The position numbers were made by a program, and so were the translations under genes. Positions 1-64,000 of a stretch of DNA of 64,000 bases are shown one piece after another (within the stretch, counting starts at the first letter, position 1; the number at the start of each line of letters is the position of its first letter). The notes under the pieces were generated by a model. The model saw only the letters and a program-made list of their open reading frames with translations, did no database searches and was not told the origin of the DNA. The stretch covers positions 22,560-86,559 of the forward strand of contig CAYPFQ010000001.1 in NCBI GenBank assembly GCA_964410135.1, given 5' to 3'. The stretch is from an uncultured Candidatus Bathyarchaeia archaeon (GTDB lineage Archaea > Thermoproteota > Bathyarchaeia > RBG-16-48-13 > CAYPFQ01).

Positions 1-2443
1 TTGGTCCACAGGTTTTGCTTTTCCGAGTATGCCCGCCGCTTCATGTTTTGCCAGTTCTTCTCTGAGTTTTGCGATTTCCCGCTTCGCCTCTCTCAATTCC
101 ACCTCAATTCTCTGAGCAGCCTCTGGAACCTTTTCTAGATGGGTTTCATGGATTTCAGCTGCTCTTCGTAGTGCGGTTTCTCTATGCTGGACGAGTTTAA
201 TTGCAGGCACCCCCGCCGAAAATATTAGTCTTTCAACACCGTCCTGAATTCTGTCCGTGCGCATAATTTTGATTAGGCCCACCTCGCCAGTCGAACGACA
301 ATGGGTTCCTCCGCAAGCTTCGACTTCCCAGTCTTTGGTCCTAACTACTCGGATCTCTCTGCCTGGCACCACTCCACCCTGGTACAACCTAAATCCATAG
401 GCGGCTTCAGCTTTCTCTCGGGGCATCCAGGACACTTCGACAGGCATGTTCTCCATTACAATCATGTTGGCCAGGCTTTCAATTTCAGCCAGTTCATCTG
501 GAGCTATTCGCTTATAGTGTGAGATGTCAAGACGAGTGGCATCAATGCCTTTCTGCGCACCAGCTTGCCACACATGTTCTCCTAGAACCCTCCTTGCAGC
601 GCCCATTAGGATATGGGTTGCCGTGTGATGGCGCATGAGGCTGATTCGTCGAGTCCAGTCGAGTTCGCCCTCAACTTGGGCGCCTACATTTGGAGCGTTG
701 CCCTTGACTGCGTGCACGATTACATTGCCAACCTTCTGCGCATCTGTGATTTTAGCCTCTCCACTCTTCCAAGAAATGCGGCCATGATCTGCAGGCTGTC
801 CTCCGCCTTCAGGATAAAAGGCTGTTTGGTTTAGCACAAGATATTTGCCGTCTATGACATGGGAGACACGTGCCTTGAACTTGCGGGTATACGCATCTTC
901 ATAGTAAAGGGATCTAGTTGGTTTTTGGTCAGCCACCTTATCCTTTAATTTCTTCTCAAAGGATGTGACGGCAGGTTTAGGCGCAGTAACATGTCGTCTT
1001 GCCACGGTGGTGTAGAAATCATCTGGTACATTGACCTGTACATCCTCTTTGACAGCAATCTCCGAGACTAGAGTTGGCGGAATCCCGTGAGAGTCGTAGA
1101 GTTCAACAAGCTTGTTTACAGGGATGGTGTCTTCTCCTTTGGCTTTCAGATCACTGCAAATTTTTTTCACGAGCACAGTTCCACGTTCGAGAGTTCCGCG
1201 ATATTTTTCCTCCTCAATAGCTAGCACTTCTAAGATTTCGTTACGCACTCGTTTTAGGTGTGGAAAATCTGGAGACCAGAAATTAATTTGTAAATCTACT
1301 ATATCTGAGAGTCTGTTCTCGATGCCCAGCAATCTCAGTAGACGATAGGTCCTGCGGAGCACTAGCCTAGTTAGATAGCCTTCCCGTACATTTGAGGGGA
1401 CAATCCCTTCGGCAAGCATGAAGACTAGGCTTTTAGTGTGATCGAGAACTGCGAAAACGCTTTCAACTGGGGTTAGGATCTTGTGGAGCGTATCTAGATC
1501 CATGCCAATTTTTCTTGCGATTTGCTCCCGAAGTTTTTTGACATTGGCTACTTTTTCAACTCTCATGTCGCCTGAGTGCTTCGCATATTCGGATAATAGT
1601 TTTTCATCTGGCGACAGCGCGGCCATACGCATAACTTTGTCTAATGTGGATCCATATATGGCGTGAAAACAGCTTGGGGTACCTTGAGTCAGCCAAGTGT
1701 AGCGCTCTATTCCGTATCCAGTGTCGACAGTGCGGACTGGGAGTTTGATGAATTTTCCGTCTACTACTTTGTAGTTCATAAAGACAAGCGTGCAGACTTC
1801 GAAGCCTCCAATTATTCCTTCAACATCTGGTCCAGCGTTTCCGCCACCCGACCAAACACCTTCCTTGTAGGTTACGGCTTCTGATCTCACTCCCAGCTCC
1901 TTCACGACGAGTTCATGGTGGTATCGGACTGTCTGATCTTTCCAGTAGACTTCTTTCTTCGGATAGTTGAAAGCGTGATGCCCGCCCATCTCGAATATAG
2001 TGAGGTGTCTGCCGAACGTGAGCCCCACATTATCTATGTCCACAAATCTGATGCAGGGCTGGCTGATTACGAGCGGGTTGGCTGGGGGCGGAATAATTCC
2101 ATCCGTCACATAGGGCTGAAAGTCCACGATGCTGGCATCTGTGAAGTATAGGTCGTCTCTCCACCTCGACACGACTGGGTAGGGCGCGATCCGTTTATGC
2201 TTCTTTTTTTCGAAGAAGGATAAGAATAACTCTCGCATTCCTGGTATGTCATAGCGTTTTTTAGCTGGAGGATGCCCTATGAACTCATATTCTTGGCAGG
2301 GAGCTTCTCCACAAATTTCTTGATCGTGAATTTGAGTCCAATAAAATTCCCCGCATGTCTTACATTTTTTCCTAACGAATCCATGCTCATCGAAGAATGG
2401 GATGTGATACTCACTTTCAGGAAACTCTACCAAGGGCGATCCT
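1..2443 (-). CDS. alaS: alanyl-tRNA synthetase, N-terminal ~814 codons (C-terminus lies beyond window start); probable TTG start at 2441-2443
   Basis: Reverse translation near 2300-2443 gives (M)VEFPESEYHIPFFDEHGFVRKKCKTCGEFYWTQIHDQEICGEAPCQEYEFIG, the archaeal AlaRS N-terminus. The region ~300-640 gives the editing-domain motifs HTATHIL and CGGTH. It runs off the window edge, so the ORF track did not list it. Confidence 0.85.
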
Positions 2444-2639
2444 CCAACTATGACAAGCGTAGGGCTTTCAAACAGAAAAGGTTAGGGATAATTTTTAACC
2501 CTTTGCACATGCCAATATGCGCACGCTTAAGGCTTGAGCTAGAACATTAGATCTCTTAAAAAAGTGGTTAAGAAATCGGCGAGGAAGAGAAAATTTAATG
2601 CCTCTAACTTATAGAGGGCCCAAATAGAGCTGATAGGCT

Positions 2640-2930
2640 TTAACCGAAGAGCGCTCCAAGTCCAGCTACAGCTTCTTCCTCTTTTTTCTCTTCCTTCTTT
2701 TCCTTCTTCTTCTCGGCGGTTGGTGCACCTGCAGGTGCTGAGGCGAGAGCTAATGCGGGACCTGCTTTTATTGCCTCATCAATGTTCACTTCAGATAATG
2801 CGGCTACCAGCGATCTTACTCGGGCTTCATCGATTTTAACGCCAGCGGATGTCAACAGTTTCTTCAGGTTCTCTTCGTTAACTGGCTTTTTTGTAGAGTG
2901 TAGAAGCATAGCAGCGTATACATATTCCAT
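2640..2930 (-). CDS. rpl12: 50S ribosomal stalk protein L12 (P1)
   Basis: 96 aa. The Ala/Glu/Lys-rich C-terminal tail ends in GLGALFG, typical of archaeal P1. It sits downstream of L10/P0. Confidence 0.9.
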
Positions 2931-3832
2931 TACTTTGTTTCACCTTTCTCCTTCTTTTCTTCCCCCTCCACCTTTTCAACTTTTTCTTCTACAGGAGGAG
3001 TTGGAGCCATCATTGCACGGTAGGCTTCACTAATTGAATCTGAAACCGGGTCTTTCACCTGAACCTTTGCTTTGAGGGCTACCGCATAACCATCCATTCT
3101 TGCCTTCATCAGCAGAACACCTGCCGTTTCCTTCGTGGCAAAGGCGCTGTTTAAGGCCAGATTCAATGCGTAATTATGTGCGTCTTCAATCTGTTTTTTC
3201 AGAGCATCAAGGTCTATTCGCAGCGCGTCTGATGTTAAGATGGATCCATTTTCATAGGCAGCGTTAAGCATAAGCCCTACCTCAATTGGCTTTACTCCAA
3301 GTTTTGAGAGGACGCTGGCAAGTTTCGGAGAGATCACATCGCCTCTCTTAGCTACAACCGTATCCCTTGTGATTATAACGCTTCCAGCTTCAATTTTGGT
3401 CGGCAAACCTACCTCGGTTAATTCGGAGATAACTGGTCCCGGAGGCAACCCTGTATTTCCAGCTGGGATAACTATGTCGTCGGGAGCTATGTCTCCGGCT
3501 TTGGCCGCGGTTTTTATCTTACTTTTCTCCAAGAGGATTGCCAGTCTGAACGGGTCAATGTTTGTAAACATGAAGATGCTTGCGCCGGCTATGTGCAGGG
3601 GCAGTTCTTTTATGTTTGGCTTTGTTTTTTCGCATTTTTCTATAGCTCTTTGCATCAGAGTATTTTTTGAAACTTTGATTGTCACTTCGCCTCGCAGCTT
3701 TTTCCTTAATGCCTGAAGCTGGGGAGCTCTTACTTTATACGAGCTGGCAATGGTGGTTACCTTGCACTGATCTATGAGGCGGGAGAGTGCTTCTACTTCC
3801 TGCACCTTCCAATTAGCTTTTTCTTCACCCAT
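2930..3832 (-). CDS. rpl10: 50S ribosomal protein L10 (acidic stalk protein P0)
   Basis: 300 aa with a P0-like L10 domain and a KE-rich tail, in conserved L11-L1-L10-L12 order. Confidence 0.9.
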
Positions 3833-3842
3833 TAGTCGTCAC

Positions 3843-4493
3843 CTATAATTTGAATTTGACATTTTGCCCCATCGTAGTTTTTAGATAGACTTCTTTGATG
3901 TTCTTTAGACCTTTTTCCAGTTTTACCTCTAGCCTAGTTAGCACTGTTTGAGCATTTTCCGCTATTTTATCGTTCGGCATATCTTCTGTTCCAATTCGGC
4001 TTTGAATGACTGGCTGATCTTTGATTCTGGCGCGTATCATCTTTCGATGTTTCGTCAAAATTGGTTCAATTGGAGCGTTAGGTGGGACAGGGCTCGGCAT
4101 TTTTCCACGTGGACCTAAAAACGCGCCGAGGATTTTGCCGACGGTTGGCATAAGCGGGGCTTCTGCAATAAAAAAGTCATACGTATCTGCTAATTCCCTT
4201 GCAGCTTTCTTATTTGTACCTAGTTTTTCAAGGGCTTCTTTTTCAATTACAAAATCCGCGCCAGCTCTTTTCGCATCTAGAGCGAGGGCGCCAGAAGCAA
4301 CCACGCAGACTTTAACGGTCTTTCCAATCGGGTGTGGGAGCTCTATCAACTCATTGATCCGGCTCTCCGGCTTTTTCATGTCGATGTCACGTAGTTTCAC
4401 AACTAGATCTACAGATTGTGTGAACTCTCGTTTTTTGGAGTTTTTCTTTGCATTTTCAACTGCGGCTACAAGATTTTTTATGTCAACCGGCAT
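3843..4493 (-). CDS. rpl1: 50S ribosomal protein L1
   Basis: 216 aa with a typical L1 fold sequence, in the conserved cluster. Confidence 0.9.
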   Translation of the reverse strand: MPVDIKNLVAAVENAKKNSKKREFTQSVDLVVKLRDIDMKKPESRINELIELPHPIGKTVKVCVVASGALALDAKRAGADFVIEKEALEKLGTNKKAARELADTYDFFIAEAPLMPTVGKILGAFLGPRGKMPSPVPPNAPIEPILTKHRKMIRARIKDQPVIQSRIGTEDMPNDKIAENAQTVLTRLEVKLEKGLKNIKEVYLKTTMGQNVKFKL

Positions 4494-4981
4494 TATTTCT
4501 CACCAAAAATCCCGTCAAATTTTCCCGCGTCGATTTCACGTTGAACTTCTCTGGGGTCCTTCCCTTCGACGGTGACTCCTATGGCTAGGCATGCGCCGAG
4601 CACTTCTTTTGCAGCCATCTTCAAATCCCTTGCGAGAAGTTTCTCGTACTTGACTTGGGCTATCTTTGCCACTTGCTCCATCGTGAGGTTGCCCACCTTC
4701 TCAGCCTTCGGGCTGCCGGAGCCCTTTGCAATACCTAACTCCTTTACGATTAATGCAGCCGTTGTCGGAACTCCTACCTGAACTTCAAATTCTTTGGTTC
4801 CTACGTCTACGATTATTTTGACCGGGACCTTCATTCCAACATAGTCCTTGGTCAGCTCGTTGATTTTTGTGACAATCGCCAAAACGTTGACTCCGAGCGG
4901 TCCTAAGGATGGACCTAAGGGCGGTCCAGCGGTGGCTTGCCCTCCCGCGATGAGGGCGTCAATTGTTTTCTTTTCACTCAA
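4493..4981 (-). CDS. rpl11: 50S ribosomal protein L11 (TTG start overlapping the spt5 stop)
   Basis: Carries the GGQATAGPPLGPSLGPLG L11 motif. The ORF-track ATG at 5035 would overlap spt5 by 62 nt. An in-frame TTG within ttgagtgaa overlaps the spt5 TGA stop and gives the usual MSEKKTIDALIAGG N-terminus. Confidence 0.85.
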   Translation of the reverse strand: MSEKKTIDALIAGGQATAGPPLGPSLGPLGVNVLAIVTKINELTKDYVGMKVPVKIIVDVGTKEFEVQVGVPTTAALIVKELGIAKGSGSPKAEKVGNLTMEQVAKIAQVKYEKLLARDLKMAAKEVLGACLAIGVTVEGKDPREVQREIDAGKFDGIFGEK

Positions 4982-5486
4982 CCACTTTTGCCCCCTCAGC
5001 TTTTTCCTTTGCCCTGGCTTTACTCGATCTTTCAAGTAGCTTAACGTAGTCAGCGTGAACGGTGATGGGTAGGGTAAACGTTGCTTCTAATAGCTCAAGA
5101 GTAACCTCGTTCTTCACCCGATCCAACCGCGTGATGCTTGCCTTCATTCCCTTAAAGGGGCCGCCTACAACCTCCACGGTATCTCCAATATCAATCTCTT
5201 CAATAACTGGCTTTGTAACAATGAAATGCTCAACATCTGAAGCTTCCACAATCCCTGGCACACGGGATTTGAGATGTTTAATCCCAGCAATCGCTTCTTC
5301 CACAAAGTGTGCTCCGGGAGCTTCTAGGAAAATGTAGCCTCGTAGAATTTCAGGTGCGAGAATAGCTTTTAATGGTAGCTTACTGGCCCGAGCTCTTACA
5401 GCAATGACGCCTACCACATTCCTTTCTTGACCAGCCGTAGTTCTAACCGCAAAAAAAGCGGTGGAACCCCTTTTCTCCTCGGTCAA
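4974..5486 (-). CDS. spt5: transcription elongation factor Spt5 (NusG homolog, NGN + KOW)
   Basis: 170 aa with an NGN domain and a C-terminal KOW region (GDTVEVVGGPFKGMKASI), in the conserved secE-spt5-L11 arrangement. Confidence 0.85.
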   Translation of the reverse strand: MTEEKRGSTAFFAVRTTAGQERNVVGVIAVRARASKLPLKAILAPEILRGYIFLEAPGAHFVEEAIAGIKHLKSRVPGIVEASDVEHFIVTKPVIEEIDIGDTVEVVGGPFKGMKASITRLDRVKNEVTLELLEATFTLPITVHADYVKLLERSSKARAKEKAEGAKVVE

Positions 5487-5498
5487 TATCTTTAACCT

Positions 5499-5678
5499 CT
5501 ATGTCGGGACAAAACCTTGTAACATCGCTGAAATAAACCGGATCATGAACCCAATTATGCCGATTATGGCTATGCCTGCGGCACACAGCTTTATCGATAG
5601 CCAAAGCTCATCACGACTCGGTCTTGTAGCGAGTTTTAACAAGCGATCGCAGGATTCAAGGAATGCACGGGCATTCAT
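5499..5678 (-). CDS. secE: preprotein translocase subunit SecE (Sec61 gamma)
   Basis: About 59 aa counted from the internal Met (MNARAF...), with a single C-terminal TM helix (AAGIAIIGIIGFMIRFI). It lies immediately upstream of spt5. Confidence 0.7.
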   Translation of the reverse strand: MNARAFLESCDRLLKLATRPSRDELWLSIKLCAAGIAIIGIIGFMIRFISAMLQGFVPT

Positions 5679-5740
5679 GCCTTGGACACCTCGATTCTTC
5701 TGACACAACTAAACTGAGCATATCTTTTAAGTTTACGGTT

Positions 5741-6553
5741 CTAAACTCTTAACACTTCGATGTCCATTTCTTCTAAAATTTCAAGCACCATTCTTCTCGG
5801 CTGACCGCGAGTCCCTTTCCAATCTATGACCGCATGTTTACAGCCGCCCCAAGTTTTCTGGAAACACATTCTAACCATCTCAGCATCCATTTTTTCGAGT
5901 GCGTATTTTGACATTATATGTCCTACAGCAAGATCTTGTTCCAAAGTCACTCGGGTATGAGATGGAGCATAATGTCCGGCGCCAAAACCCACTGCAGATG
6001 GGCTTTTTGATGGGCTGGTTATCGCTGTCCAGATAGCTTCTGCAACTGCTTCGCCAGCTTTTGGGTCTATCCACTGCGCTTCAGAGCTCCCGATCTCCAT
6101 GAATGTAATTGGAACGCTCATTTCGGTTGGACCATGATGGGTGACTTCAAGCGAGATTGAGTAGTCTAGGTTGAGTTTTTTCCCGAGGTGGGCTAGGGTT
6201 AAGAGTGCAGCTTTCATGCGTTGAGGATTTGCCCATGCAATTTCTCTAGGGTGCCCGCCATAAAGGGCTTGGTCGGTTAGATTGCCGGGAACGTGCACTG
6301 TCAGGGTTGGCTGGCCGGTTTCACTTTTATGGCGTGAGGCAAAAATTATCTCATCAATTTTAAATTGTTGGTCTAATTTGTTTGCATGGATGCACTCTGA
6401 GTTAGGAAATGTCAGCAGAACATCTTGGCATTTATAGACGAGCTTTCCATCGAAGACTTCTTCGGTTTCAACAAAATTGTGACGCTTGATCAGTTTGTCC
6501 GCGATGTTGAGGGCTGCTTTATCTAAATACGAGGCAACAACTAGAATTGTCAT
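5741..6553 (-). CDS. dtdA: D-aminoacyl-tRNA deacylase, archaeal type (DtdA)
   Basis: 270 aa. Motifs IFASRHKSETGQPTLTVHVPGN, EVTHHGPTE and GHYAPSHT match the archaeal D-Tyr-tRNA(Tyr) deacylase family. Confidence 0.75.
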   Translation of the reverse strand: MTILVVASYLDKAALNIADKLIKRHNFVETEEVFDGKLVYKCQDVLLTFPNSECIHANKLDQQFKIDEIIFASRHKSETGQPTLTVHVPGNLTDQALYGGHPREIAWANPQRMKAALLTLAHLGKKLNLDYSISLEVTHHGPTEMSVPITFMEIGSSEAQWIDPKAGEAVAEAIWTAITSPSKSPSAVGFGAGHYAPSHTRVTLEQDLAVGHIMSKYALEKMDAEMVRMCFQKTWGGCKHAVIDWKGTRGQPRRMVLEILEEMDIEVLRV

Positions 6554-6562
6554 GAGAAAGCC

Positions 6563-7501
6563 TCAGAGAAGTAGAGCGAGTAACGCCTTTTGTAAATGCA
6601 ATCTATTTTCAGCTTGGTCCCAAACAATTGATTGAGGGCCGTCAATAACTTCGGCTACAACCTCTTCTCCACGGTGTGCGGGAAGGCAGTGCATGAAGAC
6701 CGCGTCTTTCTTTGCGTATTTGAAGAGTTTTGGGGTGACTTGATATTTTGGTAGGAAAACTTTCAGTCGCTTCTTACGTTCATCCTCAGTGCCCATTGAG
6801 ATAAAAGTGTCTGTGTAAATTATATCAGCATTCTTCACAGCCTCTTTGGGCTCAGTGGTAATCTTGATTGTTGAGCCGCTTTTCTCAGCATTTTGCTTTG
6901 CCCAGCCGAGAACAGTCTTACTTGGCTCGTATCCTTTTGGACAGGCGGCACTCATGTCCATGCCGAATTTAGAGCAACCTATTAACAGCGAGTTGCAGAC
7001 ATTGTTTCCATCTCCCACCCACGCCAGTTTCAATCCCTTAAAATCGCCTTTATGCTCACGAATTGTAAGGAGATCGGAGAGACCTTGACATGGGTGATGT
7101 AGATCGGATAGTCCATTTATGACTGGGACTGAGGCATGTTTCGCTATTTCTTCTATGTCAGAATGAGCGAAGACTCTTGCCATGATTCCATGTGCATAAC
7201 GACTGAGCACCCTTGCGGTATCTCCGATTGTTTCGCCTCTTCCTAGTTGCAATTCATTCCAGCTTAGATAGAGTGCGTGTCCACCTAGCTGTTTCATGGC
7301 CACTTCAAATGAAGCTCTTGTACGTGTAGATGGCTTCTGAAAGATCATCGCTAAGACCTTGTCTCGCAGTAGCTCGCGCTTCCGTCCTGCTAGCAGAGCC
7401 CGCTTCAATTGCTCAGCTGTTTTCAGAAAGAGTTGTAGCTCGTTCACATCGTATTCCTGCGTCGTCAAAAAATCGCGGCCTCTAACACTCAACATGTCCA
7501 C
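6563..7501 (-). CDS. argF: ornithine carbamoyltransferase
   Basis: 312 aa with the STRTR carbamoyl-phosphate motif, DGNNV and HCLPAHRGEEV, the OTC signature rather than ATCase. Confidence 0.8.
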   Translation of the reverse strand: MDMLSVRGRDFLTTQEYDVNELQLFLKTAEQLKRALLAGRKRELLRDKVLAMIFQKPSTRTRASFEVAMKQLGGHALYLSWNELQLGRGETIGDTARVLSRYAHGIMARVFAHSDIEEIAKHASVPVINGLSDLHHPCQGLSDLLTIREHKGDFKGLKLAWVGDGNNVCNSLLIGCSKFGMDMSAACPKGYEPSKTVLGWAKQNAEKSGSTIKITTEPKEAVKNADIIYTDTFISMGTEDERKKRLKVFLPKYQVTPKLFKYAKKDAVFMHCLPAHRGEEVVAEVIDGPQSIVWDQAENRLHLQKALLALLL

Positions 7502-7504
7502 CCG

Positions 7505-8410
7505 CTAATCAAGTATCTTATCTACAATAAATTTAGGATCAAACGGCACCAGATCTTCGTATTTCTGACCGTTTCCGAGAAATATAATAGGTTTTTTTGT
7601 GATATACGCAACTGAGATCGCCGCTCCGCCTTTTGCATCTGCATCCATTTTTGTTAGGATAGATGCGCTTACAGCAACATGTTTATTGAACTCTTCGGCT
7701 TGAGCGACCGCATCATTACCAGTTAGCGAGTCGCCAACAAAGATAACGAGATCGGGTTTAGTAACCCTAACTATCTTCTCCATCTCATTCATCAAGTTCA
7801 CATCGGTCTCCATCCGTCCAGCTGTGTCAATGAGCACGGCGTTAATTCCATGTGCTTTCGCGTGACTGATTGCATCGAATGCCACAGAGGCTGCGTCCGA
7901 ACCATAGGGACGTTGAATCAGCCGTACTCCGAGGCGTTTAGCATGTTCTTCAAGCTGTTCAATGGCACCAGCCCTATACGTATCACTGCACGCGAGCACC
8001 ACCGAGTAATCATGATTCATCAGGAATCTCGCAACCTTACCGATCGTGGTTGTTTTTCCGGTTCCATTTATTCCCACAAAGACTATGAGTGTGGGTTTTT
8101 TTGATTTCACGTTCTCTTTAACGGTTTGAAGCAGGTCGACCATTTGCTCAGTTGTCAATATGCTGGTCAATGCGCTTCGTAACGCCTCTTTAACTATTTT
8201 TTTACGGTCCGTAAACCTATCCACCGAAATGCCGTGAAGCCTGTTCTTCAGCTCATTGCAAATCTTGTCAGCAACTGAGACAGCGACATCGTTCTCGATG
8301 AGAGTTAAACTAAATTCCTTTAAAATTGGATCCAGCGATTCCGCTTTCAAATCAACCTTTGTTACCTTGTCGAGAAGTGAGTCAATGCCTTTACGAAGCT
8401 TTTCAAACAC
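7505..8410 (-). CDS. ftsY: signal recognition particle receptor FtsY
   Basis: 301 aa with an SRP GTPase NG domain (GINGTGKTTTIGK, DTAGR). Confidence 0.9.
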   Translation of the reverse strand: MFEKLRKGIDSLLDKVTKVDLKAESLDPILKEFSLTLIENDVAVSVADKICNELKNRLHGISVDRFTDRKKIVKEALRSALTSILTTEQMVDLLQTVKENVKSKKPTLIVFVGINGTGKTTTIGKVARFLMNHDYSVVLACSDTYRAGAIEQLEEHAKRLGVRLIQRPYGSDAASVAFDAISHAKAHGINAVLIDTAGRMETDVNLMNEMEKIVRVTKPDLVIFVGDSLTGNDAVAQAEEFNKHVAVSASILTKMDADAKGGAAISVAYITKKPIIFLGNGQKYEDLVPFDPKFIVDKILD

Positions 8411-8852
8411 TCTTCCCTTCGCCCTCAGTTAACCTGCTAGACATCTCAGTGGCCTTTGCTCTAACTTCCTCCATCCTATATGCAACTTGAACCAGTTGTT
8501 GTTGAATAGCTACACGTACCTTCTCAAGCTCTTCTGACCGGTTTCTAATACTTTCCTTGGCTGCATCAACAGTTTTCTCCACAGCAACACCAGCACCAAC
8601 TCCAACTATAACTTTTTCAGAGTCGCTGAGCTGCGCTTTCGCGTAGGATCCTCCGCCAATGGGGACGAGGATGGAAGATCCTGGCTTCTTGTCTTTCGTA
8701 CCCTCCAATGCTGTAGTGGCCAACTTGAACTCCATGAGCCCCGCATCGACTAAATTAAGCCTGGACTGAAGCTCTTCAAAGGTGCCTTCTAACAAACGGA
8801 GTTCTATGATCAAACGTCTGAGAGCTTCCTCTTCAGTTGCCAATTGCCTCAA
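8403..8852 (-). CDS. pfdA: prefoldin alpha subunit
   Basis: 149 aa coiled-coil protein with a prefoldin-alpha pattern, in the conserved LX-pfdA-ftsY context. Confidence 0.8.
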   Translation of the reverse strand: MRQLATEEEALRRLIIELRLLEGTFEELQSRLNLVDAGLMEFKLATTALEGTKDKKPGSSILVPIGGGSYAKAQLSDSEKVIVGVGAGVAVEKTVDAAKESIRNRSEELEKVRVAIQQQLVQVAYRMEEVRAKATEMSSRLTEGEGKSV

Positions 8853-9088
8853 CCCTCACTTTCAGAGAGCTTCCTTATGATTAGGCTTTTAGCCTCTTCT
8901 GGCTTAATTTCCTCGATTTGAGAGATGCGAATATGATGACGTTTTACCCTGTGACGGCTTCCGAGCTCGGCATAAAGCTTCTCAGCCACATCTTCAGGTT
9001 TAAGTGCTCTAAACTCCTTCACGAACGAGGTCCGCATCTTCGGATCGACGATCTCGCCTTTAACTCGAAATATTTTCACTCTATTCAT
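8849..9088 (-). CDS. rplX: 50S ribosomal protein L18Ae / LX
   Basis: 79 aa small basic protein in conserved position between eIF6 and pfdA. Confidence 0.7.
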   Translation of the reverse strand: MNRVKIFRVKGEIVDPKMRTSFVKEFRALKPEDVAEKLYAELGSRHRVKRHHIRISQIEEIKPEEAKSLIIRKLSESEG

Positions 9089-9100
9089 ACACTATACCAC

Positions 9101-9775
9101 TCATGCTGTGACATTTAGTGCTTGTCCAACTATGACTAACTCAGGTCCAGTAGTAATTGAGCCTACTACAGCCCCGTGCCTATTTGCTATGATTCCCGAC
9201 CTTATATATGGTACACCGCAATTAACCGTTCCTACATCTACCGGAACCTTCAGAATTTTATCCAAAATTTTTCGCTCATCCTCCCTCAGCATTGGATGTG
9301 CCAACACTCCGCTGTTTGTCGCGATAGCGAGCGAGCCCACATATGGAAACCCTGCAATTTCGCCATGAACCACTTCTACGCCAAGTACATCGCTTACTGC
9401 TCTGATCGCGCCTTGAGATAACCTAGGATCAGCAACGGCGCCATAATCGTTGGTTAGTATGAGGTTACCTAGCGCATTTTGTTTAGAGGCGATCCTCTCT
9501 ATGTTAACATCTCTGAGTGCTGACTTTAGGACTTTGACGTCCTCATCATGCGTGAAATTGGGAAGTACTATGCCATGAGAATTGGCGGTAGCAAGGACGC
9601 CAATTAGGAGGGAGGATCCTATGTTAACGCGGATTGCTTTGACGTTTAGAAAACGCTTAATTTTCTCAATTTTAGTTTTTGGAACACTTACTGGAACTAG
9701 AACATATTCGTCGGTTGCAAGAGAGAAGACACCGATGTTTGGGCTACCGAGAAGATCGTAACGGAAGACCGCCAA
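9101..9775 (-). CDS. eif6: translation initiation factor 6 (aIF6)
   Basis: 224 aa with pentameric eIF6 repeats (for example GSSLLIGVLATANSHGIVLP). Confidence 0.85.
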   Translation of the reverse strand: MAVFRYDLLGSPNIGVFSLATDEYVLVPVSVPKTKIEKIKRFLNVKAIRVNIGSSLLIGVLATANSHGIVLPNFTHDEDVKVLKSALRDVNIERIASKQNALGNLILTNDYGAVADPRLSQGAIRAVSDVLGVEVVHGEIAGFPYVGSLAIATNSGVLAHPMLREDERKILDKILKVPVDVGTVNCGVPYIRSGIIANRHGAVVGSITTGPELVIVGQALNVTA

Positions 9776-9778
9776 ACT

Positions 9779-10189
9779 TTAGTCTCCCTTCACCTCAACG
9801 GGATAGACTGTGACTACCCCTTCCTTGTCCTTTGCAGCCTTAACACGAATTCTTCTAGGAGGCTTTTGAATACCTCTGCTCCATAACGCCTCATTTATCT
9901 CGTTGGTTATCACAACGGATTCAGCCTTCATATGTCTAACCATAAAATTCCGTAGGATCCTAACTGCCTTTGGCGCCCGTTTACGCCTGGAAACGAGCCA
10001 GGCTCTACGAAGAGGCACTGTGTAAATTCTCTCCTCAAGCTCCTTTTTTGCTGGCTTTTCTTCTTTGGCAACCTCCCTCTTCTCTGCTGACGCCGCCTTC
10101 TTTTTAGGCTCTTCTTCCGCCTTCTTCCCAGGTTTCACTGCCTCAGCCGGCTCAGCCTTTTTTTGTTCAGCTTTCTCTTTTTCAGTCAT
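9779..10189 (-). CDS. rpl31e: 50S ribosomal protein L31e (with KE-rich N-terminal extension)
   Basis: The C-terminal 80 aa match L31e (IYTVPLRRAWLVSRRKRAPKAVRILRNF...). Confidence 0.85.
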   Translation of the reverse strand: MTEKEKAEQKKAEPAEAVKPGKKAEEEPKKKAASAEKREVAKEEKPAKKELEERIYTVPLRRAWLVSRRKRAPKAVRILRNFMVRHMKAESVVITNEINEALWSRGIQKPPRRIRVKAAKDKEGVVTVYPVEVKGD

Positions 10190-10203
10190 CCGCTAATAAT
10201 CTC

Positions 10204-10359
10204 CTAGATCCTCAGTTTTCTCCGTCTCCAATGCCGTCTCGTAGGGCTTCTTCGTACGCGTCCCAAAGTTTTTGCAATAATCCACGCCGGGACAGGTCTA
10301 GCCTGCTTAATGGCTTTAGCCAATTTTCTCTTTTTCGCGGAAGACTTAGCTCCAGGCAT
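10204..10359 (-). CDS. rpl39e: 50S ribosomal protein L39e
   Basis: 51 aa counted from the internal Met. [31 protein letters not shown]...HWRRRKL matches L39e. The longer ORF-track start would overlap the upstream gene. Confidence 0.8.
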
Positions 10360-10360
10360 G

Positions 10361-10702
10361 TCACATCCTCCGAATCCTCGTTTCACGCCTTTGAGATTGC
10401 AATCTAATCAGAACTTCTTTTAGCTGTTCATCTGTGATTGGAAGTTTTACTTTTCCAGTTTGGGCTGCTTGTATGAGTTGGAGCTCAATTTGTTCAGCGA
10501 ACTCGGGTCTAACTAGTTTGAGGTTGTTTAAGCGTTGTCGGGCCTCAGGGGTCATGATCACTCGTAACGCTGCCTGTTTCTGTGCTTCAACCTGAAGTTT
10601 CTTCTGCTGCTCAGCCATTCTGCGTTGAAGGGAGAGCAGTTTACGTTTCTGAATTGCGGCGAGCTCTGCATCTTCGGTGCTCATCTCAAACAACCTACTC
10701 AT
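10361..10702 (-). CDS. DNA-binding protein, PDCD5/TFAR19-like
   Basis: 113 aa, helical and Gln/Lys-rich. It is the conserved archaeal PDCD5 homologue found between S19e and L39e. Confidence 0.65.
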
Positions 10703-11162
10703 ATTTCTTTAGCTCGGGAATCTTCTTCTCAAGCGCCTGCTTCACTTCACTAGACAAACTATCCAGCAAGTCTTGTCCCTCTTTTGTGACGACCCTTCCT
10801 CGAGCAGTGGCTTGCTTTACGAGTCCAGCTGTTTCCAGCTGGTGCACTATTTTTCTGACAACAGTTCCGCTTCCTCTATGAAAATGTTCTGGGCCGCTTC
10901 TCTGCCCAGTTCTACCGCCATATGCAAGACGAAGTTTTGAAATGCCTATCGGCCCGTCGATGTAAATTTTGCGCAGAATAGAGGCAGCCCGAGTATACCA
11001 CCAATCCACATTTTCCGGAGGGCGTTCACGGTCGGACCCTGTCTTAGCAAACTTAACCCATGACGGTGGAGTGACTGCGCTAACATTCTTCTTCATGTAA
11101 TGTGCCAATTTTTCTATGAGCGCCTCAGCCTTCACATCGTAAACCGTTGGCATTAGTATCAC
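10695..11162 (-). CDS. rps19e: 30S ribosomal protein S19e
   Basis: 155 aa with S19e motifs (PPSWVKFAKTGSDRERPPENVDWWYTRAASILRKIY). Confidence 0.85.
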   Translation of the reverse strand: MILMPTVYDVKAEALIEKLAHYMKKNVSAVTPPSWVKFAKTGSDRERPPENVDWWYTRAASILRKIYIDGPIGISKLRLAYGGRTGQRSGPEHFHRGSGTVVRKIVHQLETAGLVKQATARGRVVTKEGQDLLDSLSSEVKQALEKKIPELKKYE

Positions 11163-11223
11163 TTCAATAAGACTTTCCTCACCTATCAGTAAGGCACCTT
11201 ATAAAGTCTTTTTAAATAATCCC

Positions 11224-11547
11224 TCAACCTCGATCTCCGAGCGGGATCCGCATTATTCCTCCGCACTCTAGACATGTTATCGTCACATGAGGCATTCTAC
11301 GCTGTCGGATCCGTACGCGGCAGTTCACGCTGGGAAGAATAAAGCTTTTGCAATGTCTGCAAACTAGCCTCCTATATTCTACTGGGATTCGAACCTTGTG
11401 GCGCATCCCTATCTCACGGGCAAGGGTGGCATACCGCTTAGCTAATGCAGGATTCTTTGAGAAGGTTTTTTTTGCATACTCGAACAGTAATTCCATTCTT
11501 TCACGAGCAATTTTCTCCTCGCTCGTCGCTCTCCGCCGAGCAGTCAT
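11224..11547 (-). CDS. rnp4: RNase P protein subunit Rpp21 (Rnp4)
   Basis: 107 aa with a helical N-terminus and a C-terminal Zn-ribbon (CRHC...CLEC), the Rpr2/Rpp21 pattern. Confidence 0.75.
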   Translation of the reverse strand: MTARRRATSEEKIARERMELLFEYAKKTFSKNPALAKRYATLAREIGMRHKVRIPVEYRRLVCRHCKSFILPSVNCRVRIRQRRMPHVTITCLECGGIMRIPLGDRG

Positions 11548-11554
11548 CCACAGG

Positions 11555-12157
11555 TCACTTCTTTAATCCAACATTAAATTTCCGAAAGACCGCGACAATC
11601 GCAAGGAACAGCGTTACCGCAATTAAGCTTACGAGAAATGGGGTGAGCCTAATCCCCCATGGGGTGAAGTTTAACACGAGCAATATTAAGGGGCTTATTG
11701 CGAGGCTCAGCCCAATGCTTAGCGCTATCTTCTCAATGTCATCAAGCTCACCCTTTGAAGGATACAATGCTTCTACAAGGCAGTACCCTGGAATATAGAG
11801 AACTAGCAATGCACCGAAGATCCATCTGAAAACCATTAGACTTACATGGGCAGTCTCTGCAATTACCATAACTAGCATGGCTGTTAGAAACACTAAAAAT
11901 ATAACTATCCAGAACCATCTGCACCAGCGGGATACCAAAAATCTGAGTAATTCTTTTGGTTGAGGCACCGGTTCTTCAAGAACAATTTTCCCAGCGTCAC
12001 GAAGTTGGAGGACATGTGCTACGATCGTTTCCTTCGGAGCCCTGCTCTGTTTTTGAACGATTTCCACAAGCGCCTCTACATTGGCGGGCCGCTTAGTCTT
12101 GACAGTTTTAACTATCAATTCGTTGATGCTTGCCTGTCTTCCTCGTCGACTTACCAT
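11555..12157 (-). CDS. membrane protein with N-terminal winged-helix-like segment (DUF1616-like)
   Basis: 200 aa. A soluble N-terminal ~60 aa segment is followed by 4 predicted TM helices. No catalytic motif is visible. Confidence 0.4.
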   Translation of the reverse strand: MVSRRGRQASINELIVKTVKTKRPANVEALVEIVQKQSRAPKETIVAHVLQLRDAGKIVLEEPVPQPKELLRFLVSRWCRWFWIVIFLVFLTAMLVMVIAETAHVSLMVFRWIFGALLVLYIPGYCLVEALYPSKGELDDIEKIALSIGLSLAISPLILLVLNFTPWGIRLTPFLVSLIAVTLFLAIVAVFRKFNVGLKK

Positions 12158-12245
12158 AGTGTTTCCTTTGCCCTATGGAAGTTTAAATCAATTTTTAAAT
12201 ACTCATTAAATCTCTCTGCAAATAGACTTTTTCTATGCAACAGGG

Positions 12246-12968
12246 ATGATTATGCTTATCCTCATAATTGCCGAGTCAGCGTTAGAGATGGTGCCAAAAA
12301 GCATATGGGATGATCCAGCTATTCAAAGAGACGTTAAGAGAAGAGGGAAAAGTCCTAGCAAAATCCTGTTAGATAGATCGTACCATCACTCAGCGATGAT
12401 TAAACTAAAAAATTCGGGAAAACGTGGAAGGCCCGACATCGTACACTTCACCTTACTTGAGGCGTTAGGATCCCCATTAAACAAAGAGGGATTTCTTCAA
12501 ACCTATGTGCACACCATTGACGACCATGTAATAGATGTGGACCCACAAGCCCGACTGCCCAGAAACTACAACCGATTTGTGGGGCTAATGGAACAGTTAT
12601 TCGAACTCGGCAAAATCCCGCCAACTGGAAAACCCCTCATGATGATAAGAAAGCAGTCAATCGCCCAGCTCCTCACTGAATTAAAGCCAACATATACGAT
12701 TGCCTTCACCCGGCTGGGCAAACTTATGCAACTGGACGAAGCCGTGGCTAAGCTGGTCAAAGAAGAGAAGCCTATAGCAATTGTAGGCGGTTTTCCAAGA
12801 GGTCATTTTGCTGGTGAGCTATTGAAACTTGTAGATGAAACTGTATGTTTCGATCCAGAAATGCTTGATACGTGGACAGTAACATCGCGATTGATCAATG
12901 AGTATGAAAAAGCCATCGGACTGCCTGCTAAACGACTCGCAAAAACCTCTTATCAAAGCAAACAATAA
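12246..12968 (+). CDS. nep1: ribosomal RNA small-subunit pseudouridine methyltransferase Nep1 (Emg1)
   Basis: 240 aa with a SPOUT fold. The LIIAESALEMVP and RGRPDIVHFTLL motifs are characteristic of Nep1. Confidence 0.8.
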   Translation: MIMLILIIAESALEMVPKSIWDDPAIQRDVKRRGKSPSKILLDRSYHHSAMIKLKNSGKRGRPDIVHFTLLEALGSPLNKEGFLQTYVHTIDDHVIDVDPQARLPRNYNRFVGLMEQLFELGKIPPTGKPLMMIRKQSIAQLLTELKPTYTIAFTRLGKLMQLDEAVAKLVKEEKPIAIVGGFPRGHFAGELLKLVDETVCFDPEMLDTWTVTSRLINEYEKAIGLPAKRLAKTSYQSKQ

Positions 12969-13003
12969 AGGACTGGATTACATCTTGCCTACGGTAGAGA
13001 AAC

Positions 13004-13636
13004 TTGATTCCGCTAAGAGATGAAAACCCTTCTAGAACAACCCCCTTTGTCACTAGGATTATAATTTTGGTTAACATACTGGTCTATGTTTTCATGTGGA
13101 TCACTAGGTCAATGGACGCGATGACCCTTGCTTACGGCATGAGGCCTGCCTTAATTCTTCAAGGTAAGCAGCTTTACACTTTGCTCACATCGATGTTTAT
13201 ACATGGCGGAATCGTTCACATCGGAGGAAACATGCTTTATCTCTTTATTTTCGGCGACAATGTGGAAGATGCGTTTGGGCATCTAAGGTTTCTATTGTTC
13301 TATGGTTTCTGCGGGCTAATCGCAGATTTGACCCATGTGGCAACTACCAATGATCTCATGATTCCAACTATAGGAGCGTCAGGAGCCATTTCAGGAGTCT
13401 TAGGCGCATACTTCATCCTTTACCCCCGAGCTAGAGTTCTAACACTTATAATCGCGGGATGGATCTTCATGACTAGAATCCCAGCAATATTGCTCTTAGG
13501 CTTCTGGTTTATACTTCAACTCTTCTCAGGTATGCTAACTTTGACAGCGGAAATTTCAAGCGGAGTAGCATACTGGGCGCACATCGGAGGCTTCGCAGCC
13601 GGCATGATAATAGCACTAATCTTCAGAAGACTGTGA
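13004..13636 (+). CDS. rhomboid family intramembrane serine protease
   Basis: 210 aa polytopic protein with the catalytic GASGAISGVLGAYF serine motif and a downstream AHIGGF histidine. Confidence 0.8.
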   Translation: MIPLRDENPSRTTPFVTRIIILVNILVYVFMWITRSMDAMTLAYGMRPALILQGKQLYTLLTSMFIHGGIVHIGGNMLYLFIFGDNVEDAFGHLRFLLFYGFCGLIADLTHVATTNDLMIPTIGASGAISGVLGAYFILYPRARVLTLIIAGWIFMTRIPAILLLGFWFILQLFSGMLTLTAEISSGVAYWAHIGGFAAGMIIALIFRRL

Positions 13637-13657
13637 GCTTAAGAATATGCCATTAAA

Positions 13658-13755
13658 TGGTGCGGTCGCCGGGATTTGAACCCGGGTTAGGAGCTTGGAG
13701 GGTTCAGGCAGTTTTCAACTGTCTCCTGTCCTAGACCAGTCTAGACCACGACCGC
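13658..13755 (-). tRNA. intron-containing tRNA, probably tRNA-Trp(CCA); CCA encoded; ~22-nt intron apparently 5' of the anticodon (non-canonical position)
   Basis: The minus-strand reads GCGGTCG...TTCAAAT...CGACCGC-A-CCA. The acceptor has 7 perfect base pairs, the T-arm is CCGGG/TTCAAAT/CCCGG, and the D-loop contains GG. Only one anticodon loop fits, CTCCAAG adjacent to the 3' stem strand CTCCT pairing with AGGAG. That leaves about 22 extra nt (hairpin CAGTTGAAAACTG) upstream of the loop. Exact splice sites are unresolved. Confidence 0.6.
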
Positions 13756-13798
13756 TGCATTTCTCCAAATACAATCGGATAGATAATTATTATGAGAG

Positions 13799-14215
13799 TT
13801 AGGATTTTCGTTTGCTTAAAAGCTTCTCAATTTGGGATAGATGGCGGGCAGTTTTCACAGCCTCAGGAGATACCTTGACTAATTCGTCGTGTTCAACAAT
13901 ATAGTGCGTAACTCTCACCTTCGACTTGGTCATGTTTTTCGCTTGTTGTACAGCTAAGTGAAGTTGAACGCAGTGGGGAGATCCGTCTATGGTTAGGACG
14001 CTTATTTCTTTAGGCTTCGAAGCCATGAGTATGGTGGCTAATTTGAATCCCACTTTGTCCATATGTTCCTTCTCTAGGCAAACTTGAAGCGGAACCCGCC
14101 CCTTGCTGAATTCTTCGAAGACTCGCGGGGCTTCTATAGGCACGCAGCTTCCGTGCAATAATATAGAGCCTCCCCGAAGCTTCGCATGGTTTACGTTTGT
14201 GCTCAACAGCTCCAT
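13799..14215 (-). CDS. hypothetical protein (138 aa, Cys/His-containing)
   Basis: Clean ORF with no domain I can name confidently. Confidence 0.3.
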   Translation of the reverse strand: MELLSTNVNHAKLRGGSILLHGSCVPIEAPRVFEEFSKGRVPLQVCLEKEHMDKVGFKLATILMASKPKEISVLTIDGSPHCVQLHLAVQQAKNMTKSKVRVTHYIVEHDELVKVSPEAVKTARHLSQIEKLLSKRKS

Positions 14216-14325
14216 AGTAGCACCCTAAAATGAACACAATAAACACAATAACGCAGTTGCTTTAAGTGTTGTTCTCAAAAAAGTATAGGCGTGCGCGTGC
14301 ATAATATGTTAGAGGATGGAAAAAG

Positions 14326-15516
14326 ATGAGTTGGCGGACTATTTCCGAGATCTCGAAAGATGTCTACTGGGTAGGAATCAGAGACTGGAACCGAAGACTT
14401 TTTGATGCTTTAATCACGCTTCCGAATGGAACAACCTATAACGCGTACCTGATAATTGGCGCGGAGAAAAAGGCATTAATTGACACAGCAAACCCAGGTT
14501 TTGAAAAGGAGTTGGAAGAAAAAATCAGTAAGGTCGTAAGTCCCGCCGACATCGATTATGTGATAATGAATCATGCCGAACCTGATCATGCGGGCTCCAT
14601 TCCATACATTATGTCAATAAATAGCAAAGCCAAACTGGTGACCACCAGCAAAGGCGCCGAAATGGCGCAAATATTCTACAAAGTGCCAGGAGAACGAATA
14701 AGAGTAGTTCATGACCAAGAAACCATAAATCTCGGCGGCAAGACTCTTCGCTTCATCGAAGCACCTATGTTGCATTGGCCTGAAACGATGTTTTCATACC
14801 TACAGGAAAATAAGATTCTTTTTTCATGTGATTTTTTTGGTTCGCATTTGGCGAAGGGACTCTACGATGACGAAGCAGAAGATCTGCTCAGTCACGCGCA
14901 GAGATATTTTGGCGAGATAATGATGCGGTTCAGAACCATGGGCCAAAATGCTTTGGAAAAGATAAAGAGTTTGGAAATTCAAATGATCGCGCCGAGTCAT
15001 GGACCGATACATAGGAACACTGACCGCATTCTTAAGGCGTACAGCCAATGGGTAAACGGAGAAACTAGACCAAAAGCCACTATCGCTTATGTGACTATGT
15101 GGAACAGCACAGAGAAAATGATTCGACCAATTGCCGAAACGCTAGCTTCTGAAGGCATCGAGATCGCAATGTATAATCTGTCTTTTTCTGACATAGGCGA
15201 TTTAGCGAAGGATCTCGTTGACTCGAGAGCCATTGTGTTGGGGGCGCCGACAGTGTTAGGTGGGGCGCATCCTCTAGCCGTTTACGCAAGTTACTTAGTC
15301 AAGGTGTTACGGCCACCGACAAAGTTTGGAGTTGTTTTAAGTTCTTATGGTTGGAGTGGAGGCGCGGTGAAGCATCTTCAGGAAATTCTTGGGCCCGCAA
15401 AGATTGAAGTTGTTGGAGCGGTTGAAATAAACGGTCCGCCAACTGAGAACGATGTCAATCAAATCATTGAATTAGGTAAGACTCTTGCTAGGAAGATAAA
15501 GGGAGAAGAGCATTGA
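14326..15516 (+). CDS. fprA: flavodiiron protein (FprA-type: metallo-beta-lactamase-like di-iron domain + flavodoxin domain)
   Basis: 396 aa. The di-iron ligand motif NHAEPDHAGS sits in the N-terminal half and a flavodoxin-like fold in the C-terminal half. Confidence 0.8.
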   Translation: MSWRTISEISKDVYWVGIRDWNRRLFDALITLPNGTTYNAYLIIGAEKKALIDTANPGFEKELEEKISKVVSPADIDYVIMNHAEPDHAGSIPYIMSINSKAKLVTTSKGAEMAQIFYKVPGERIRVVHDQETINLGGKTLRFIEAPMLHWPETMFSYLQENKILFSCDFFGSHLAKGLYDDEAEDLLSHAQRYFGEIMMRFRTMGQNALEKIKSLEIQMIAPSHGPIHRNTDRILKAYSQWVNGETRPKATIAYVTMWNSTEKMIRPIAETLASEGIEIAMYNLSFSDIGDLAKDLVDSRAIVLGAPTVLGGAHPLAVYASYLVKVLRPPTKFGVVLSSYGWSGGAVKHLQEILGPAKIEVVGAVEINGPPTENDVNQIIELGKTLARKIKGEEH

Positions 15517-15716
15517 GTGATTCGGCTGAGAATTATGCAAATAGGCTTTTTCGCAGTAAGAGACAAAAATGGAAAATGCTTGGAAACCATGGAAGTAACA
15601 CAAGACCTGACCGACATCAAGAAAATTGAGGACAGAAGAGGCTTCTAGACTGGGAAGCCTGATCCATTTTTCTAAAATCAAATAAGGCTTAATAGCCGAC
15701 TTCAGACGGTAAAAGC

Positions 15717-16490
15717 CTATTTTACGCAAATATGCATTGCAACTACTCCAAAAGCCATATGTTTGAATGATGCTTCTCGAAATCCAGCGCTTAACAGCAT
15801 TTCCGCAATCTCTTCTGCAGGAGGAAAATTCGCTGCCGACATTCCGAGGTGGCGGTAGGCGTTTTTGCATCCCGACATAAGTCCACCGACAAGGGGTACA
15901 ACTTTTCTGAGGTATAATTGATACAGAGTCCTCAAGGGGAACCATCTTGGCTGGCTGGTTTCGATGCATACGAACTTTCCTCCGGGGCGCAATACTCTTA
16001 GTACTTCTCTCACACAGGCTTTCGCTATGGGATTTCTATAGACAAGATTGCGGAAGGAGAAGGAGATACCTATTCGGTCAATACACTCGTTTTTAAAAGG
16101 GAGGTGAGCTGCATCCCCATGGATGAAATTTATGTTGTATGTACCCACCCCGATCTTTGCTTGCTTACTCCTGATTTGGGTTGGTTTTTTCCCCTTCGCT
16201 TCAGCCTTTTTATTTACCGCCTTATTTAGCATCACTTCGCTGAAGTCAAGTCCAATTACTTGCGCTCCTGGGGATGCGTGCTCTGAGATATGCAATGTAA
16301 GATCACCTGTTCCACAGCAGAGATCAAGTAAAACACCGCTAGACGCGCATTCTTTAGCACAAGACTCACGCCAAAGCTCGTCAAGTCCCAAGCTCAGTAG
16401 GCGATTGAGCAGATCGTACTTTTCCACTACGCTGGTAAACATCCGCTGGAGCGGTGTTTGAGTACGTTCCTCCATGTTTGTTACCCCCAA
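15717..16490 (-). CDS. SAM-dependent methyltransferase, UbiE/MenG family
   Basis: 257 aa with the N-terminal YDLLNRLLSLGLDELWR signature of the UbiE family and the SAM motif LDLCCGTGD. Confidence 0.7.
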   Translation of the reverse strand: MGVTNMEERTQTPLQRMFTSVVEKYDLLNRLLSLGLDELWRESCAKECASSGVLLDLCCGTGDLTLHISEHASPGAQVIGLDFSEVMLNKAVNKKAEAKGKKPTQIRSKQAKIGVGTYNINFIHGDAAHLPFKNECIDRIGISFSFRNLVYRNPIAKACVREVLRVLRPGGKFVCIETSQPRWFPLRTLYQLYLRKVVPLVGGLMSGCKNAYRHLGMSAANFPPAEEIAEMLLSAGFREASFKHMAFGVVAMHICVK

Positions 16491-16597
16491 TCGTATGCCA
16501 AAAGCGTCTGCTATTAATGATCCGAGGACGCGAACAAAGGTATGAGGCCAACCCGTGCGCTTTAGCCGAATGCTTCACAGTATAGGAAGGCGTAGCA

Positions 16598-17371
16598 CTA
16601 TGAAAATTTCCTTGGTTTAACTGGCACTCTAAACAGCGCGACTGTTGCCGCCAGAATGACGAAGAGGATTATCTGAGCGGCTGGGAATTCTGGGATTACG
16701 ACGCTTGAGATCGATATGTTTCCCCAGTCGTTTGGAATTGACTCTGATGCCATTGGCCAAGTCAGTTGGTTAACTGGAACATTATCGTATACTACAACGT
16801 AGAATCCAATGTTGGTGGCGTTGAGAACTCTCAGCGGTATTTGAAACTCGTAGATTACGTGCGATACGGTTGAATATGGGTCGTCTACAGCGTTAACTGA
16901 AGTACGTCCTTCAAATTCGGATGGGATTGTGGGTTCCCAGCCGCCCCACGTACCTCCGCCACCTGCTGCGTAAAGTGTGTTAAACATTGTGGGACCCCCC
17001 CATCTTTCCAGTAGGATGAAGTCGTCTGCCTGAGGGGCTGCGCCGCCATCATGTTTGCCATCCACATATAGCGCGCAGTAGTCTCCCCCCTCTCCGCTCA
17101 CGTCAGAGAGAACATCGACTAAGATGTAAAGGTGGTTGGGATCATGTTTTGTCCGCATGTATGCTACGCCCGAACCTTGGACAACTAACAGTTTAACTTC
17201 CGCCGCATCCGCCCACTCAGTGGAGTTCGTCCACTTTCCATCTACAGTAACAGGGTTTATGGCTAGGTATGCGGTTGTAGTAGGGCCTGATCCTGCTTTA
17301 ACTATGTTTGTTGGAAATACTGTTAGACAGAGAAGAGTAATTGTGGCGATTACCAAACCAAGTCTTTCCAA
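16598..17371 (-). CDS. secreted surface protein with signal peptide and PEF-CTERM-like sorting tail
   Basis: 257 aa. The N-terminal signal peptide is MERLGLVIATITLLCLTVFPTNIVKAG. The C-terminus is IPEFPAAQIILFVILAATVALFRVPVKPRKFS, a PEF tripeptide followed by a TM helix and a basic tail, which is the archaeosortase-target architecture. Confidence 0.5.
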   Translation of the reverse strand: MERLGLVIATITLLCLTVFPTNIVKAGSGPTTTAYLAINPVTVDGKWTNSTEWADAAEVKLLVVQGSGVAYMRTKHDPNHLYILVDVLSDVSGEGGDYCALYVDGKHDGGAAPQADDFILLERWGGPTMFNTLYAAGGGGTWGGWEPTIPSEFEGRTSVNAVDDPYSTVSHVIYEFQIPLRVLNATNIGFYVVVYDNVPVNQLTWPMASESIPNDWGNISISSVVIPEFPAAQIILFVILAATVALFRVPVKPRKFS

Positions 17372-17454
17372 TTTTTCGTCTCCATCATTGGATTAGTAAA
17401 CTTTAGATTTTGATTTATGCGTTGCTATGGCTTGAGTCTTTTGTCATGCGAACA

Positions 17455-18066
17455 TTAAATCAAAGGGATATTGGATTCAAGCAACTTCCAAGCTGGAAGC
17501 AACTTCAGAGTGCTGGCGTCGCATTTTATGCTTTTAGGCTTGGCGTTTTTGTTCGCCTCTCTTTTGATGAGATCAAGTTTCACTGTTTTGCCTAGGGCAT
17601 AATTACCTATCATTAGGTCTGATGGTACTACTCGATGGCATGGGATTAATAGTAAAAACGGATTGGTGGCGACGGATTTGGCCACTGCGCGGGCTGCCCT
17701 GCCTCCGCCCACAGCCTTTGCGAGTTCGCTGTAAGTTGTAACGTATCCACATGGAATACGTGAAACTATATTTAAGACTCTTTGAGTAAAGCGGGGGAGC
17801 TCATTTAGTGCCAGAATAAAGCTTGGCTTCGCTGGCTTGCCCTCTAACAGATTTTCTAGCGTATCCACAACTTTCTTAGCAAAATCTAAATGACTATTCT
17901 TAAGGTCTCCGGTAACGGTTGCGCCAAGTGATAAACGCGCTAAAAGGAGTTGTAATGCTTCGGCTCTGTTTTTGACCGAAAACGTTGTGCCAAAAATTCT
18001 CAAGTTATCATCAAATGCTGTGGAAAACCAGGCCGATGCTCTATTCTCAGAATAAACAAATACCAT
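17455..18066 (-). CDS. ogt: methylated-DNA--protein-cysteine methyltransferase (Ogt/MGMT)
   Basis: 203 aa with the active-site motif IPCHRVV and a helix-turn-helix upstream of it. Confidence 0.8.
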   Translation of the reverse strand: MVFVYSENRASAWFSTAFDDNLRIFGTTFSVKNRAEALQLLLARLSLGATVTGDLKNSHLDFAKKVVDTLENLLEGKPAKPSFILALNELPRFTQRVLNIVSRIPCGYVTTYSELAKAVGGGRAARAVAKSVATNPFLLLIPCHRVVPSDLMIGNYALGKTVKLDLIKREANKNAKPKSIKCDASTLKLLPAWKLLESNIPLI

Positions 18067-18134
18067 TTAAGCGACCTGCTCGGTATCTTAACTTACAATT
18101 TTAAAGCCTTCTTGTATTTAGAGAAATTGAGAAA

Positions 18135-19232
18135 ATGGAGGTAAACCGTATCTCGGAAATTGCTATTGACGGAAGTTATGGGGAAGGCGGGGGACAGATT
18201 CTACGTGTTTCAATATCTCTCTCCGCCGTAACTGGAAAGCCAGTTAGAATTTATAATATCCGAGCGAAGCGTTCTCCCTCTGGTCTGCGAACCCAACATG
18301 CAACTGCAGTAAAGGCAGTGGCGCAGGTCGAGGATGCCGAAGTCAGAGGATTGAAGGTCGGGTCCTCGGAGGTTAGTTTCTATCCGAAATCTCCGAAGGC
18401 TGGAGATCTCATTTTTGATGCTGGAACCGCTGCTAGCACAACTTTGATTCTTCAGAGCTTGATGCCTGCGATGGCGTTTTCCCCTGGTAGAGTTTCTGTT
18501 GAAGTTCGGGGCGGGACAAATGCGCCTTGGGCTCCTGCCGTTGACTATCTCCAAGGAGTTCTGCTTCCTATGCTCAGCAAAATGGGTTTGAAGGGGAATG
18601 TAACGCTCATTTGCAGAGGCTTCTATCCGCGGGGCGGAGGCGTGGTTAAGGCTTCTGTAGAACCCGTGAAAAAACTCCAGCCAATTGTACTGACCGACTT
18701 CGGCGAGGTTAAGCGGATCAGCGGGCTCTCATATAGCTCGAGGTTGCCTTCTCACGTGGTTGAGCGGATGGCTAGGAGCGCGGAACAAGCTCTCAAAGAG
18801 AAGGGTTACGGGAACATTTCGATTGGGTTAGAGAATCTTCAAGCCGGATACTCTAAATGCGCGATTGATGTGGGCTGCGGAATCATCTTGTTTGCAGAGC
18901 TCTCCTCAGGCGCTATTGTTGGGAGTGATAGCTTGGGAACGTTAGGGAAACCCGCAGAAAAAGTTGGAAGAGAAGCTGCAATGAGACTCCTAGCCCAGCT
19001 GAGGACAAAGGCTCCTGTGGATAGGCATCTGGGCGATCAGCTAATCGTCTACATGGCGCTGGCAGACGGGTATTCGAAGATTCGAGTGAGCGAGTTGACC
19101 TTGCACACAATCACCTGCATTCATGTTTCTGAGAAAATAGTTGGGGCAAAATTTGAGGTAGACGGTGAACAGGGTAAACCAGCTACAATCGCCTGTAATG
19201 GAATAGGGCTGGTTAACTGCTCCCTAAGCTAG
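18135..19232 (+). CDS. rtcA: RNA 3'-terminal phosphate cyclase
   Basis: 365 aa. The N-terminal IDGSYGEGGGQILRVSISLSAVTGKPVRI and overall length match RtcA. Confidence 0.85.
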   Translation: MEVNRISEIAIDGSYGEGGGQILRVSISLSAVTGKPVRIYNIRAKRSPSGLRTQHATAVKAVAQVEDAEVRGLKVGSSEVSFYPKSPKAGDLIFDAGTAASTTLILQSLMPAMAFSPGRVSVEVRGGTNAPWAPAVDYLQGVLLPMLSKMGLKGNVTLICRGFYPRGGGVVKASVEPVKKLQPIVLTDFGEVKRISGLSYSSRLPSHVVERMARSAEQALKEKGYGNISIGLENLQAGYSKCAIDVGCGIILFAELSSGAIVGSDSLGTLGKPAEKVGREAAMRLLAQLRTKAPVDRHLGDQLIVYMALADGYSKIRVSELTLHTITCIHVSEKIVGAKFEVDGEQGKPATIACNGIGLVNCSLS

Positions 19233-20225
19233 TGCTAGTTTTAATGCTGTCTCGAAGATTTCTTCGGTCCCCTTCTTCTGTGAACTAACCGCCTCAAACA
19301 AATCTCCGCTCAAGCCTTTTTTGGCTTCTTCAACCTGTGACTGGCTGGCGATATCCATCTTATTCAGGACTTTGAGTATGGGCACATCCTTAAACTCGCC
19401 TAGGATTTCTCTATAGAGGTTTACCTGGCTATTGAGGGGGTAGCCGCAGGTTTCCGAGGGATCCACCATAAATACGATGGCATCTGCCAAGTGTTTTAGG
19501 GCTGTGATTGCCTGTAACTCCATTTTATTTCGTTCGCTTAGGGGTCTGTCCAGCAGTCCCGGGGTGTCAATAATTTGGCATCTTCCATGCACTGTATCTC
19601 TATGCCCCACTATGACCTCCTTTGTAGTGAAGGGATAGGCAGCTACTCTGGGCTTAGCCGTTGAGACTGCCTTCACAAAGGTGCTCTTTCCCACGTTGGC
19701 ATAGCCTGCGACAACAATTGTAGCCATTTCAGGGTCGATTGAGGGGAGTTCCACTAGCTTCTCACGGGCTTCCTGTAGAAAATCAAGCTCGCCTGAAATC
19801 TGTTTAATAATTGAGGCTATTCTGCCGTAGGCTTCTCTTCTAATGTTAGCTGCGGCGGTTATTGTTTTTGCTCCACGCATCCCCCAAATACATTGGTCAG
19901 CTATCTCACCTATCTTTTCAGCCGCCCATTTTAATGCCCCGAGACTTTTCTTAAGCCTATCCACTCCAACTAGGACATCGGCTAACTCACGGTAAAACGG
20001 ATGAAGGTCTCCAAGCATGGGCATATCCTCGACCGTCCTCATAAGGCGGTCTACTAAGACATGTTTCACAGAAGTGATGCGCGCTGTCTCCTTTCGCTTA
20101 ACCTTTACAATGGTTGGAACACGCTTAGCAACCTTAACTTCGACCTTAGAAGCACGGCTGAACGCCAGATCAATCAGCTCATCAGCAGACATGACAGTTC
20201 GAACATCTGAAAAAGGCTGTCTCAA
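19224..20225 (-). CDS. nog1: NOG1-family GTP-binding protein
   Basis: 333 aa with the G motifs AGYANVGKST and DTPG in a NOG1-type arrangement, plus an N-terminal NOG1 N domain. Confidence 0.8.
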   Translation of the reverse strand: MRQPFSDVRTVMSADELIDLAFSRASKVEVKVAKRVPTIVKVKRKETARITSVKHVLVDRLMRTVEDMPMLGDLHPFYRELADVLVGVDRLKKSLGALKWAAEKIGEIADQCIWGMRGAKTITAAANIRREAYGRIASIIKQISGELDFLQEAREKLVELPSIDPEMATIVVAGYANVGKSTFVKAVSTAKPRVAAYPFTTKEVIVGHRDTVHGRCQIIDTPGLLDRPLSERNKMELQAITALKHLADAIVFMVDPSETCGYPLNSQVNLYREILGEFKDVPILKVLNKMDIASQSQVEEAKKGLSGDLFEAVSSQKKGTEEIFETALKLALA

Positions 20226-20494
20226 GGCTTCTTACCCCATAGGAGTCGATCAGTCTTCACATTTCTAATTTCTATAATCCTGTGAAATGGGATTATGGCT
20301 TCCTCTTCCCTGCTTTTATAGGTGAACCATGATGGACCAATCTTGGTGATGATGCTGCATGGCACAGTCATACGGTCTCTGGGCGCTCCTCTATGGATGA
20401 ACGTGATCTCATACTCCACTAGCCTTTCCCGCTCATCCCAAACGAGTTTGTTAAGGATCTGACGCAATGTCCTCGGGGGAGGCATTAGGCGCAC
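20222..20494 (-). CDS. small conserved hypothetical protein (UPF0248/DUF504-like), translationally coupled to nog1
   Basis: 90 aa, overlapping the nog1 start by 4 nt. It resembles small archaeal proteins commonly paired with Nog1 GTPases. Confidence 0.35.
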   Translation of the reverse strand: MRLMPPPRTLRQILNKLVWDERERLVEYEITFIHRGAPRDRMTVPCSIITKIGPSWFTYKSREEEAIIPFHRIIEIRNVKTDRLLWGKKP

Positions 20495-20558
20495 CTTTAA
20501 ACATAGTTCTAAGGGCGAATTTATATCATCATTTAATTAATCTTGAAATGATTAGCCT

Positions 20559-22652
20559 ATGCCTATCGCTAAAATAAGGAAGCGAGACGGAAGAATCGTC
20601 GATTTTGATTCCTCCAGAATTAGGGACGCGATTCACAAAGCTTTCATCGCAGTTGAACTTAAGGACGGAGAAAGGGCTGAAAGCATAACAAGCGAAGTGG
20701 TTAAGCTTTTAGAGGAAAAGTTTGAGGAAAGAATCCCATCGGTTGAAGATGTCCAAGACCTTGTCATCGAAGTTCTAAAGAAAAATGGCTACGCCAAAGT
20801 TGCAGCGGAATATCAAGATTACAGGAAGAAGAAAAAGGAAATAAGAGAATTAAAAGAGAAGCTTGGAATAGTAGCACCCAAGCTAACAGTAAACGCTCTC
20901 GAAGTTTTAAAGAAAAGATACCTTTTGAAAGATGAGACTGAAAGAATCATAGAAACTCCAGCTCAACTGTTCATGAGAATCGCCAAAGCCATAGCCGAAA
21001 TTGACGGAAAATATGGCGGAGACCAAGGGGAAAACGAAAAGATTTTCTATGAAATGCTGGCGGGGCTTAAATTTATCCCTAACTCTCCAACCCTTTTCAA
21101 TGCAGGGACAGAGATCGGCCAGTTATCAGCATGTTTCGTTTTACCTGTTGAGGATTCTCTGGAAAGCATTTTCACAACAGTAAAAAACATGGCGCTAATT
21201 GAACAGACTGGCGGAGGAGTCGGCTTCGACTTTTCTAGGCTAAGACCAAGTGGAGATATCGTCAGATCAACTAAGGGCGTTGCATCTGGTCCTGTAAGTT
21301 TCATGCGGGTTTTTGATATGGCTACTGAGATCATAAAGGCTGGAGGAAAAAGAAGGGGCGCTATGATGGGAATTCTAAGGGTTGACCACCCGGATATTAT
21401 TGAGTTTATAACTTCCAAACAAAAGCCGGGAATTCTTTCAAACTTCAATATTTCGGTTGCTGTCACTGATGAGTTCATGAAAACTCTTGAAGAAAACGGA
21501 GAATACTGGTTGATCAACCCGCGAAACAAAGAGAAAGTGCGGAAGCTTAAAGCCAGAGATGTTTGGAACTTGATGGCGAAGTCCGCATGGGAGAGCGGAG
21601 ACCCCGGAGTGGTTTTTATCGATGAAATTAACAGACATAACCCAACTCCTGAAATTGGAAGGATAGAAGCGACGAATCCTTGTGGAGAGCAGCCGTTGCT
21701 TCCCTATGAATCCTGTAATTTAGGTTCGATAAACCTTTCAAGGATGGTTGAAGATGGAAAAATTAACTGGGAAGAACTGAGAGAAACAGTGAGAAATGCT
21801 GTTCACTTTCTTGACAATGTTATAGACGTAAACAAGTATCGTTTGAAAGAAATAGAGGCGATAACCAAAGGCAACAGAAAAATAGGCTTAGGTGTTATGG
21901 GATTTGCCGACCTGCTCATAAAACTTGGGATTCCCTACAACTCTGAAAAAGCTCTGCAACTCGCTGAAGAGTTAATGAAATTTATTGAAGAAGAAGCTCA
22001 TAAGAAATCTGCAGAGATTGGTGAAGAAAGAGGTTTTTTCCCGAACTTTGAAAAAAGTATTTGGAAAGACAAGTATCGGGCTATGAGGAACGCTACAGTA
22101 ACAACCATAGCGCCAACAGGAAGCATAAGCATAATCGCAGGCTGCTCTTCCGGGATTGAGCCAATCTTTGCAATTTCCTTCATCAGAAATGTTTTAGGCG
22201 GAACCCGACTTTTCGAAACTAATCCCCTGTTCGAGATAATTGCAAAGGAAAGAGAGTTCTACAGCGCCAAACTTTTGGAAGAAATAGCGAGAACAGGTTC
22301 GGTTCAGAAGATCGAGAGGGTTCCTGAAGATGCTAAAAGCCTTTTTGTTACAGCTTTGGATATTCCGCCAGAATGGCATGTTAGAATGCAAGCCGTCTTC
22401 CAAAAGTATACCGACAACGCAGTGTCAAAAACAGTTAACCTGCCCTCCGAGGCGAGCGTTGAAGATGTCCGAAAGATTTTCGAGCTTGCTTGGAAACTGA
22501 AATGTAAGGGAGTCACCATATTCAGGTATGGAAGCAAGCCAGAGCAAGTTCTATACATTGGAGAAATAAAAACTGAGGAGAAACAATTTGTGGCTGCAGA
22601 ATCAGAGTATGCGGGTGGTTGCCCAACTAAAACTTGCCCATTCCCAGGCTAA
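20559..22652 (+). CDS. nrdJ: ribonucleoside-diphosphate/triphosphate reductase, adenosylcobalamin-dependent (class II) with N-terminal ATP-cone
   Basis: 697 aa. The ATP-cone is at the N-terminus (KIRKRDGRIVDFDSSRI). The catalytic NPCGEQPL motif and a class II C-terminal Cys-rich tail are present. Confidence 0.9.
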   Translation: MPIAKIRKRDGRIVDFDSSRIRDAIHKAFIAVELKDGERAESITSEVVKLLEEKFEERIPSVEDVQDLVIEVLKKNGYAKVAAEYQDYRKKKKEIRELKEKLGIVAPKLTVNALEVLKKRYLLKDETERIIETPAQLFMRIAKAIAEIDGKYGGDQGENEKIFYEMLAGLKFIPNSPTLFNAGTEIGQLSACFVLPVEDSLESIFTTVKNMALIEQTGGGVGFDFSRLRPSGDIVRSTKGVASGPVSFMRVFDMATEIIKAGGKRRGAMMGILRVDHPDIIEFITSKQKPGILSNFNISVAVTDEFMKTLEENGEYWLINPRNKEKVRKLKARDVWNLMAKSAWESGDPGVVFIDEINRHNPTPEIGRIEATNPCGEQPLLPYESCNLGSINLSRMVEDGKINWEELRETVRNAVHFLDNVIDVNKYRLKEIEAITKGNRKIGLGVMGFADLLIKLGIPYNSEKALQLAEELMKFIEEEAHKKSAEIGEERGFFPNFEKSIWKDKYRAMRNATVTTIAPTGSISIIAGCSSGIEPIFAISFIRNVLGGTRLFETNPLFEIIAKEREFYSAKLLEEIARTGSVQKIERVPEDAKSLFVTALDIPPEWHVRMQAVFQKYTDNAVSKTVNLPSEASVEDVRKIFELAWKLKCKGVTIFRYGSKPEQVLYIGEIKTEEKQFVAAESEYAGGCPTKTCPFPG

Positions 22653-22726
22653 CTTTAGGAGCTAAGTGTCTATTGTCCATTTCAATTAGATCGGAGAGAA
22701 TTGGAAGATGAGGAAGGAAACCAGGG

Positions 22727-23317
22727 GTGAAATACAATTTTACACCGCGCCGCCGAATATTCAGGCGGCTGTCCGGCACTATACTGTCCAATAGGTCGGA
22801 GACTGTGGGATATATCTACCTTTATACGGGTACTGGTGGTGGAAAGACCACAAATGCTTTAGGCTTGGCCCTAAGGTCTATCGGTCACAAGCGCAAAGTT
22901 GTGATCATCCAGTTTCTGAAATGGTGGAAAAATACTGGAGAATATAAAATAATGAAGCGACTTTCCCCCTACTATGAAATCTACCTATTTGGCAGAAAAG
23001 GTTGGAAAGGATTAGGAACGCTGGGGGAGAAAGACAAGAAACTGGCAAAAGAGGGCTTAAAATTTGCGGAGAAGGTACTCAAGGAAAAAAAGCCTCATCT
23101 TCTAGTTTTGGATGAGGTAAACTTGGCTGTGCACTGCAAACTTTTAGATGTTGACGAAGTAATAAAATTCCTGGATAAAATTCCAAAGAAGACCGATGTT
23201 GTCCTAACAGGAAGGTACGCTCCTAAGGAGCTTATAGAAAAGGCCGATTTTGTCAACGAAGTTGTGGGTGTAAAGCATCCAAAGGAATTAGTACTCACAA
23301 GAGGCATCCAATATTAA
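22727..23317 (+). CDS. cobO: cob(I)alamin adenosyltransferase (CobA/CobO/BtuR family)
   Basis: P-loop YTGTGGGKTTNALGLALRSIGHKRKVVIIQFLK matches the CobA family. It sits directly downstream of B12-dependent nrdJ. The true start may be internal. Confidence 0.75.
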   Translation: MKYNFTPRRRIFRRLSGTILSNRSETVGYIYLYTGTGGGKTTNALGLALRSIGHKRKVVIIQFLKWWKNTGEYKIMKRLSPYYEIYLFGRKGWKGLGTLGEKDKKLAKEGLKFAEKVLKEKKPHLLVLDEVNLAVHCKLLDVDEVIKFLDKIPKKTDVVLTGRYAPKELIEKADFVNEVVGVKHPKELVLTRGIQY

Positions 23318-23353
23318 CCTTAGTTGAATCCTCGATTTTAAGGGAACCTGGTA

Positions 23354-24055
23354 TTAGACTACTGTTGGCATATCTGTAGATGCCCTTTGTGCCTCTAACA
23401 CTTTATCAGCCATACGTTCTTCTGGAGCAGCTCCCAGAACCTCGACTTTCTCGTTGATGACTGTCTTAGGCACGCCCATCACAGCATATTTCTGTGTCAG
23501 CTGCGGGAACTCGGAGGCCTCAATCATATCCGCCTTTATCAACTCGTTCTCAATTGCAAACTGGTGCACAGTCCTCACAACGCTTGGGCAGTAGGGGCAG
23601 GTGGGTAGAACAAAAACTTGAATGTGAATTGGCCTATCTACTGTTTTCAATTTCGCCTTTGTTGTATCCAAAAGACTGGTGGTTCCTTTTGAGACATCTA
23701 TAATGTCATGTATAAATGCTGTGAACTCATAGCCAGAGGGAATTCCATAAAATCTTATTCCATAATCCCTTTTGCCGACAATTGCGATAGCTGGAATCCT
23801 GACAATTCCAAATTCCTTAACTTTTTCAGCGTGTTTCACAAAATCGTAGGCTTCAACCTTGATTTTTGGCGAGAGACTTGCAGCTTCCTCCACAATCTCT
23901 CTCGTTTCTTTACAAAAAGGGCACTCTATCTCCTGCGTAAATAAAACAACTCTGACCTCATCTACCATCGCTTGTTCAAGCTCTTTTTTCAAATGCTCCT
24001 TGACTTCATCAGGTATGATCCCCATCGTAATCACCATTAAACGGTTTAGGAACAT
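23354..24055 (-). CDS. pdo: protein disulfide oxidoreductase (two thioredoxin-fold units, CPFC and CPYC)
   Basis: 233 aa with two CxxC motifs (ECPFCKET and PTCPYCPS) in tandem thioredoxin folds, like Pyrococcus PDO. Confidence 0.75.
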   Translation of the reverse strand: MFLNRLMVITMGIIPDEVKEHLKKELEQAMVDEVRVVLFTQEIECPFCKETREIVEEAASLSPKIKVEAYDFVKHAEKVKEFGIVRIPAIAIVGKRDYGIRFYGIPSGYEFTAFIHDIIDVSKGTTSLLDTTKAKLKTVDRPIHIQVFVLPTCPYCPSVVRTVHQFAIENELIKADMIEASEFPQLTQKYAVMGVPKTVINEKVEVLGAAPEERMADKVLEAQRASTDMPTVV

Positions 24056-24078
24056 CCACCATAATAATATCTACTTTT

Positions 24079-25464
24079 TTATGAGGCGGGAGCAGCCTTT
24101 ACGCCCTCAATTTTAACCGCAGGGGTTATAGTTGGAAGCGCATGCCACGCCATTGCTTGAACAGCTTCTTTTCCAATTCCTCCAACATTGATAAGCCATC
24201 TAGGTAGGTTGTCGTAGATCCGCATCATCCCAACCGGATATTTGATCTCACCATTCTCAATTAGGAAGTTACCGCTTCTAGCGGTCGTTGAGAAGTCGCC
24301 CCGCTCTGGGTTAATTGGATATGTGTACCAAAGCCTACCTACAAGAATCCCATGCTTTGTTTCCTCAATTAGCTCTTCCATCGAATAACTGCCCGGCTTA
24401 ATGACAATGTTATGGGGGACAGGGAAGGGTATAGGATCATAACTTCTACCTATCGGATTGCCCATCCTGACGGCGTTTCCAGTGCTCTGTGTTTTGTCTT
24501 TGCTTGCGTAGAAAGTGTCATAGAGAAGGTTCTTGAAAATCCCCTCTTCTATGAGAGGGGTCCTTCTACTCGGAACTCCTTCATCATCAAAACTCTTGCT
24601 TCCAAGTCCGCCTGCGACTCGAGGGTCATCATATACCGTAACGCTGTCATCCGCGATTTTCTTGCCCAATTTTCCATAAAAACAACTAACTCTATCCTGA
24701 TAACCCTTGGAAATGAAGTGGGATGAGAATACGAAGGCTAAGACTTCACTAAAGGCAAGTGGTGTTAGCACGATACTATAACTATCTTCGTTAATGCGTT
24801 TGGGTTCAAGTGATTTCAAAGCCATATCTGCTGCGTTAATTCCCACTTGTTCAGCATTAAACTCTGAAAGAATTCGAGCGCCATCAAACCAGAATCCGCT
24901 CGCAACCGCAGACCCATCTCTAGCTTCGGCAGTAATTGTGCCAAGCACATAGCTAGCTTCTTCTTCAGCGTTTAATCCATGACTATTTGTGATCAGCACA
25001 TTTTCACGGACAACGTTCAGACTTCCGGATACATCTTTTATCTTCGCACCGCTCCCTAACGTTGAGTCCAGCATTTTAGATGCAATTACAACTGCCTCAT
25101 CTTCTGTCAACCTTGAAATCCTTTGATCCCAACACTCTGGGACTTTCTCGCACTTCTTAGGTTTAGGTAGCGATGTCCAATGCCCAGCTGGTCCACGAAT
25201 AATTGCCGAAGCTAACGCGTACTCAAGACTCTTCTTCAGATTATCTGAGGCCAGATTGGTCGTTGTAACTGATCCTATCGCTTTATTTTTAACTACGCGA
25301 ATCGCAATGCCTCGATCTCTGATACCTTTACTCTCAACGATCTGGCTATTCGCAATTCGAATCGTTAGAACCTCTTTATTCAGCGCGTAAACTTCTACTT
25401 CATCGAGCCCAAGGCTTTTGCCAATCTTCAAAGCATTCGAGCAAGCAATTTCCATCTCAACCAT
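24079..25464 (-). CDS. pmbA: TldD/PmbA-family metalloprotease component (PmbA/TldE-like)
   Basis: 461 aa with the TldD/PmbA fold and no HExxxH motif. It pairs with the adjacent tldD. Confidence 0.8.
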   Translation of the reverse strand: MVEMEIACSNALKIGKSLGLDEVEVYALNKEVLTIRIANSQIVESKGIRDRGIAIRVVKNKAIGSVTTTNLASDNLKKSLEYALASAIIRGPAGHWTSLPKPKKCEKVPECWDQRISRLTEDEAVVIASKMLDSTLGSGAKIKDVSGSLNVVRENVLITNSHGLNAEEEASYVLGTITAEARDGSAVASGFWFDGARILSEFNAEQVGINAADMALKSLEPKRINEDSYSIVLTPLAFSEVLAFVFSSHFISKGYQDRVSCFYGKLGKKIADDSVTVYDDPRVAGGLGSKSFDDEGVPSRRTPLIEEGIFKNLLYDTFYASKDKTQSTGNAVRMGNPIGRSYDPIPFPVPHNIVIKPGSYSMEELIEETKHGILVGRLWYTYPINPERGDFSTTARSGNFLIENGEIKYPVGMMRIYDNLPRWLINVGGIGKEAVQAMAWHALPTITPAVKIEGVKAAPAS

Positions 25465-25465
25465 A

Positions 25466-26893
25466 TTAAGTACTCCTAGTGCCTTGAACTATCGCAATCC
25501 CACGAATATGCGGCCCACCGTTTCCTACATGTAATCCCTGCATTGGATCTCCCTTGCCGCAGCTTGGGACTGGTCTGATCTGAAAATCTTTTCCAACGGC
25601 ATCAATTGACTTAAAGAATTCAGGCGCTATGCCTGCCACCGTGACATCTCTCAAAAGTTTTGTCAACTCGCCCTTCTCTATCATGAAACCCCATTGGGCG
25701 CTAATCTGCCAATTATATCGCCTCATATCGATGCTAGGTATCTTGTTACCTACCACGTAGACCCCTCGATGTACATCTTCCAGCATTTCCTCAAAAGTCC
25801 AGTCGCCAGGCTTGATGAAGGTGTTGCTCATCCGAATCAAAGGGACAAAGCGATAGGATGAGGCGCGCATACCCGCATTTGGTTTCACCCCGAAAATTGC
25901 GGCTGTTTCACGGCTGTGCATGTGGTTAGTTAGAATTCCGCCTTTAATCAGTTCTTTCTCCTCGGCTGGAACTCCCTCATCATCATATCTGTAATAGCCT
26001 AGGCCCCCCTCAATCCGAGGGTCATCTGACGCATTCAAAAACTCTGAGCCTACCTGCTGATAGAGCATGCCCTTCCACCAAGCCACCCCCGCCCAAGCCG
26101 CTTCTCGCCCAAGCACTCTGTCCGCCTCGGATGGATGCCCAAGAATCTCATGAGTAAGTAGCGCCACATAGTCCTGATCCAAAATCACTGGTAACCTCTC
26201 TGCTGATGGTGTGGGGGCTTTCAAAAGTGCAATCGCTTTCTTTGCGATATTTTCAGAAATCTCTATAGGGTCCGGCTCTATGATTCTCTCAACTCCGCCA
26301 GTACCGCCTTCTTCACGACCTACGGATTCGGTTAATCCGATCTGATGCGCGATAGCCTCGAGTCTTATGTAGCTTTTCGAATAATCGTAGCTTATGCGAG
26401 TGCCTTCAGTGCTATGGAAGAGTTTTAGGAGTCTATCCGTTCCTATGGCTACAGCCGCCTTATGGATCCTATCGCTTGTTTTTCGCATAGCCGAATCGCA
26501 GTCTTTCGCAAGTTTAACTCGTTCCTCGAGGGGATAGTCCTCAGGCTTTTGCTTCACTTTAACTATGTCTTTGTCTTCGACTACTTTCACGTCAGCAAGC
26601 CTAACTACTTCTCTAATCCGCGTATCTGATGCTTTCGCTAGCTTTACAGCCAGCTCGACTGCTTTCAAAACATCATTTTCTGTGAGCTTTGAAGTTGCAT
26701 AAAAACCCCAAGCGCCATGAGTTAATGCCCTTATTCCAGCGCCTTCATCTGTTCCTACAGCTACATGTTCAACTTTGCCATTTTCCAGTAGAAAGCTCTC
26801 GCCTACAGATTTTTCGATCCGTATATCTGCATAGCGCGCCCCCAGTTTTGATGCGTACGTCATCGCCTTTGAGGCTAAGTCTTCCAGCGACAA
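25466..26893 (-). CDS. tldD: metalloprotease TldD
   Basis: 475 aa carrying the HEILGHPSEADR catalytic motif of TldD. Confidence 0.85.
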   Translation of the reverse strand: MSLEDLASKAMTYASKLGARYADIRIEKSVGESFLLENGKVEHVAVGTDEGAGIRALTHGAWGFYATSKLTENDVLKAVELAVKLAKASDTRIREVVRLADVKVVEDKDIVKVKQKPEDYPLEERVKLAKDCDSAMRKTSDRIHKAAVAIGTDRLLKLFHSTEGTRISYDYSKSYIRLEAIAHQIGLTESVGREEGGTGGVERIIEPDPIEISENIAKKAIALLKAPTPSAERLPVILDQDYVALLTHEILGHPSEADRVLGREAAWAGVAWWKGMLYQQVGSEFLNASDDPRIEGGLGYYRYDDEGVPAEEKELIKGGILTNHMHSRETAAIFGVKPNAGMRASSYRFVPLIRMSNTFIKPGDWTFEEMLEDVHRGVYVVGNKIPSIDMRRYNWQISAQWGFMIEKGELTKLLRDVTVAGIAPEFFKSIDAVGKDFQIRPVPSCGKGDPMQGLHVGNGGPHIRGIAIVQGTRST

Positions 26894-26981
26894 TGTATGC
26901 TCCTCGATTTTGAGCTCTACTTAGAGTTATGAATATGAGATTTGCTTTAGGTTAAAAAAAGGAAAGATTTGGAAGTTGACG

Positions 26982-27425
26982 TCACTTCTTTTTAGCCAAC
27001 ACTGTTTCCCATGTGTATGCGTGATTTTCCTCGTCGGTTAGAATCTCTTCGAGCATCAGCCTAGTGGTCGTGTCTCCGATCTCCGCGGCGAGTTTAATGT
27101 GTTCTTTGTACAGTCTGATGGCGTCATTTTCGCTGCCTAAGTCATCTTGAACCATCTTCTTGAGGTCACCGCCCGTTTTGACTGGAGCCATCTTTATGGT
27201 GGGCACGCCTCCTAGATAATCGATCCTTTCAGAAAGCTTTTCCATGTGCCTCATCTCGTCTTTCGAGGTCTCCTCAAAGAGATCTGCTATTGCGGGGCTC
27301 TCCATGCCTGAAGCTAGTACATGATGGTATACATACTGCACTATAGCTCCTATCTCGCGGCTAAGATCCTCATTCAAAGCATCAATAATCCTTTTTTTGT
27401 CATTAGCACTCAGCAAGAAACTCAT
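26982..27425 (-). CDS. ferritin-like di-iron protein (bacterioferritin-like)
   Basis: 147 aa four-helix ferritin pattern with paired E...E..H ligand motifs (DEMRHMEKL, DEENHAYTWE). Confidence 0.6.
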   Translation of the reverse strand: MSFLLSANDKKRIIDALNEDLSREIGAIVQYVYHHVLASGMESPAIADLFEETSKDEMRHMEKLSERIDYLGGVPTIKMAPVKTGGDLKKMVQDDLGSENDAIRLYKEHIKLAAEIGDTTTRLMLEEILTDEENHAYTWETVLAKKK

Positions 27426-27551
27426 AGCTCAAACCTCCTTTGGATTAGAGTGTTATCAACCGCGATATTTTTGGCTTATCCCATTGGCTGAAAAAGTATA
27501 AGATTTTAATAGCCGCCCAGCATAAAAGCCCATGAAGTAGGAGGCGTAAGG

Positions 27552-28166
27552 TTGGCTCAAGCACCCGAAATGCCTTTGATTCCAGGTGCCACAACTATTG
27601 GGGTCGTCTGTGAAGATGGCGTAGTTTTGGCATCTGAAAAACGGGTGTCATATGGGTATCTCGTGCTCAGCAAGGCTGGAAAAAAAGTTTTCAAAATCAC
27701 TCCTAGCATAGGCGCTGCATGCGCAGGGCTTGTTTCAGACATGCAAATCCTAATCAACGAGATAAAAGCCTACGCCCACCTATTCGAACTTGATTACAAT
27801 AGACCGATCTCGGTCAAATCAACTGCTAAAATTATGTCAAACCTGCTTTTCTCAAGCAGATATTTTCCACTTCTAACTCAAACCATCGTCGGAGGCATGG
27901 ATGACGATGGTGCAAGCGTCTATGTTTTAGACCCTTTAGGCTCGCTGATTCCAGATAAATTTGCAGCCGTAGGCTCTGGCGCTGAGATAGCGGTTGGTGT
28001 GCTCGAATCCGCCTATAAAGATGGGCTAACAGTTGATGAAGCCAAAGAAATTGTGTTAAGAGCAGTTAAGTCGGCTATTTCTCGGGATGTAGCAAGTGGA
28101 GATGGTATAGATCTCCTGGTTATCACGAAAGAAGGAGTCGAAGAAGAGTCAAGGGAATTTAAGTGA
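27552..28166 (+). CDS. psmB: proteasome subunit beta (with propeptide)
   Basis: 204 aa. A propeptide is followed by the TTIGVVCEDGVVLASEKR catalytic Thr region. Confidence 0.9.
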   Translation: MAQAPEMPLIPGATTIGVVCEDGVVLASEKRVSYGYLVLSKAGKKVFKITPSIGAACAGLVSDMQILINEIKAYAHLFELDYNRPISVKSTAKIMSNLLFSSRYFPLLTQTIVGGMDDDGASVYVLDPLGSLIPDKFAAVGSGAEIAVGVLESAYKDGLTVDEAKEIVLRAVKSAISRDVASGDGIDLLVITKEGVEEESREFK

Positions 28167-29121
28167 ATGCCAAGCACTTCCCAAGCAGCTAGCTCAGGCT
28201 CTTAGAAAACAAAAATACCAGATAGTTGGAAGGCATTCTGCTGTTAAGAAATGTCGTTGGCTACATGAAAGCCTCGTTCATGAAAGAACATGCTACAAAC
28301 AAAAATTCTATGGAATCCAAAGCCATCGTTGCCTTCAGATGACGCCTGCTGTTGCCAATTGCACTATGCATTGCGTGTTCTGCTGGAGAACCCAGCCAGA
28401 TGACATAGGAGTAAACTGGAACGAGACTCGGAGGATGGCTTGGGACGGGCCAGAGCAAATTGTTGAAGGCTGCATTAAAGCCCAACAACGGATCCTAAGC
28501 GGATACAAGGCTCAAACACATATTGATAAAAAGAAACACGCTGAATCCCTGGTTCCAAAACATGTTGCCATTAGCCTAGCTGGCGAACCCACGTTATATC
28601 CCATGTTAGGTGGGTTAGTGAGCTTATTTCACAAAAAAGGAATGACTACGTTTATTGTCAGCAACGGCACAATTCCCAAAGCGTTAGAAGGTCTAGAGGG
28701 GGAGCCTACTCAACTCTATATCTCAGTTTGTTCACCAGATGAGAAGACATTCCGGGAAACCTGTCGCCCTCAAATTCCAAGCGCTTGGCAAAAACTAAAC
28801 CAGACATTAGAGCTTCTCAGAAGCTTCAAATGCCCAACTGTACTGAGGCTAACTCTAGTCCGCAACCATAATCTGAAGAACCCAAAAGGCTACGGCAAAC
28901 TCATCGAGAAAGCTAACCCAATCTATGTCGAGCCAAAAGCATTCTTTTACGTCGGCTACTCTAGAATACGGCTCACATATGAAGATATGCCGACTTACGA
29001 TGAGATAAAAAAATTTGCAAAACAGTTGTCAGACGAAACTGGATACAAAGTCATTGATGAATCTGCTGACAGTCGTGTCTTGTTGCTAAGTCGTCTGGAA
29101 AAGGCTATTAGGTTAGCCTAG
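28167..29121 (+). CDS. taw1: 4-demethylwyosine synthase Taw1/TYW1-like radical-SAM protein; the 5' ~57 codons are in the +1 frame with no in-frame canonical start (apparent frameshift)
   Basis: The ATG ORF at 28339 starts at MTPAVANCTMHCVFCW. The same frame upstream encodes LPKQLAQALRKQKYQIVGRHSAVKKCRWLHESLVHERTCYKQKFYGIQSHRCLQ, which matches the Taw1 N-terminus. That frame has no ATG, GTG or TTG back to its stop at 28108. The ATG at 28167 sits in the adjacent frame 7 nt before LPKQ. I do not see a confident CxxxCxxC radical-SAM motif. Confidence 0.6.
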
Positions 29122-29151
29122 TTTCAACATTCTTTCGGCGAGTGAAACACA

Positions 29152-29784
29152 ATGTCACTAAAGCGGGTTATCCATGACATACGCGTTGAACTAAAGGCGA
29201 AGGATCGTGTTAGGGAAGAGGTTCTAGCAGTTTCCCGTGAAATTGTCCGCTTATCTTCCGAAGCAATACTCTCAACTCATCGAAACGATTACGCTGGTGC
29301 GAAGAGGAGGCTGGTTCAAATTAAGAAGAAGATTGACCGTATGGATAAGCTGTTGCAGGGCTGGCCCGAAATAGCCCACAGCGGCGCAGTCTATGCGGCG
29401 TATCAAGAGTTCGCTGAAGCCGCCCTCCTTCTAAACTTCATTGCAGAAGATAAATTTCCAAGCCCTGAGGAACTGGGCATACCTTCCATACCATATGTTC
29501 TAGGATTAGCTGATATGGTCGGTGAACTGAGGCGAAAGGCCCTAGACTCGATAAGGGTTGGAGATCTGAAAACAGCGGAAAAATGCCTCGTTGTCATGGA
29601 AGATGTACAGAATCTGCTCATGACTCTCGAACATGCACATGTAATAGCTAAAGGATTAAGGAGAAAAATCGATGTAGCCAGAAAACTTATCGAAGAAACG
29701 AGGGGAGATGTCACAACAGAAGCGAGACGTAGCCTACTTGAAAAATCTATTAAAAAATTAGAGAAAACGGTTTGGCGAGGATAA
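29152..29784 (+). CDS. translin-family protein (archaeal translin homologue)
   Basis: 210 aa, all-helical, with the LGLADMVGELRR motif resembling the translin/TRAX core. Confidence 0.5.
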   Translation: MSLKRVIHDIRVELKAKDRVREEVLAVSREIVRLSSEAILSTHRNDYAGAKRRLVQIKKKIDRMDKLLQGWPEIAHSGAVYAAYQEFAEAALLLNFIAEDKFPSPEELGIPSIPYVLGLADMVGELRRKALDSIRVGDLKTAEKCLVVMEDVQNLLMTLEHAHVIAKGLRRKIDVARKLIEETRGDVTTEARRSLLEKSIKKLEKTVWRG

Positions 29785-31391
29785 AGATGGGTAAGCTGAA
29801 CCCAAATAAAATTTTGAAATGGGTTGAACGGGAAGGCTTTGAAAAAGTTTGGGCTCAAAGTGCCAGCCTTCTGCCACCGAAGAAGAAAGGTGCTAAACCA
29901 GCTCCAGCCAAAGCTGGAAAAACCCATCCGATCTTCGATCTTGTGCAAAAATTCCGTCAAGCCTTCATAAAATTAGGTTTTAATGAGATACTTAATCCTC
30001 TTGTGGTTGATGAGACAGAAGTCTATAAGCAGTACGGGCCTGAAGCTGCAATCATACTAGACAGATGCTACTACCTAGCCTCTCTTCCACGCCCAGAAAT
30101 TGGGCTCGGACTAGACAAGACTGAGGAGTTAGCGAAACTAAGTATAGCATTAACTCCAGAAAAAACCGAAAAACTCCAAGCCGTGCTACGGAGATACAAG
30201 AAGGGCGAGATCGACTCAGACGATCTAGTGCAAAGTCTCGCCGAATCTTTAGGGGTCTCGGATGCTGACGCTATCGCGGTAATTGAAAAAGTCTTCCCAG
30301 AGTTCGCGGCTCTCAAGCCTCAGCCCTCAACCCTGATCCTCCGTTCCCACATGACCAGTGCCTGGTTTAATACACTTAAATCACTACAATACAAAACCGA
30401 GCTACCCATCAAACTTTTCTCGGTCGATTACAAGTTTAGACGTGAACAGCAGGAGGATGCCACCCATCTAAGAAGTTCCTACGTAGCCAGCTGTGTGGTA
30501 ATGGACGAAGAAGTCGATGTAAAAGATGGCGAGGAAATTACAAAAGCCATACTTCAGCCACTAGGCTTTAAACGTTTCAAATTCGTCAAAAAGAAAGTCA
30601 CATCCCGATACTATGCACCTGGAACCGAATACGAAGGCTTCGTCTATTTCCCAGCGATGAAGCAATGGGTTGAGGTGGTGGATTACGGCATATACAACCC
30701 GATCGCCCTCGCAAAATATGGGATAGAATATCCAGTATTAAATGTGGGAATTGGCGTAGAACGTGTAGCAATGCTCCTACAGGGAGAGACTGACATTCGG
30801 CGATTAGCCTACCCATACGAATATGCCGAATGGGTTATGTCGGATACGCAGATAGCCAGCATGGTTCAAATCGCCAAACAACCCAAGACCCCCCAAGGCG
30901 AGAAACTGCAAAAAGCCATCATAAAAACCGCTATAAAATACGCTAAAAAACCAAGCCCCTGCGAGTTCACAGCTTTCAAGGGCAAAGTCTTTGGACGAAC
31001 ACTCGAAGTTTCAGTATACGAGCCAGATGTAGGCACAAAACTCCTAGGTCCCGCCGCCCTCAACTCAGTGTACGTCTACGACGGGAACATACTGGGAATC
31101 CCAGCCAAAGGACTAGAAGACAAGCCTCTTGTCAAAGAAGCACGGAAAAAAGGAATCTCAACTAAAATCAGGTATCTCGACGCTGTGGCCGCTCAGGCAG
31201 CAGCTGAGATTGAGCAAGCCGCACGGGTGGGCAGGCCTAAAATAATTAGTGTTCGAACAAAGATGGCTAAGCTCCCAAGCGATGTCAACATCCAGATTAG
31301 CGATGTTGCACAACGCTATGTCACAGGCAAAAACAGAATTATTTCAGTGAAAGGGCCAGTGTTCGTGGGAGTCAAAGCAAAAATTGTCTAG
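29772..31391 (+). CDS. sepS: O-phosphoserine--tRNA(Cys) ligase (SepRS)
   Basis: 539 aa collinear with methanogen SepRS. Matching blocks are THPIFD..RQAFIKLGF, VDE..VYKQYGPEA..LDRCYYLASLPRPEIGLG, TLILRSHMTSAWF, FRREQQED, SPCEF, LLGPAALNSVYVYDGNILGIP, IRYLDA and VKGPVFVGVKAKI. Confidence 0.9.
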   Translation: MARIKMGKLNPNKILKWVEREGFEKVWAQSASLLPPKKKGAKPAPAKAGKTHPIFDLVQKFRQAFIKLGFNEILNPLVVDETEVYKQYGPEAAIILDRCYYLASLPRPEIGLGLDKTEELAKLSIALTPEKTEKLQAVLRRYKKGEIDSDDLVQSLAESLGVSDADAIAVIEKVFPEFAALKPQPSTLILRSHMTSAWFNTLKSLQYKTELPIKLFSVDYKFRREQQEDATHLRSSYVASCVVMDEEVDVKDGEEITKAILQPLGFKRFKFVKKKVTSRYYAPGTEYEGFVYFPAMKQWVEVVDYGIYNPIALAKYGIEYPVLNVGIGVERVAMLLQGETDIRRLAYPYEYAEWVMSDTQIASMVQIAKQPKTPQGEKLQKAIIKTAIKYAKKPSPCEFTAFKGKVFGRTLEVSVYEPDVGTKLLGPAALNSVYVYDGNILGIPAKGLEDKPLVKEARKKGISTKIRYLDAVAAQAAAEIEQAARVGRPKIISVRTKMAKLPSDVNIQISDVAQRYVTGKNRIISVKGPVFVGVKAKIV

Positions 31392-32043
31392 GCTAAGAAA
31401 GCCCAAAGAATTCTCCGTTAAAAAAGCTCGTAGTTTACAGCTTGCCCTGTCAAAGCGTGTAATCGCCGAGGATAGGTTGCCAACAACTCTTCGCTACGTT
31501 GCCGGTGTAGATGCTGCCTACCGAGGCGAGTATGCGGTTGCCGCTGCAGCAGTCTTAGATTGGAATACGCTGAAAGTTCTAGAAACTAAGACGGCGCGCA
31601 TGAAATCCAGATTCCCGTATATTCCAACATTGCTCTCATTTCGTGAAGCACCAGTCATCTTCAGGGCAATCAACAAACTGAAACTCAGACCAAACGTGTA
31701 TTTAGTCGATGGACATGGATGGGCTCATCCGTACCGTTGTGGACTAGCCACCCATGTAGGCGTAACCGCGCATATTCCAACAATCGGAGTGGCAAAGAGT
31801 CTGCTATACGGGGAGGTTAAAGAATCTGCAGGTAAATGGGCTCCAATTGTTGAGGGAGACACCATTATCGGGGCAGCGGTATTCGCAAAAAATGGAAGGA
31901 AGCCTATCTATGTTAGTGTTGGACATATGGTGAGTCTTAATAGAGCAATTGACATCGTTTTACATTGCATTAAGAAGGGGCGTATTCCAGAGCCAATCAG
32001 AGCAGCACATTTGACAGCTAACGAGGCGATCAAGACACGTTGA
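31384..32043 (+). CDS. nfi: endonuclease V (TTG start overlapping the sepS stop)
   Basis: 219 aa with the motifs YVAGVDAAY, FPYIPTLLSFREAP, LVDGHGWAHPYRCGLATHVGV and PTIGVAKSLL. Confidence 0.85.
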   Translation: MSRLRKPKEFSVKKARSLQLALSKRVIAEDRLPTTLRYVAGVDAAYRGEYAVAAAAVLDWNTLKVLETKTARMKSRFPYIPTLLSFREAPVIFRAINKLKLRPNVYLVDGHGWAHPYRCGLATHVGVTAHIPTIGVAKSLLYGEVKESAGKWAPIVEGDTIIGAAVFAKNGRKPIYVSVGHMVSLNRAIDIVLHCIKKGRIPEPIRAAHLTANEAIKTR

Positions 32044-32735
32044 AACCAATTCTTTGGTTTACATTGTATCGGCTTGCTGAAATGGGCGCCCATGGGAGGG
32101 CGATCCATGTTTCCACAACCACCCTAGCTAAGAAGTTGGGCATAGCTCAACAGACTGTTTCAAGGCATTTAATCGAGCTTGAGCGTCTTGGTCTAGTTGA
32201 GCGACATATGATTGCACGTGGGGAACTTATTAAGATCACTGGTGCTGGTATCGAAGAGCTCAGGAACGTGCAGCTTGGTCTGCGCTCTATCTTAGAAACA
32301 GGCGCTCCAACTGTTATATCGATCGAAGGTGAGGCATTCACAGGTTTAGGCGAAGGCGCCTACTACCTGAGCCAAAAGGTATATCGCCAGCAAATCCTCG
32401 AAAAACTCGGATTTGAACCCTACCCCGGGACTCTTAACCTTAGATTAAAGTCGAACATCGACCTGCAGGCGAGAAAGGAGCTCGACGCATATCCCTTCAT
32501 AGAACTTAAAGGTTTCAAAAGCGGAGGGAGGACATTCGGAACGGTCAGATGCTACAGGGCAATAATCAATAACAAATTGGAAGGCGCCGTTGTCACCGCT
32601 CTGCGCAGCCACTATGACGCAACTGTAGTCGAAGTTATCGCACCAACCAACATCCGTGACCGATTCAAAATAAACGACGGAGACAAAGTACATGTTAAAA
32701 TCGTCATTTCCAGCTCTCAACGATCTTCCGCTTAA
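32040..32735 (+). CDS. ribK: CTP-dependent riboflavin kinase (archaeal RibK) fused to N-terminal wHTH domain
   Basis: 231 aa. The N-terminal HTH is LAKKLGIAQQTVSRHLIELERLGLV. The C-terminal archaeal RibK domain carries the PYPGTLNL signature. Confidence 0.8.
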   Translation: MKPILWFTLYRLAEMGAHGRAIHVSTTTLAKKLGIAQQTVSRHLIELERLGLVERHMIARGELIKITGAGIEELRNVQLGLRSILETGAPTVISIEGEAFTGLGEGAYYLSQKVYRQQILEKLGFEPYPGTLNLRLKSNIDLQARKELDAYPFIELKGFKSGGRTFGTVRCYRAIINNKLEGAVVTALRSHYDATVVEVIAPTNIRDRFKINDGDKVHVKIVISSSQRSSA

Positions 32736-33150
32736 TCTTAGATGAACTGTTCAAAGCCTCAGCCTCAAACTTTCCTACTCTCACAACATCGACCTTCCAT
32801 TTTTTCTCAGCAATAATTTTCTTCACACCATCTTCAATGGCCCTCTGATCGTATCCAACCACAATTATATCTGGCTTAATCTTTTCAATAACCCGTGCAT
32901 AATCCAGATCCTCATAGCCTAGTAGCGCAACATCAACTGGCTTCAACGCCTCTATGAGTGCTCTTCTCTGGTTTTCCGGGATAACGGGCTTGGCTCCTTT
33001 CAGCCGTTCTACAGTAGAGTCGCGTGCAACAATCACAACTAGCTTCGCGTTATTTCCTCCAGCCTTCTTTGCCTCTTCAAGAAATTTCAAATGCCCATAA
33101 TGAGGAAGATCGAACGTCCCTGAAGCCAATACTACTTTGATCTTTCTCAT
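32704..33150 (-). CDS. ribL: FAD synthase, archaeal type (RibL, nucleotidyltransferase)
   Basis: 148 aa with the cytidylyltransferase-family motif GTFDLPHYGH. It is convergent with ribK. Confidence 0.8.
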   Translation of the reverse strand: MRKIKVVLASGTFDLPHYGHLKFLEEAKKAGGNNAKLVVIVARDSTVERLKGAKPVIPENQRRALIEALKPVDVALLGYEDLDYARVIEKIKPDIIVVGYDQRAIEDGVKKIIAEKKWKVDVVRVGKFEAEALNSSSKIKRKIVESWK

Positions 33151-33178
33151 CTAATTACCCGTCCAACTGGCTTCCCAT

Positions 33179-33985
33179 TTAATCTATTTGTTCTCCTTTT
33201 AGGATTTCTTTAGGAGCTTCAGCGAGTACGACAAGCGCCTCTGCCTCCATGAAGTGGAGTTCCCCAGGCACGATCAAGATGTGGGGCGGCTCTCCAAATT
33301 TATATCTCATTAACTCGCAAACCGAGCCTGCTTTCACTATCGGCCTCTTTGCGCCAGCTCTAGCAATCCCTATGGCAAGCGTGTCCTCTACGATGATGCC
33401 TTCTTGCCTCCTTTCTTCTATTGTCCTAATAAACTCAAGCGCTTCTTTTATGGTCATGTAGCGCTTATCCGCCCTAACTCCAAGAAAAACAAGCGTGTGC
33501 AGCCCAAGCCGCTTATTCTCCTTTATGACATCGTAGGCTGTTTCAGGCATATATCCCAGCTCAGGATACGCCACAGTCACAGCCCTTCCAAACTTGTAAT
33601 TCTGCAACCCCGCCAAGCCAGGAGCAGCCGAAGCAATCGAAGCACCATGAACAATCCGCGTCTTGATCCCAGCTTTAGCCGCACGAATCCTAAGCGCCAT
33701 ATGGGTAGTAGCTATCATCGGATCCCCCGGCGTAAATAAAACAACCTTCTTTCTCCTAGCATCCTCGATAACCTGTCTTCCCGCCTCATCTTCCAAATTC
33801 TTTCTCGTAAGCACAGCGATCCGCTTCCCGACAAGTTCCTGCAACTTCCCTAACGAGAACTTGGGCATAGGACTTGAATAGAGCTCAATGTAAACCGCAT
33901 CCGCCGAGATCGCCTCTTCAAGCCCCTCTAGCGATACGCCCAACGCATTATTCAAGCCCAGCCCAACGAACACAAGCTCACCCAA
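33179..33985 (-). CDS. dphB: diphthine synthase (Dph5)
   Basis: 268 aa tetrapyrrole-methylase-like protein. The N-terminal LVFVGLGL and overall pattern match diphthine synthase. Confidence 0.85.
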   Translation of the reverse strand: MGELVFVGLGLNNALGVSLEGLEEAISADAVYIELYSSPMPKFSLGKLQELVGKRIAVLTRKNLEDEAGRQVIEDARRKKVVLFTPGDPMIATTHMALRIRAAKAGIKTRIVHGASIASAAPGLAGLQNYKFGRAVTVAYPELGYMPETAYDVIKENKRLGLHTLVFLGVRADKRYMTIKEALEFIRTIEERRQEGIIVEDTLAIGIARAGAKRPIVKAGSVCELMRYKFGEPPHILIVPGELHFMEAEALVVLAEAPKEILKGEQID

Positions 33986-34060
33986 ATGCTGAACCCTCTA
34001 TGCTTATCTAATGACGCAAAAAATATTAGTTAGGCTTTTCATCAAGCCAAGCGATAACCC

Positions 34061-34151
34061 GGGCCCATAGCTCAGTCAGGTAGAGCGGTGGACTCTTAGC
34101 CTTGAGTGGGAGATCCAAAGGTCGGGGGTCCAATTCCCCCTGGGCCCGCCA
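34061..34151 (+). tRNA. tRNA-Lys(CUU) with 14-nt intron at the canonical 37/38 position (intron ~34099-34112); CCA encoded
   Basis: GGGCCCATAGCTCAGTCAGGTAGAGCG, then GTGGA-CTCTTA[GCCTTGAGTGGGAG]A-TCCAA, then AGGTC-GGGGG-TCCAATT-CCCCC-TGGGCCC-G-CCA. Without the intron the loop is CUCUUAA, anticodon CUU. The T-loop TCCAATT has an unusual C at position 55. Confidence 0.8.
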
Positions 34152-34184
34152 AAAATTAATCCCGCGTTGTTTAGGGGCATGTAA

Positions 34185-35258
34185 ATGCTAGAAGGATCAT
34201 GTCTAAAAGTTAAACGCCGTTTGGCTGAGAGGGCAATTTCAGCAGCCAGCAAGCTAGGGCTCTTCAACAAGGATCTACGCGTGCAGCAAATCGGAGAATA
34301 TGTGATGATTCCCCTGAATCGGGCGCCTTCAGGCCAAGCCCTAGCTGAGCTGAAGAAAAGCCTTGAAGAGTTCAAGGTTGCAACCGCTGATTTTGTGTCA
34401 AAAGAGAGATATCTCAAGTCGCTTATCGAAGCCCTAGAGGGCAAGCTCCCCCCTCACCTACTCGCTTCCTTACCGAAGTCAATCGACATAATTGGCGGAG
34501 TAGCGGTTGTAGAAATCCCAAAAGAACTTGAGCAATACCGAAGCCAAGTCGGTGAGGCATTTCTAGCCATGCACAAAAATGTTCGCACTGTATTGGCAAA
34601 GTCAAGTGCTATCGGTGGGCCCTATCGGGTTAGAGAGTTTGAGGTCATTGCTGGAGCGAATGAAACTGAAACAGTTTATCACGAGCATGGATGTGCTTAT
34701 CGTTTGGATGTGGCAAAAGTTTACTTCAGTCCAAGGCTTGCCTACGAACGCGAGCGTGTTTCAAATCAGGTGAAGGAGAATGAACTCGTGTTAGACATGT
34801 TCGCAGGGGTAGGGCCTTTTTCTATTCTAATCGCCAAAAAACATGCGCAGGTCAAGGTTTATGCCATAGACATCAATCCAGAGGCAGTCAACTACCTGAA
34901 ACAAAACATAGTCCTAAACAAGGTTCAAGACAGAGTGATCCTATTGCAAGGCGATGCTAAGAAACTGGTAAAAGGAAAGCTCGTGGGTAGTTTTGATCGA
35001 GTTATAATGAATCTTCCAGCTGAAGCTATTGCCTATGTTGACACTGCCTGTGAGACCCTTAAACCTGAGGGAGGCGTCATTCACTTCTACGATTTTGTTG
35101 CTGAACCTCAGCCATTAGAAAGGGCAGAAGAACGATTTTCATTAGCAGTAGCAAAGACTGGAAGGAAAATTGAAAAGATTTTAACCGCCCGACTTGTTAA
35201 GCCGACAGCTCCACACGAATGGCAGGTGGGGATTGATGCGGTTATTCGCCAGGTTTAA
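34185..35258 (+). CDS. trm5: tRNA (guanine37-N1)-methyltransferase Trm5 (Trm5/TYW2 family)
   Basis: 357 aa. The class I MTase core with DMFAGVGPFSI and NLPA motifs matches Trm5/Taw2, and the length fits Trm5. Confidence 0.8.
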   Translation: MLEGSCLKVKRRLAERAISAASKLGLFNKDLRVQQIGEYVMIPLNRAPSGQALAELKKSLEEFKVATADFVSKERYLKSLIEALEGKLPPHLLASLPKSIDIIGGVAVVEIPKELEQYRSQVGEAFLAMHKNVRTVLAKSSAIGGPYRVREFEVIAGANETETVYHEHGCAYRLDVAKVYFSPRLAYERERVSNQVKENELVLDMFAGVGPFSILIAKKHAQVKVYAIDINPEAVNYLKQNIVLNKVQDRVILLQGDAKKLVKGKLVGSFDRVIMNLPAEAIAYVDTACETLKPEGGVIHFYDFVAEPQPLERAEERFSLAVAKTGRKIEKILTARLVKPTAPHEWQVGIDAVIRQV

Positions 35259-35682
35259 CGGTTAAGGTTATTTTCAATTTCTGGTTTGGGTTTTGTAGGG
35301 CTTGGATCATTTCTGGTGAGAAATCGCATGCAGCCCTATTTGAGCGGATCATAAGCGTCCTTTCACAGACAAAGTCGCTTTTGCGTGCAACTAGGTCTGT
35401 TGGGTGAGTTAGTAAAAGTCTGGGATCCCCGTAGCCAACAGCCACATCTTCTAGCCGTCCTGCTCTGATTTTAACAGTTATTTTTGAGCCAGGTTTCTTT
35501 GCCTGCTCCTTAAACTTTGGGCTGAGGTCAATCGCTCCTTTTGACGCCTTTACCGCGACTACACAGTTCCCCTTCAGGGTCAAGTGGGAATCCTTTGTAA
35601 ATTCGAAGGTAGTTTTATGAGTACCTCTAATATTCAGATGCCCAAAGGCTTCTAAAATCTCAGTAACTATGTTAAGGGTCAT
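35242..35682 (-). CDS. conserved hypothetical protein (146 aa)
   Basis: Clean ORF overlapping the trm5 stop. No motif I can name. Confidence 0.3.
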   Translation of the reverse strand: MTLNIVTEILEAFGHLNIRGTHKTTFEFTKDSHLTLKGNCVVAVKASKGAIDLSPKFKEQAKKPGSKITVKIRAGRLEDVAVGYGDPRLLLTHPTDLVARKSDFVCERTLMIRSNRAACDFSPEMIQALQNPNQKLKITLTVKPGE

Positions 35683-35882
35683 TTTTCTAAAGTTTTGATG
35701 ACGGCTTGTCCTAAGGGGATGTACCAGACATCCTTGCCCTCAATCGACTTTACCACAATAAAATTCTCGTTGACATTTAGAACGGTGCCTTTTAGAGTTC
35801 TGAGTTTTACCCATGGTAGAAATACTTCAATTTTCTTTCCAAGTCCACTTCTTAAAAACAGGTCAGAGCTCATGTCCGCCAC
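35679..35882 (-). CDS. small beta-rich protein (67 aa), possibly Sm/KOW-like barrel
   Basis: 4-nt overlap with the downstream ORF. GTVLNVNENFIVVKSIEGKDVWYIPLGQAV resembles a small SH3-like barrel. Weak. Confidence 0.25.
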   Translation of the reverse strand: MADMSSDLFLRSGLGKKIEVFLPWVKLRTLKGTVLNVNENFIVVKSIEGKDVWYIPLGQAVIKTLEK

Positions 35883-35955
35883 CTTAGTATTGGCTAAATT
35901 TTATTCATAGCTATTGTATTTAAATTTAGATACTAAGCTCTCTTCGCACACTCTC

Positions 35956-36975
35956 TCATTTTGATTCAGCCACCCATTTCGAGAATATGATTCCCACTCC
36001 ATGTTTTGCTTCACTCGCGATTCTCTCTAAACTGAAGTGGCTGGCTATTCCAGCATAAACAGCATAGGGAGTTACCGTGGCGTACGCTTCTGCTTCTTCC
36101 TGTCTGCGGGGGGGCTGTCTGAATGTTAGGGCTACGTCTGCAAAAGAGTCTGGGATGGCAGTGAGTTCGCATCTAAAGCCAAAGGCTTTTTCAGCAGCGC
36201 CATCCGCACGCTTCCGTGTGCCAACTCCCCAAAAATTATGAAATTTACGTAAGGATGGCGTGGCATTATTTCCCAACGACTTAAAAAATAGAAATAGATC
36301 TTCAACCTCATCCATCTTAATTTTTAGAGGGAGTCTCTCTTCTCTCGCTATGAATGGTTTTCTAGCAGGCATATGCCAAGGCCTTAGATTCAGTCTAGGC
36401 GGAGCACCGAGGCGCATGGTTTTCATATAGGAAAGCATAAACGCCATCACTGAAACCATCCAAGCGGATATCATGTACATTGCGAACTCTCCTAGGCTAA
36501 GTTTAGATGGTAAAGAGGACAGAGTTGGCACGCTGAAGGCCCTTGCTATTAGTAGTGAGAATCCAGCGATAAAATAGCCCAGTAAACTTCCAGCGATTCC
36601 AAGAACCACAGATTCAGTAATACCGATGGTGATTATGTCTGAAGGGCTTGCTCCGAGAGCAACCCAGACAGTTGCATTGGCAGATTTGCTGTATACCGAA
36701 CTGGTAAGGGAGCTGAATATAGTTAGAAGTGCGAGGAATAGGATGAGAAGCGTTAGCCATATCCCTGCTAAAATGAGGGGATCGCTTCCGAAAAGAACGG
36801 TGATGGATGGAGATGAAATAGAGGCTGTGAGGCTCTCGATAAGCGATGTTGCGATCATGGTGCTTGCGACCATAAATCCGATGCTAGTGATGGCGATAAT
36901 TGTTCTAAGTCTACTGCTGGTTAGATCTCGGTAAGCGACGAGGAATAGCAGATTTAGTTTGTTTAAGCGGCCCAT
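35956..36975 (-). CDS. integral membrane protein (polytopic N-terminal half + soluble C-terminal domain)
   Basis: 339 aa with about 6 hydrophobic helices in the first 200 aa, then a charged C-terminal domain. It may be permease-like. Confidence 0.35.
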   Translation of the reverse strand: MGRLNKLNLLFLVAYRDLTSSRLRTIIAITSIGFMVASTMIATSLIESLTASISSPSITVLFGSDPLILAGIWLTLLILFLALLTIFSSLTSSVYSKSANATVWVALGASPSDIITIGITESVVLGIAGSLLGYFIAGFSLLIARAFSVPTLSSLPSKLSLGEFAMYMISAWMVSVMAFMLSYMKTMRLGAPPRLNLRPWHMPARKPFIAREERLPLKIKMDEVEDLFLFFKSLGNNATPSLRKFHNFWGVGTRKRADGAAEKAFGFRCELTAIPDSFADVALTFRQPPRRQEEAEAYATVTPYAVYAGIASHFSLERIASEAKHGVGIIFSKWVAESK

Positions 36976-37026
36976 CGATAGTCACTGTCATACTTAAGAA
37001 GTTACGTGAGGTCATTAAAAATTTGG

Positions 37027-37902
37027 TTACGGTTTTTTTAATAGCGCTACGTTCGAGTCTCTAGCTACTCCCACGCTGTGTGCTACAGGATAGCATTTCG
37101 CTCTAAATAGATATGCTACTGGCATCTTTAGTTTTAATTCTGTTATCGTTTCATAGTGGGCCATGCCCTTGGCGATTAGGAGGTCTGCCTGAGATAATTT
37201 TTTGCGGAACTGTTGCGAAGTGTCTTTAATTATCAATCCAATCGAGTCTGTTCCAATCGTCATAAGTTCGTTAGCAATCCTATGCATTCCAACTTCTTTT
37301 GCATCGTTCATAGTTGCATCGTTTAGGATAGGGGCATCTTTGACAGCCACAGTAACCTTCGAGCCTAAATTTTGAAGTTCTTTTACTAGGAGTGTGTCGA
37401 AGGCTATTTCTCCGGCGTTGTCCAGCAGGAAAAGGATTTGTTTGGCCTTCTTTGTCAGTTCATAAATCTGCCTAGTGTGGTCGATTGCCAGCCGCATCTC
37501 GAAAACTATCTTGTCCAATTCTTCAAAATTGAAGTCGTGTCCGAGCACATCGAATTCGATTATGTTGCCAGCTATCGCAATCATACATGCCCTCTTAAAA
37601 CGTTCATAACCCGTTTTGCTGCGTTCTATTATGGACTCAGCTCTTGGTAACAGCTTTAGGGCTATCTGGTTTGATTGGTGGCGCTCGCCCTTGTAGGGGT
37701 CGCTTCCTGTCAGCTGTTTAATTGCGCGGTCTCTCAATGTTCCGATATATGCTGGGACGGCTTCTGGACCAAATTTATTGCTAACAATCCTCAGAATGCG
37801 TTTCATTGCTCTAGCACGGAGCACCTGATCCTTTGTTGCCTTAAGAATCTCTCTACGGCCTCTTTCTAAAAGACAAACTGCGCATTCCAGCTCAGCTTTC
37901 AA
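37027..37902 (-). CDS. DUF89-family damage-control phosphatase (ARMT1-like)
   Basis: 291 aa with the characteristic FLLDNAGEIAFD metal-binding motif of DUF89. Confidence 0.7.
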   Translation of the reverse strand: MKAELECAVCLLERGRREILKATKDQVLRARAMKRILRIVSNKFGPEAVPAYIGTLRDRAIKQLTGSDPYKGERHQSNQIALKLLPRAESIIERSKTGYERFKRACMIAIAGNIIEFDVLGHDFNFEELDKIVFEMRLAIDHTRQIYELTKKAKQILFLLDNAGEIAFDTLLVKELQNLGSKVTVAVKDAPILNDATMNDAKEVGMHRIANELMTIGTDSIGLIIKDTSQQFRKKLSQADLLIAKGMAHYETITELKLKMPVAYLFRAKCYPVAHSVGVARDSNVALLKKP

Positions 37903-37940
37903 GAGAATTCTTCAGCTCCAAGCAAGCAATCAATTTTGTG

Positions 37941-38627
<687 letters not shown>

Positions 38628-39746
38628 TCATGCAACCTTCTTGAAGCGATCTTTCAGCTTTTCTAAGACGCTGGGAAGGGTAGTATACTCCATTTCTTCG
38701 GGTCCAAGTCTATGCGGCATAAACGGTCCATGTAGGCGTAGGTAATCCGCCATTTCATTAGCCATAGATCGTGCACGGTCAAATGCCGGGTCCGCAAACA
38801 AATCAGCTGGGCCTATTAACTTGCCCTCTGAAACTTGAAAGCCTAATGCCACAACTCTTGGAGGGCCATCGAATCTCGTGCATCTGGCATTGTTAAGGCC
38901 TACTGGCATTAGAGGCCCATGATGCGACCCCCTCATCCATCCTGCAACGATATGGGGGAAGGCGAATGCCTCAAGGGCTTCACCTACTGCTGGCAAACCA
39001 TGCTGAGCTCGGACAATACAAACTGGGTCATCTTTACCAACATATTTTCCAGCTATCAATGAAAGTCTCGCAGTGCTTGCCGCCGCCGCAGGCATTTCGT
39101 CGTATCTAGAAACTTTTGCAATTACATACCTGCTTGGGGTGCCTATTAGTGCCAATAAGTCATACATTTCCTCAGGGCATTTCAGGTCCACCATCTTGTT
39201 CTCTGTCAAATCTAACACCTGAAAGTGAAAGCCTCCATGCAATGCTGGATCGATGATTAATCCAGCCGTATTAAACGGGTCAGCGAAGATCTTGAACAAA
39301 GGCAGATTCCATGCACCAGGCTCGGTCTTATCAGCTGCAAATATGACTATAGGATCGCTCTTTCTCTCCTCAAATTCGAGCTCAGCCACACCTGGACCCA
39401 TCCCTCTCACATTGCCAGAGAAAGATTCAACCAAAAGGTCTTGACCAGCGGCGTACAGCTTCAGCTTCTTCGAAACTTTTTCTGTAACTTCTTTGAAGAT
39501 GTTCCAAGCTAGTTCGTGGATTTTTGGGTTGTTCTCTCCTTTGTGGTGGGTCATTGCTAGTTCTAGGTCGTCTCCACAGCTGAATACATAGTAGTCGGTG
39601 ACGAGTCCGCTTTTCTTTGCTTTAGCTAATGATTGCTTTGCAACTTTAATTTGCTCTGGATGGACCATGTGGTGTCCTGCTAGGCTTCCAACATCCGCCT
39701 TAATCACACTAACAGTACTCTTAACTGTTCCAGCCATTTTTACCAC
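38628..39746 (-). CDS. fbp: fructose-1,6-bisphosphate aldolase/phosphatase (class V FBPase)
   Basis: 372 aa. The N-terminal KSTVSVIKADVGSLAGHH is the hallmark of the bifunctional archaeal FBP aldolase/phosphatase. It abuts tpiA. Confidence 0.9.
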   Translation of the reverse strand: MVKMAGTVKSTVSVIKADVGSLAGHHMVHPEQIKVAKQSLAKAKKSGLVTDYYVFSCGDDLELAMTHHKGENNPKIHELAWNIFKEVTEKVSKKLKLYAAGQDLLVESFSGNVRGMGPGVAELEFEERKSDPIVIFAADKTEPGAWNLPLFKIFADPFNTAGLIIDPALHGGFHFQVLDLTENKMVDLKCPEEMYDLLALIGTPSRYVIAKVSRYDEMPAAAASTARLSLIAGKYVGKDDPVCIVRAQHGLPAVGEALEAFAFPHIVAGWMRGSHHGPLMPVGLNNARCTRFDGPPRVVALGFQVSEGKLIGPADLFADPAFDRARSMANEMADYLRLHGPFMPHRLGPEEMEYTTLPSVLEKLKDRFKKVA

Positions 39747-39808
39747 TCTGCTACTTTCGTGCTTGCCTTGGGTTATTAAGCATTTTCAGAAGTGCCTTAT
39801 ATTTCGTG

Positions 39809-41614
39809 CTACTCAGATTCTTTTTCGCTTATAGTTGTGTAGTAGTATTCTCCGATGTCTTTCTGGTGCTTATCGAGGCGTGACCCTTCCTTGTTTACGC
39901 GGGGGCGTCTTGTGGTGGAGTCTCGCCGAAACGTGACCGCCATATCTTTCAGGAAGGCATTCATTCCATCTCTGAGGCTCACTGGCTGGTTTGCCTGTCC
40001 TTTGACGCCTGGCTCGCCTGTGAACACCATTATGCGGTCGGCGATGAAGTCCTCGGCTACCACATCATGTTCAACTACGAATGCGGTTGCACCCTTACTT
40101 TCTACTATTCTCCGTATTGTCCTAGCCATCGCTAATCGTTCTTCAACATCCAGGTAGGCGCTTGGCTCGTCGAGAAGATATATCTGGGATCCTCTTGATA
40201 GACAGGTAGTGATTGCGACTCGTTGCAGCTCTCCTCCGCTAAGCTCCTTCACCTGTCTGTCTAGAAGTCTCTGGATGTTTAATGGCTGGGCAAGTTCGGA
40301 TTTGAACCAGCTCGATCCATATTCGTCTTTAGCTACTGTTCGGAGGAGCGATTCGACTGTGCCGTCATATTCGGGCGCGATGTATTGAGGCTTATAGCTG
40401 ACCTTTTGGGCATTCCTCAGTGGAGCGCCTTTATCTGGTTTTTCGATTCCAGCTAGAAGCTTGACGAACGTGGTTTTCCCAATTCCGTTAGGTCCAAGTA
40501 TCCCGATTACTTCTCCTTGGTGGATCTCTCCATGCTTGGTGGTTAGGGTGAAACCGTCGTAGGTTTTCTCCATCGCCTTCCATTTTAGCACGACCCTGTG
40601 GGCAGCCCACGCGGTTACTGGTGGGTGAAGTGGGAACTTTATTGGCGTCTCTCTGAATCGCACATTCTCGTCGGCAATATAGCCTTCTAGATAGATGTTT
40701 ATCCCAACCCGTACTCCATGTGGATGGGAAACGATTCCATAGATACCGGGCTCACCATACAATACGCATACTTGATCTGAAAGATAGTCTAGAACTGCTA
40801 GGTCGTGCTCAGCTACAAACACGGTCTTACCATCATCCTTGAGGCTACGAATTGCTTTAGCTACTTGGAGGCGCTGTTTCACGTCTAGATAGCTTGACGG
40901 CTCATCGAAAAAGTATACATCCGCTTCTCGGCACATAGCCGCTGCAATCGCTACTCTCTGCAACTCTCCTCCGCTTAATTGGTCGAGGCTTCGAGTCCAA
41001 ACCGGGGTTAATTGAAGTTGCTCCGCGATCGTACTTAATTTTCCACGGTCATCCGCCTTTTCGAGAAGTTTCTTTACATTTCCTGAGACTGCCTTGGGCA
41101 ACGCATCGACATACTGAGGTTTGTGGACAACTTTCAATTTGCCTTGGCTTAATCGATTAAAATATTCTTGAATAACTGAACCCCTATAATGTTGGATTAT
41201 CTCTTGCCAGCTTGGAGGGTTCTCATATTTTCCTAGGTTTAGCCTGACTTCGCCAGTCAAGATTTTTATGACCGTTGTCTTTCCGATGCCGTTTCTACCG
41301 ATAAGCCCTGTAACTGCTCCTTTTTGCGGTACTGGGAGCCTGAAAAGCTCAAATGTGTTAGGTCCAAATCTGTGGCTTGTTTCTCCAGCTAATTTGTCTG
41401 GAAGGTTGACGATGTATATGGCAGAGAAGGGGCATTTTTTAATGCAGATTCCGCATCCGACACACAGGTTTTCAACTATTGTTGGCTTCTTTTCGCCTTC
41501 TTTGAATTCTATGGCGAAGACCCTGCTCCTCACTTTAGGGCAAAACTTGTAGCAAACTATGCCACAGTCTTCAGGTCTACATCGGTCTTTGTCAAGAACT
41601 GCTACGCGAATCAT
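39809..41614 (-). CDS. abcE1: ribosome-recycling ATPase ABCE1 (RNase L inhibitor homologue)
   Basis: 601 aa. The N-terminal FeS domain (CRPEDCGIVCYKFCP, CVGCGICIKKCP) is followed by two ABC cassettes (GIGKTT, LSGGELQR twice). Confidence 0.9.
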   Translation of the reverse strand: MIRVAVLDKDRCRPEDCGIVCYKFCPKVRSRVFAIEFKEGEKKPTIVENLCVGCGICIKKCPFSAIYIVNLPDKLAGETSHRFGPNTFELFRLPVPQKGAVTGLIGRNGIGKTTVIKILTGEVRLNLGKYENPPSWQEIIQHYRGSVIQEYFNRLSQGKLKVVHKPQYVDALPKAVSGNVKKLLEKADDRGKLSTIAEQLQLTPVWTRSLDQLSGGELQRVAIAAAMCREADVYFFDEPSSYLDVKQRLQVAKAIRSLKDDGKTVFVAEHDLAVLDYLSDQVCVLYGEPGIYGIVSHPHGVRVGINIYLEGYIADENVRFRETPIKFPLHPPVTAWAAHRVVLKWKAMEKTYDGFTLTTKHGEIHQGEVIGILGPNGIGKTTFVKLLAGIEKPDKGAPLRNAQKVSYKPQYIAPEYDGTVESLLRTVAKDEYGSSWFKSELAQPLNIQRLLDRQVKELSGGELQRVAITTCLSRGSQIYLLDEPSAYLDVEERLAMARTIRRIVESKGATAFVVEHDVVAEDFIADRIMVFTGEPGVKGQANQPVSLRDGMNAFLKDMAVTFRRDSTTRRPRVNKEGSRLDKHQKDIGEYYYTTISEKESE

Positions 41615-41683
41615 TGCAGACTCCCTGTCAATTTAAACGTAATAGTTTGGTACTAAAATAAATCGTAAGTTCATTTCGACATT

Positions 41684-41699
41684 GAAAATCTTTATATCC
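41684..41699 (+). promoter_or_regulatory. BRE/TATA-like element (GAAAATC-TTTATATCC) upstream of the acidic micro-ORF
   Basis: An A-rich BRE-like stretch and a TTTATATC box sit about 40 nt before ATG 41740. SD GAGGAGG is at about 41726-41732. Confidence 0.35.
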
Positions 41700-41739
41700 T
41701 TGTAGGGTTGTTCATGTTGCGAAACGAGGAGGACACTTC

Positions 41740-41805
41740 ATGAGCGAAGAATGGGAGGAAGAAGGTACAGAAGAAGGAGAAGAAGCCGAAGAAGAGGAAT
41801 GGTAA
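41740..41805 (+). CDS. candidate micro-protein, 21 aa, poly-acidic: MSEEWEEEGTEEGEEAEEEEW
   Basis: ATG is preceded by a perfect GAGGAGG Shine-Dalgarno 8 nt upstream and a TTTATATCC TATA-like box about 40 nt upstream. The TAA stop is followed by T-rich tracts. It lies in a 250-nt gap between abcE1 and the next gene. Confidence 0.4.
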   Translation: MSEEWEEEGTEEGEEAEEEEW

Positions 41806-41864
41806 AGATAGCCCCCTTACTAAATTTTTCTTGTTTAAATCTTAGCGTTTTTTAATTTATTTTT

Positions 41865-42617
41865 TTAAGATGCTGCAGTTATAGGTAAGATTTCAACGGA
41901 TCCTGTGCATCCGTTAATTTTGAGTACTCGCGCCTCATTTTTAGGTTCTCGGATGTATTCGGCGTAGTAGAATGGGAAATAGAGTGTCGTAATTTCGTTT
42001 ACATTGACCGTTTCATTTTTTATTTTTTCTATGTCCTTGGGTCTTTGCGTTATGTGTTTTTTAAGGAGATCTACAGCTTTTTCAGTTAGGATTTCAACAT
42101 TTAGGATTTCATGTTGGTGTTCATGGTAGAAGCTTTCGTGTATCTCCTCCATTTTCACTTTTGGTAGCTCCTTTGCTATTTCCCTGCCTTTGCGGTCCAA
42201 TATCATTGTGGCTGAATTCCTAAATTGAACCAGTTCTGTCGCCTCAATTTTAAGCCCCTTTGTTGCGCTTCCCTCTTTCTCTGGCTGGGGGGTTAGCTTT
42301 TTATTGAAAACCTCAACTTCCGCGACCTCGGAATTGACTGGAACTGCATACGTGCTTTTTCGGTAATAGTCCAGGCTGTAGCTTCCGCTGATTCGTAGGT
42401 ATGGTTCATAATATTTCACGAACCGGGTGCATTTCAACTCATCTGGTTTGGGTTTGTTGAAGAATCTGAGCCGGGCGAAGGCGGAGATTTTTCTTTTTTC
42501 AGCGATTTCCCATGCTTTCACGCGGGTGATGTCGACTGAGCTCATTAGGATTTTTGGTTTTGCTAACTCTTTTGATGGCTCTTTAGACACTCGGCTCAAA
42601 TTCGGAAACACAACCAT
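41865..42617 (-). CDS. hypothetical protein (250 aa)
   Basis: Clean ORF with no recognisable motif. Confidence 0.3.
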   Translation of the reverse strand: MVVFPNLSRVSKEPSKELAKPKILMSSVDITRVKAWEIAEKRKISAFARLRFFNKPKPDELKCTRFVKYYEPYLRISGSYSLDYYRKSTYAVPVNSEVAEVEVFNKKLTPQPEKEGSATKGLKIEATELVQFRNSATMILDRKGREIAKELPKVKMEEIHESFYHEHQHEILNVEILTEKAVDLLKKHITQRPKDIEKIKNETVNVNEITTLYFPFYYAEYIREPKNEARVLKINGCTGSVEILPITAAS

Positions 42618-42670
42618 CCTCTAAATACTTATTCTTAGCTTCCCTAAAAACTATTAAACATAAGCGCTCT

Positions 42671-43312
42671 TTGGTGAAACCTATGCGGATCGTCAGGGCA
42701 ACAGATGCTACTATCAACGAAGCAGTACAAATTGTCAAAGAAGGCGGGCTGGTCGTCTACCCAACTGATACCGTTTACGGGCTTGGATGCGACCCATTCA
42801 ACGTTAATGCAGTTAAACGAGTTATGAAAGTGAAGGGGCGGTCAAAAAAACCGCTTCCTGTTCTCGTAGCATCACTAGAGGAGGCGGGAGAGATTGCTCA
42901 TATTACTGATGAGGCCTACAGGCTTGCAAATAAATTATGGCCAGGAGCTCTGACCATGATTCTTAGAAAGAAACCAGCTTTGTCGAATGTCGTGACATGC
43001 GGTTTAAACAGTGTTGGCATACGTAGTCCTAATCATGCCACTGCGTTGAAGTTAATTCAACTTTCAGGGGGCTTCCTGATTGGCACAAGTGCTAATCTTA
43101 CTGGCAAAAAGTCTCCTCGAACTGCTGAGGAGGCAGCAAAACAGGTTGGAAAGCATGTCGATCTGATTCTTGACGCGGGCGCCAGCCCCATCGGCATAGA
43201 CTCAACTATCATAGATCTGGCCTCTAGAAGCCCGAGGATCGTTAGACCTGGTCCAGTGGGAGCGAGGGAGATAGCTGAGGCTTTATGCATAGAGGAGAGC
43301 AGAATTTGTTAA
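42671..43312 (+). CDS. tsaC: L-threonylcarbamoyladenylate synthase (TsaC/YrdC-type, t6A biosynthesis)
   Basis: 213 aa YrdC domain with YPTDTVYGLGCDP and ANLTGKKSP motifs. There is no Sua5 C-terminal extension. Confidence 0.8.
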   Translation: MVKPMRIVRATDATINEAVQIVKEGGLVVYPTDTVYGLGCDPFNVNAVKRVMKVKGRSKKPLPVLVASLEEAGEIAHITDEAYRLANKLWPGALTMILRKKPALSNVVTCGLNSVGIRSPNHATALKLIQLSGGFLIGTSANLTGKKSPRTAEEAAKQVGKHVDLILDAGASPIGIDSTIIDLASRSPRIVRPGPVGAREIAEALCIEESRIC

Positions 43313-43833
43313 ACGATTTCAATCTTTTACTCTCATCCCCTAGGGGGCGTGAACGTGAAACTTGCTCTGAAATTTGGGCGCTTTTTAATGAGCTTGGAGA
43401 CGTGGCCTTCAAAGTTGACCGAACCAATGTCATTGGCTTAGTAGTAGCGAAGACAAGGCTGAATCCTTTTGAAGCGGTGGAAAAGCTTCGAGCCATCTTA
43501 GCTGAGAGACCTGAAGCGTTTCATTACACATTGAAAGTCACTCCGATCGAGCGTGTAGTGCCAACCGACTTGAATGCGATTAAAAATGCTGTAGGCGAGC
43601 TATCCACAAAGATTGGGAAAGATGAGAAGTTCAGAGTAACCGTTGAAAAGAGACATAGCGAGCTTCCGACGATCGATATTGTGGAAGCTGCAGCGTCAGT
43701 AATAGATAGAAAAGTTGACTTAGAGCATCCGGATAAAATTGTATTGGTTGAAGTACTGGGAAAGCTTACTGGGATATCTGTCATCAAGCCCTCAGACATT
43801 TTGGCTATTGCAAAAGAGAGAATGAGTTTCTGA
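43285..43833 (+). CDS. THUMP-domain RNA-binding protein
   Basis: 182 aa. The N-terminal NLLLSSPRGRERETCSEI is the typical THUMP-protein opening. The C-terminal RVTVEKRHS...DIV pattern is THUMP-like. No catalytic domain. Confidence 0.55.
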   Translation: MHRGEQNLLNDFNLLLSSPRGRERETCSEIWALFNELGDVAFKVDRTNVIGLVVAKTRLNPFEAVEKLRAILAERPEAFHYTLKVTPIERVVPTDLNAIKNAVGELSTKIGKDEKFRVTVEKRHSELPTIDIVEAAASVIDRKVDLEHPDKIVLVEVLGKLTGISVIKPSDILAIAKERMSF

Positions 43834-44400
43834 CTATTTTGATATGCGTAGTAAAGCGCCACGTTCAATTATGAGATAGGTTAAGGCCTCTTTCTCTGCG
43901 TTTTTTGTTTCAGCCTTAGCCTCCACTTCTTTGTCAGTAATTTCAAACAATTTCTTCAGAGTAACGTATTTCTCGTCGGTCACCCGCATTACATCGTCAT
44001 CCGGTTTGCCGCCTAGGATCTCAGAGACTATGTTAAAAGCTGTCTTGACCTCATTTTCGCTGCTCGCTATGATGAGAACTGCTACGTTACGTGTTTTTGG
44101 CATTACTCCTAGCATATCAAACGATCTTTGGATCTGTCTCTGTCCAGAAGCATAGAGAATCGCCTCAGTTGCTAGTCCATGGGTCAACTCCGACTTATCA
44201 TGGAATGCTTTGAGTGCATTTAGCGTGGCGAAGTATATGTGCTGCCAGCCTGCAACCTTGGCTGCATTGAAAATTTGAACATGTGCCTCGGTTTTATTTC
44301 GGATTTTATCGAATACCATGTCCACATTAGTGATTTTTACGTCTTTTAAACCAGCAATTACTACAAATTTGCCGAATTCCTCGGCTTCTTTAAGCAGCAC
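43834..44400 (-). CDS. cgi121: KEOPS complex subunit Cgi121
   Basis: 188 aa. ILYASGQRQIQRSFDMLGV aligns with the conserved LVRASGQRQI motif of archaeal Cgi121. It is next to tsaC. Confidence 0.7.
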   Translation of the reverse strand: MLLKEAEEFGKFVVIAGLKDVKITNVDMVFDKIRNKTEAHVQIFNAAKVAGWQHIYFATLNALKAFHDKSELTHGLATEAILYASGQRQIQRSFDMLGVMPKTRNVAVLIIASSENEVKTAFNIVSEILGGKPDDDVMRVTDEKYVTLKKLFEITDKEVEAKAETKNAEKEALTYLIIERGALLRISK

Positions 44401-44405
44401 TTTCT

Positions 44406-45038
44406 CTATTTGCGCTCCCTAAAAATATCTTTTATAAAATGCCTTACATGCTGCCGCTTTATCCCAATCTTAACTAAGGTATTTTCTATTTCCTTGAGCG
44501 ATTTGCCTTCATTCTTCAATTTTTGTCCTATTTTTGCGCTGGCCTCTTTTCGTTCCCAGGGAAATACCACCCATGCATCGGTTTTCTTAGCATAGTAGTC
44601 TGGGATGACTATGGACCACGGTTTGTAATAGATTGTGCAGATTCTGACATTTGATGCACCTTCTTCTAGAAGATGTTTTCGTATAAGTTCAAGACTTTTC
44701 CCAGAGTCTGCGACATCATCAGCTACAAGCACGTTCTTGCCCTTTACTGAAGCTGAAATTGGCTGAGTTATTCTGGGTTCTTCAGTAGTCTTGTAAATGT
44801 CCACATAGAATTCAGCTTTGATATTTGCAAGATTTGGGTTCTGTAGGAAATCGGATAGTATCCTCGCTGGAGGCCAACCACCTCGAGCTACTCCAACTAT
44901 TATATCTGGTTTAAATCCACTCTGCCCTATTCTCTCAGCAAGCTCGATAAGAAACTCATAGATATCTTCCCATGTCGGGACATCATACTTGATGGTTTTC
45001 GGCAGAGGAGACTCCCTCGTAAGAATGAAAATAACCAA
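44406..45038 (-). CDS. phosphoribosyltransferase (purine PRTase-like)
   Basis: 210 aa with the PRPP-binding motif NVLVADDVADSGKSL. Confidence 0.6.
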   Translation of the reverse strand: MVIFILTRESPLPKTIKYDVPTWEDIYEFLIELAERIGQSGFKPDIIVGVARGGWPPARILSDFLQNPNLANIKAEFYVDIYKTTEEPRITQPISASVKGKNVLVADDVADSGKSLELIRKHLLEEGASNVRICTIYYKPWSIVIPDYYAKKTDAWVVFPWERKEASAKIGQKLKNEGKSLKEIENTLVKIGIKRQHVRHFIKDIFRERK

Positions 45039-45146
45039 GGGCTTTCATTTAAGTTGTTTCATCAAAAACTGGCTAAGCTCTTCTTGAAAATCCTTAATCT
45101 TAATTTAGGAGTTTTTGAAATTCAATAGGTTACGGCTGGTGGCGCA

Positions 45147-45875
45147 GTGATTAAGGCTGTTCTAATTGACTTTGGGCACACTTTAGTTAAGCAGCGAACT
45201 GAGGAAGAGCTATTGCTAAAACGAGGTGTAAGGCAACTGGCGAATTACTTGAAGATGAAGGGCTATCCGCTACCGGTTGATCAGTTTGAACGTGTAGAGA
45301 AGGCATCGAGGAACGAAGCAGATCGCTTCCGAGAAAAAACATTGATTGAAGTAAAGGCGCTTAATAGGATGACTGTTCTGCTGAATAGATTTGGAGTGCC
45401 AGTTAGCCCGGATGACGAACTAGCCCAGAAAGCTTTGCTCCTATTTTATGAGCCAATTGTAAAAGATATGAGGCTTTATCCCGATAGTATAAGGTTCCTC
45501 AGGGCTTTGAAGAAAGAAGGATATAAGCTGGCTTTAGTTAGCAACGCTGCCAATGACATCGCCGTGAAAGAGGCTGCGAAACGATTAGGAGTAGCTAAGT
45601 TTTTCGATACTCTCGTCATCTCAAGCCAAGTGGAAATCAGAAAGCCTGGCTTGGCAATCTTCATGCGAGCACTAAAAGACCTGAAAGTAAAACCCAGTGA
45701 AGCCGTCTTCATCGGCGACTCGATGAGCAAAGACGTAATAGGTGCAAAAAAAGTTCCAATGAAAACTATTCTCATAATAAGGCAATTCAAGAAGATTAAG
45801 CAAAGCATTTCCGATGCAAATGTTAAGACCTTAACCGAAGCTGCTGAAGTCCTAGCTGCGTGGAAGAAAGCTTAG
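45147..45875 (+). CDS. HAD-superfamily hydrolase
   Basis: 242 aa with GTG start. Motif I is LIDFGHTL and motif IV is IGDSMSKDV. Confidence 0.7.
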   Translation: MIKAVLIDFGHTLVKQRTEEELLLKRGVRQLANYLKMKGYPLPVDQFERVEKASRNEADRFREKTLIEVKALNRMTVLLNRFGVPVSPDDELAQKALLLFYEPIVKDMRLYPDSIRFLRALKKEGYKLALVSNAANDIAVKEAAKRLGVAKFFDTLVISSQVEIRKPGLAIFMRALKDLKVKPSEAVFIGDSMSKDVIGAKKVPMKTILIIRQFKKIKQSISDANVKTLTEAAEVLAAWKKA

Positions 45876-45877
45876 AA

Positions 45878-46813
45878 TTACTTTGAAATTGCTTCGAACA
45901 TTCTTTCTAGTGAAACTCTCGCCCTTTTGGCCATTGGTTCTGGAACGGTTACCCGATATCGTTCCTCTTTTAGCGCCATGTAGACCCGAGTGAGGTTGTT
46001 AAGTTTCATGTTGACGCACCACGCATCCTCATAGGCTGGGATAAACGTCTTATTAGGGTTCTCTCTATTAAGCCGGTGCAGGAGTCCCACTTCGGTTGCC
46101 ACGATGAATTTTTTGGCATTTGATTGTTTTGCATACTGGCACATCTGGGTCGTAGATCCTATGAAGTCAGCTGTCTGCTGGACATCAGGGGTGCATTCCG
46201 GATGCACCATCACTGTTGCGTCTGGGTTTAGCTCTTTTTGGATTAGTATATCTTCTTTTAAGAATAGGATGTGCGTTTGGCAGAAACCCCTCTCCGGTAT
46301 GGGAATTATCCTCTTGCCAGTTCTTTGTTCTAGATACCACGCAAGATTAATGTCGGGGCCGAAGATTATAGTGTCTGAATCCAATGAATCTACAATCTTG
46401 ACTGCGTTTGCAGAAGTGCAACAAATATCACACATTGCTTTCGCTTCAGCGAGGGTATTTACATACAAAACAATCGGGATGTTAGGGTACTTTTCTTTCC
46501 AAACTTTGATTTGTATTGCTGGAAGCATGGATGCCATTGGGCATTTGGCACCTAGGCTTGGAATTAGAACTTTTTTATCGGGATTTAGAATTACAGCTGT
46601 TTCAGCCATGAAGTCTACTGAGCAATGGACAATAATCTTTGCCTCTTTTTCCTCGATAGCCTTTTTTGCAAGTCCCACACTGTCGTCGACATAATCTGCC
46701 AGATCCTGAATCTCAGGTCTCTGATAGTTGTGGGCAAGTATAATTGCATGTTTCTCTTTCTTGAGTTTCTTGATTCGTTCGACTAGTTCTTCTGTCTTCA
46801 TTTTAACCACCAT
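45878..46813 (-). CDS. nadA: quinolinate synthase
   Basis: 311 aa. ILAHNYQRPEIQDLADYVDDSVGLA is conserved, and three Cys residues provide the FeS cluster ligands. Confidence 0.9.
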   Translation of the reverse strand: MVVKMKTEELVERIKKLKKEKHAIILAHNYQRPEIQDLADYVDDSVGLAKKAIEEKEAKIIVHCSVDFMAETAVILNPDKKVLIPSLGAKCPMASMLPAIQIKVWKEKYPNIPIVLYVNTLAEAKAMCDICCTSANAVKIVDSLDSDTIIFGPDINLAWYLEQRTGKRIIPIPERGFCQTHILFLKEDILIQKELNPDATVMVHPECTPDVQQTADFIGSTTQMCQYAKQSNAKKFIVATEVGLLHRLNRENPNKTFIPAYEDAWCVNMKLNNLTRVYMALKEERYRVTVPEPMAKRARVSLERMFEAISK

Positions 46814-47135
46814 GCGATACCGGGATGACTACTATCGTGTCATCTTCCCCAACTCTCGTTTCCAATCCTTGTAGGGCGCTTATTTCCACATCGTTTACGA
46901 GGATCAAGGTGTTGGGTCTTGGGTCGTTTAGTTCTGGATCGATAACGGCTCGTTTGAATGCGAGTCCAAGGCTCTCTGATAAGTCTTGTATTAGTTGTTT
47001 AATGGTTACAGGTGTTTCTGATTTTACCGAGATCTCGTTTTTTCCAGCGAGCCCTCTAAGAACCCCGACAAGCTTAACTTTAACTTTGCATGTCTCCGAA
47101 GACGTAGACATCTTCTTCGTAACTTCGTCCCCCAA
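46803..47135 (-). CDS. MoaD/ThiS-family ubiquitin-like beta-grasp protein ending in Gly-Gly (SAMP-like)
   Basis: 110 aa with the C-terminal ...DDTIVVIPVSHGG and a beta-grasp pattern. It overlaps the nadA start, so it is coupled to it. Confidence 0.55.
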   Translation of the reverse strand: MGDEVTKKMSTSSETCKVKVKLVGVLRGLAGKNEISVKSETPVTIKQLIQDLSESLGLAFKRAVIDPELNDPRPNTLILVNDVEISALQGLETRVGEDDTIVVIPVSHGG

Positions 47136-47952
47136 CCGTACTCCCTGGCGGTAGGTGTTTCAAATGTTTCTTTCGAAAGAGCTCTTTTAATTTAGCTCTT
47201 ATCACGGTGAGGTTTCGGTTTCTTAGGATTTCTAGCGGGATAAATAAGTTTAGTGGTCTCGCTGGAATGATGTGTCTTGTCGCCTTTCTGGCGAAAAACT
47301 GTTTCTTTGAGGCTACGGTGATTACGGATTTTTTATCGATTTGTGGAACTACGATTACGGCGTCTATTGTGCCATTATTCAGGGCATGTTTGGCATCTTC
47401 TGGTGTGGCATACTCGATGGTTGCGCCAGCTTTTCTTGTGGCTTCTTCAATCCGTTTAACCAAGTCATACTGGCGTCTAATGTCCATGGGCTTTGAATTG
47501 ACTATGAAGCCGCTTTGGCTGGTTAGGATAGATGCAGGGACCAGTTTAGATCCAACTGCCGACTCCGCGGCTTTTTGAGTGGTCTTGGTGATGCCTACTC
47601 TGAAGCTTTTCAAGATTGTAGGTAACTGGTTCTCTGTTTTTAGATCAGAGATTGTTCTGTACCAGCTGCTGAGGTGAATTTGAGGGCTTTTGTAGTTTAC
47701 TAGGCAGACTGGAACCCATTTACAGCCAAGCCTTTTTAATGCTACAAAACGGTGTGTGCCATCTAAGATCACGAGCGTCTTTTTATCGACTATAACTGGG
47801 TGTTTGACGTATCCATCATTGTGGATTCGTTTCATCATCTTGTCTACAAGGGACGGCAATGCTTCTTCGTGTGGGCGGATGGCATTAGTATTGGCTATGT
47901 CTATATCAAATCTGAGATCTCTGTGGTGGATTGTAACTAGTGGGGCGGCCAT
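47080..47952 (-). CDS. ParB/sulfiredoxin-like (DGxHR) domain protein with C-terminal uncharacterised domain
   Basis: 290 aa. The N-terminal HPVIVDKKTLVILDGTHRFVALKRLG resembles the ParB/Srx nuclease-like fold. The rest is unassigned. Confidence 0.45.
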   Translation of the reverse strand: MAAPLVTIHHRDLRFDIDIANTNAIRPHEEALPSLVDKMMKRIHNDGYVKHPVIVDKKTLVILDGTHRFVALKRLGCKWVPVCLVNYKSPQIHLSSWYRTISDLKTENQLPTILKSFRVGITKTTQKAAESAVGSKLVPASILTSQSGFIVNSKPMDIRRQYDLVKRIEEATRKAGATIEYATPEDAKHALNNGTIDAVIVVPQIDKKSVITVASKKQFFARKATRHIIPARPLNLFIPLEILRNRNLTVIRAKLKELFRKKHLKHLPPGSTVGGRSYEEDVYVFGDMQS

Positions 47953-48341
47953 TATGCGTGCTCCTCTGCCTCCTCGCCTGTAACTGCTTCTACGATGTCT
48001 GTAGTTACCTCGATGACGGCGTGCGCCTCTCTCAGGGCTACTTCTTTGATTATGTTTTCAGTCATCTCGCTGTGTGCTCGTATTTTTCGCTCAATCTTAA
48101 CTAAACAATGGAGTAGCGGGTCGGGGATGTGGTTTTTTCCTTCGGCGATCTGACGGATCATCGGTTCTAAGTATACGGGATCTCCGAGGCTGTAATATAC
48201 TGCGGCCTGGGCTTTTTTCATCGCTAATATTGCTACGCTTATCGCCATTAGTGGAGGGCTTTTTTCAGCTGTTGATAGATCAGCTTTCGCCTCTCGTAGG
48301 TATCGAAATGCCCAGCCTTTTCTGTATTCGTCAACAAACAA
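47952..48341 (-). CDS. HEPN-like helical protein
   Basis: 129 aa, all-helical, with an R-x4-H motif (ERKIRAH). It is tightly coupled to the ParB/Srx-like gene. Confidence 0.4.
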   Translation of the reverse strand: MFVDEYRKGWAFRYLREAKADLSTAEKSPPLMAISVAILAMKKAQAAVYYSLGDPVYLEPMIRQIAEGKNHIPDPLLHCLVKIERKIRAHSEMTENIIKEVALREAHAVIEVTTDIVEAVTGEEAEEHA

Positions 48342-48392
48342 AATCGTCAGCCCCTATCCCAATCTATCTGACTGAGCCATAATAAAACCTAA

Positions 48393-48611
48393 TTAGACAG
48401 TAGCTGCGGCTGAAGCTTCTTTCTTCTGTTCAATGCGCTTAATTCTTGCCGCATAACCTGCAATTCTGTTTCTTAGTCTTTTTGAGGAGACGGTTGCAAA
48501 TTGTTCTACCAGCTTTTTGTTGGTCTCGTAGTCGGCGGTGAATTTATCGGGATATGTTTCTACGAGTTCCCTCGCTAGCTTCTTGACTGCTTCTGGGCGT
48601 ACTCTCCCCAT
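48393..48611 (-). CDS. rps17e: 30S ribosomal protein S17e
   Basis: 72 aa. [25 protein letters not shown] matches S17e. Confidence 0.85.
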
Positions 48612-48690
48612 TCAAATGCCTCTTGATTATTGCCTCCATAAAGGTTAATAGATTAATGAAGGTTTTGTCGGCTCTTGCCAGCATTTTTAA

Positions 48691-48700
48691 GCTTTATAAT
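48691..48700 (+). promoter_or_regulatory. TATA-like box (GCTTTATAAT) ahead of the histone gene
   Basis: Located about 50-70 nt upstream of the histone start codons. Position is approximate. Confidence 0.3.
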
Positions 48701-48766
48701 GTAGAAGTTATAGAAAACCATTCAATGATTTCTATAAAATTCTAAAATTAGATGGAAGTGGTTGAG

Positions 48767-48985
48767 ATGACTTCAGAAGAGCTTCAGCTAGCGCCTATGC
48801 ACAGGATAATTAAGAAGGCTGGCGCTGAACGGGTGAGCGAGGAGGCTGCGGGCGAGTTACGTAAAGTGCTTGAAGAGGTCGGCATAAAAATCGCAAAAGA
48901 AGCTTTGGATTTTGCCACGCATGCTGGCAGAAAAACCGTTAAGGCCGAAGACATTAAGATAGCCGCTTCGAAAGTTACTAAATGA
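48767..48985 (+). CDS. archaeal histone (HMf-like, histone fold)
   Basis: [62 protein letters not shown] aligns along its length with archaeal histones. The ORF track starts 5 codons earlier, at 48752. Confidence 0.85.
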
Positions 48986-49072
48986 TAGTCTTATAGCATA
49001 ACGCTGACTAAAAATACTTATATCTATCCTCTAATTTTGATTTTTAGATGAAATTTTATCGGAGGGAGCTTC

Positions 49073-50722
49073 ATGAGTGTAGCGGTTCCAGGTGAATTGA
49101 GCGGTCAACCCATAATCATTCTAAAAGAAGGTACTGCGCGTAGACGAGGGCGAGAAGCCCAAAGAAACAATATTATGGCTGCGAAAATAATCGCTGAGGT
49201 TTTGAGGTCTACTCTTGGTCCACGTGGGATGGATAAACTGCTTGTGGACAGCCTTGGCGATGTTGTAATTACGAATGATGGCGCTACAATTCTTGACGAG
49301 ATTGATGTGCAACATCCCGCTGCAAAGATGCTTGTAGAAACAGCGAAAACCCAAGACAAAGAAGTAGGAGATGGAACTACTACTGTTGTTGTTTTGGCTG
49401 GTGAACTGTTGAAGAAAGCTGAAGAGCTTTTGGATCAGAATATTCACCCTACAACAATAGTGAGCGGATATAGGAAGGCGACTGACAAAGCCTTAGAAGT
49501 TCTATCAAAATTAGGGGTCACTACTGATATAAACGATCGTGCAACATTGAAGAAAATCGCTGTTACTTCAATGCACAGCAAGTCTATCGGGGCTGCGAAG
49601 GAACACTTCGCCGATATAGCACTTGAAGCTGTTAAGCAGGTTGCGGAGAAACGGGGTGACCACTGGATTACTGACATTGACCAGATTCAAATTGTAAAGA
49701 AAGCTGGTGAAAGCCTCATCGATACGCAGCTCATCAGAGGGATTGTTGTCGATAAGGAAGTTGTGCACTCAGAAATGCCTAAGCGAGTTGAGAAGGCAAA
49801 AATTGCACTGCTAGATTGCCCATTAGAAATTGAAAAAACCGAGTTTAGCGCAGAAATCCGAATTCGTGACCCAACTCAGATGAAAGCATTTCTCGACGAA
49901 GAGACGCATATGCTGAAAGCTATGGTTGACAAGATCAAGTCTTCAAATGCGAATGTCATCTTCTGCCAGAAGGGAATCGATGACATGGCACAGCACTTTT
50001 TAGCCAAAGAAGGAATCCTGGCTGTTAGAAGAGTGAAGAATTCTGACATGGAGAAACTTGCTAGAGCCACAGGCGCCCGGCTTGTTACAAATCTCGATGA
50101 TCTTAAACCTACTGACTTAGGTTCGGCAAACCTTGTATATGAGCGGAAGATCGGTGAAGACAAAATGGTGTTCGTTGAGGGATGCAAAGATCCCAAGTCG
50201 GTCAGCATACTCATTCGCGGCGGTCTGGAACGAATGGTAGATGAAGCGGAAAGAGCTATGCACGATGGGCTAAGCGTTGTTGCGGACGTGATTAAAAATA
50301 ACAGGATGGTGGCTGGTGGAGGCTCGATAGAGGCCGAAATAGCAAAACAATTACGTGACTACGCCCCTAAGGTCGGAGGAAGGGAACAACTCGCTATCGA
50401 AGCATTTGCCGAAGCTTTAGAGGTCATCCCCAAAACTCTGGCTGAAAATGCTGGGTTAGATCCAATCGACATAATGGTGTCTCTGAAAGCCGCTCATGAG
50501 AAGGCAAAGGGCACCTGGATGGGTGTAGGAATATTCAGTGGCAAAGTAGTTGATATGATGGAGAGTGGCGTAGTTGAACCCCTGAGCGTTAAAGAACAAG
50601 CAGTTAAGTCGGCGACGGAAGCTACCTCAATGATTATGAGGATAGACGACGTAATCGCAGCCTCGAAACCCTCTAAGAGAGAGATGCCGCCCATGCCTCC
50701 AGGTGGAATGGAAGGCTACTAG
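49073..50722 (+). CDS. ths: thermosome subunit (group II chaperonin)
   Basis: 549 aa with [17 protein letters not shown] and [16 protein letters not shown] motifs. The C-terminal tail is Met/Gly-rich. Confidence 0.95.
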
Positions 50723-50772
50723 TGGGTTCTCTAAAAATACTTAAATCCATTTTTACCTATTTTGTTGCTGAT

Positions 50773-50880
50773 GCTCCGGTGGTGTAGCCCGGTTAAGCAT
50801 AAGGGCCTCTCGAGTCCTCGACGCGGGTTCAAATGTGAGAGGTGCAACTTCCTCTACTGAAATTCCCGCCCGGAGCACCA
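50773..50880 (+). tRNA. tRNA-Glu(CUC) with ~30-nt intron inserted in/after the T-loop (non-canonical position); CCA encoded
   Basis: GCTCCGG...CCGGAGC-A-CCA forms the acceptor. The anticodon arm is AGGGC-CTCTCGA-GTCCT. The T-arm 5' strand and loop GCGGG-TTCAAAT are separated from the 3' strand CCCGC by a 30-nt insert, GTGAGAGGTGCAACTTCCTCTACTGAAATT, at about 50835-50864. Confidence 0.65.
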
Positions 50881-51047
50881 GTACCTCTCCTCGTGATATG
50901 AAATAGTTAAAGAAACCAGTATCTATGGAAAACTCATTTGTAATACGAGGAATTTTATTCCAAGCACAATACATGTTCATTAGGAATTACGAAAAATGCT
51001 GTATATTTCCCTAAACCTTACTGATTGCATATAGTGGGCATCTGCCA

Positions 51048-51647
51048 TTGAGGTGGTCTAGGTTTAACAAAGTCATACTGATCACTGGGACACCTGGAAC
51101 AGGTAAGACAACTGTCTCAAGATTGCTGGCTTCTAAGCTGAATATTTTGCATGTTGATATTGGTGAGTTAGTGGCTAATGAAAATCTTGCTTCCGGCATG
51201 GATAAGGAGCGAAAAAGCTTGGTAGCTGACATTCCTAAAGTAGCTAAACGTGTAGAAGAGATTCTGCGGAAATCAAGGGGAGACATCATAGTTGATGGAC
51301 ATTATGCTGCTGATGTGGTTCCGAAAAAACTTCTTTCTTTTGCTTTTGTATTGAGGTGTGATCCTGATGAATTGAAGAAACGATTGGAGAGGGCTGGTGT
51401 AACTGGGAGAAAAAACCTGGAGAATGTAGCTGCTGAGATTTTAGATGTTTGTCTGAGCGATGCTGTAGGCGCCTATGGTACCAATAAGGTCTGCGAAATT
51501 GACACCAGCGGCAAAATTCCCAGAAGGGTAGTGGATGAAATCCTTGCTGTGGTACATGGGGAGACTGAGGCATCTGTTGGAAATGTAGATTGGTTAAAAA
51601 AATTGGAAGTAGAAGGGCGCGTTGAAGAATTTTTGGGGTGGATGTAG
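51048..51647 (+). CDS. putative adenylate kinase, Fap7/AK6 family
   Basis: 199 aa with TTG start. The P-loop ILITGTPGTGKTT and overall size match the archaeal AK6/Fap7 kinase. Confidence 0.8.
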   Translation: MRWSRFNKVILITGTPGTGKTTVSRLLASKLNILHVDIGELVANENLASGMDKERKSLVADIPKVAKRVEEILRKSRGDIIVDGHYAADVVPKKLLSFAFVLRCDPDELKKRLERAGVTGRKNLENVAAEILDVCLSDAVGAYGTNKVCEIDTSGKIPRRVVDEILAVVHGETEASVGNVDWLKKLEVEGRVEEFLGWM

Positions 51648-51842
51648 GCTCTGTATTTAATAATTGCTTGCTATAATTGTGGGCAACTTTTATTGGTAAA
51701 AAGTGGGCAAAAAACTAAGGTTTGCTCTTATTGTGGGTCAAGTTTTCATGTTATTCGAGCTAAGATTATTGCACGCGAGCGCTCTGCAAGGAGAGCTTCT
51801 CTTGTGCTTAGATCGTTGAAAAGGGCAAGAAAAGAGGGCTAA
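51648..51842 (+). CDS. zinc-ribbon reading frame (C-x2-C-x15-C-x2-C plus basic tail) directly in-frame after the TAG stop of the kinase gene; no canonical start before the first CxxC
   Basis: Translation continues ...GWM*ALYLIIACYNCGQLLLVKSGQKTKVCSYCGSSFHVIRAKIIARERSARRASLVLRSLKRARKEG*. The only in-frame ATG, GTG or TTG is a TTG lying between the two CxxC pairs. Confidence 0.35.
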   Translation, partial: ALYLIIACYNCGQLLLVKSGQKTKVCSYCGSSFHVIRAKIIARERSARRASLVLRSLKRARKEG

Positions 51843-53389
51843 GATGTGTTCTGAGCTTCATCTAGATGTGTTTGTATCAGGGTGTACCTAGTCTGCCCAG
51901 TTTTTTCATCGAGTTCTTTTTTGATTATGCCCTTCTCTGATAGCTCATTTAGAATTGGTACCGCTATTGGGTAAAACTCTGAGGTGGATACGACAGTCTT
52001 AATTTCATCATCGGTAAGAGATCCGTATTCTTTGAATAGCTGGTACAGCTTTGTTTGCATAATCAATTTTGCCATGGGCGGTTGCGAAGGTTTCTCTGCA
52101 ATTTCTATGTGGTATTCATAAAATCTTTTTTGCATTGTATTTTTCAGTTGGTCGTCAGATAACTGTGATAGGATTGAGGATTCTGTTTCTACATAGATTG
52201 GGAATGCGTAGGGGATTAGTGGCATGTTTACGATGGCTTCACCAAGTTTGAGATAGTGAAGATAACTTGCCTGTCTCTCAGTGAGCTTCATTGCTCCCTG
52301 CAGAATTTTTCGGTCATCCTCTGTCTTTATTTGGTGACAAATCCTTGTTGCAGCATTTTTCAGAATCTCATAAGAAACCTGTGTTGGAAACTGTGAGATT
52401 ATCACTAATCCTTCACCAAATTTTCTAAGCTCTGAAATCATCTTCTCTCCGATTGATGGCGGGTCTTCAGGGCGTCTGGCTGGGATTATATTGCGGGCTT
52501 CTTCGATTATTGTCACATGTTGGAGTTTAGAAAATTTCTCTTTCGTACGGTAATCATATAGGAGCTTAAGAAAGATTGAAGTGAAAATTTTTCTAATTTC
52601 CTGTTCCTTAAAGTGTCCCAGTTCTACAGACACTATGTCACTTAGAATATCTTCAATTGGGATTGTTGTTTGCCCGTTCAATGCTTTACCTGCCTGTCCC
52701 TCTGTTAGTGGTTTCAGCCTCCTAAGCAGGGCCAATTTGGTTTCATTGTCGTAGGCTGAGCGTATCGGAGCGCGTTCTATCTCCTGAACGATATCTGAGA
52801 CTATAGGTGGCAGCGATGGTTTCTCGCTAAAATAGCCGCATCTTCTATATGTACTCCGCAGTGCTTCCCTAAACATGTACCCTTGCGGCGGTGTGAAGTT
52901 GAATATATCCGTAAAAATATCTGTCACGAGACTCATGTGTTCGCTCAGATCTCCGGAAAGCGAGGGATCCAACGGGTTCACAGTTAATGGTGCTACATCT
53001 TTTCCAGGCGTGAAAACTAACCCATTTTTATGAGATACTATATTCCTGTACTCATTGTGCCAATCAATCACTAATACCTTTATTCCGAGTTCCACAAGTC
53101 TCGATAGAATCACACTGGCAGTTGTTGATTTTCCCGATCCGGTCATTCCGAAGATCGCGATGTGCGTATTCAAGTCTTCGAGACTTAGATGCACCCCGTA
53201 GAGATTGTTCCCATGTTTCTTAACCCAGCCTAAAAATGGACCGTCCCTTCGCACTTCACTTGGTCTTGGGAGATTAAAATAAGGTTCGACTACAAGATCG
53301 ACGGTCGTAGGTGTTGGCATGATAAAATTAGTCAGGGTAACAATTTCAGGTGCGATTAATGTTGAGGTTGAGGAACTGGAAAAGGGCAT
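51839..53389 (-). CDS. DUF87 ATPase (HerA/FtsK/VirB4-like) with C-terminal wHTH-like segment
   Basis: 516 aa. Walker A is FGMTGSGKST. The DWHNEY motif is typical of HerA/VirB4-type ATPases. It is the last gene of the operon. Confidence 0.7.
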   Translation of the reverse strand: MPFSSSSTSTLIAPEIVTLTNFIMPTPTTVDLVVEPYFNLPRPSEVRRDGPFLGWVKKHGNNLYGVHLSLEDLNTHIAIFGMTGSGKSTTASVILSRLVELGIKVLVIDWHNEYRNIVSHKNGLVFTPGKDVAPLTVNPLDPSLSGDLSEHMSLVTDIFTDIFNFTPPQGYMFREALRSTYRRCGYFSEKPSLPPIVSDIVQEIERAPIRSAYDNETKLALLRRLKPLTEGQAGKALNGQTTIPIEDILSDIVSVELGHFKEQEIRKIFTSIFLKLLYDYRTKEKFSKLQHVTIIEEARNIIPARRPEDPPSIGEKMISELRKFGEGLVIISQFPTQVSYEILKNAATRICHQIKTEDDRKILQGAMKLTERQASYLHYLKLGEAIVNMPLIPYAFPIYVETESSILSQLSDDQLKNTMQKRFYEYHIEIAEKPSQPPMAKLIMQTKLYQLFKEYGSLTDDEIKTVVSTSEFYPIAVPILNELSEKGIIKKELDEKTGQTRYTLIQTHLDEAQNTS

Positions 53390-54327
53390 AAAAAATTTCC
53401 TATAGTCTCGAGAAGTTCCACATTTTTGAGTTGTAACGCCTCCATTTCGGGAAAGACGGCGACTATCGCTGCAAGAACGCTGTTCACATTTTCCGCGAGC
53501 CTATTAAGAAGATTATCTAATTCGTTTTTGTCACCATCAGCCCATATGAAAAATAGTACTTCTGTTTGGAAGAATCCTACCTTGCTACCAAGATAAAGCC
53601 TCTTCAACTCAGATTTCTCTTCTTCGAGCATTCTCTCATCCACCGCTCCTAACGTGGCTTTTGAATCTCCTATGTATTTCACATCAGATTCTAATTGCCT
53701 TAGTTTTGACTTGAGTAGTTTTGATTCTGTACTGATTGGGTTAAGAGAAACGACGTAAATGCACGGTATGCCGCGTTTCTGAATACCTGAGAAGAAATCA
53801 CGTAGCTTATAGAATGTGGAAATGTACTCTAGCCGATTTGAGTAGGCCTCATCGCTTATTTCAACCTCAGGAATTCTAGGTCTGCCAGTAAGCCGTATCA
53901 CGGCCATTGCCCTAGCCCTCGATTTTGATTCAAATATCAGCGATCTTCCTTGCATAAGTTTGGCAGCTGTAACATTTAGTGCTTGAAAAATTTCTATTTC
54001 ATTTTTACCAACTACTCTTAACCGAATACCTGCTCGCCGTAGTATTCCAGTAACCTCCGAGGAAAAATGTCGCAGGAGAAGTGCACCGCCAAATAGGAAT
54101 GCGCTTCCTACGATAAGGGGGAGGTCTATCCCGCCAATTTTAGATGGAATTTTAATGCTTGATGACGTAAGCAACCAGCGTAAGTCAAGCAGTATGATAA
54201 TTGCCATGATGATTGGTATGCTAATCTGCATCAATCTGCCATCAGGCTTAGGCATAGGACTACCTTCGGCTAACCGGTCCACATCCAGCTGAATAAGCCT
54301 TGAGCGATCTCTTGTATCTCCTTCCAA
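53356..54327 (-). CDS. membrane-anchored protein (N-terminal TM segments + cytoplasmic domain), unknown family
   Basis: 323 aa with a hydrophobic N-terminal region (IPIIMAIIILLD, LPLIVGSAFLFGGALLL). It overlaps the DUF87 ATPase gene by 34 nt. Confidence 0.35.
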   Translation of the reverse strand: MEGDTRDRSRLIQLDVDRLAEGSPMPKPDGRLMQISIPIIMAIIILLDLRWLLTSSSIKIPSKIGGIDLPLIVGSAFLFGGALLLRHFSSEVTGILRRAGIRLRVVGKNEIEIFQALNVTAAKLMQGRSLIFESKSRARAMAVIRLTGRPRIPEVEISDEAYSNRLEYISTFYKLRDFFSGIQKRGIPCIYVVSLNPISTESKLLKSKLRQLESDVKYIGDSKATLGAVDERMLEEEKSELKRLYLGSKVGFFQTEVLFFIWADGDKNELDNLLNRLAENVNSVLAAIVAVFPEMEALQLKNVELLETIGNFLCPFPVPQPQH

Positions 54328-54491
54328 GTCTGACCGAAAAAGCTGGTGACCATGTTTATGACATTATGTACTAGTCCCAGCATCACGGTCAACATGAATA
54401 GTGCTATGACAAGCAGTAATCCCTCTTCCACTAACTGGGTTGCCGAGGTATTTCTGATCAGATCTAGGATTCGTTTGATTATGCGTTTCAC
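54270..54491 (-). CDS. Flp/type-IV-pilin-like small protein (candidate prepilin)
   Basis: 73 aa. The charged N-terminus MKRIIKRILDLIRNTSATQLVEEG is followed by a hydrophobic helix LLLVIALFMLTVMLGLV, which resembles the Flp prepilin pattern. Confidence 0.4.
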   Translation of the reverse strand: MKRIIKRILDLIRNTSATQLVEEGLLLVIALFMLTVMLGLVHNVINMVTSFFGQTWKEIQEIAQGLFSWMWTG

Positions 54492-54546
54492 TAAAACTCC
54501 TTCCTATGCAAATTTTTCAAGATCTATTTAAGCACCACATCTCACA

Positions 54547-55374
54547 TCAGTAAACAAGAAGCATCGGTAAAAATGAGGTAGCCACAATGAATATCCCCCA
54601 AAAAACTATCAGGGATGCGACAGAGTACATGTACGGGTTTTCAGCAAACGACATCAACCCAGCATAGTATGCAGAGATGCTAGATGTTACTGAAATGGCT
54701 ATTGCAAGAAGCCAGTGCACATTGAATGCTAAATTTGATCTAACAGCTAGATGTGAGATGATGATCGCCGAGAATAGCGGCAGCATGGCTAATAAGATAG
54801 CTGATGATGCCGAACAAGCAACTATTAGAATCTTAATCTTGAAAGACAGCCCCTTTGCTACATGCTCTCTCTCTTCTAGAAGCCTGCGGTTCTCTCGATG
54901 TCTTAAAATAGCTTGTGCCAGATGCTCTCCTGCTTTTTTTGAGTCGGTTTCAATAAGTCTGCAGACCATGAACATCAATGGACGGAGTTTTTTTAAGTTT
55001 GGCTGAGATGCCATATAATCGAACACTGAAACAAGTGGCAAACCACTCGCGATTCTGTTAGATACCTCGAGTAGTTTAGCACGTAATGGTCCGGCATAAT
55101 GGCTAATTGTGTTTTCATATGCAAGCTCTGGGCTGTTGCCTCGTTTTAGTTCCTCAGCAAGAAGCGTCAGAAACGATTCAAATTCACTCACTGCTTGACT
55201 TTCATTAATCTCTTTTTTTGTAAATATGGTCGGTAGCAAAGCCAAGATGGTTATCGTAATTGCAACGAAAGTAATGATGGCTATAGATGGGGTATACGTA
55301 ACTATGTAGATCGCTAGAGCTGCGAGAAAACCACACATAATTCCTGTAATCGTTTGGAACCGAGAGCCTCTCAT
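54547..55374 (-). CDS. TadC/GspF-like pilus platform membrane protein (T2SSF-like domain)
   Basis: 275 aa. TM helices at the N-terminus, a central cytoplasmic helical domain and C-terminal TM helices give the T2SSF topology. Confidence 0.55.
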   Translation of the reverse strand: MRGSRFQTITGIMCGFLAALAIYIVTYTPSIAIITFVAITITILALLPTIFTKKEINESQAVSEFESFLTLLAEELKRGNSPELAYENTISHYAGPLRAKLLEVSNRIASGLPLVSVFDYMASQPNLKKLRPLMFMVCRLIETDSKKAGEHLAQAILRHRENRRLLEEREHVAKGLSFKIKILIVACSASSAILLAMLPLFSAIIISHLAVRSNLAFNVHWLLAIAISVTSSISAYYAGLMSFAENPYMYSVASLIVFWGIFIVATSFLPMLLVY

Positions 55375-56180
55375 CCTAATAGATGCGCCTCGTTTCGCGT
55401 TAATCTATGGAATGTAAGATCCATCAATATGGTGTGAAGTGGAACTATTAAGAAAACATAGGGTGAACTGAATAAGCCCAGCATGGTTATGCCGAAAGAG
55501 AACACTAATGGTAAGAAGAAGCCTGAAGCTATGAAAACAAGTGCCTGACTTTCAAATTGAAGTGAAAACTCCTGGAAATAGCCTCTAACCTCAAACTCAG
55601 ATAAATCAATTAAATGTCGCAGAGTCCCTTCAGTTAGCATGCGCGAGGAGAGAATCTCAATAAGGCCGTGTCGAAATGCTATTGAAGGTTGGCTGTGCGC
55701 ATAATCCATCAATAATTTATCTGGATCTCGCCCGCTAAGAGTCTGAAAACTGACCTCCTTGATTTTCTCAGAGACATAGGGATAGTTTCCCAGTATAATT
55801 GCCTGTAATGCGTCGAATATCGATCCCGTTGATTTAAGAATGAAGTAAAATTCTTGAAGTATCAAGCTTGTATAGCTTGAGATCGTTATTCGTTCTACTC
55901 TTAGTTTATTCGGCAGATAATTGATAAGAAGTAAGAATGAAATATAGCCAAGCGTGATGGAAATGACTGTTGCAATTAAAGAATTTAAATAGAATAGAAT
56001 TGAGAACGTAGCTAACCCAATTGTTGTGGATATGCCCAAGGCGCCGGCTATCACGTCTTCTGGTTTAAATTTATAATAAATCGCGGCATTTTTTGTTAGT
56101 TCACTCAGAGGGATTCTCCTAACAACCTTGAGTGGAATTACTGGCGCAAAAAATGTGAAAGCAGTCCTTATCAGATTCAA
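55371..56180 (-). CDS. TadB/GspF-like pilus platform membrane protein (T2SSF-like domain)
   Basis: 269 aa with the same topology as its neighbour. The two are coupled by 4-nt overlaps, looking like a split FlaJ/TadBC. Confidence 0.55.
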   Translation of the reverse strand: MNLIRTAFTFFAPVIPLKVVRRIPLSELTKNAAIYYKFKPEDVIAGALGISTTIGLATFSILFYLNSLIATVISITLGYISFLLLINYLPNKLRVERITISSYTSLILQEFYFILKSTGSIFDALQAIILGNYPYVSEKIKEVSFQTLSGRDPDKLLMDYAHSQPSIAFRHGLIEILSSRMLTEGTLRHLIDLSEFEVRGYFQEFSLQFESQALVFIASGFFLPLVFSFGITMLGLFSSPYVFLIVPLHTILMDLTFHRLTRNEAHLLG

Positions 56181-57751
56181 TGTTCAAATCTCGCATCGTG
56201 CTGTCTAAGAAACTCAAGGAATTCATCCCAGTCGGCGGATCCATCTTGTTCCCATCCTATTTTTGTGGCGTGTAGATAATGGAATATCTCTACATTTTCT
56301 CTAACTCCAAAAATCTGGTTTTGAGCGAGCATCTTGAAGAGTTTTTTGTAAGCATTGTATTCGTCATAAAATTTTGCGCTATCAATATGCTCTATTTTTA
56401 TAATTTTTTGAAATACGGGAGCTTCAGTTAGATCGCATGCCAACTTTAATGTGGAGTCAGCTGGATCCCATGAGAAGATGTCCTGTAAATTTATTGTCGA
56501 GATGTCTAGGCAAACCGGTTTATTAGGTAAAGCAACTTCACAAATCTTTATAACTCTTCGCACATCTTTTCCAGAGATACGTAGCTTTTTAGTTTGAACG
56601 ATTAAATCTAAGTCAAAGAAGCATATGACTGGAACTTTGTGATGGGTAGCCCATCGGACGATCGCCTGTTCAGGTGATGCCGCATGACAGGTTTGAAGCC
56701 CTTTTAGACCTGCTGCGAGAGCATGAAACATGGCTAAACTATGCTCAGCTGTTTGGATTTCTCCCAGATAGATCCAATCAGGTGCCCTATGCAGTAATTT
56801 TATAATCTCAACGCTCTTTGTTAGGCCTTCGCGGTCGAGGGATTCGAACGGTTTAACTTTGAGCCGGATTTGGTGATTGCCAAATTTGGTTTGCGGAATG
56901 CTTTCAACCACATCTTCTACAGTTATTTTTCGCCACTCAGGGGGAGTCAGCAGGTCTATCGTATTAATCAGCGTGGTTTTTCCAGATCCGGGTTCGCCGA
57001 TGACAGTTATATTCCGTTTTCTCGTCAAGCAAAAGTAAAGGTAGGCCGCTGCTTCAGAGGTTAGTGTACCGTTAAAGATCAATTCTGGTAGAGTGAAATA
57101 TTTTCTCCGTAATTTTCTGATATCTAGATGTGCACCGTCAACCGATAATGGAGGGATATCGATCGAGAATCTGGCTTGGAAATCGTTTGCGAATAGCTCT
57201 GTTTTTAAAGAAGGGTTTATGGCATCTAGCCGTAGCCCACTTTCTGCTCTTAGTCTAGTCTTTAGAGCCGAGACTTCTCTCCCAGATAAGTGTATGTTTG
57301 TTCGGCAACGTCCCCATCGCCGGTGATCTATGTATAAAAACCCATCCGGATTGTCCAAGAAGATCTCGTCAACATCTTCGTCAAGCAAGAAGGGCATTAT
57401 CTTCAAAAGACGCATTGATCTGTAGGCCGCTAGAATTGAGAGGGTATTAACTTTACCCTCCGGTAAGACTGGGTATTTCAGCTTCAATTGATTTTTAGCT
57501 TCGGTAATCCTTTCTGCTGTTAAATCTTGAAATTTTGGAAATTGACAGTTTGACAAATTAGAATTTAACCTAAGTGCCTTAACTAGCTCATCGATGATTC
57601 CCTTTAATTGGTAATAACTGGCATCGGGGGATATATGGTAAAAACATTCAGACATCTTAGGTAATTGAGGTTCGTAGATTCTAATCCTATACGGTCCAAC
57701 AGCATGTTCTTCTACAAAATTACACGAATTCAAAATTGAATCCGACATCAA
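56177..57751 (-). CDS. type II/IV secretion-family ATPase (TadA/FlaI/VirB11-like)
   Basis: 524 aa. Walker A is VIGEPGSGKTTLINTI. The downstream GEI...His-box region is WIYLGEIQTAEHSLAMFHALAAGLKGLQTCHAAS. The N-terminal domain has the typical length. Confidence 0.8.
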   Translation of the reverse strand: MMSDSILNSCNFVEEHAVGPYRIRIYEPQLPKMSECFYHISPDASYYQLKGIIDELVKALRLNSNLSNCQFPKFQDLTAERITEAKNQLKLKYPVLPEGKVNTLSILAAYRSMRLLKIMPFLLDEDVDEIFLDNPDGFLYIDHRRWGRCRTNIHLSGREVSALKTRLRAESGLRLDAINPSLKTELFANDFQARFSIDIPPLSVDGAHLDIRKLRRKYFTLPELIFNGTLTSEAAAYLYFCLTRKRNITVIGEPGSGKTTLINTIDLLTPPEWRKITVEDVVESIPQTKFGNHQIRLKVKPFESLDREGLTKSVEIIKLLHRAPDWIYLGEIQTAEHSLAMFHALAAGLKGLQTCHAASPEQAIVRWATHHKVPVICFFDLDLIVQTKKLRISGKDVRRVIKICEVALPNKPVCLDISTINLQDIFSWDPADSTLKLACDLTEAPVFQKIIKIEHIDSAKFYDEYNAYKKLFKMLAQNQIFGVRENVEIFHYLHATKIGWEQDGSADWDEFLEFLRQHDARFEH

Positions 57752-57764
57752 TAGTCCTCAATAG

Positions 57765-58211
57765 TCATCTGGGCGCTCTAAGGCGCTCAACTATTGCGGG
57801 CACGTATTCGCTGATAGCGTCTATGATGCCATTGACACTAGCCTCTAGTGATGCAATCCTAGCTTCAAGATCGCTTTGAATTGGGCCATCAGGCGCGATT
57901 CTAACTTCCTGGGATAGTTTAGAAAATGCTAGAGCTAGTTTATTTACCTCCTCCTGCAGCGACTGGATAAACAACCTTTGCCTTTCAAATTCCTCCTGTA
58001 ATAACGTCAAACTCTCCTTATCCGAGGTAGATATTTGATCAGCCGCCGAGTTATTCGACATAGTGTCAGCATGGATCTCGTTGATTGCCTGCTCTACTTT
58101 CTCACCTGGAAATCCTAATTCTAGTAGCACATTTTTAATTGCGGTGGTTGAAACTCCGCTTCGAAGCATGGCATTTGCCAATTCGTCAACTGTTTTTTTG
58201 ATGGTCTTCAC
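57765..58211 (-). CDS. coiled-coil protein (148 aa)
   Basis: Helical, heptad-rich protein in the same operon. Confidence 0.3.
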   Translation of the reverse strand: MKTIKKTVDELANAMLRSGVSTTAIKNVLLELGFPGEKVEQAINEIHADTMSNNSAADQISTSDKESLTLLQEEFERQRLFIQSLQEEVNKLALAFSKLSQEVRIAPDGPIQSDLEARIASLEASVNGIIDAISEYVPAIVERLRAPR

Positions 58212-58504
58212 CCAGCCCTCTGAAACTCTCTTTGCAATTCTATCCTGTTCACGATCTTCACATAGGTTTTCAGAGACGCTATTTTCAGCTCAAATAAGCG
58301 TTGAGTGAACTCTATGCGAGATTTTATAGATGCGACGGCTTCCTCCATCAACAGTAGTTGAGACTTCAAAGAACGTAGCTCACTGCATAGGCTGTTGAAT
58401 CCAAGCTTTAGATCTGCGATTTCTTCCGCAATCTCAAAAAAAGAATCATTGTGGTTTAGCTTAGATTGTGAGTGCAATGAATGGCGCCTAACGTTCATCT
58501 GCAA
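58208..58504 (-). CDS. coiled-coil protein (98 aa)
   Basis: Helical protein with a 4-nt overlap onto the downstream gene. Confidence 0.3.
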   Translation of the reverse strand: MQMNVRRHSLHSQSKLNHNDSFFEIAEEIADLKLGFNSLCSELRSLKSQLLLMEEAVASIKSRIEFTQRLFELKIASLKTYVKIVNRIELQREFQRAG

Positions 58505-58542
58505 GGCACCTTTAAAGAACCACGAATTAGAATACGCGAAAT

Positions 58543-58758
58543 CTAAGCGACTGTTTCTGCTGTTGCGAATCTATTGCCAACTTGAGTAACCTTAATTCTC
58601 ACATGGTCGCCAGGCTTTGTATTAGGCACAAATATTACGAACCCTTGGATCCTAGCAATGCCTTCTCCCCGTCGACTCAGCTCCTGTATATCCACTTCGT
58701 ATTCCTTTCCTACTTCTACTGGCTTTGGACCGCCAAAGCTTCGCCTTCTGTAGCTCAC
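58543..58758 (-). CDS. TRAM-domain nucleic-acid-binding protein
   Basis: 71 aa. VGKEYEVDIQELSRRGEGIARIQGFVIFVPNTKPGDHVRIKVTQV is the stand-alone archaeal TRAM pattern. Confidence 0.7.
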   Translation of the reverse strand: MSYRRRSFGGPKPVEVGKEYEVDIQELSRRGEGIARIQGFVIFVPNTKPGDHVRIKVTQVGNRFATAETVA

Positions 58759-58759
58759 T

Positions 58760-59065
58760 TTATTTCCCTCCTTTGACTACGTTTAATTTACCGTACTTTT
58801 TACCGACACTAAGCTGAATTTCGCCTCTGAAGGCTGTCACATAACCGTTCTCAATTTGCACAGTATCACCAACTGAAACCCCGTCTATTTGCTCGTTCCA
58901 CAAAACTAGTTTAATGGAGCCAGTCGCATCGGATATTACGGCATTTGCTACCCTATGTACATTGTAACCATATCTTGAGTAAACTTCTCGGCTCGCGGAT
59001 TTTTCAACAACTTTTCCGGTTACATTGACCTGTTTCATTCCAGTTTTTAATTCCTTAATCTGCAT
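58760..59065 (-). CDS. OB-fold nucleic-acid-binding protein (SSB/RPA-like single OB domain)
   Basis: 101 aa. MQIKELKTGMKQVNVTGKVVEKS...ISDATGSIKLVLWNEQ...GDTVQIENGYV is a typical tRNA_anti/RPA-type OB-fold sequence. Confidence 0.55.
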   Translation of the reverse strand: MQIKELKTGMKQVNVTGKVVEKSASREVYSRYGYNVHRVANAVISDATGSIKLVLWNEQIDGVSVGDTVQIENGYVTAFRGEIQLSVGKKYGKLNVVKGGK

Positions 59066-59142
59066 ATGATCTAGCGACTTCCATAATTATGGGTAGCAGC
59101 TTAAAGTGTGATATCTCTAATATTAAAGTGTGAGGGTTAAGT

Positions 59143-60219
59143 TTGGTGAGGAAGGAAATTAGAATTGGAATTGCTGGTGTGGGGAACTGCTGCTCTGCAC
59201 TAGTTCAGGGGCTAATTTACTATCGTAAAACTGGTGAAGGCGAGCGCTCTGAAGGGTTAACTCTAACAAATGTTGGAGGATATCTGCCACGCGATATCAA
59301 ACTAACAGCTGCATTTGACGTTGATCGAAGAAAGATAGGTCAAGATTTAGGTAAAGCGATCTTTGCCGAGCCTAATAGTTGCATGAAGGTTTGTGAAATC
59401 GGAGTTCTTGGCGTAGAGGTGCTTAAGGGTCCAGCATTGGATGGCGTAGGGCGTGATATGCGTGAGTACATCTTAGTCGATGAGTCTTCCCCTGTTAACG
59501 TGGCTGAAGCATTAAGAGGGTCAAAAACTGAGATATTATTGAATCTTTTACCAGTTGGAGCCAGCATAGCATCCAAATTTTATGCAAATGAGGCTCTGAA
59601 AGCTAACTGTGCCTACGTAAACTGTTCACCAGCAAAAATCGTCACCGACAAAGCCATCGCAACCAGATTTAAGAGGGCTAGATTGCCCCTCATAGGCGAT
59701 GACCTGATGAGCCAGATAGGCGGAACAATTTTCCACAAAAATCTCCTAGAATTTTTAAACAGCCGCGGAGTTAAAGTCCAAAACTCATACCAATTAGATG
59801 TAGGTGGAGGAACCGAATCCCTCGCAACAATTGAGGAGTCCAGAAAGATGCTAAAACGAAACATCAAAACTGACTCGATCAAAAGCGCACTGCCATACAA
59901 ATTTAACGTAGTTTCCGGCACAACCGACTATGTCGAATTCTTAGGCAATCAAAGAGTCAGCTACTATTGGCTGAGCGGGAAGTACTTTCTTGGCGCACCG
60001 GTACTCATGGACATCTACCTCAGGACCCTCGACGGGCCGAACAGCGGAGCAATTCTTTTCGATATCATACGCGCTTGCAAACTAGCCTTAGAGCGAAAAA
60101 TCGGAGGACCGTTAGTCAGCGTGTCGGCATACGGCTTCAAGAATCCGCCTGAAAGGATGCCAGTAAACCTTGCGAAACAGCGCTTTATAGAATTCGTAGA
60201 AGGCAGGAGAAGAAACTAA
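59143..60219 (+). CDS. myo-inositol-1-phosphate synthase-family protein (archaeal short MIPS)
   Basis: 358 aa with TTG start. The NAD-binding N-terminus is IRIGIAGVGNCCSALVQG, and length and pattern fit archaeal MIPS. Confidence 0.65.
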   Translation: MVRKEIRIGIAGVGNCCSALVQGLIYYRKTGEGERSEGLTLTNVGGYLPRDIKLTAAFDVDRRKIGQDLGKAIFAEPNSCMKVCEIGVLGVEVLKGPALDGVGRDMREYILVDESSPVNVAEALRGSKTEILLNLLPVGASIASKFYANEALKANCAYVNCSPAKIVTDKAIATRFKRARLPLIGDDLMSQIGGTIFHKNLLEFLNSRGVKVQNSYQLDVGGGTESLATIEESRKMLKRNIKTDSIKSALPYKFNVVSGTTDYVEFLGNQRVSYYWLSGKYFLGAPVLMDIYLRTLDGPNSGAILFDIIRACKLALERKIGGPLVSVSAYGFKNPPERMPVNLAKQRFIEFVEGRRRN

Positions 60220-60227
60220 GCGAAATC

Positions 60228-60731
60228 CTAGCTGATATAGGTCTGATTTGATCGGTCAAAATCGGATACAAGCTCAGGGCTCCCAGCCTTCTCCACATAG
60301 TCATTCGGCATTTCAGAGACAGACAGAGCTCGCACTGGTCCACTTATTGCTATGGCTGTAGCCTCATGCTCTTCTCCTAGGATCCTTCTTGTCACCTCAT
60401 ACACAAGCCTTCTAACTCGTCCCTCATCTAGGTATCCCAAAGAATGGAGATACTCATGCATCAGAATTGAGAATACGAACGAGTTTATCTGCCTAATCGA
60501 CTTAGTAGTCCTCACGACCATGTTCAAGAGCCTCCTATTCATGACGATAGCATTCGAGCCTACTCCATGGAACGCTCCAATGTGAAGAGGCAGATCTGCC
60601 ATGTATAGCATCAGCCCTCCCCGCTCGTATCCTAGTAGCTCTTTGACCGCTCTTTTCACTAGGACAAATATGTCTCCGAAGTCCTTGCAACGGTCTAATG
60701 CCGCTACATAGTCTGAGCTAAAGCCCACCAT
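60228..60731 (-). CDS. putative zinc metallopeptidase (HExxH)
   Basis: 167 aa with an HEYLH motif. Confidence 0.4.
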   Translation of the reverse strand: MVGFSSDYVAALDRCKDFGDIFVLVKRAVKELLGYERGGLMLYMADLPLHIGAFHGVGSNAIVMNRRLLNMVVRTTKSIRQINSFVFSILMHEYLHSLGYLDEGRVRRLVYEVTRRILGEEHEATAIAISGPVRALSVSEMPNDYVEKAGSPELVSDFDRSNQTYIS

Positions 60732-60733
60732 AC

Positions 60734-61354
60734 TTACCTTTCCTCTTCTTTCGCTCGCTTGGCTATTACTTCAAGCACACCATTCTTGTAGGACATTGTT
60801 AGGCTGTTTGCGTCAACCTCAGCTGGCAACATGACTTCCTTGTAGTATTTCCGTTTGGGAGTGTCTGTTGAAATTGTTAGCTTCTTTCCAGTGCACTTTA
60901 GGTTTATTTCCGACTTCTCAACGCCTGGAAGTTCAGCTATAACCCTGACATGACCGTCTTCAACAATGGTGTCCACTAGAGGCTCGCGTTCTCTCTCAAC
61001 GTTCAATTCTGGCTGCGGTGTCGCCGTGACAAGCTCTGATCCAATTCCAGGTCTTTCAGGTCTGGCTGGGAAAGGTCTCCTAGACGGTTTAAAGTTGCCG
61101 AACTCTCTGACGACAGTCTTTCCATCCGGCCCTCTGACCATCGAATAGCCATATACAAACGGACCGAGCTCTCTGACTATGCTGCCGTCTGAAAGCCTTC
61201 GCTCCCGATAAGCCCCTCCCGGGATTTTTTCAGGTATACCGCTGAACATGTCTTCAGCCATCTTAGCCATATCATCAAGCAGTTTGCTGAACATTGAAGC
61301 CCTGTCTCGTCTGCCAAAACCAAGCCACTCAGCAAAATCGTCTTCAAACCCCAT
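60734..61354 (-). CDS. hsp20: small heat-shock protein, Hsp20/alpha-crystallin family (with N-terminal extension)
   Basis: 206 aa. The C-terminal alpha-crystallin domain reads DGHVRVIAELPGVEKSEINLKCTGKKLTIS...YKNGVLEV. Confidence 0.85.
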   Translation of the reverse strand: MGFEDDFAEWLGFGRRDRASMFSKLLDDMAKMAEDMFSGIPEKIPGGAYRERRLSDGSIVRELGPFVYGYSMVRGPDGKTVVREFGNFKPSRRPFPARPERPGIGSELVTATPQPELNVEREREPLVDTIVEDGHVRVIAELPGVEKSEINLKCTGKKLTISTDTPKRKYYKEVMLPAEVDANSLTMSYKNGVLEVIAKRAKEEER

Positions 61355-61384
61355 TTCTCAAACATTCCCTCCTTCGACTCTTTT

Positions 61385-62137
61385 TTATGTCTCTTCCAAT
61401 GCTCTCTTCACCTTTTCAAGGAAAGTCAAATACTCCGCGAGCAGCCGTCTGCCCAAAGGACTTAGCTCATATTGATTGTCCAGGCTTTCGCTGATTAGCC
61501 TATTAGCCAGAAATGAGGACAGATTCTCGTACACGAGTTTCGGATTGATCTCAACACGATACTGTTTCTTTCCGCGCGGGCGTTCAAGCAGCTGAAGCAG
61601 CATTCTTATCCTTGTCTCATTGGATAACAGATCCAAAATATCTATTGCCTCCCTGAACGGTTCCTCCAGCCTAGAGTCCAGCCAGCAGACACGCTCAATA
61701 GTGAGCTTGCCGGATGCAACCTCGTCTTGAAAATCTTTGCCAATAACAGTAGGGTCGATCGAAAACGGATAGAGCACAATCGCCCTAGCGTTGCTGGCTT
61801 TGGCTAGTATGCCTAGGTCTCGGTAGAGCTGTTCTGTTGGAGGGGCTGTCTCGCAAAATACAACTTTCAACTCGTCATCCAACTTCCCGCAAACATCCGC
61901 AACAACCCAGTTGCCCAGAGGATCCCTTGACCGCGGGACACGGAGCAGGGTGCTCTCAACAAATGTTTCCATGCAACCGTTCTCAATCAGCGACCGCGCG
62001 GCATGATACTTCTCCAGCAGATGAAGCCCGCTTTCCCGTGGATCTCTGCCGAAACGTAGCTTGAACGCTTCGTAATCAACGATATGCTGGGGAAGCACCC
62101 TGGCTTTCCTTGAATTTGGATGAAGTAGTAGGCGCAT
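61385..62137 (-). CDS. putative transcriptional regulator with C-terminal winged-helix (ArsR-like) domain
   Basis: 250 aa. The C-terminal LDLLSNETRIRMLLQLLERPRGKKQYRVEIN is a wHTH. It lies upstream of hsp20, and palindromic operators sit in its own promoter. Confidence 0.45.
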   Translation of the reverse strand: MRLLLHPNSRKARVLPQHIVDYEAFKLRFGRDPRESGLHLLEKYHAARSLIENGCMETFVESTLLRVPRSRDPLGNWVVADVCGKLDDELKVVFCETAPPTEQLYRDLGILAKASNARAIVLYPFSIDPTVIGKDFQDEVASGKLTIERVCWLDSRLEEPFREAIDILDLLSNETRIRMLLQLLERPRGKKQYRVEINPKLVYENLSSFLANRLISESLDNQYELSPLGRRLLAEYLTFLEKVKRALEET

Positions 62138-62144
62138 ATTAATC

Positions 62145-62193
62145 TGTTACCAAAAGTAACAAAACCTGCTTATAAATGTTACCACTGGTAACA
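62145..62193. promoter_or_regulatory. two palindromic operator-like sites (TGTTAC-N5-GTAACA and TGTTACC-N3-GGTAACA) flanking a TTATAAAT box in the promoter of the wHTH regulator gene
   Basis: 62145-62161 reads TGTTACCAAAAGTAACA and 62177-62193 reads TGTTACCACTGGTAACA. The TATA-like cttataaatg lies between them. The start codon of the minus-strand gene is at 62137. Confidence 0.4.
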
Positions 62194-62247
62194 TGGACGA
62201 CCCTCCAGCCTTCGCATAAGGTTGCAGAGGTCAAAACCCAGACAAAA

Positions 62248-63963
62248 CTAAGCTATCTTTGGTTCAACCTCTATTTTCTTCAGCTGGCGATTGTACATTT
62301 TAATGATCTCATCAACGGTAGTGGCATCTTCAGGAGCTCTATCCTTCCGCCAATTTCCCGTAAACCTTGGAAATCTAATTGCAAGTCCTGCTCCCTTTTT
62401 AATTGCGTTCCATCCCGTCGTATGTGATGGACTTAATGTCAGTTCGGCTCCGATTACCTCTAATACGACGGTTGGAACAAACCAGACGTCAGCCTTAATC
62501 TTCGAATCAATCCTTGCATGTACATGCGGTATTTTGTATTGGGCGAACATCTTCGGCATATTAGCCAGATCTTCGTCAGTGAATCCTGAGCCGAGCTTAC
62601 ATACAGTCTTAAACATGTCACTCTCATGGTCGTAAGCTGCCATCAGTAACGCGCCATAACTTCCAGCACGTCTTCCCCGCCCAGCAAAAGCACCAACTAC
62701 AACCAAGTCAACTGCGTCAGCCATCTCACTCTTGTATTCACGTTTATACTTGATCCATTTGAACTGCCTAGCCCCCGCTGTGTAGAACGACTCAGGACCC
62801 AGATCCTTAACCATTAGCCCCTCACAACCATCAGCGATTGCCTGATCCATGTATTCGTCGAGTTTTGAGGGGTCACTCGTAATAATTTGCTCTGCGATTT
62901 TTACATGGTCAGTTGGCTTAACGATTTTCTGTAACTCCCTCCTTCTTTCGGGGTACTGTTCCATGGTGTAGTCTTTCCCATTTACATACAGCGCGTCAAA
63001 TAGGAAGAGAGTTATAGGGATTTCTTTAGCTGTAGATTCAATCTCATATTTTCTTCCTCTACGATGTGATACCATTTGAAATGGCAGCATTTCGCCAGTG
63101 TCGGGATCAACTCCAACAGCCTCTCCCTCAACTATGGCCTCTTTTGCAACTATGGCTTCTCTTAACGCCCTCACTACGTCTGGAAACTGGTCGGTCAGAT
63201 TCTCGATTCTTCGGGAATAGAGCTGAATCGATTTAGGCGATATATGTGCTTGTAAACGAAGCCCATCATATTTGTATTCAGCTACACCCTTGCCTCCCAT
63301 CTTGGCGAGAATTTCCTGCGAGCTGGATAAGCGTTCAGCCAGCATAGGTCTAATCGGTTTTCCGACAGCAATCTTGAAGTGCTCTACTGCGCCGAGCCCC
63401 TCTTCGGCTACGGTTTTTGCCACATACCCTAAATCGGATGTCAAGTTGTAGGCTCTTTCAATTTCTTCTCTGAACTTTTTCCCTCCACCATAGGCGACTG
63501 CTAAAGCATCTAAAACAGTCATATCGGCTATGCCTATCCTAAGCCTCCCGGTAATCATGCGGATAATATATTTCGCCTCTTTCGGGCTTGCATCATTTAG
63601 GAGACTTGATAGAAGCCTGATCTTAGTTTCCTGCGCACCGCCTCCAGTGGATCGAGCGATTTTCGCGAATGTGTCATAGACCCCTTCAACAGTTAACGGT
63701 TGACGGAAAAAAGTTGCCTGCGTCTTTTTGGTTATGAATTTTTCAACAGTGGTTCCAAGATCCCCTGTGTTCTGATAGTCATCTAGAATTGCCTTTTCAG
63801 TTTTCCCAGTAACACTGGATATTGCATGGATGGCTAACTTTTCCGCGATGCCAAGCTCAACTCCCTCGAATGGAGGGTACAGTTCACCGATTGTTAGGTA
63901 GACTACCTTATCGATAATGTGCTTCGGTGTATTCTTAATTAGCTCAACAAGGTAGTCAGTCAT
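62248..63963 (-). CDS. lig: ATP-dependent DNA ligase
   Basis: 571 aa with the adenylation motif KYDGLRLQAH (KxDG), followed by OB and DNA-binding domains. Confidence 0.9.
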   Translation of the reverse strand: MTDYLVELIKNTPKHIIDKVVYLTIGELYPPFEGVELGIAEKLAIHAISSVTGKTEKAILDDYQNTGDLGTTVEKFITKKTQATFFRQPLTVEGVYDTFAKIARSTGGGAQETKIRLLSSLLNDASPKEAKYIIRMITGRLRIGIADMTVLDALAVAYGGGKKFREEIERAYNLTSDLGYVAKTVAEEGLGAVEHFKIAVGKPIRPMLAERLSSSQEILAKMGGKGVAEYKYDGLRLQAHISPKSIQLYSRRIENLTDQFPDVVRALREAIVAKEAIVEGEAVGVDPDTGEMLPFQMVSHRRGRKYEIESTAKEIPITLFLFDALYVNGKDYTMEQYPERRRELQKIVKPTDHVKIAEQIITSDPSKLDEYMDQAIADGCEGLMVKDLGPESFYTAGARQFKWIKYKREYKSEMADAVDLVVVGAFAGRGRRAGSYGALLMAAYDHESDMFKTVCKLGSGFTDEDLANMPKMFAQYKIPHVHARIDSKIKADVWFVPTVVLEVIGAELTLSPSHTTGWNAIKKGAGLAIRFPRFTGNWRKDRAPEDATTVDEIIKMYNRQLKKIEVEPKIA

Positions 63964-64000
63964 CTCTAGCCGCTTAGTTGTAGCCTCAATCTTCTCATAG

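Follow-up and report, generated by a model that had tools for sequence, protein, structure and literature searches.

We describe a bathyarchaeal promoter in which two perfect 17-bp palindromes, TGTTAC-N5-GTAACA, bracket the TATA box of a winged helix-turn-helix (wHTH) regulator gene that is followed by hsp20 and an open reading frame (ORF) with an HExxH motif. In our judgement the most probable reading, to which we give a probability of about 70%, is that the adjacent 250-aa protein uses the palindromes as its operators and would act as a dimeric ArsR/Phr-like repressor that autoregulates a regulator-hsp20-HExxH proteostasis operon. The locus lies in a 64-kb stretch of DNA, hereafter referred to as the window. 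Upon re-reading the sequence, we found both palindromes, and the order of regulator gene, hsp20 and HExxH ORF, just where the original prediction had placed them (Table 1), and the comparative data presented below lend strong support to its central proposal, in which an autoregulated wHTH gene at the head of an hsp20/HExxH operon has its TATA box flanked by a pair of operators.

Table 1. Features of the predicted operon and of its promoter, numbered from the first letter of the window.
Feature	Position	Strand	Description
Intergenic promoter region	62138..62247	-	110 bp, from the DNA ligase stop codon to the regulator start codon
Predicted operator site 1, TGTTACCAGTGGTAACA	62177..62193	-	Perfect palindrome at the upstream edge of the TATA box, over the BRE position
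TATA box, TTTATAA	62170..62176	-	Read from the sequence; T(T)TATA(T/A) is kept at the same position in orthologous promoters
Predicted operator site 2, TGTTACTTTTGGTAACA	62145..62161	-	Perfect palindrome; covers the inferred transcription start
Regulator gene, 250 aa	61385-62137	-	ATG at 62137
Regulator N-terminal domain, ~residues 1-155	61673..62137	-	PD-(D/E)xK restriction-endonuclease-like fold; no Pfam match
Regulator C-terminal domain, ~residues 156-250 and stop codon	61385..61672	-	ArsR/SmtB-type wHTH
hsp20, 206 aa	60734-61354	-	Pfam HSP20; NCBIfam archaeal Hsp20 score of 141.8 against a cutoff of 140
HExxH (HEYLH) ORF, 167 aa	60228-60731	-	Zincin-like putative metallopeptidase of an uncharacterised family; directly after hsp20

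A scan of the 64 kb for TGTTAC-N5-GTAACA returned exact matches at these two positions only, compared to a chance expectation of 0.07 exact matches per 64 kb under a mononucleotide model with 10 specified core bases. The pairing is far beyond chance, and the observation is confirmed as real. Read along the minus strand, site 1 (TGTTACCAGTGGTAACA) runs directly into TTTATAA, which is separated by the 8 nt GCAGGTTT from site 2 (TGTTACTTTTGGTAACA), and the 7 nt GATTAAT then lead to the ATG. The two sites are 32 bp apart when measured from centre to centre.

The original prediction hung in part on whether the motif is conserved upstream of orthologous regulators, and this proved to be so: the palindromes are found in more than 100 related genomes. 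Our ortholog set comprised 117 loci from genomes and metagenomes, amounting to 951 kb of DNA, and the named genomes of the fetched loci are all Bathyarchaeia, save a few bins labelled bacterial. Sites with at most one mismatch occur within 120 nt upstream of the regulator start in 110 of the 117 loci, with 65 loci carrying two sites. Amongst 93 non-identical promoters, GTTAC-N5-GTAAC is present at a fixed place in 91, whose regulators have 42-100% protein identity, and site 1 begins 52-59 nt upstream of the start codon. The conservation of site 1 is extreme, with one substitution in the 910 GTTAC/GTAAC half-site positions of these 91 promoters and an information content per position of 1.99 bits for the half-sites, compared to 0.88 bits for the spacer and 0.17 bits for the intergenic flank upstream. 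In the 89 promoters in which the gap was scored, the end of site 1 is 1-3 nt from the T(T)TATA(T/A) box. A variant is found in the L030/L031 clade, where site 1 has an N6 spacer (GTTAC-CTTTAG-GTAAC in L030) and site 2 still has N5.

This pattern bears on whether the palindromes might instead represent nucleic-acid secondary structure, such as a hairpin that terminates the upstream gene or one that lies in the 5'-UTR. Although a 6-bp hairpin is possible at each site and the two sites can pair together, with a z-score of only -1.7, the arms are invariant and show no compensatory changes, and site 1 is located upstream of the TATA box. Moreover, neither site is followed by a T-run or has an Rfam match, and the genes upstream of the regulator differ between clades: an ATP-dependent DNA ligase gene occupies this position in the window, while a carbamoyltransferase-like gene or EF-1beta is found there in others. 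A structural role is thus already disfavoured, and we regard it as scarcely credible.

Site 2 is positioned 30-33 bp downstream of site 1, start to start, in the orthologous promoters, and usually ends 9 or 13 nt upstream of the start codon. Clustering of the regulator proteins yielded seven clades, six of which have both sites. In the remaining clade, which consists of 37 loci, site 1 is found alone and site 2 is therefore dispensable; hsp20 was identified in 0 of the 33 loci from this clade with enough downstream sequence. The presence of two sites was initially associated with that of hsp20 in the operon, as hsp20 follows the regulator in 37 of the 41 two-site loci whose downstream sequence was long enough, versus 1/35. 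Analysis by clade traced this association to a single loss event, and since it reflects one evolutionary event, it does not constitute independent evidence and was dropped as a statistical argument.

Outside of the regulator promoters the motif is scarce. Only five sites with at most one mismatch were found there in the 951 kb, one of which is itself the promoter of a regulator gene with an incomplete match, and amongst 60 palindromes of the same composition, this motif was the rarest outside regulator promoters (5 occurrences, range 5-126, at one mismatch or fewer in ~1 Mb). This rarity hints at possible selection against stray operator sites. The wider stress regulon that had been envisaged was not borne out, as scans of the 64 kb, of the ~10 kb that adjoins it on the right (L128-134) and of ~1 Mb of orthologous neighbourhoods gave no further sites; the other promoters in which we found the motif are solely those of related regulators, whose operons carry hsp20 or cdc48. 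The promoter of the thermosome gene in the window (Cpn60_TCP1, 549 aa, 49073-50722, +) has a TATA box and a GGAGG-type leader and lacks GTTAC-N5-GTAAC, indicating that the classic chaperonin is not under this operator. The motif is also missing from the promoter of the inositol-1-phosphate synthase gene in the window, whose Pyrococcus homologue PF1616 is reported to be heat-induced (PMC10746257). With no site at any stress promoter of the scanned DNA outside of the regulators' operons, what speaks for heat or stress as the signal is the nature of the co-transcribed genes, together with analogy. Approximately 5 kb past the right end of the window there is a gene for a 299-aa HrcA-type winged helix and CBS protein (L130 3962-4861; L131 2747-3646). 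A 205-aa ArsR-like gene ~8 kb away (L131 835-1452) was also considered and is not a clear Phr orthologue.

As autoregulation is deduced from position only, the palindromes could in principle be bound by an unlinked global factor, with the adjacent wHTH protein recognising something else. Such a factor would be expected to have sites elsewhere in the ~1 Mb of sampled DNA, where the motif is instead depleted, and the motif is nearly exclusive to promoters of this wHTH, across three protein architectures with differing neighbours. We consider this explanation quite unlikely, and favour binding by the adjacent regulator.

The regulator family appears to be Bathyarchaeia-restricted and is set sharply apart from other sequences, and each member derives from an uncultured organism. 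Among 1.84 billion cluster representatives, ~31 sequences formed a tight group, after which the E values jump from 1e-16 to 1e-9, and the 250-aa family comprises 27 clusters at 90% identity. Its C-terminal domain has the alpha1-alpha2-alpha3-alphaR-beta-beta-alpha5 arrangement of the winged-helix fold, and the recognition helix, INPKLVYENL, is invariant in the 250-aa family. None of the curated ArsR models passed for the window protein (Pfam HTH_5, for which there was no hit, Pfam HTH_20 and NCBIfam HTH_metalloreg), and the only curated-model match was PF25213, at 27.6-30.9 bits and thus below its 35-bit cutoff. The N-terminal domain has the alpha-beta-beta-beta-alpha-beta core of the PD-(D/E)xK superfamily. 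Within the 250-aa family D81 and E96 are invariant and position 98 lacks a lysine; E42 and K43, in helix 1 of this domain, are likewise invariant. Given that the canonical lysine is missing and that E96 is replaced by S, Q or T in a sister family, catalysis by the N-terminal domain is doubtful. We infer a role for this domain in sensing or oligomerisation. Two regulator copies are found on different contigs of the assembled genomes CAWHWX01 (L020 and L027) and CAYWMG01 (L024 and L029), which could be paralogues or the result of strain mixture.

The PD-(D/E)xK fold with its invariant D81 and E96, and the depletion of the motif elsewhere, would also be compatible with a nuclease-related element of a restriction, controller-like or mobile type, whose recognition or cleavage sites, or C-boxes, would be the palindromes. 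The replacement of E96 in the sister family and the absent (D/E)xK lysine speak against this, as do the stable synteny with hsp20, the HExxH gene and cdc48, and the retention of both sites by a short regulator family that is devoid of the nuclease-fold domain. In addition, when we considered a restriction-modification controller (C-protein), no methyltransferase was found among the neighbouring genes (DNA ligase, hsp20, HExxH and inositol-1-phosphate synthase), nor were mobile-element genes found nearby. An element of this kind is, in our view, very unlikely.

The sister and short families were identified using a profile of the C-terminal domain. In the sister family (L118-121), the recognition helix reads INPKLVYHNL, the promoter has the arrangement GTTACTTCAGGTAAC-A-TTTATCT-N9-GTTACCATAGGTAAC, and hsp20 overlaps the end of the regulator gene. 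In these same loci (L118-L121, 3853-4000), a frame with clear homology to the regulator N-terminus (…LDYGTFSNRFG…) runs ~140 nt upstream of the called ATG and reaches an in-frame TAA without any ATG, GTG or TTG. This leaves either initiation at a non-canonical codon or an N-terminally truncated protein. The short family consists of the wHTH alone, at 116-125 aa, and its gene is located between those for EF-1beta and the Cdc48/VAT AAA+ ATPase in every locus examined (L035-37, L123-127), preceded by two perfect palindromes around TTTATAA. In all three architectures, two sites flank the TATA box, and the invariance of the half-site is paralleled by that of the N-P-K-L-x-Y-x-N pattern in the recognition helix. 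The motif thus goes with the wHTH, which is the only protein element common to the three architectures that have the operator pair. This shared operator pair is, in our view, the best argument at hand for binding of the palindrome by the wHTH and for autoregulation of these genes. The N-terminal domain, on the other hand, is not needed for the operator arrangement, which the short family keeps without it.

The genes that follow the regulator are consistent with a single operon devoted to proteostasis. In the window, hsp20 begins 30 nt past the regulator stop codon and is preceded by GGAGG, with no promoter motif between the two genes. The HExxH gene is found downstream of the regulator in 68 of the 76 loci with enough downstream sequence, and in L003 the operon consists of the regulator gene, the HExxH gene and then cdc48. 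The HExxH protein had no Pfam or NCBIfam hit at threshold. Across 38 members of its family, weak matches were obtained to SprT-like (11/38) and Zincin_1 (4/38) models, none matched Peptidase_M78 or COG2856, and residues H92, E93, H96, G99, E103 and H122 are invariant. A match of this protein to bacterioferritin in the PDB (E 0.008) was judged spurious, and a 163-aa ORF that follows hsp20 in L122 is not an HExxH homologue. A myo-inositol-1-phosphate synthase gene (59143-60219, +) converges on the operon, an arrangement that is the same in the close relatives L040 and L041.

How repression by the adjacent regulator might operate can be proposed from the geometry of the promoter. The centres of the two GTTAC half-sites are separated by 10 bp, a distance consistent with a single wHTH dimer on each 15-17-bp palindrome. 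As site 1 lies over the BRE position and directly next to the TATA box, its occupation should exclude TFB and TBP. Transcription is predicted to start within site 2, ~24-26 nt past the TATA box, which would leave a leader of ~10 nt lacking a Shine-Dalgarno sequence. Because site 2 covers this predicted start in the manner of the Phr site, its occupation should block the recruitment of RNA polymerase, as in Phr. The spacing of 30-33 bp corresponds to about three helical turns and would thus place both dimers on one face of the DNA, where they may bind cooperatively, possibly through the N-terminal nuclease-fold domain. Heat or another proteotoxic stress would then release the repressor from the DNA and allow the operon to be transcribed. 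Heat or proteotoxic stress is the probable signal, as suggested by the identity of the co-transcribed genes, hsp20, that for the zincin-like protein and cdc48. The fetched genomes are labelled as coming from peat and other environmental metagenomes, which does not indicate hot habitats, and the term "heat shock" may consequently be too narrow.

The same geometry could be read as that of an activator, or of a regulator with a dual role, in which the adjacent protein binds both sites but uses site 1 to recruit TFB/TBP and site 2 for negative feedback. Some archaeal regulators do have upstream sites that recruit TFB and TBP. In the present promoters, the universally conserved site is site 1, upstream of the TATA box, which is still kept by the clade that has site 1 only, and its right half, GGTAAC[A/G], is at the BRE position and could double as part of the BRE. 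However, archaeal activation sites are normally located upstream of the BRE rather than on it, and a dimer on a palindrome that ends just 1-3 nt short of the TATA box would be expected to collide with TFB. The nearest analogues in function, Phr and HSR1, both act as repressors. We therefore deem an activating or dual role unlikely, and retain repression as the preferred reading.

Phr and HSR1, both of which are euryarchaeal, are the only characterised archaeal heat-shock regulators (PMC9133787), and no thermal regulator is known from Crenarchaeota (PMC10746257). Both proteins are in arCOG01684 and are linked to HSP20 and CDC48 (PMC5852551), and hsp20 and cdc48 are genes under Phr and HSR1 control (PMC5852551, PMC9133787). 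The motif had at first been thought to be unlike the Phr and HSR1 sites. This impression was wrong, as the motif shares its 5-N5-5 design and AC-N5-GT core with the HSR1 site, and site 1 contains the TGGTAA of Phr sites. The HSR1 site, CTAAC-N5-GTTAG, lies upstream of its own hsp20-containing operon (PMC9133787). Compared to this site from HSR1 (AF1298) of Archaeoglobus fulgidus, the GTTAC-N5-GTAAC of the window has the same architecture and the same core while differing at 2 of the 5 half-site positions, and the gene linkage of HSR1 is mirrored by the short bathyarchaeal paralog, next to which cdc48 is found. The window system differs from HSR1 in that its protein has an extra 155-aa nuclease-fold N-terminal domain, its promoter has two operators that bracket the TATA box, and its host is a TACK-lineage archaeon, whereas that of HSR1 is euryarchaeal.

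Phr (PF1790, Pyrococcus furiosus, PDB 2P4W) likewise represses its own gene together with hsp20 and an AAA+ ATPase gene. It requires TTTA, TGGTAA and AAAA in a site over the transcription start, and it prevents RNA polymerase from being recruited (PMC9133787). In contrast to the window promoter, Phr promoters have one site each, none of which is over the BRE position, and the A/T-rich flanks of Phr sites (TTTA, AAAA) are not conserved in the bathyarchaeal sites. At the protein level, the window family shares with Phr an LLDxLxNETRxRxL helix and a K-x-V-x-E-x-L recognition helix, and Phr (2P4W) was the only wHTH match of the family profile among 177,635 distinct PDB sequences, albeit a remote one. 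For this match, hmmsearch gave E 0.22 with the family profile and E 0.01 with a wHTH-only profile, and hhalign gave a probability of 74-82%, E ~1e-5 and 36% identity over 53-55 columns. The Phr sequence that we used is identical to chain A of 2P4W. These values are suggestive of remote homology between the two wHTH domains. The wHTH of Phr is N-terminal and accompanied by a long C-terminal helical domain, while that of the window protein is C-terminal and follows the PD-(D/E)xK-like domain; Phr passes both Pfam HTH_5 and HTH_20, whereas the window protein does not. The NCBIfam Phr_regulator model had no hit for the window protein and gave the short paralog a score of 15 bits, below its cutoff of 320, and the nearest remote sequence neighbours of the family are generic ArsR/HTH_5 proteins.

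Given the unmatched NCBIfam model, the generic ArsR neighbours and the reversed domain order, we did not file the system in the Phr/HSR1 family; by analogy, we conclude that it likely works as HSR1 and Phr do. Of the features that define control of the Phr/HSR1 type, autoregulation through an operator in the regulator's own promoter near the transcription start is indicated here by position only, and control of hsp20 and cdc48 by linkage only, with hsp20 in the operon and cdc48 after the short paralog. What would be new is a Bathyarchaeia-restricted variant of a Phr/HSR1-type stress repressor whose N-terminal domain has a nuclease fold and whose promoter has one of its sites over the BRE position.

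Resemblances to two further groups of regulators are more general. ArsR/SmtB repressors have the alpha1-alpha2-alpha3-alphaR-wing-alpha5 fold of the C-terminal domain and are also dimeric, binding palindromic operators; the window family differs from them in having no evident metal-sensing motifs and another fusion partner. ImmR/ImmA and DdrO/IrrE pair a small HExxH protein with an autoregulated HTH repressor in one transcript, as is predicted here. The likeness is one of analogy only, as the bathyarchaeal HExxH protein has no detectable Peptidase_M78 similarity, and the short and sister regulator families use the same operators without an HExxH protein. A bolder version of our proposal would be that this is the first heat or proteotoxic-stress repressor from the TACK lineage, with a new mode of sensing through an N-terminal sensor or a dimer linker and with the HExxH protein as a possible anti-repressor protease. 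We hold this to be doubtful; if true, it would represent a distinct solution built on an ancient Phr/HSR1-type operator, in which the HExxH protein acts in the manner of ImmA/IrrE.

Collectively, the locus offers a precise and testable candidate for a stress regulator in Bathyarchaeia, an abundant uncultured lineage. It supplies a 17-bp operator, a promoter geometry in which the BRE position and the predicted transcription start are each covered by a site, and a protein family of three architectures, amongst which the joining of a wHTH to a nuclease-fold domain was unexpected. It also lends support to an ancient origin in archaea of Phr/HSR1-type control of hsp20 and cdc48, as has been proposed (PMC5852551), and proteostasis operons in metagenome-assembled bathyarchaeal genomes could be predicted by means of the invariant motif.

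Several other genes in the window merit mention. These include a class I/II-type ribonucleotide reductase with an ATP-cone domain (20559-22652, +), a tandem pair of TldD/PmbA metallopeptidases (24079-26893, -), an O-phosphoseryl-tRNA synthetase-like gene with tRNA-synt_2d and SepRS_C matches (29772-31391, +), and a second 250-aa ORF (41865-42617, -), which had no Pfam match at E <=1e-5. A single tRNA gene (34061-34148, +) accounts for the only Rfam match in the window.
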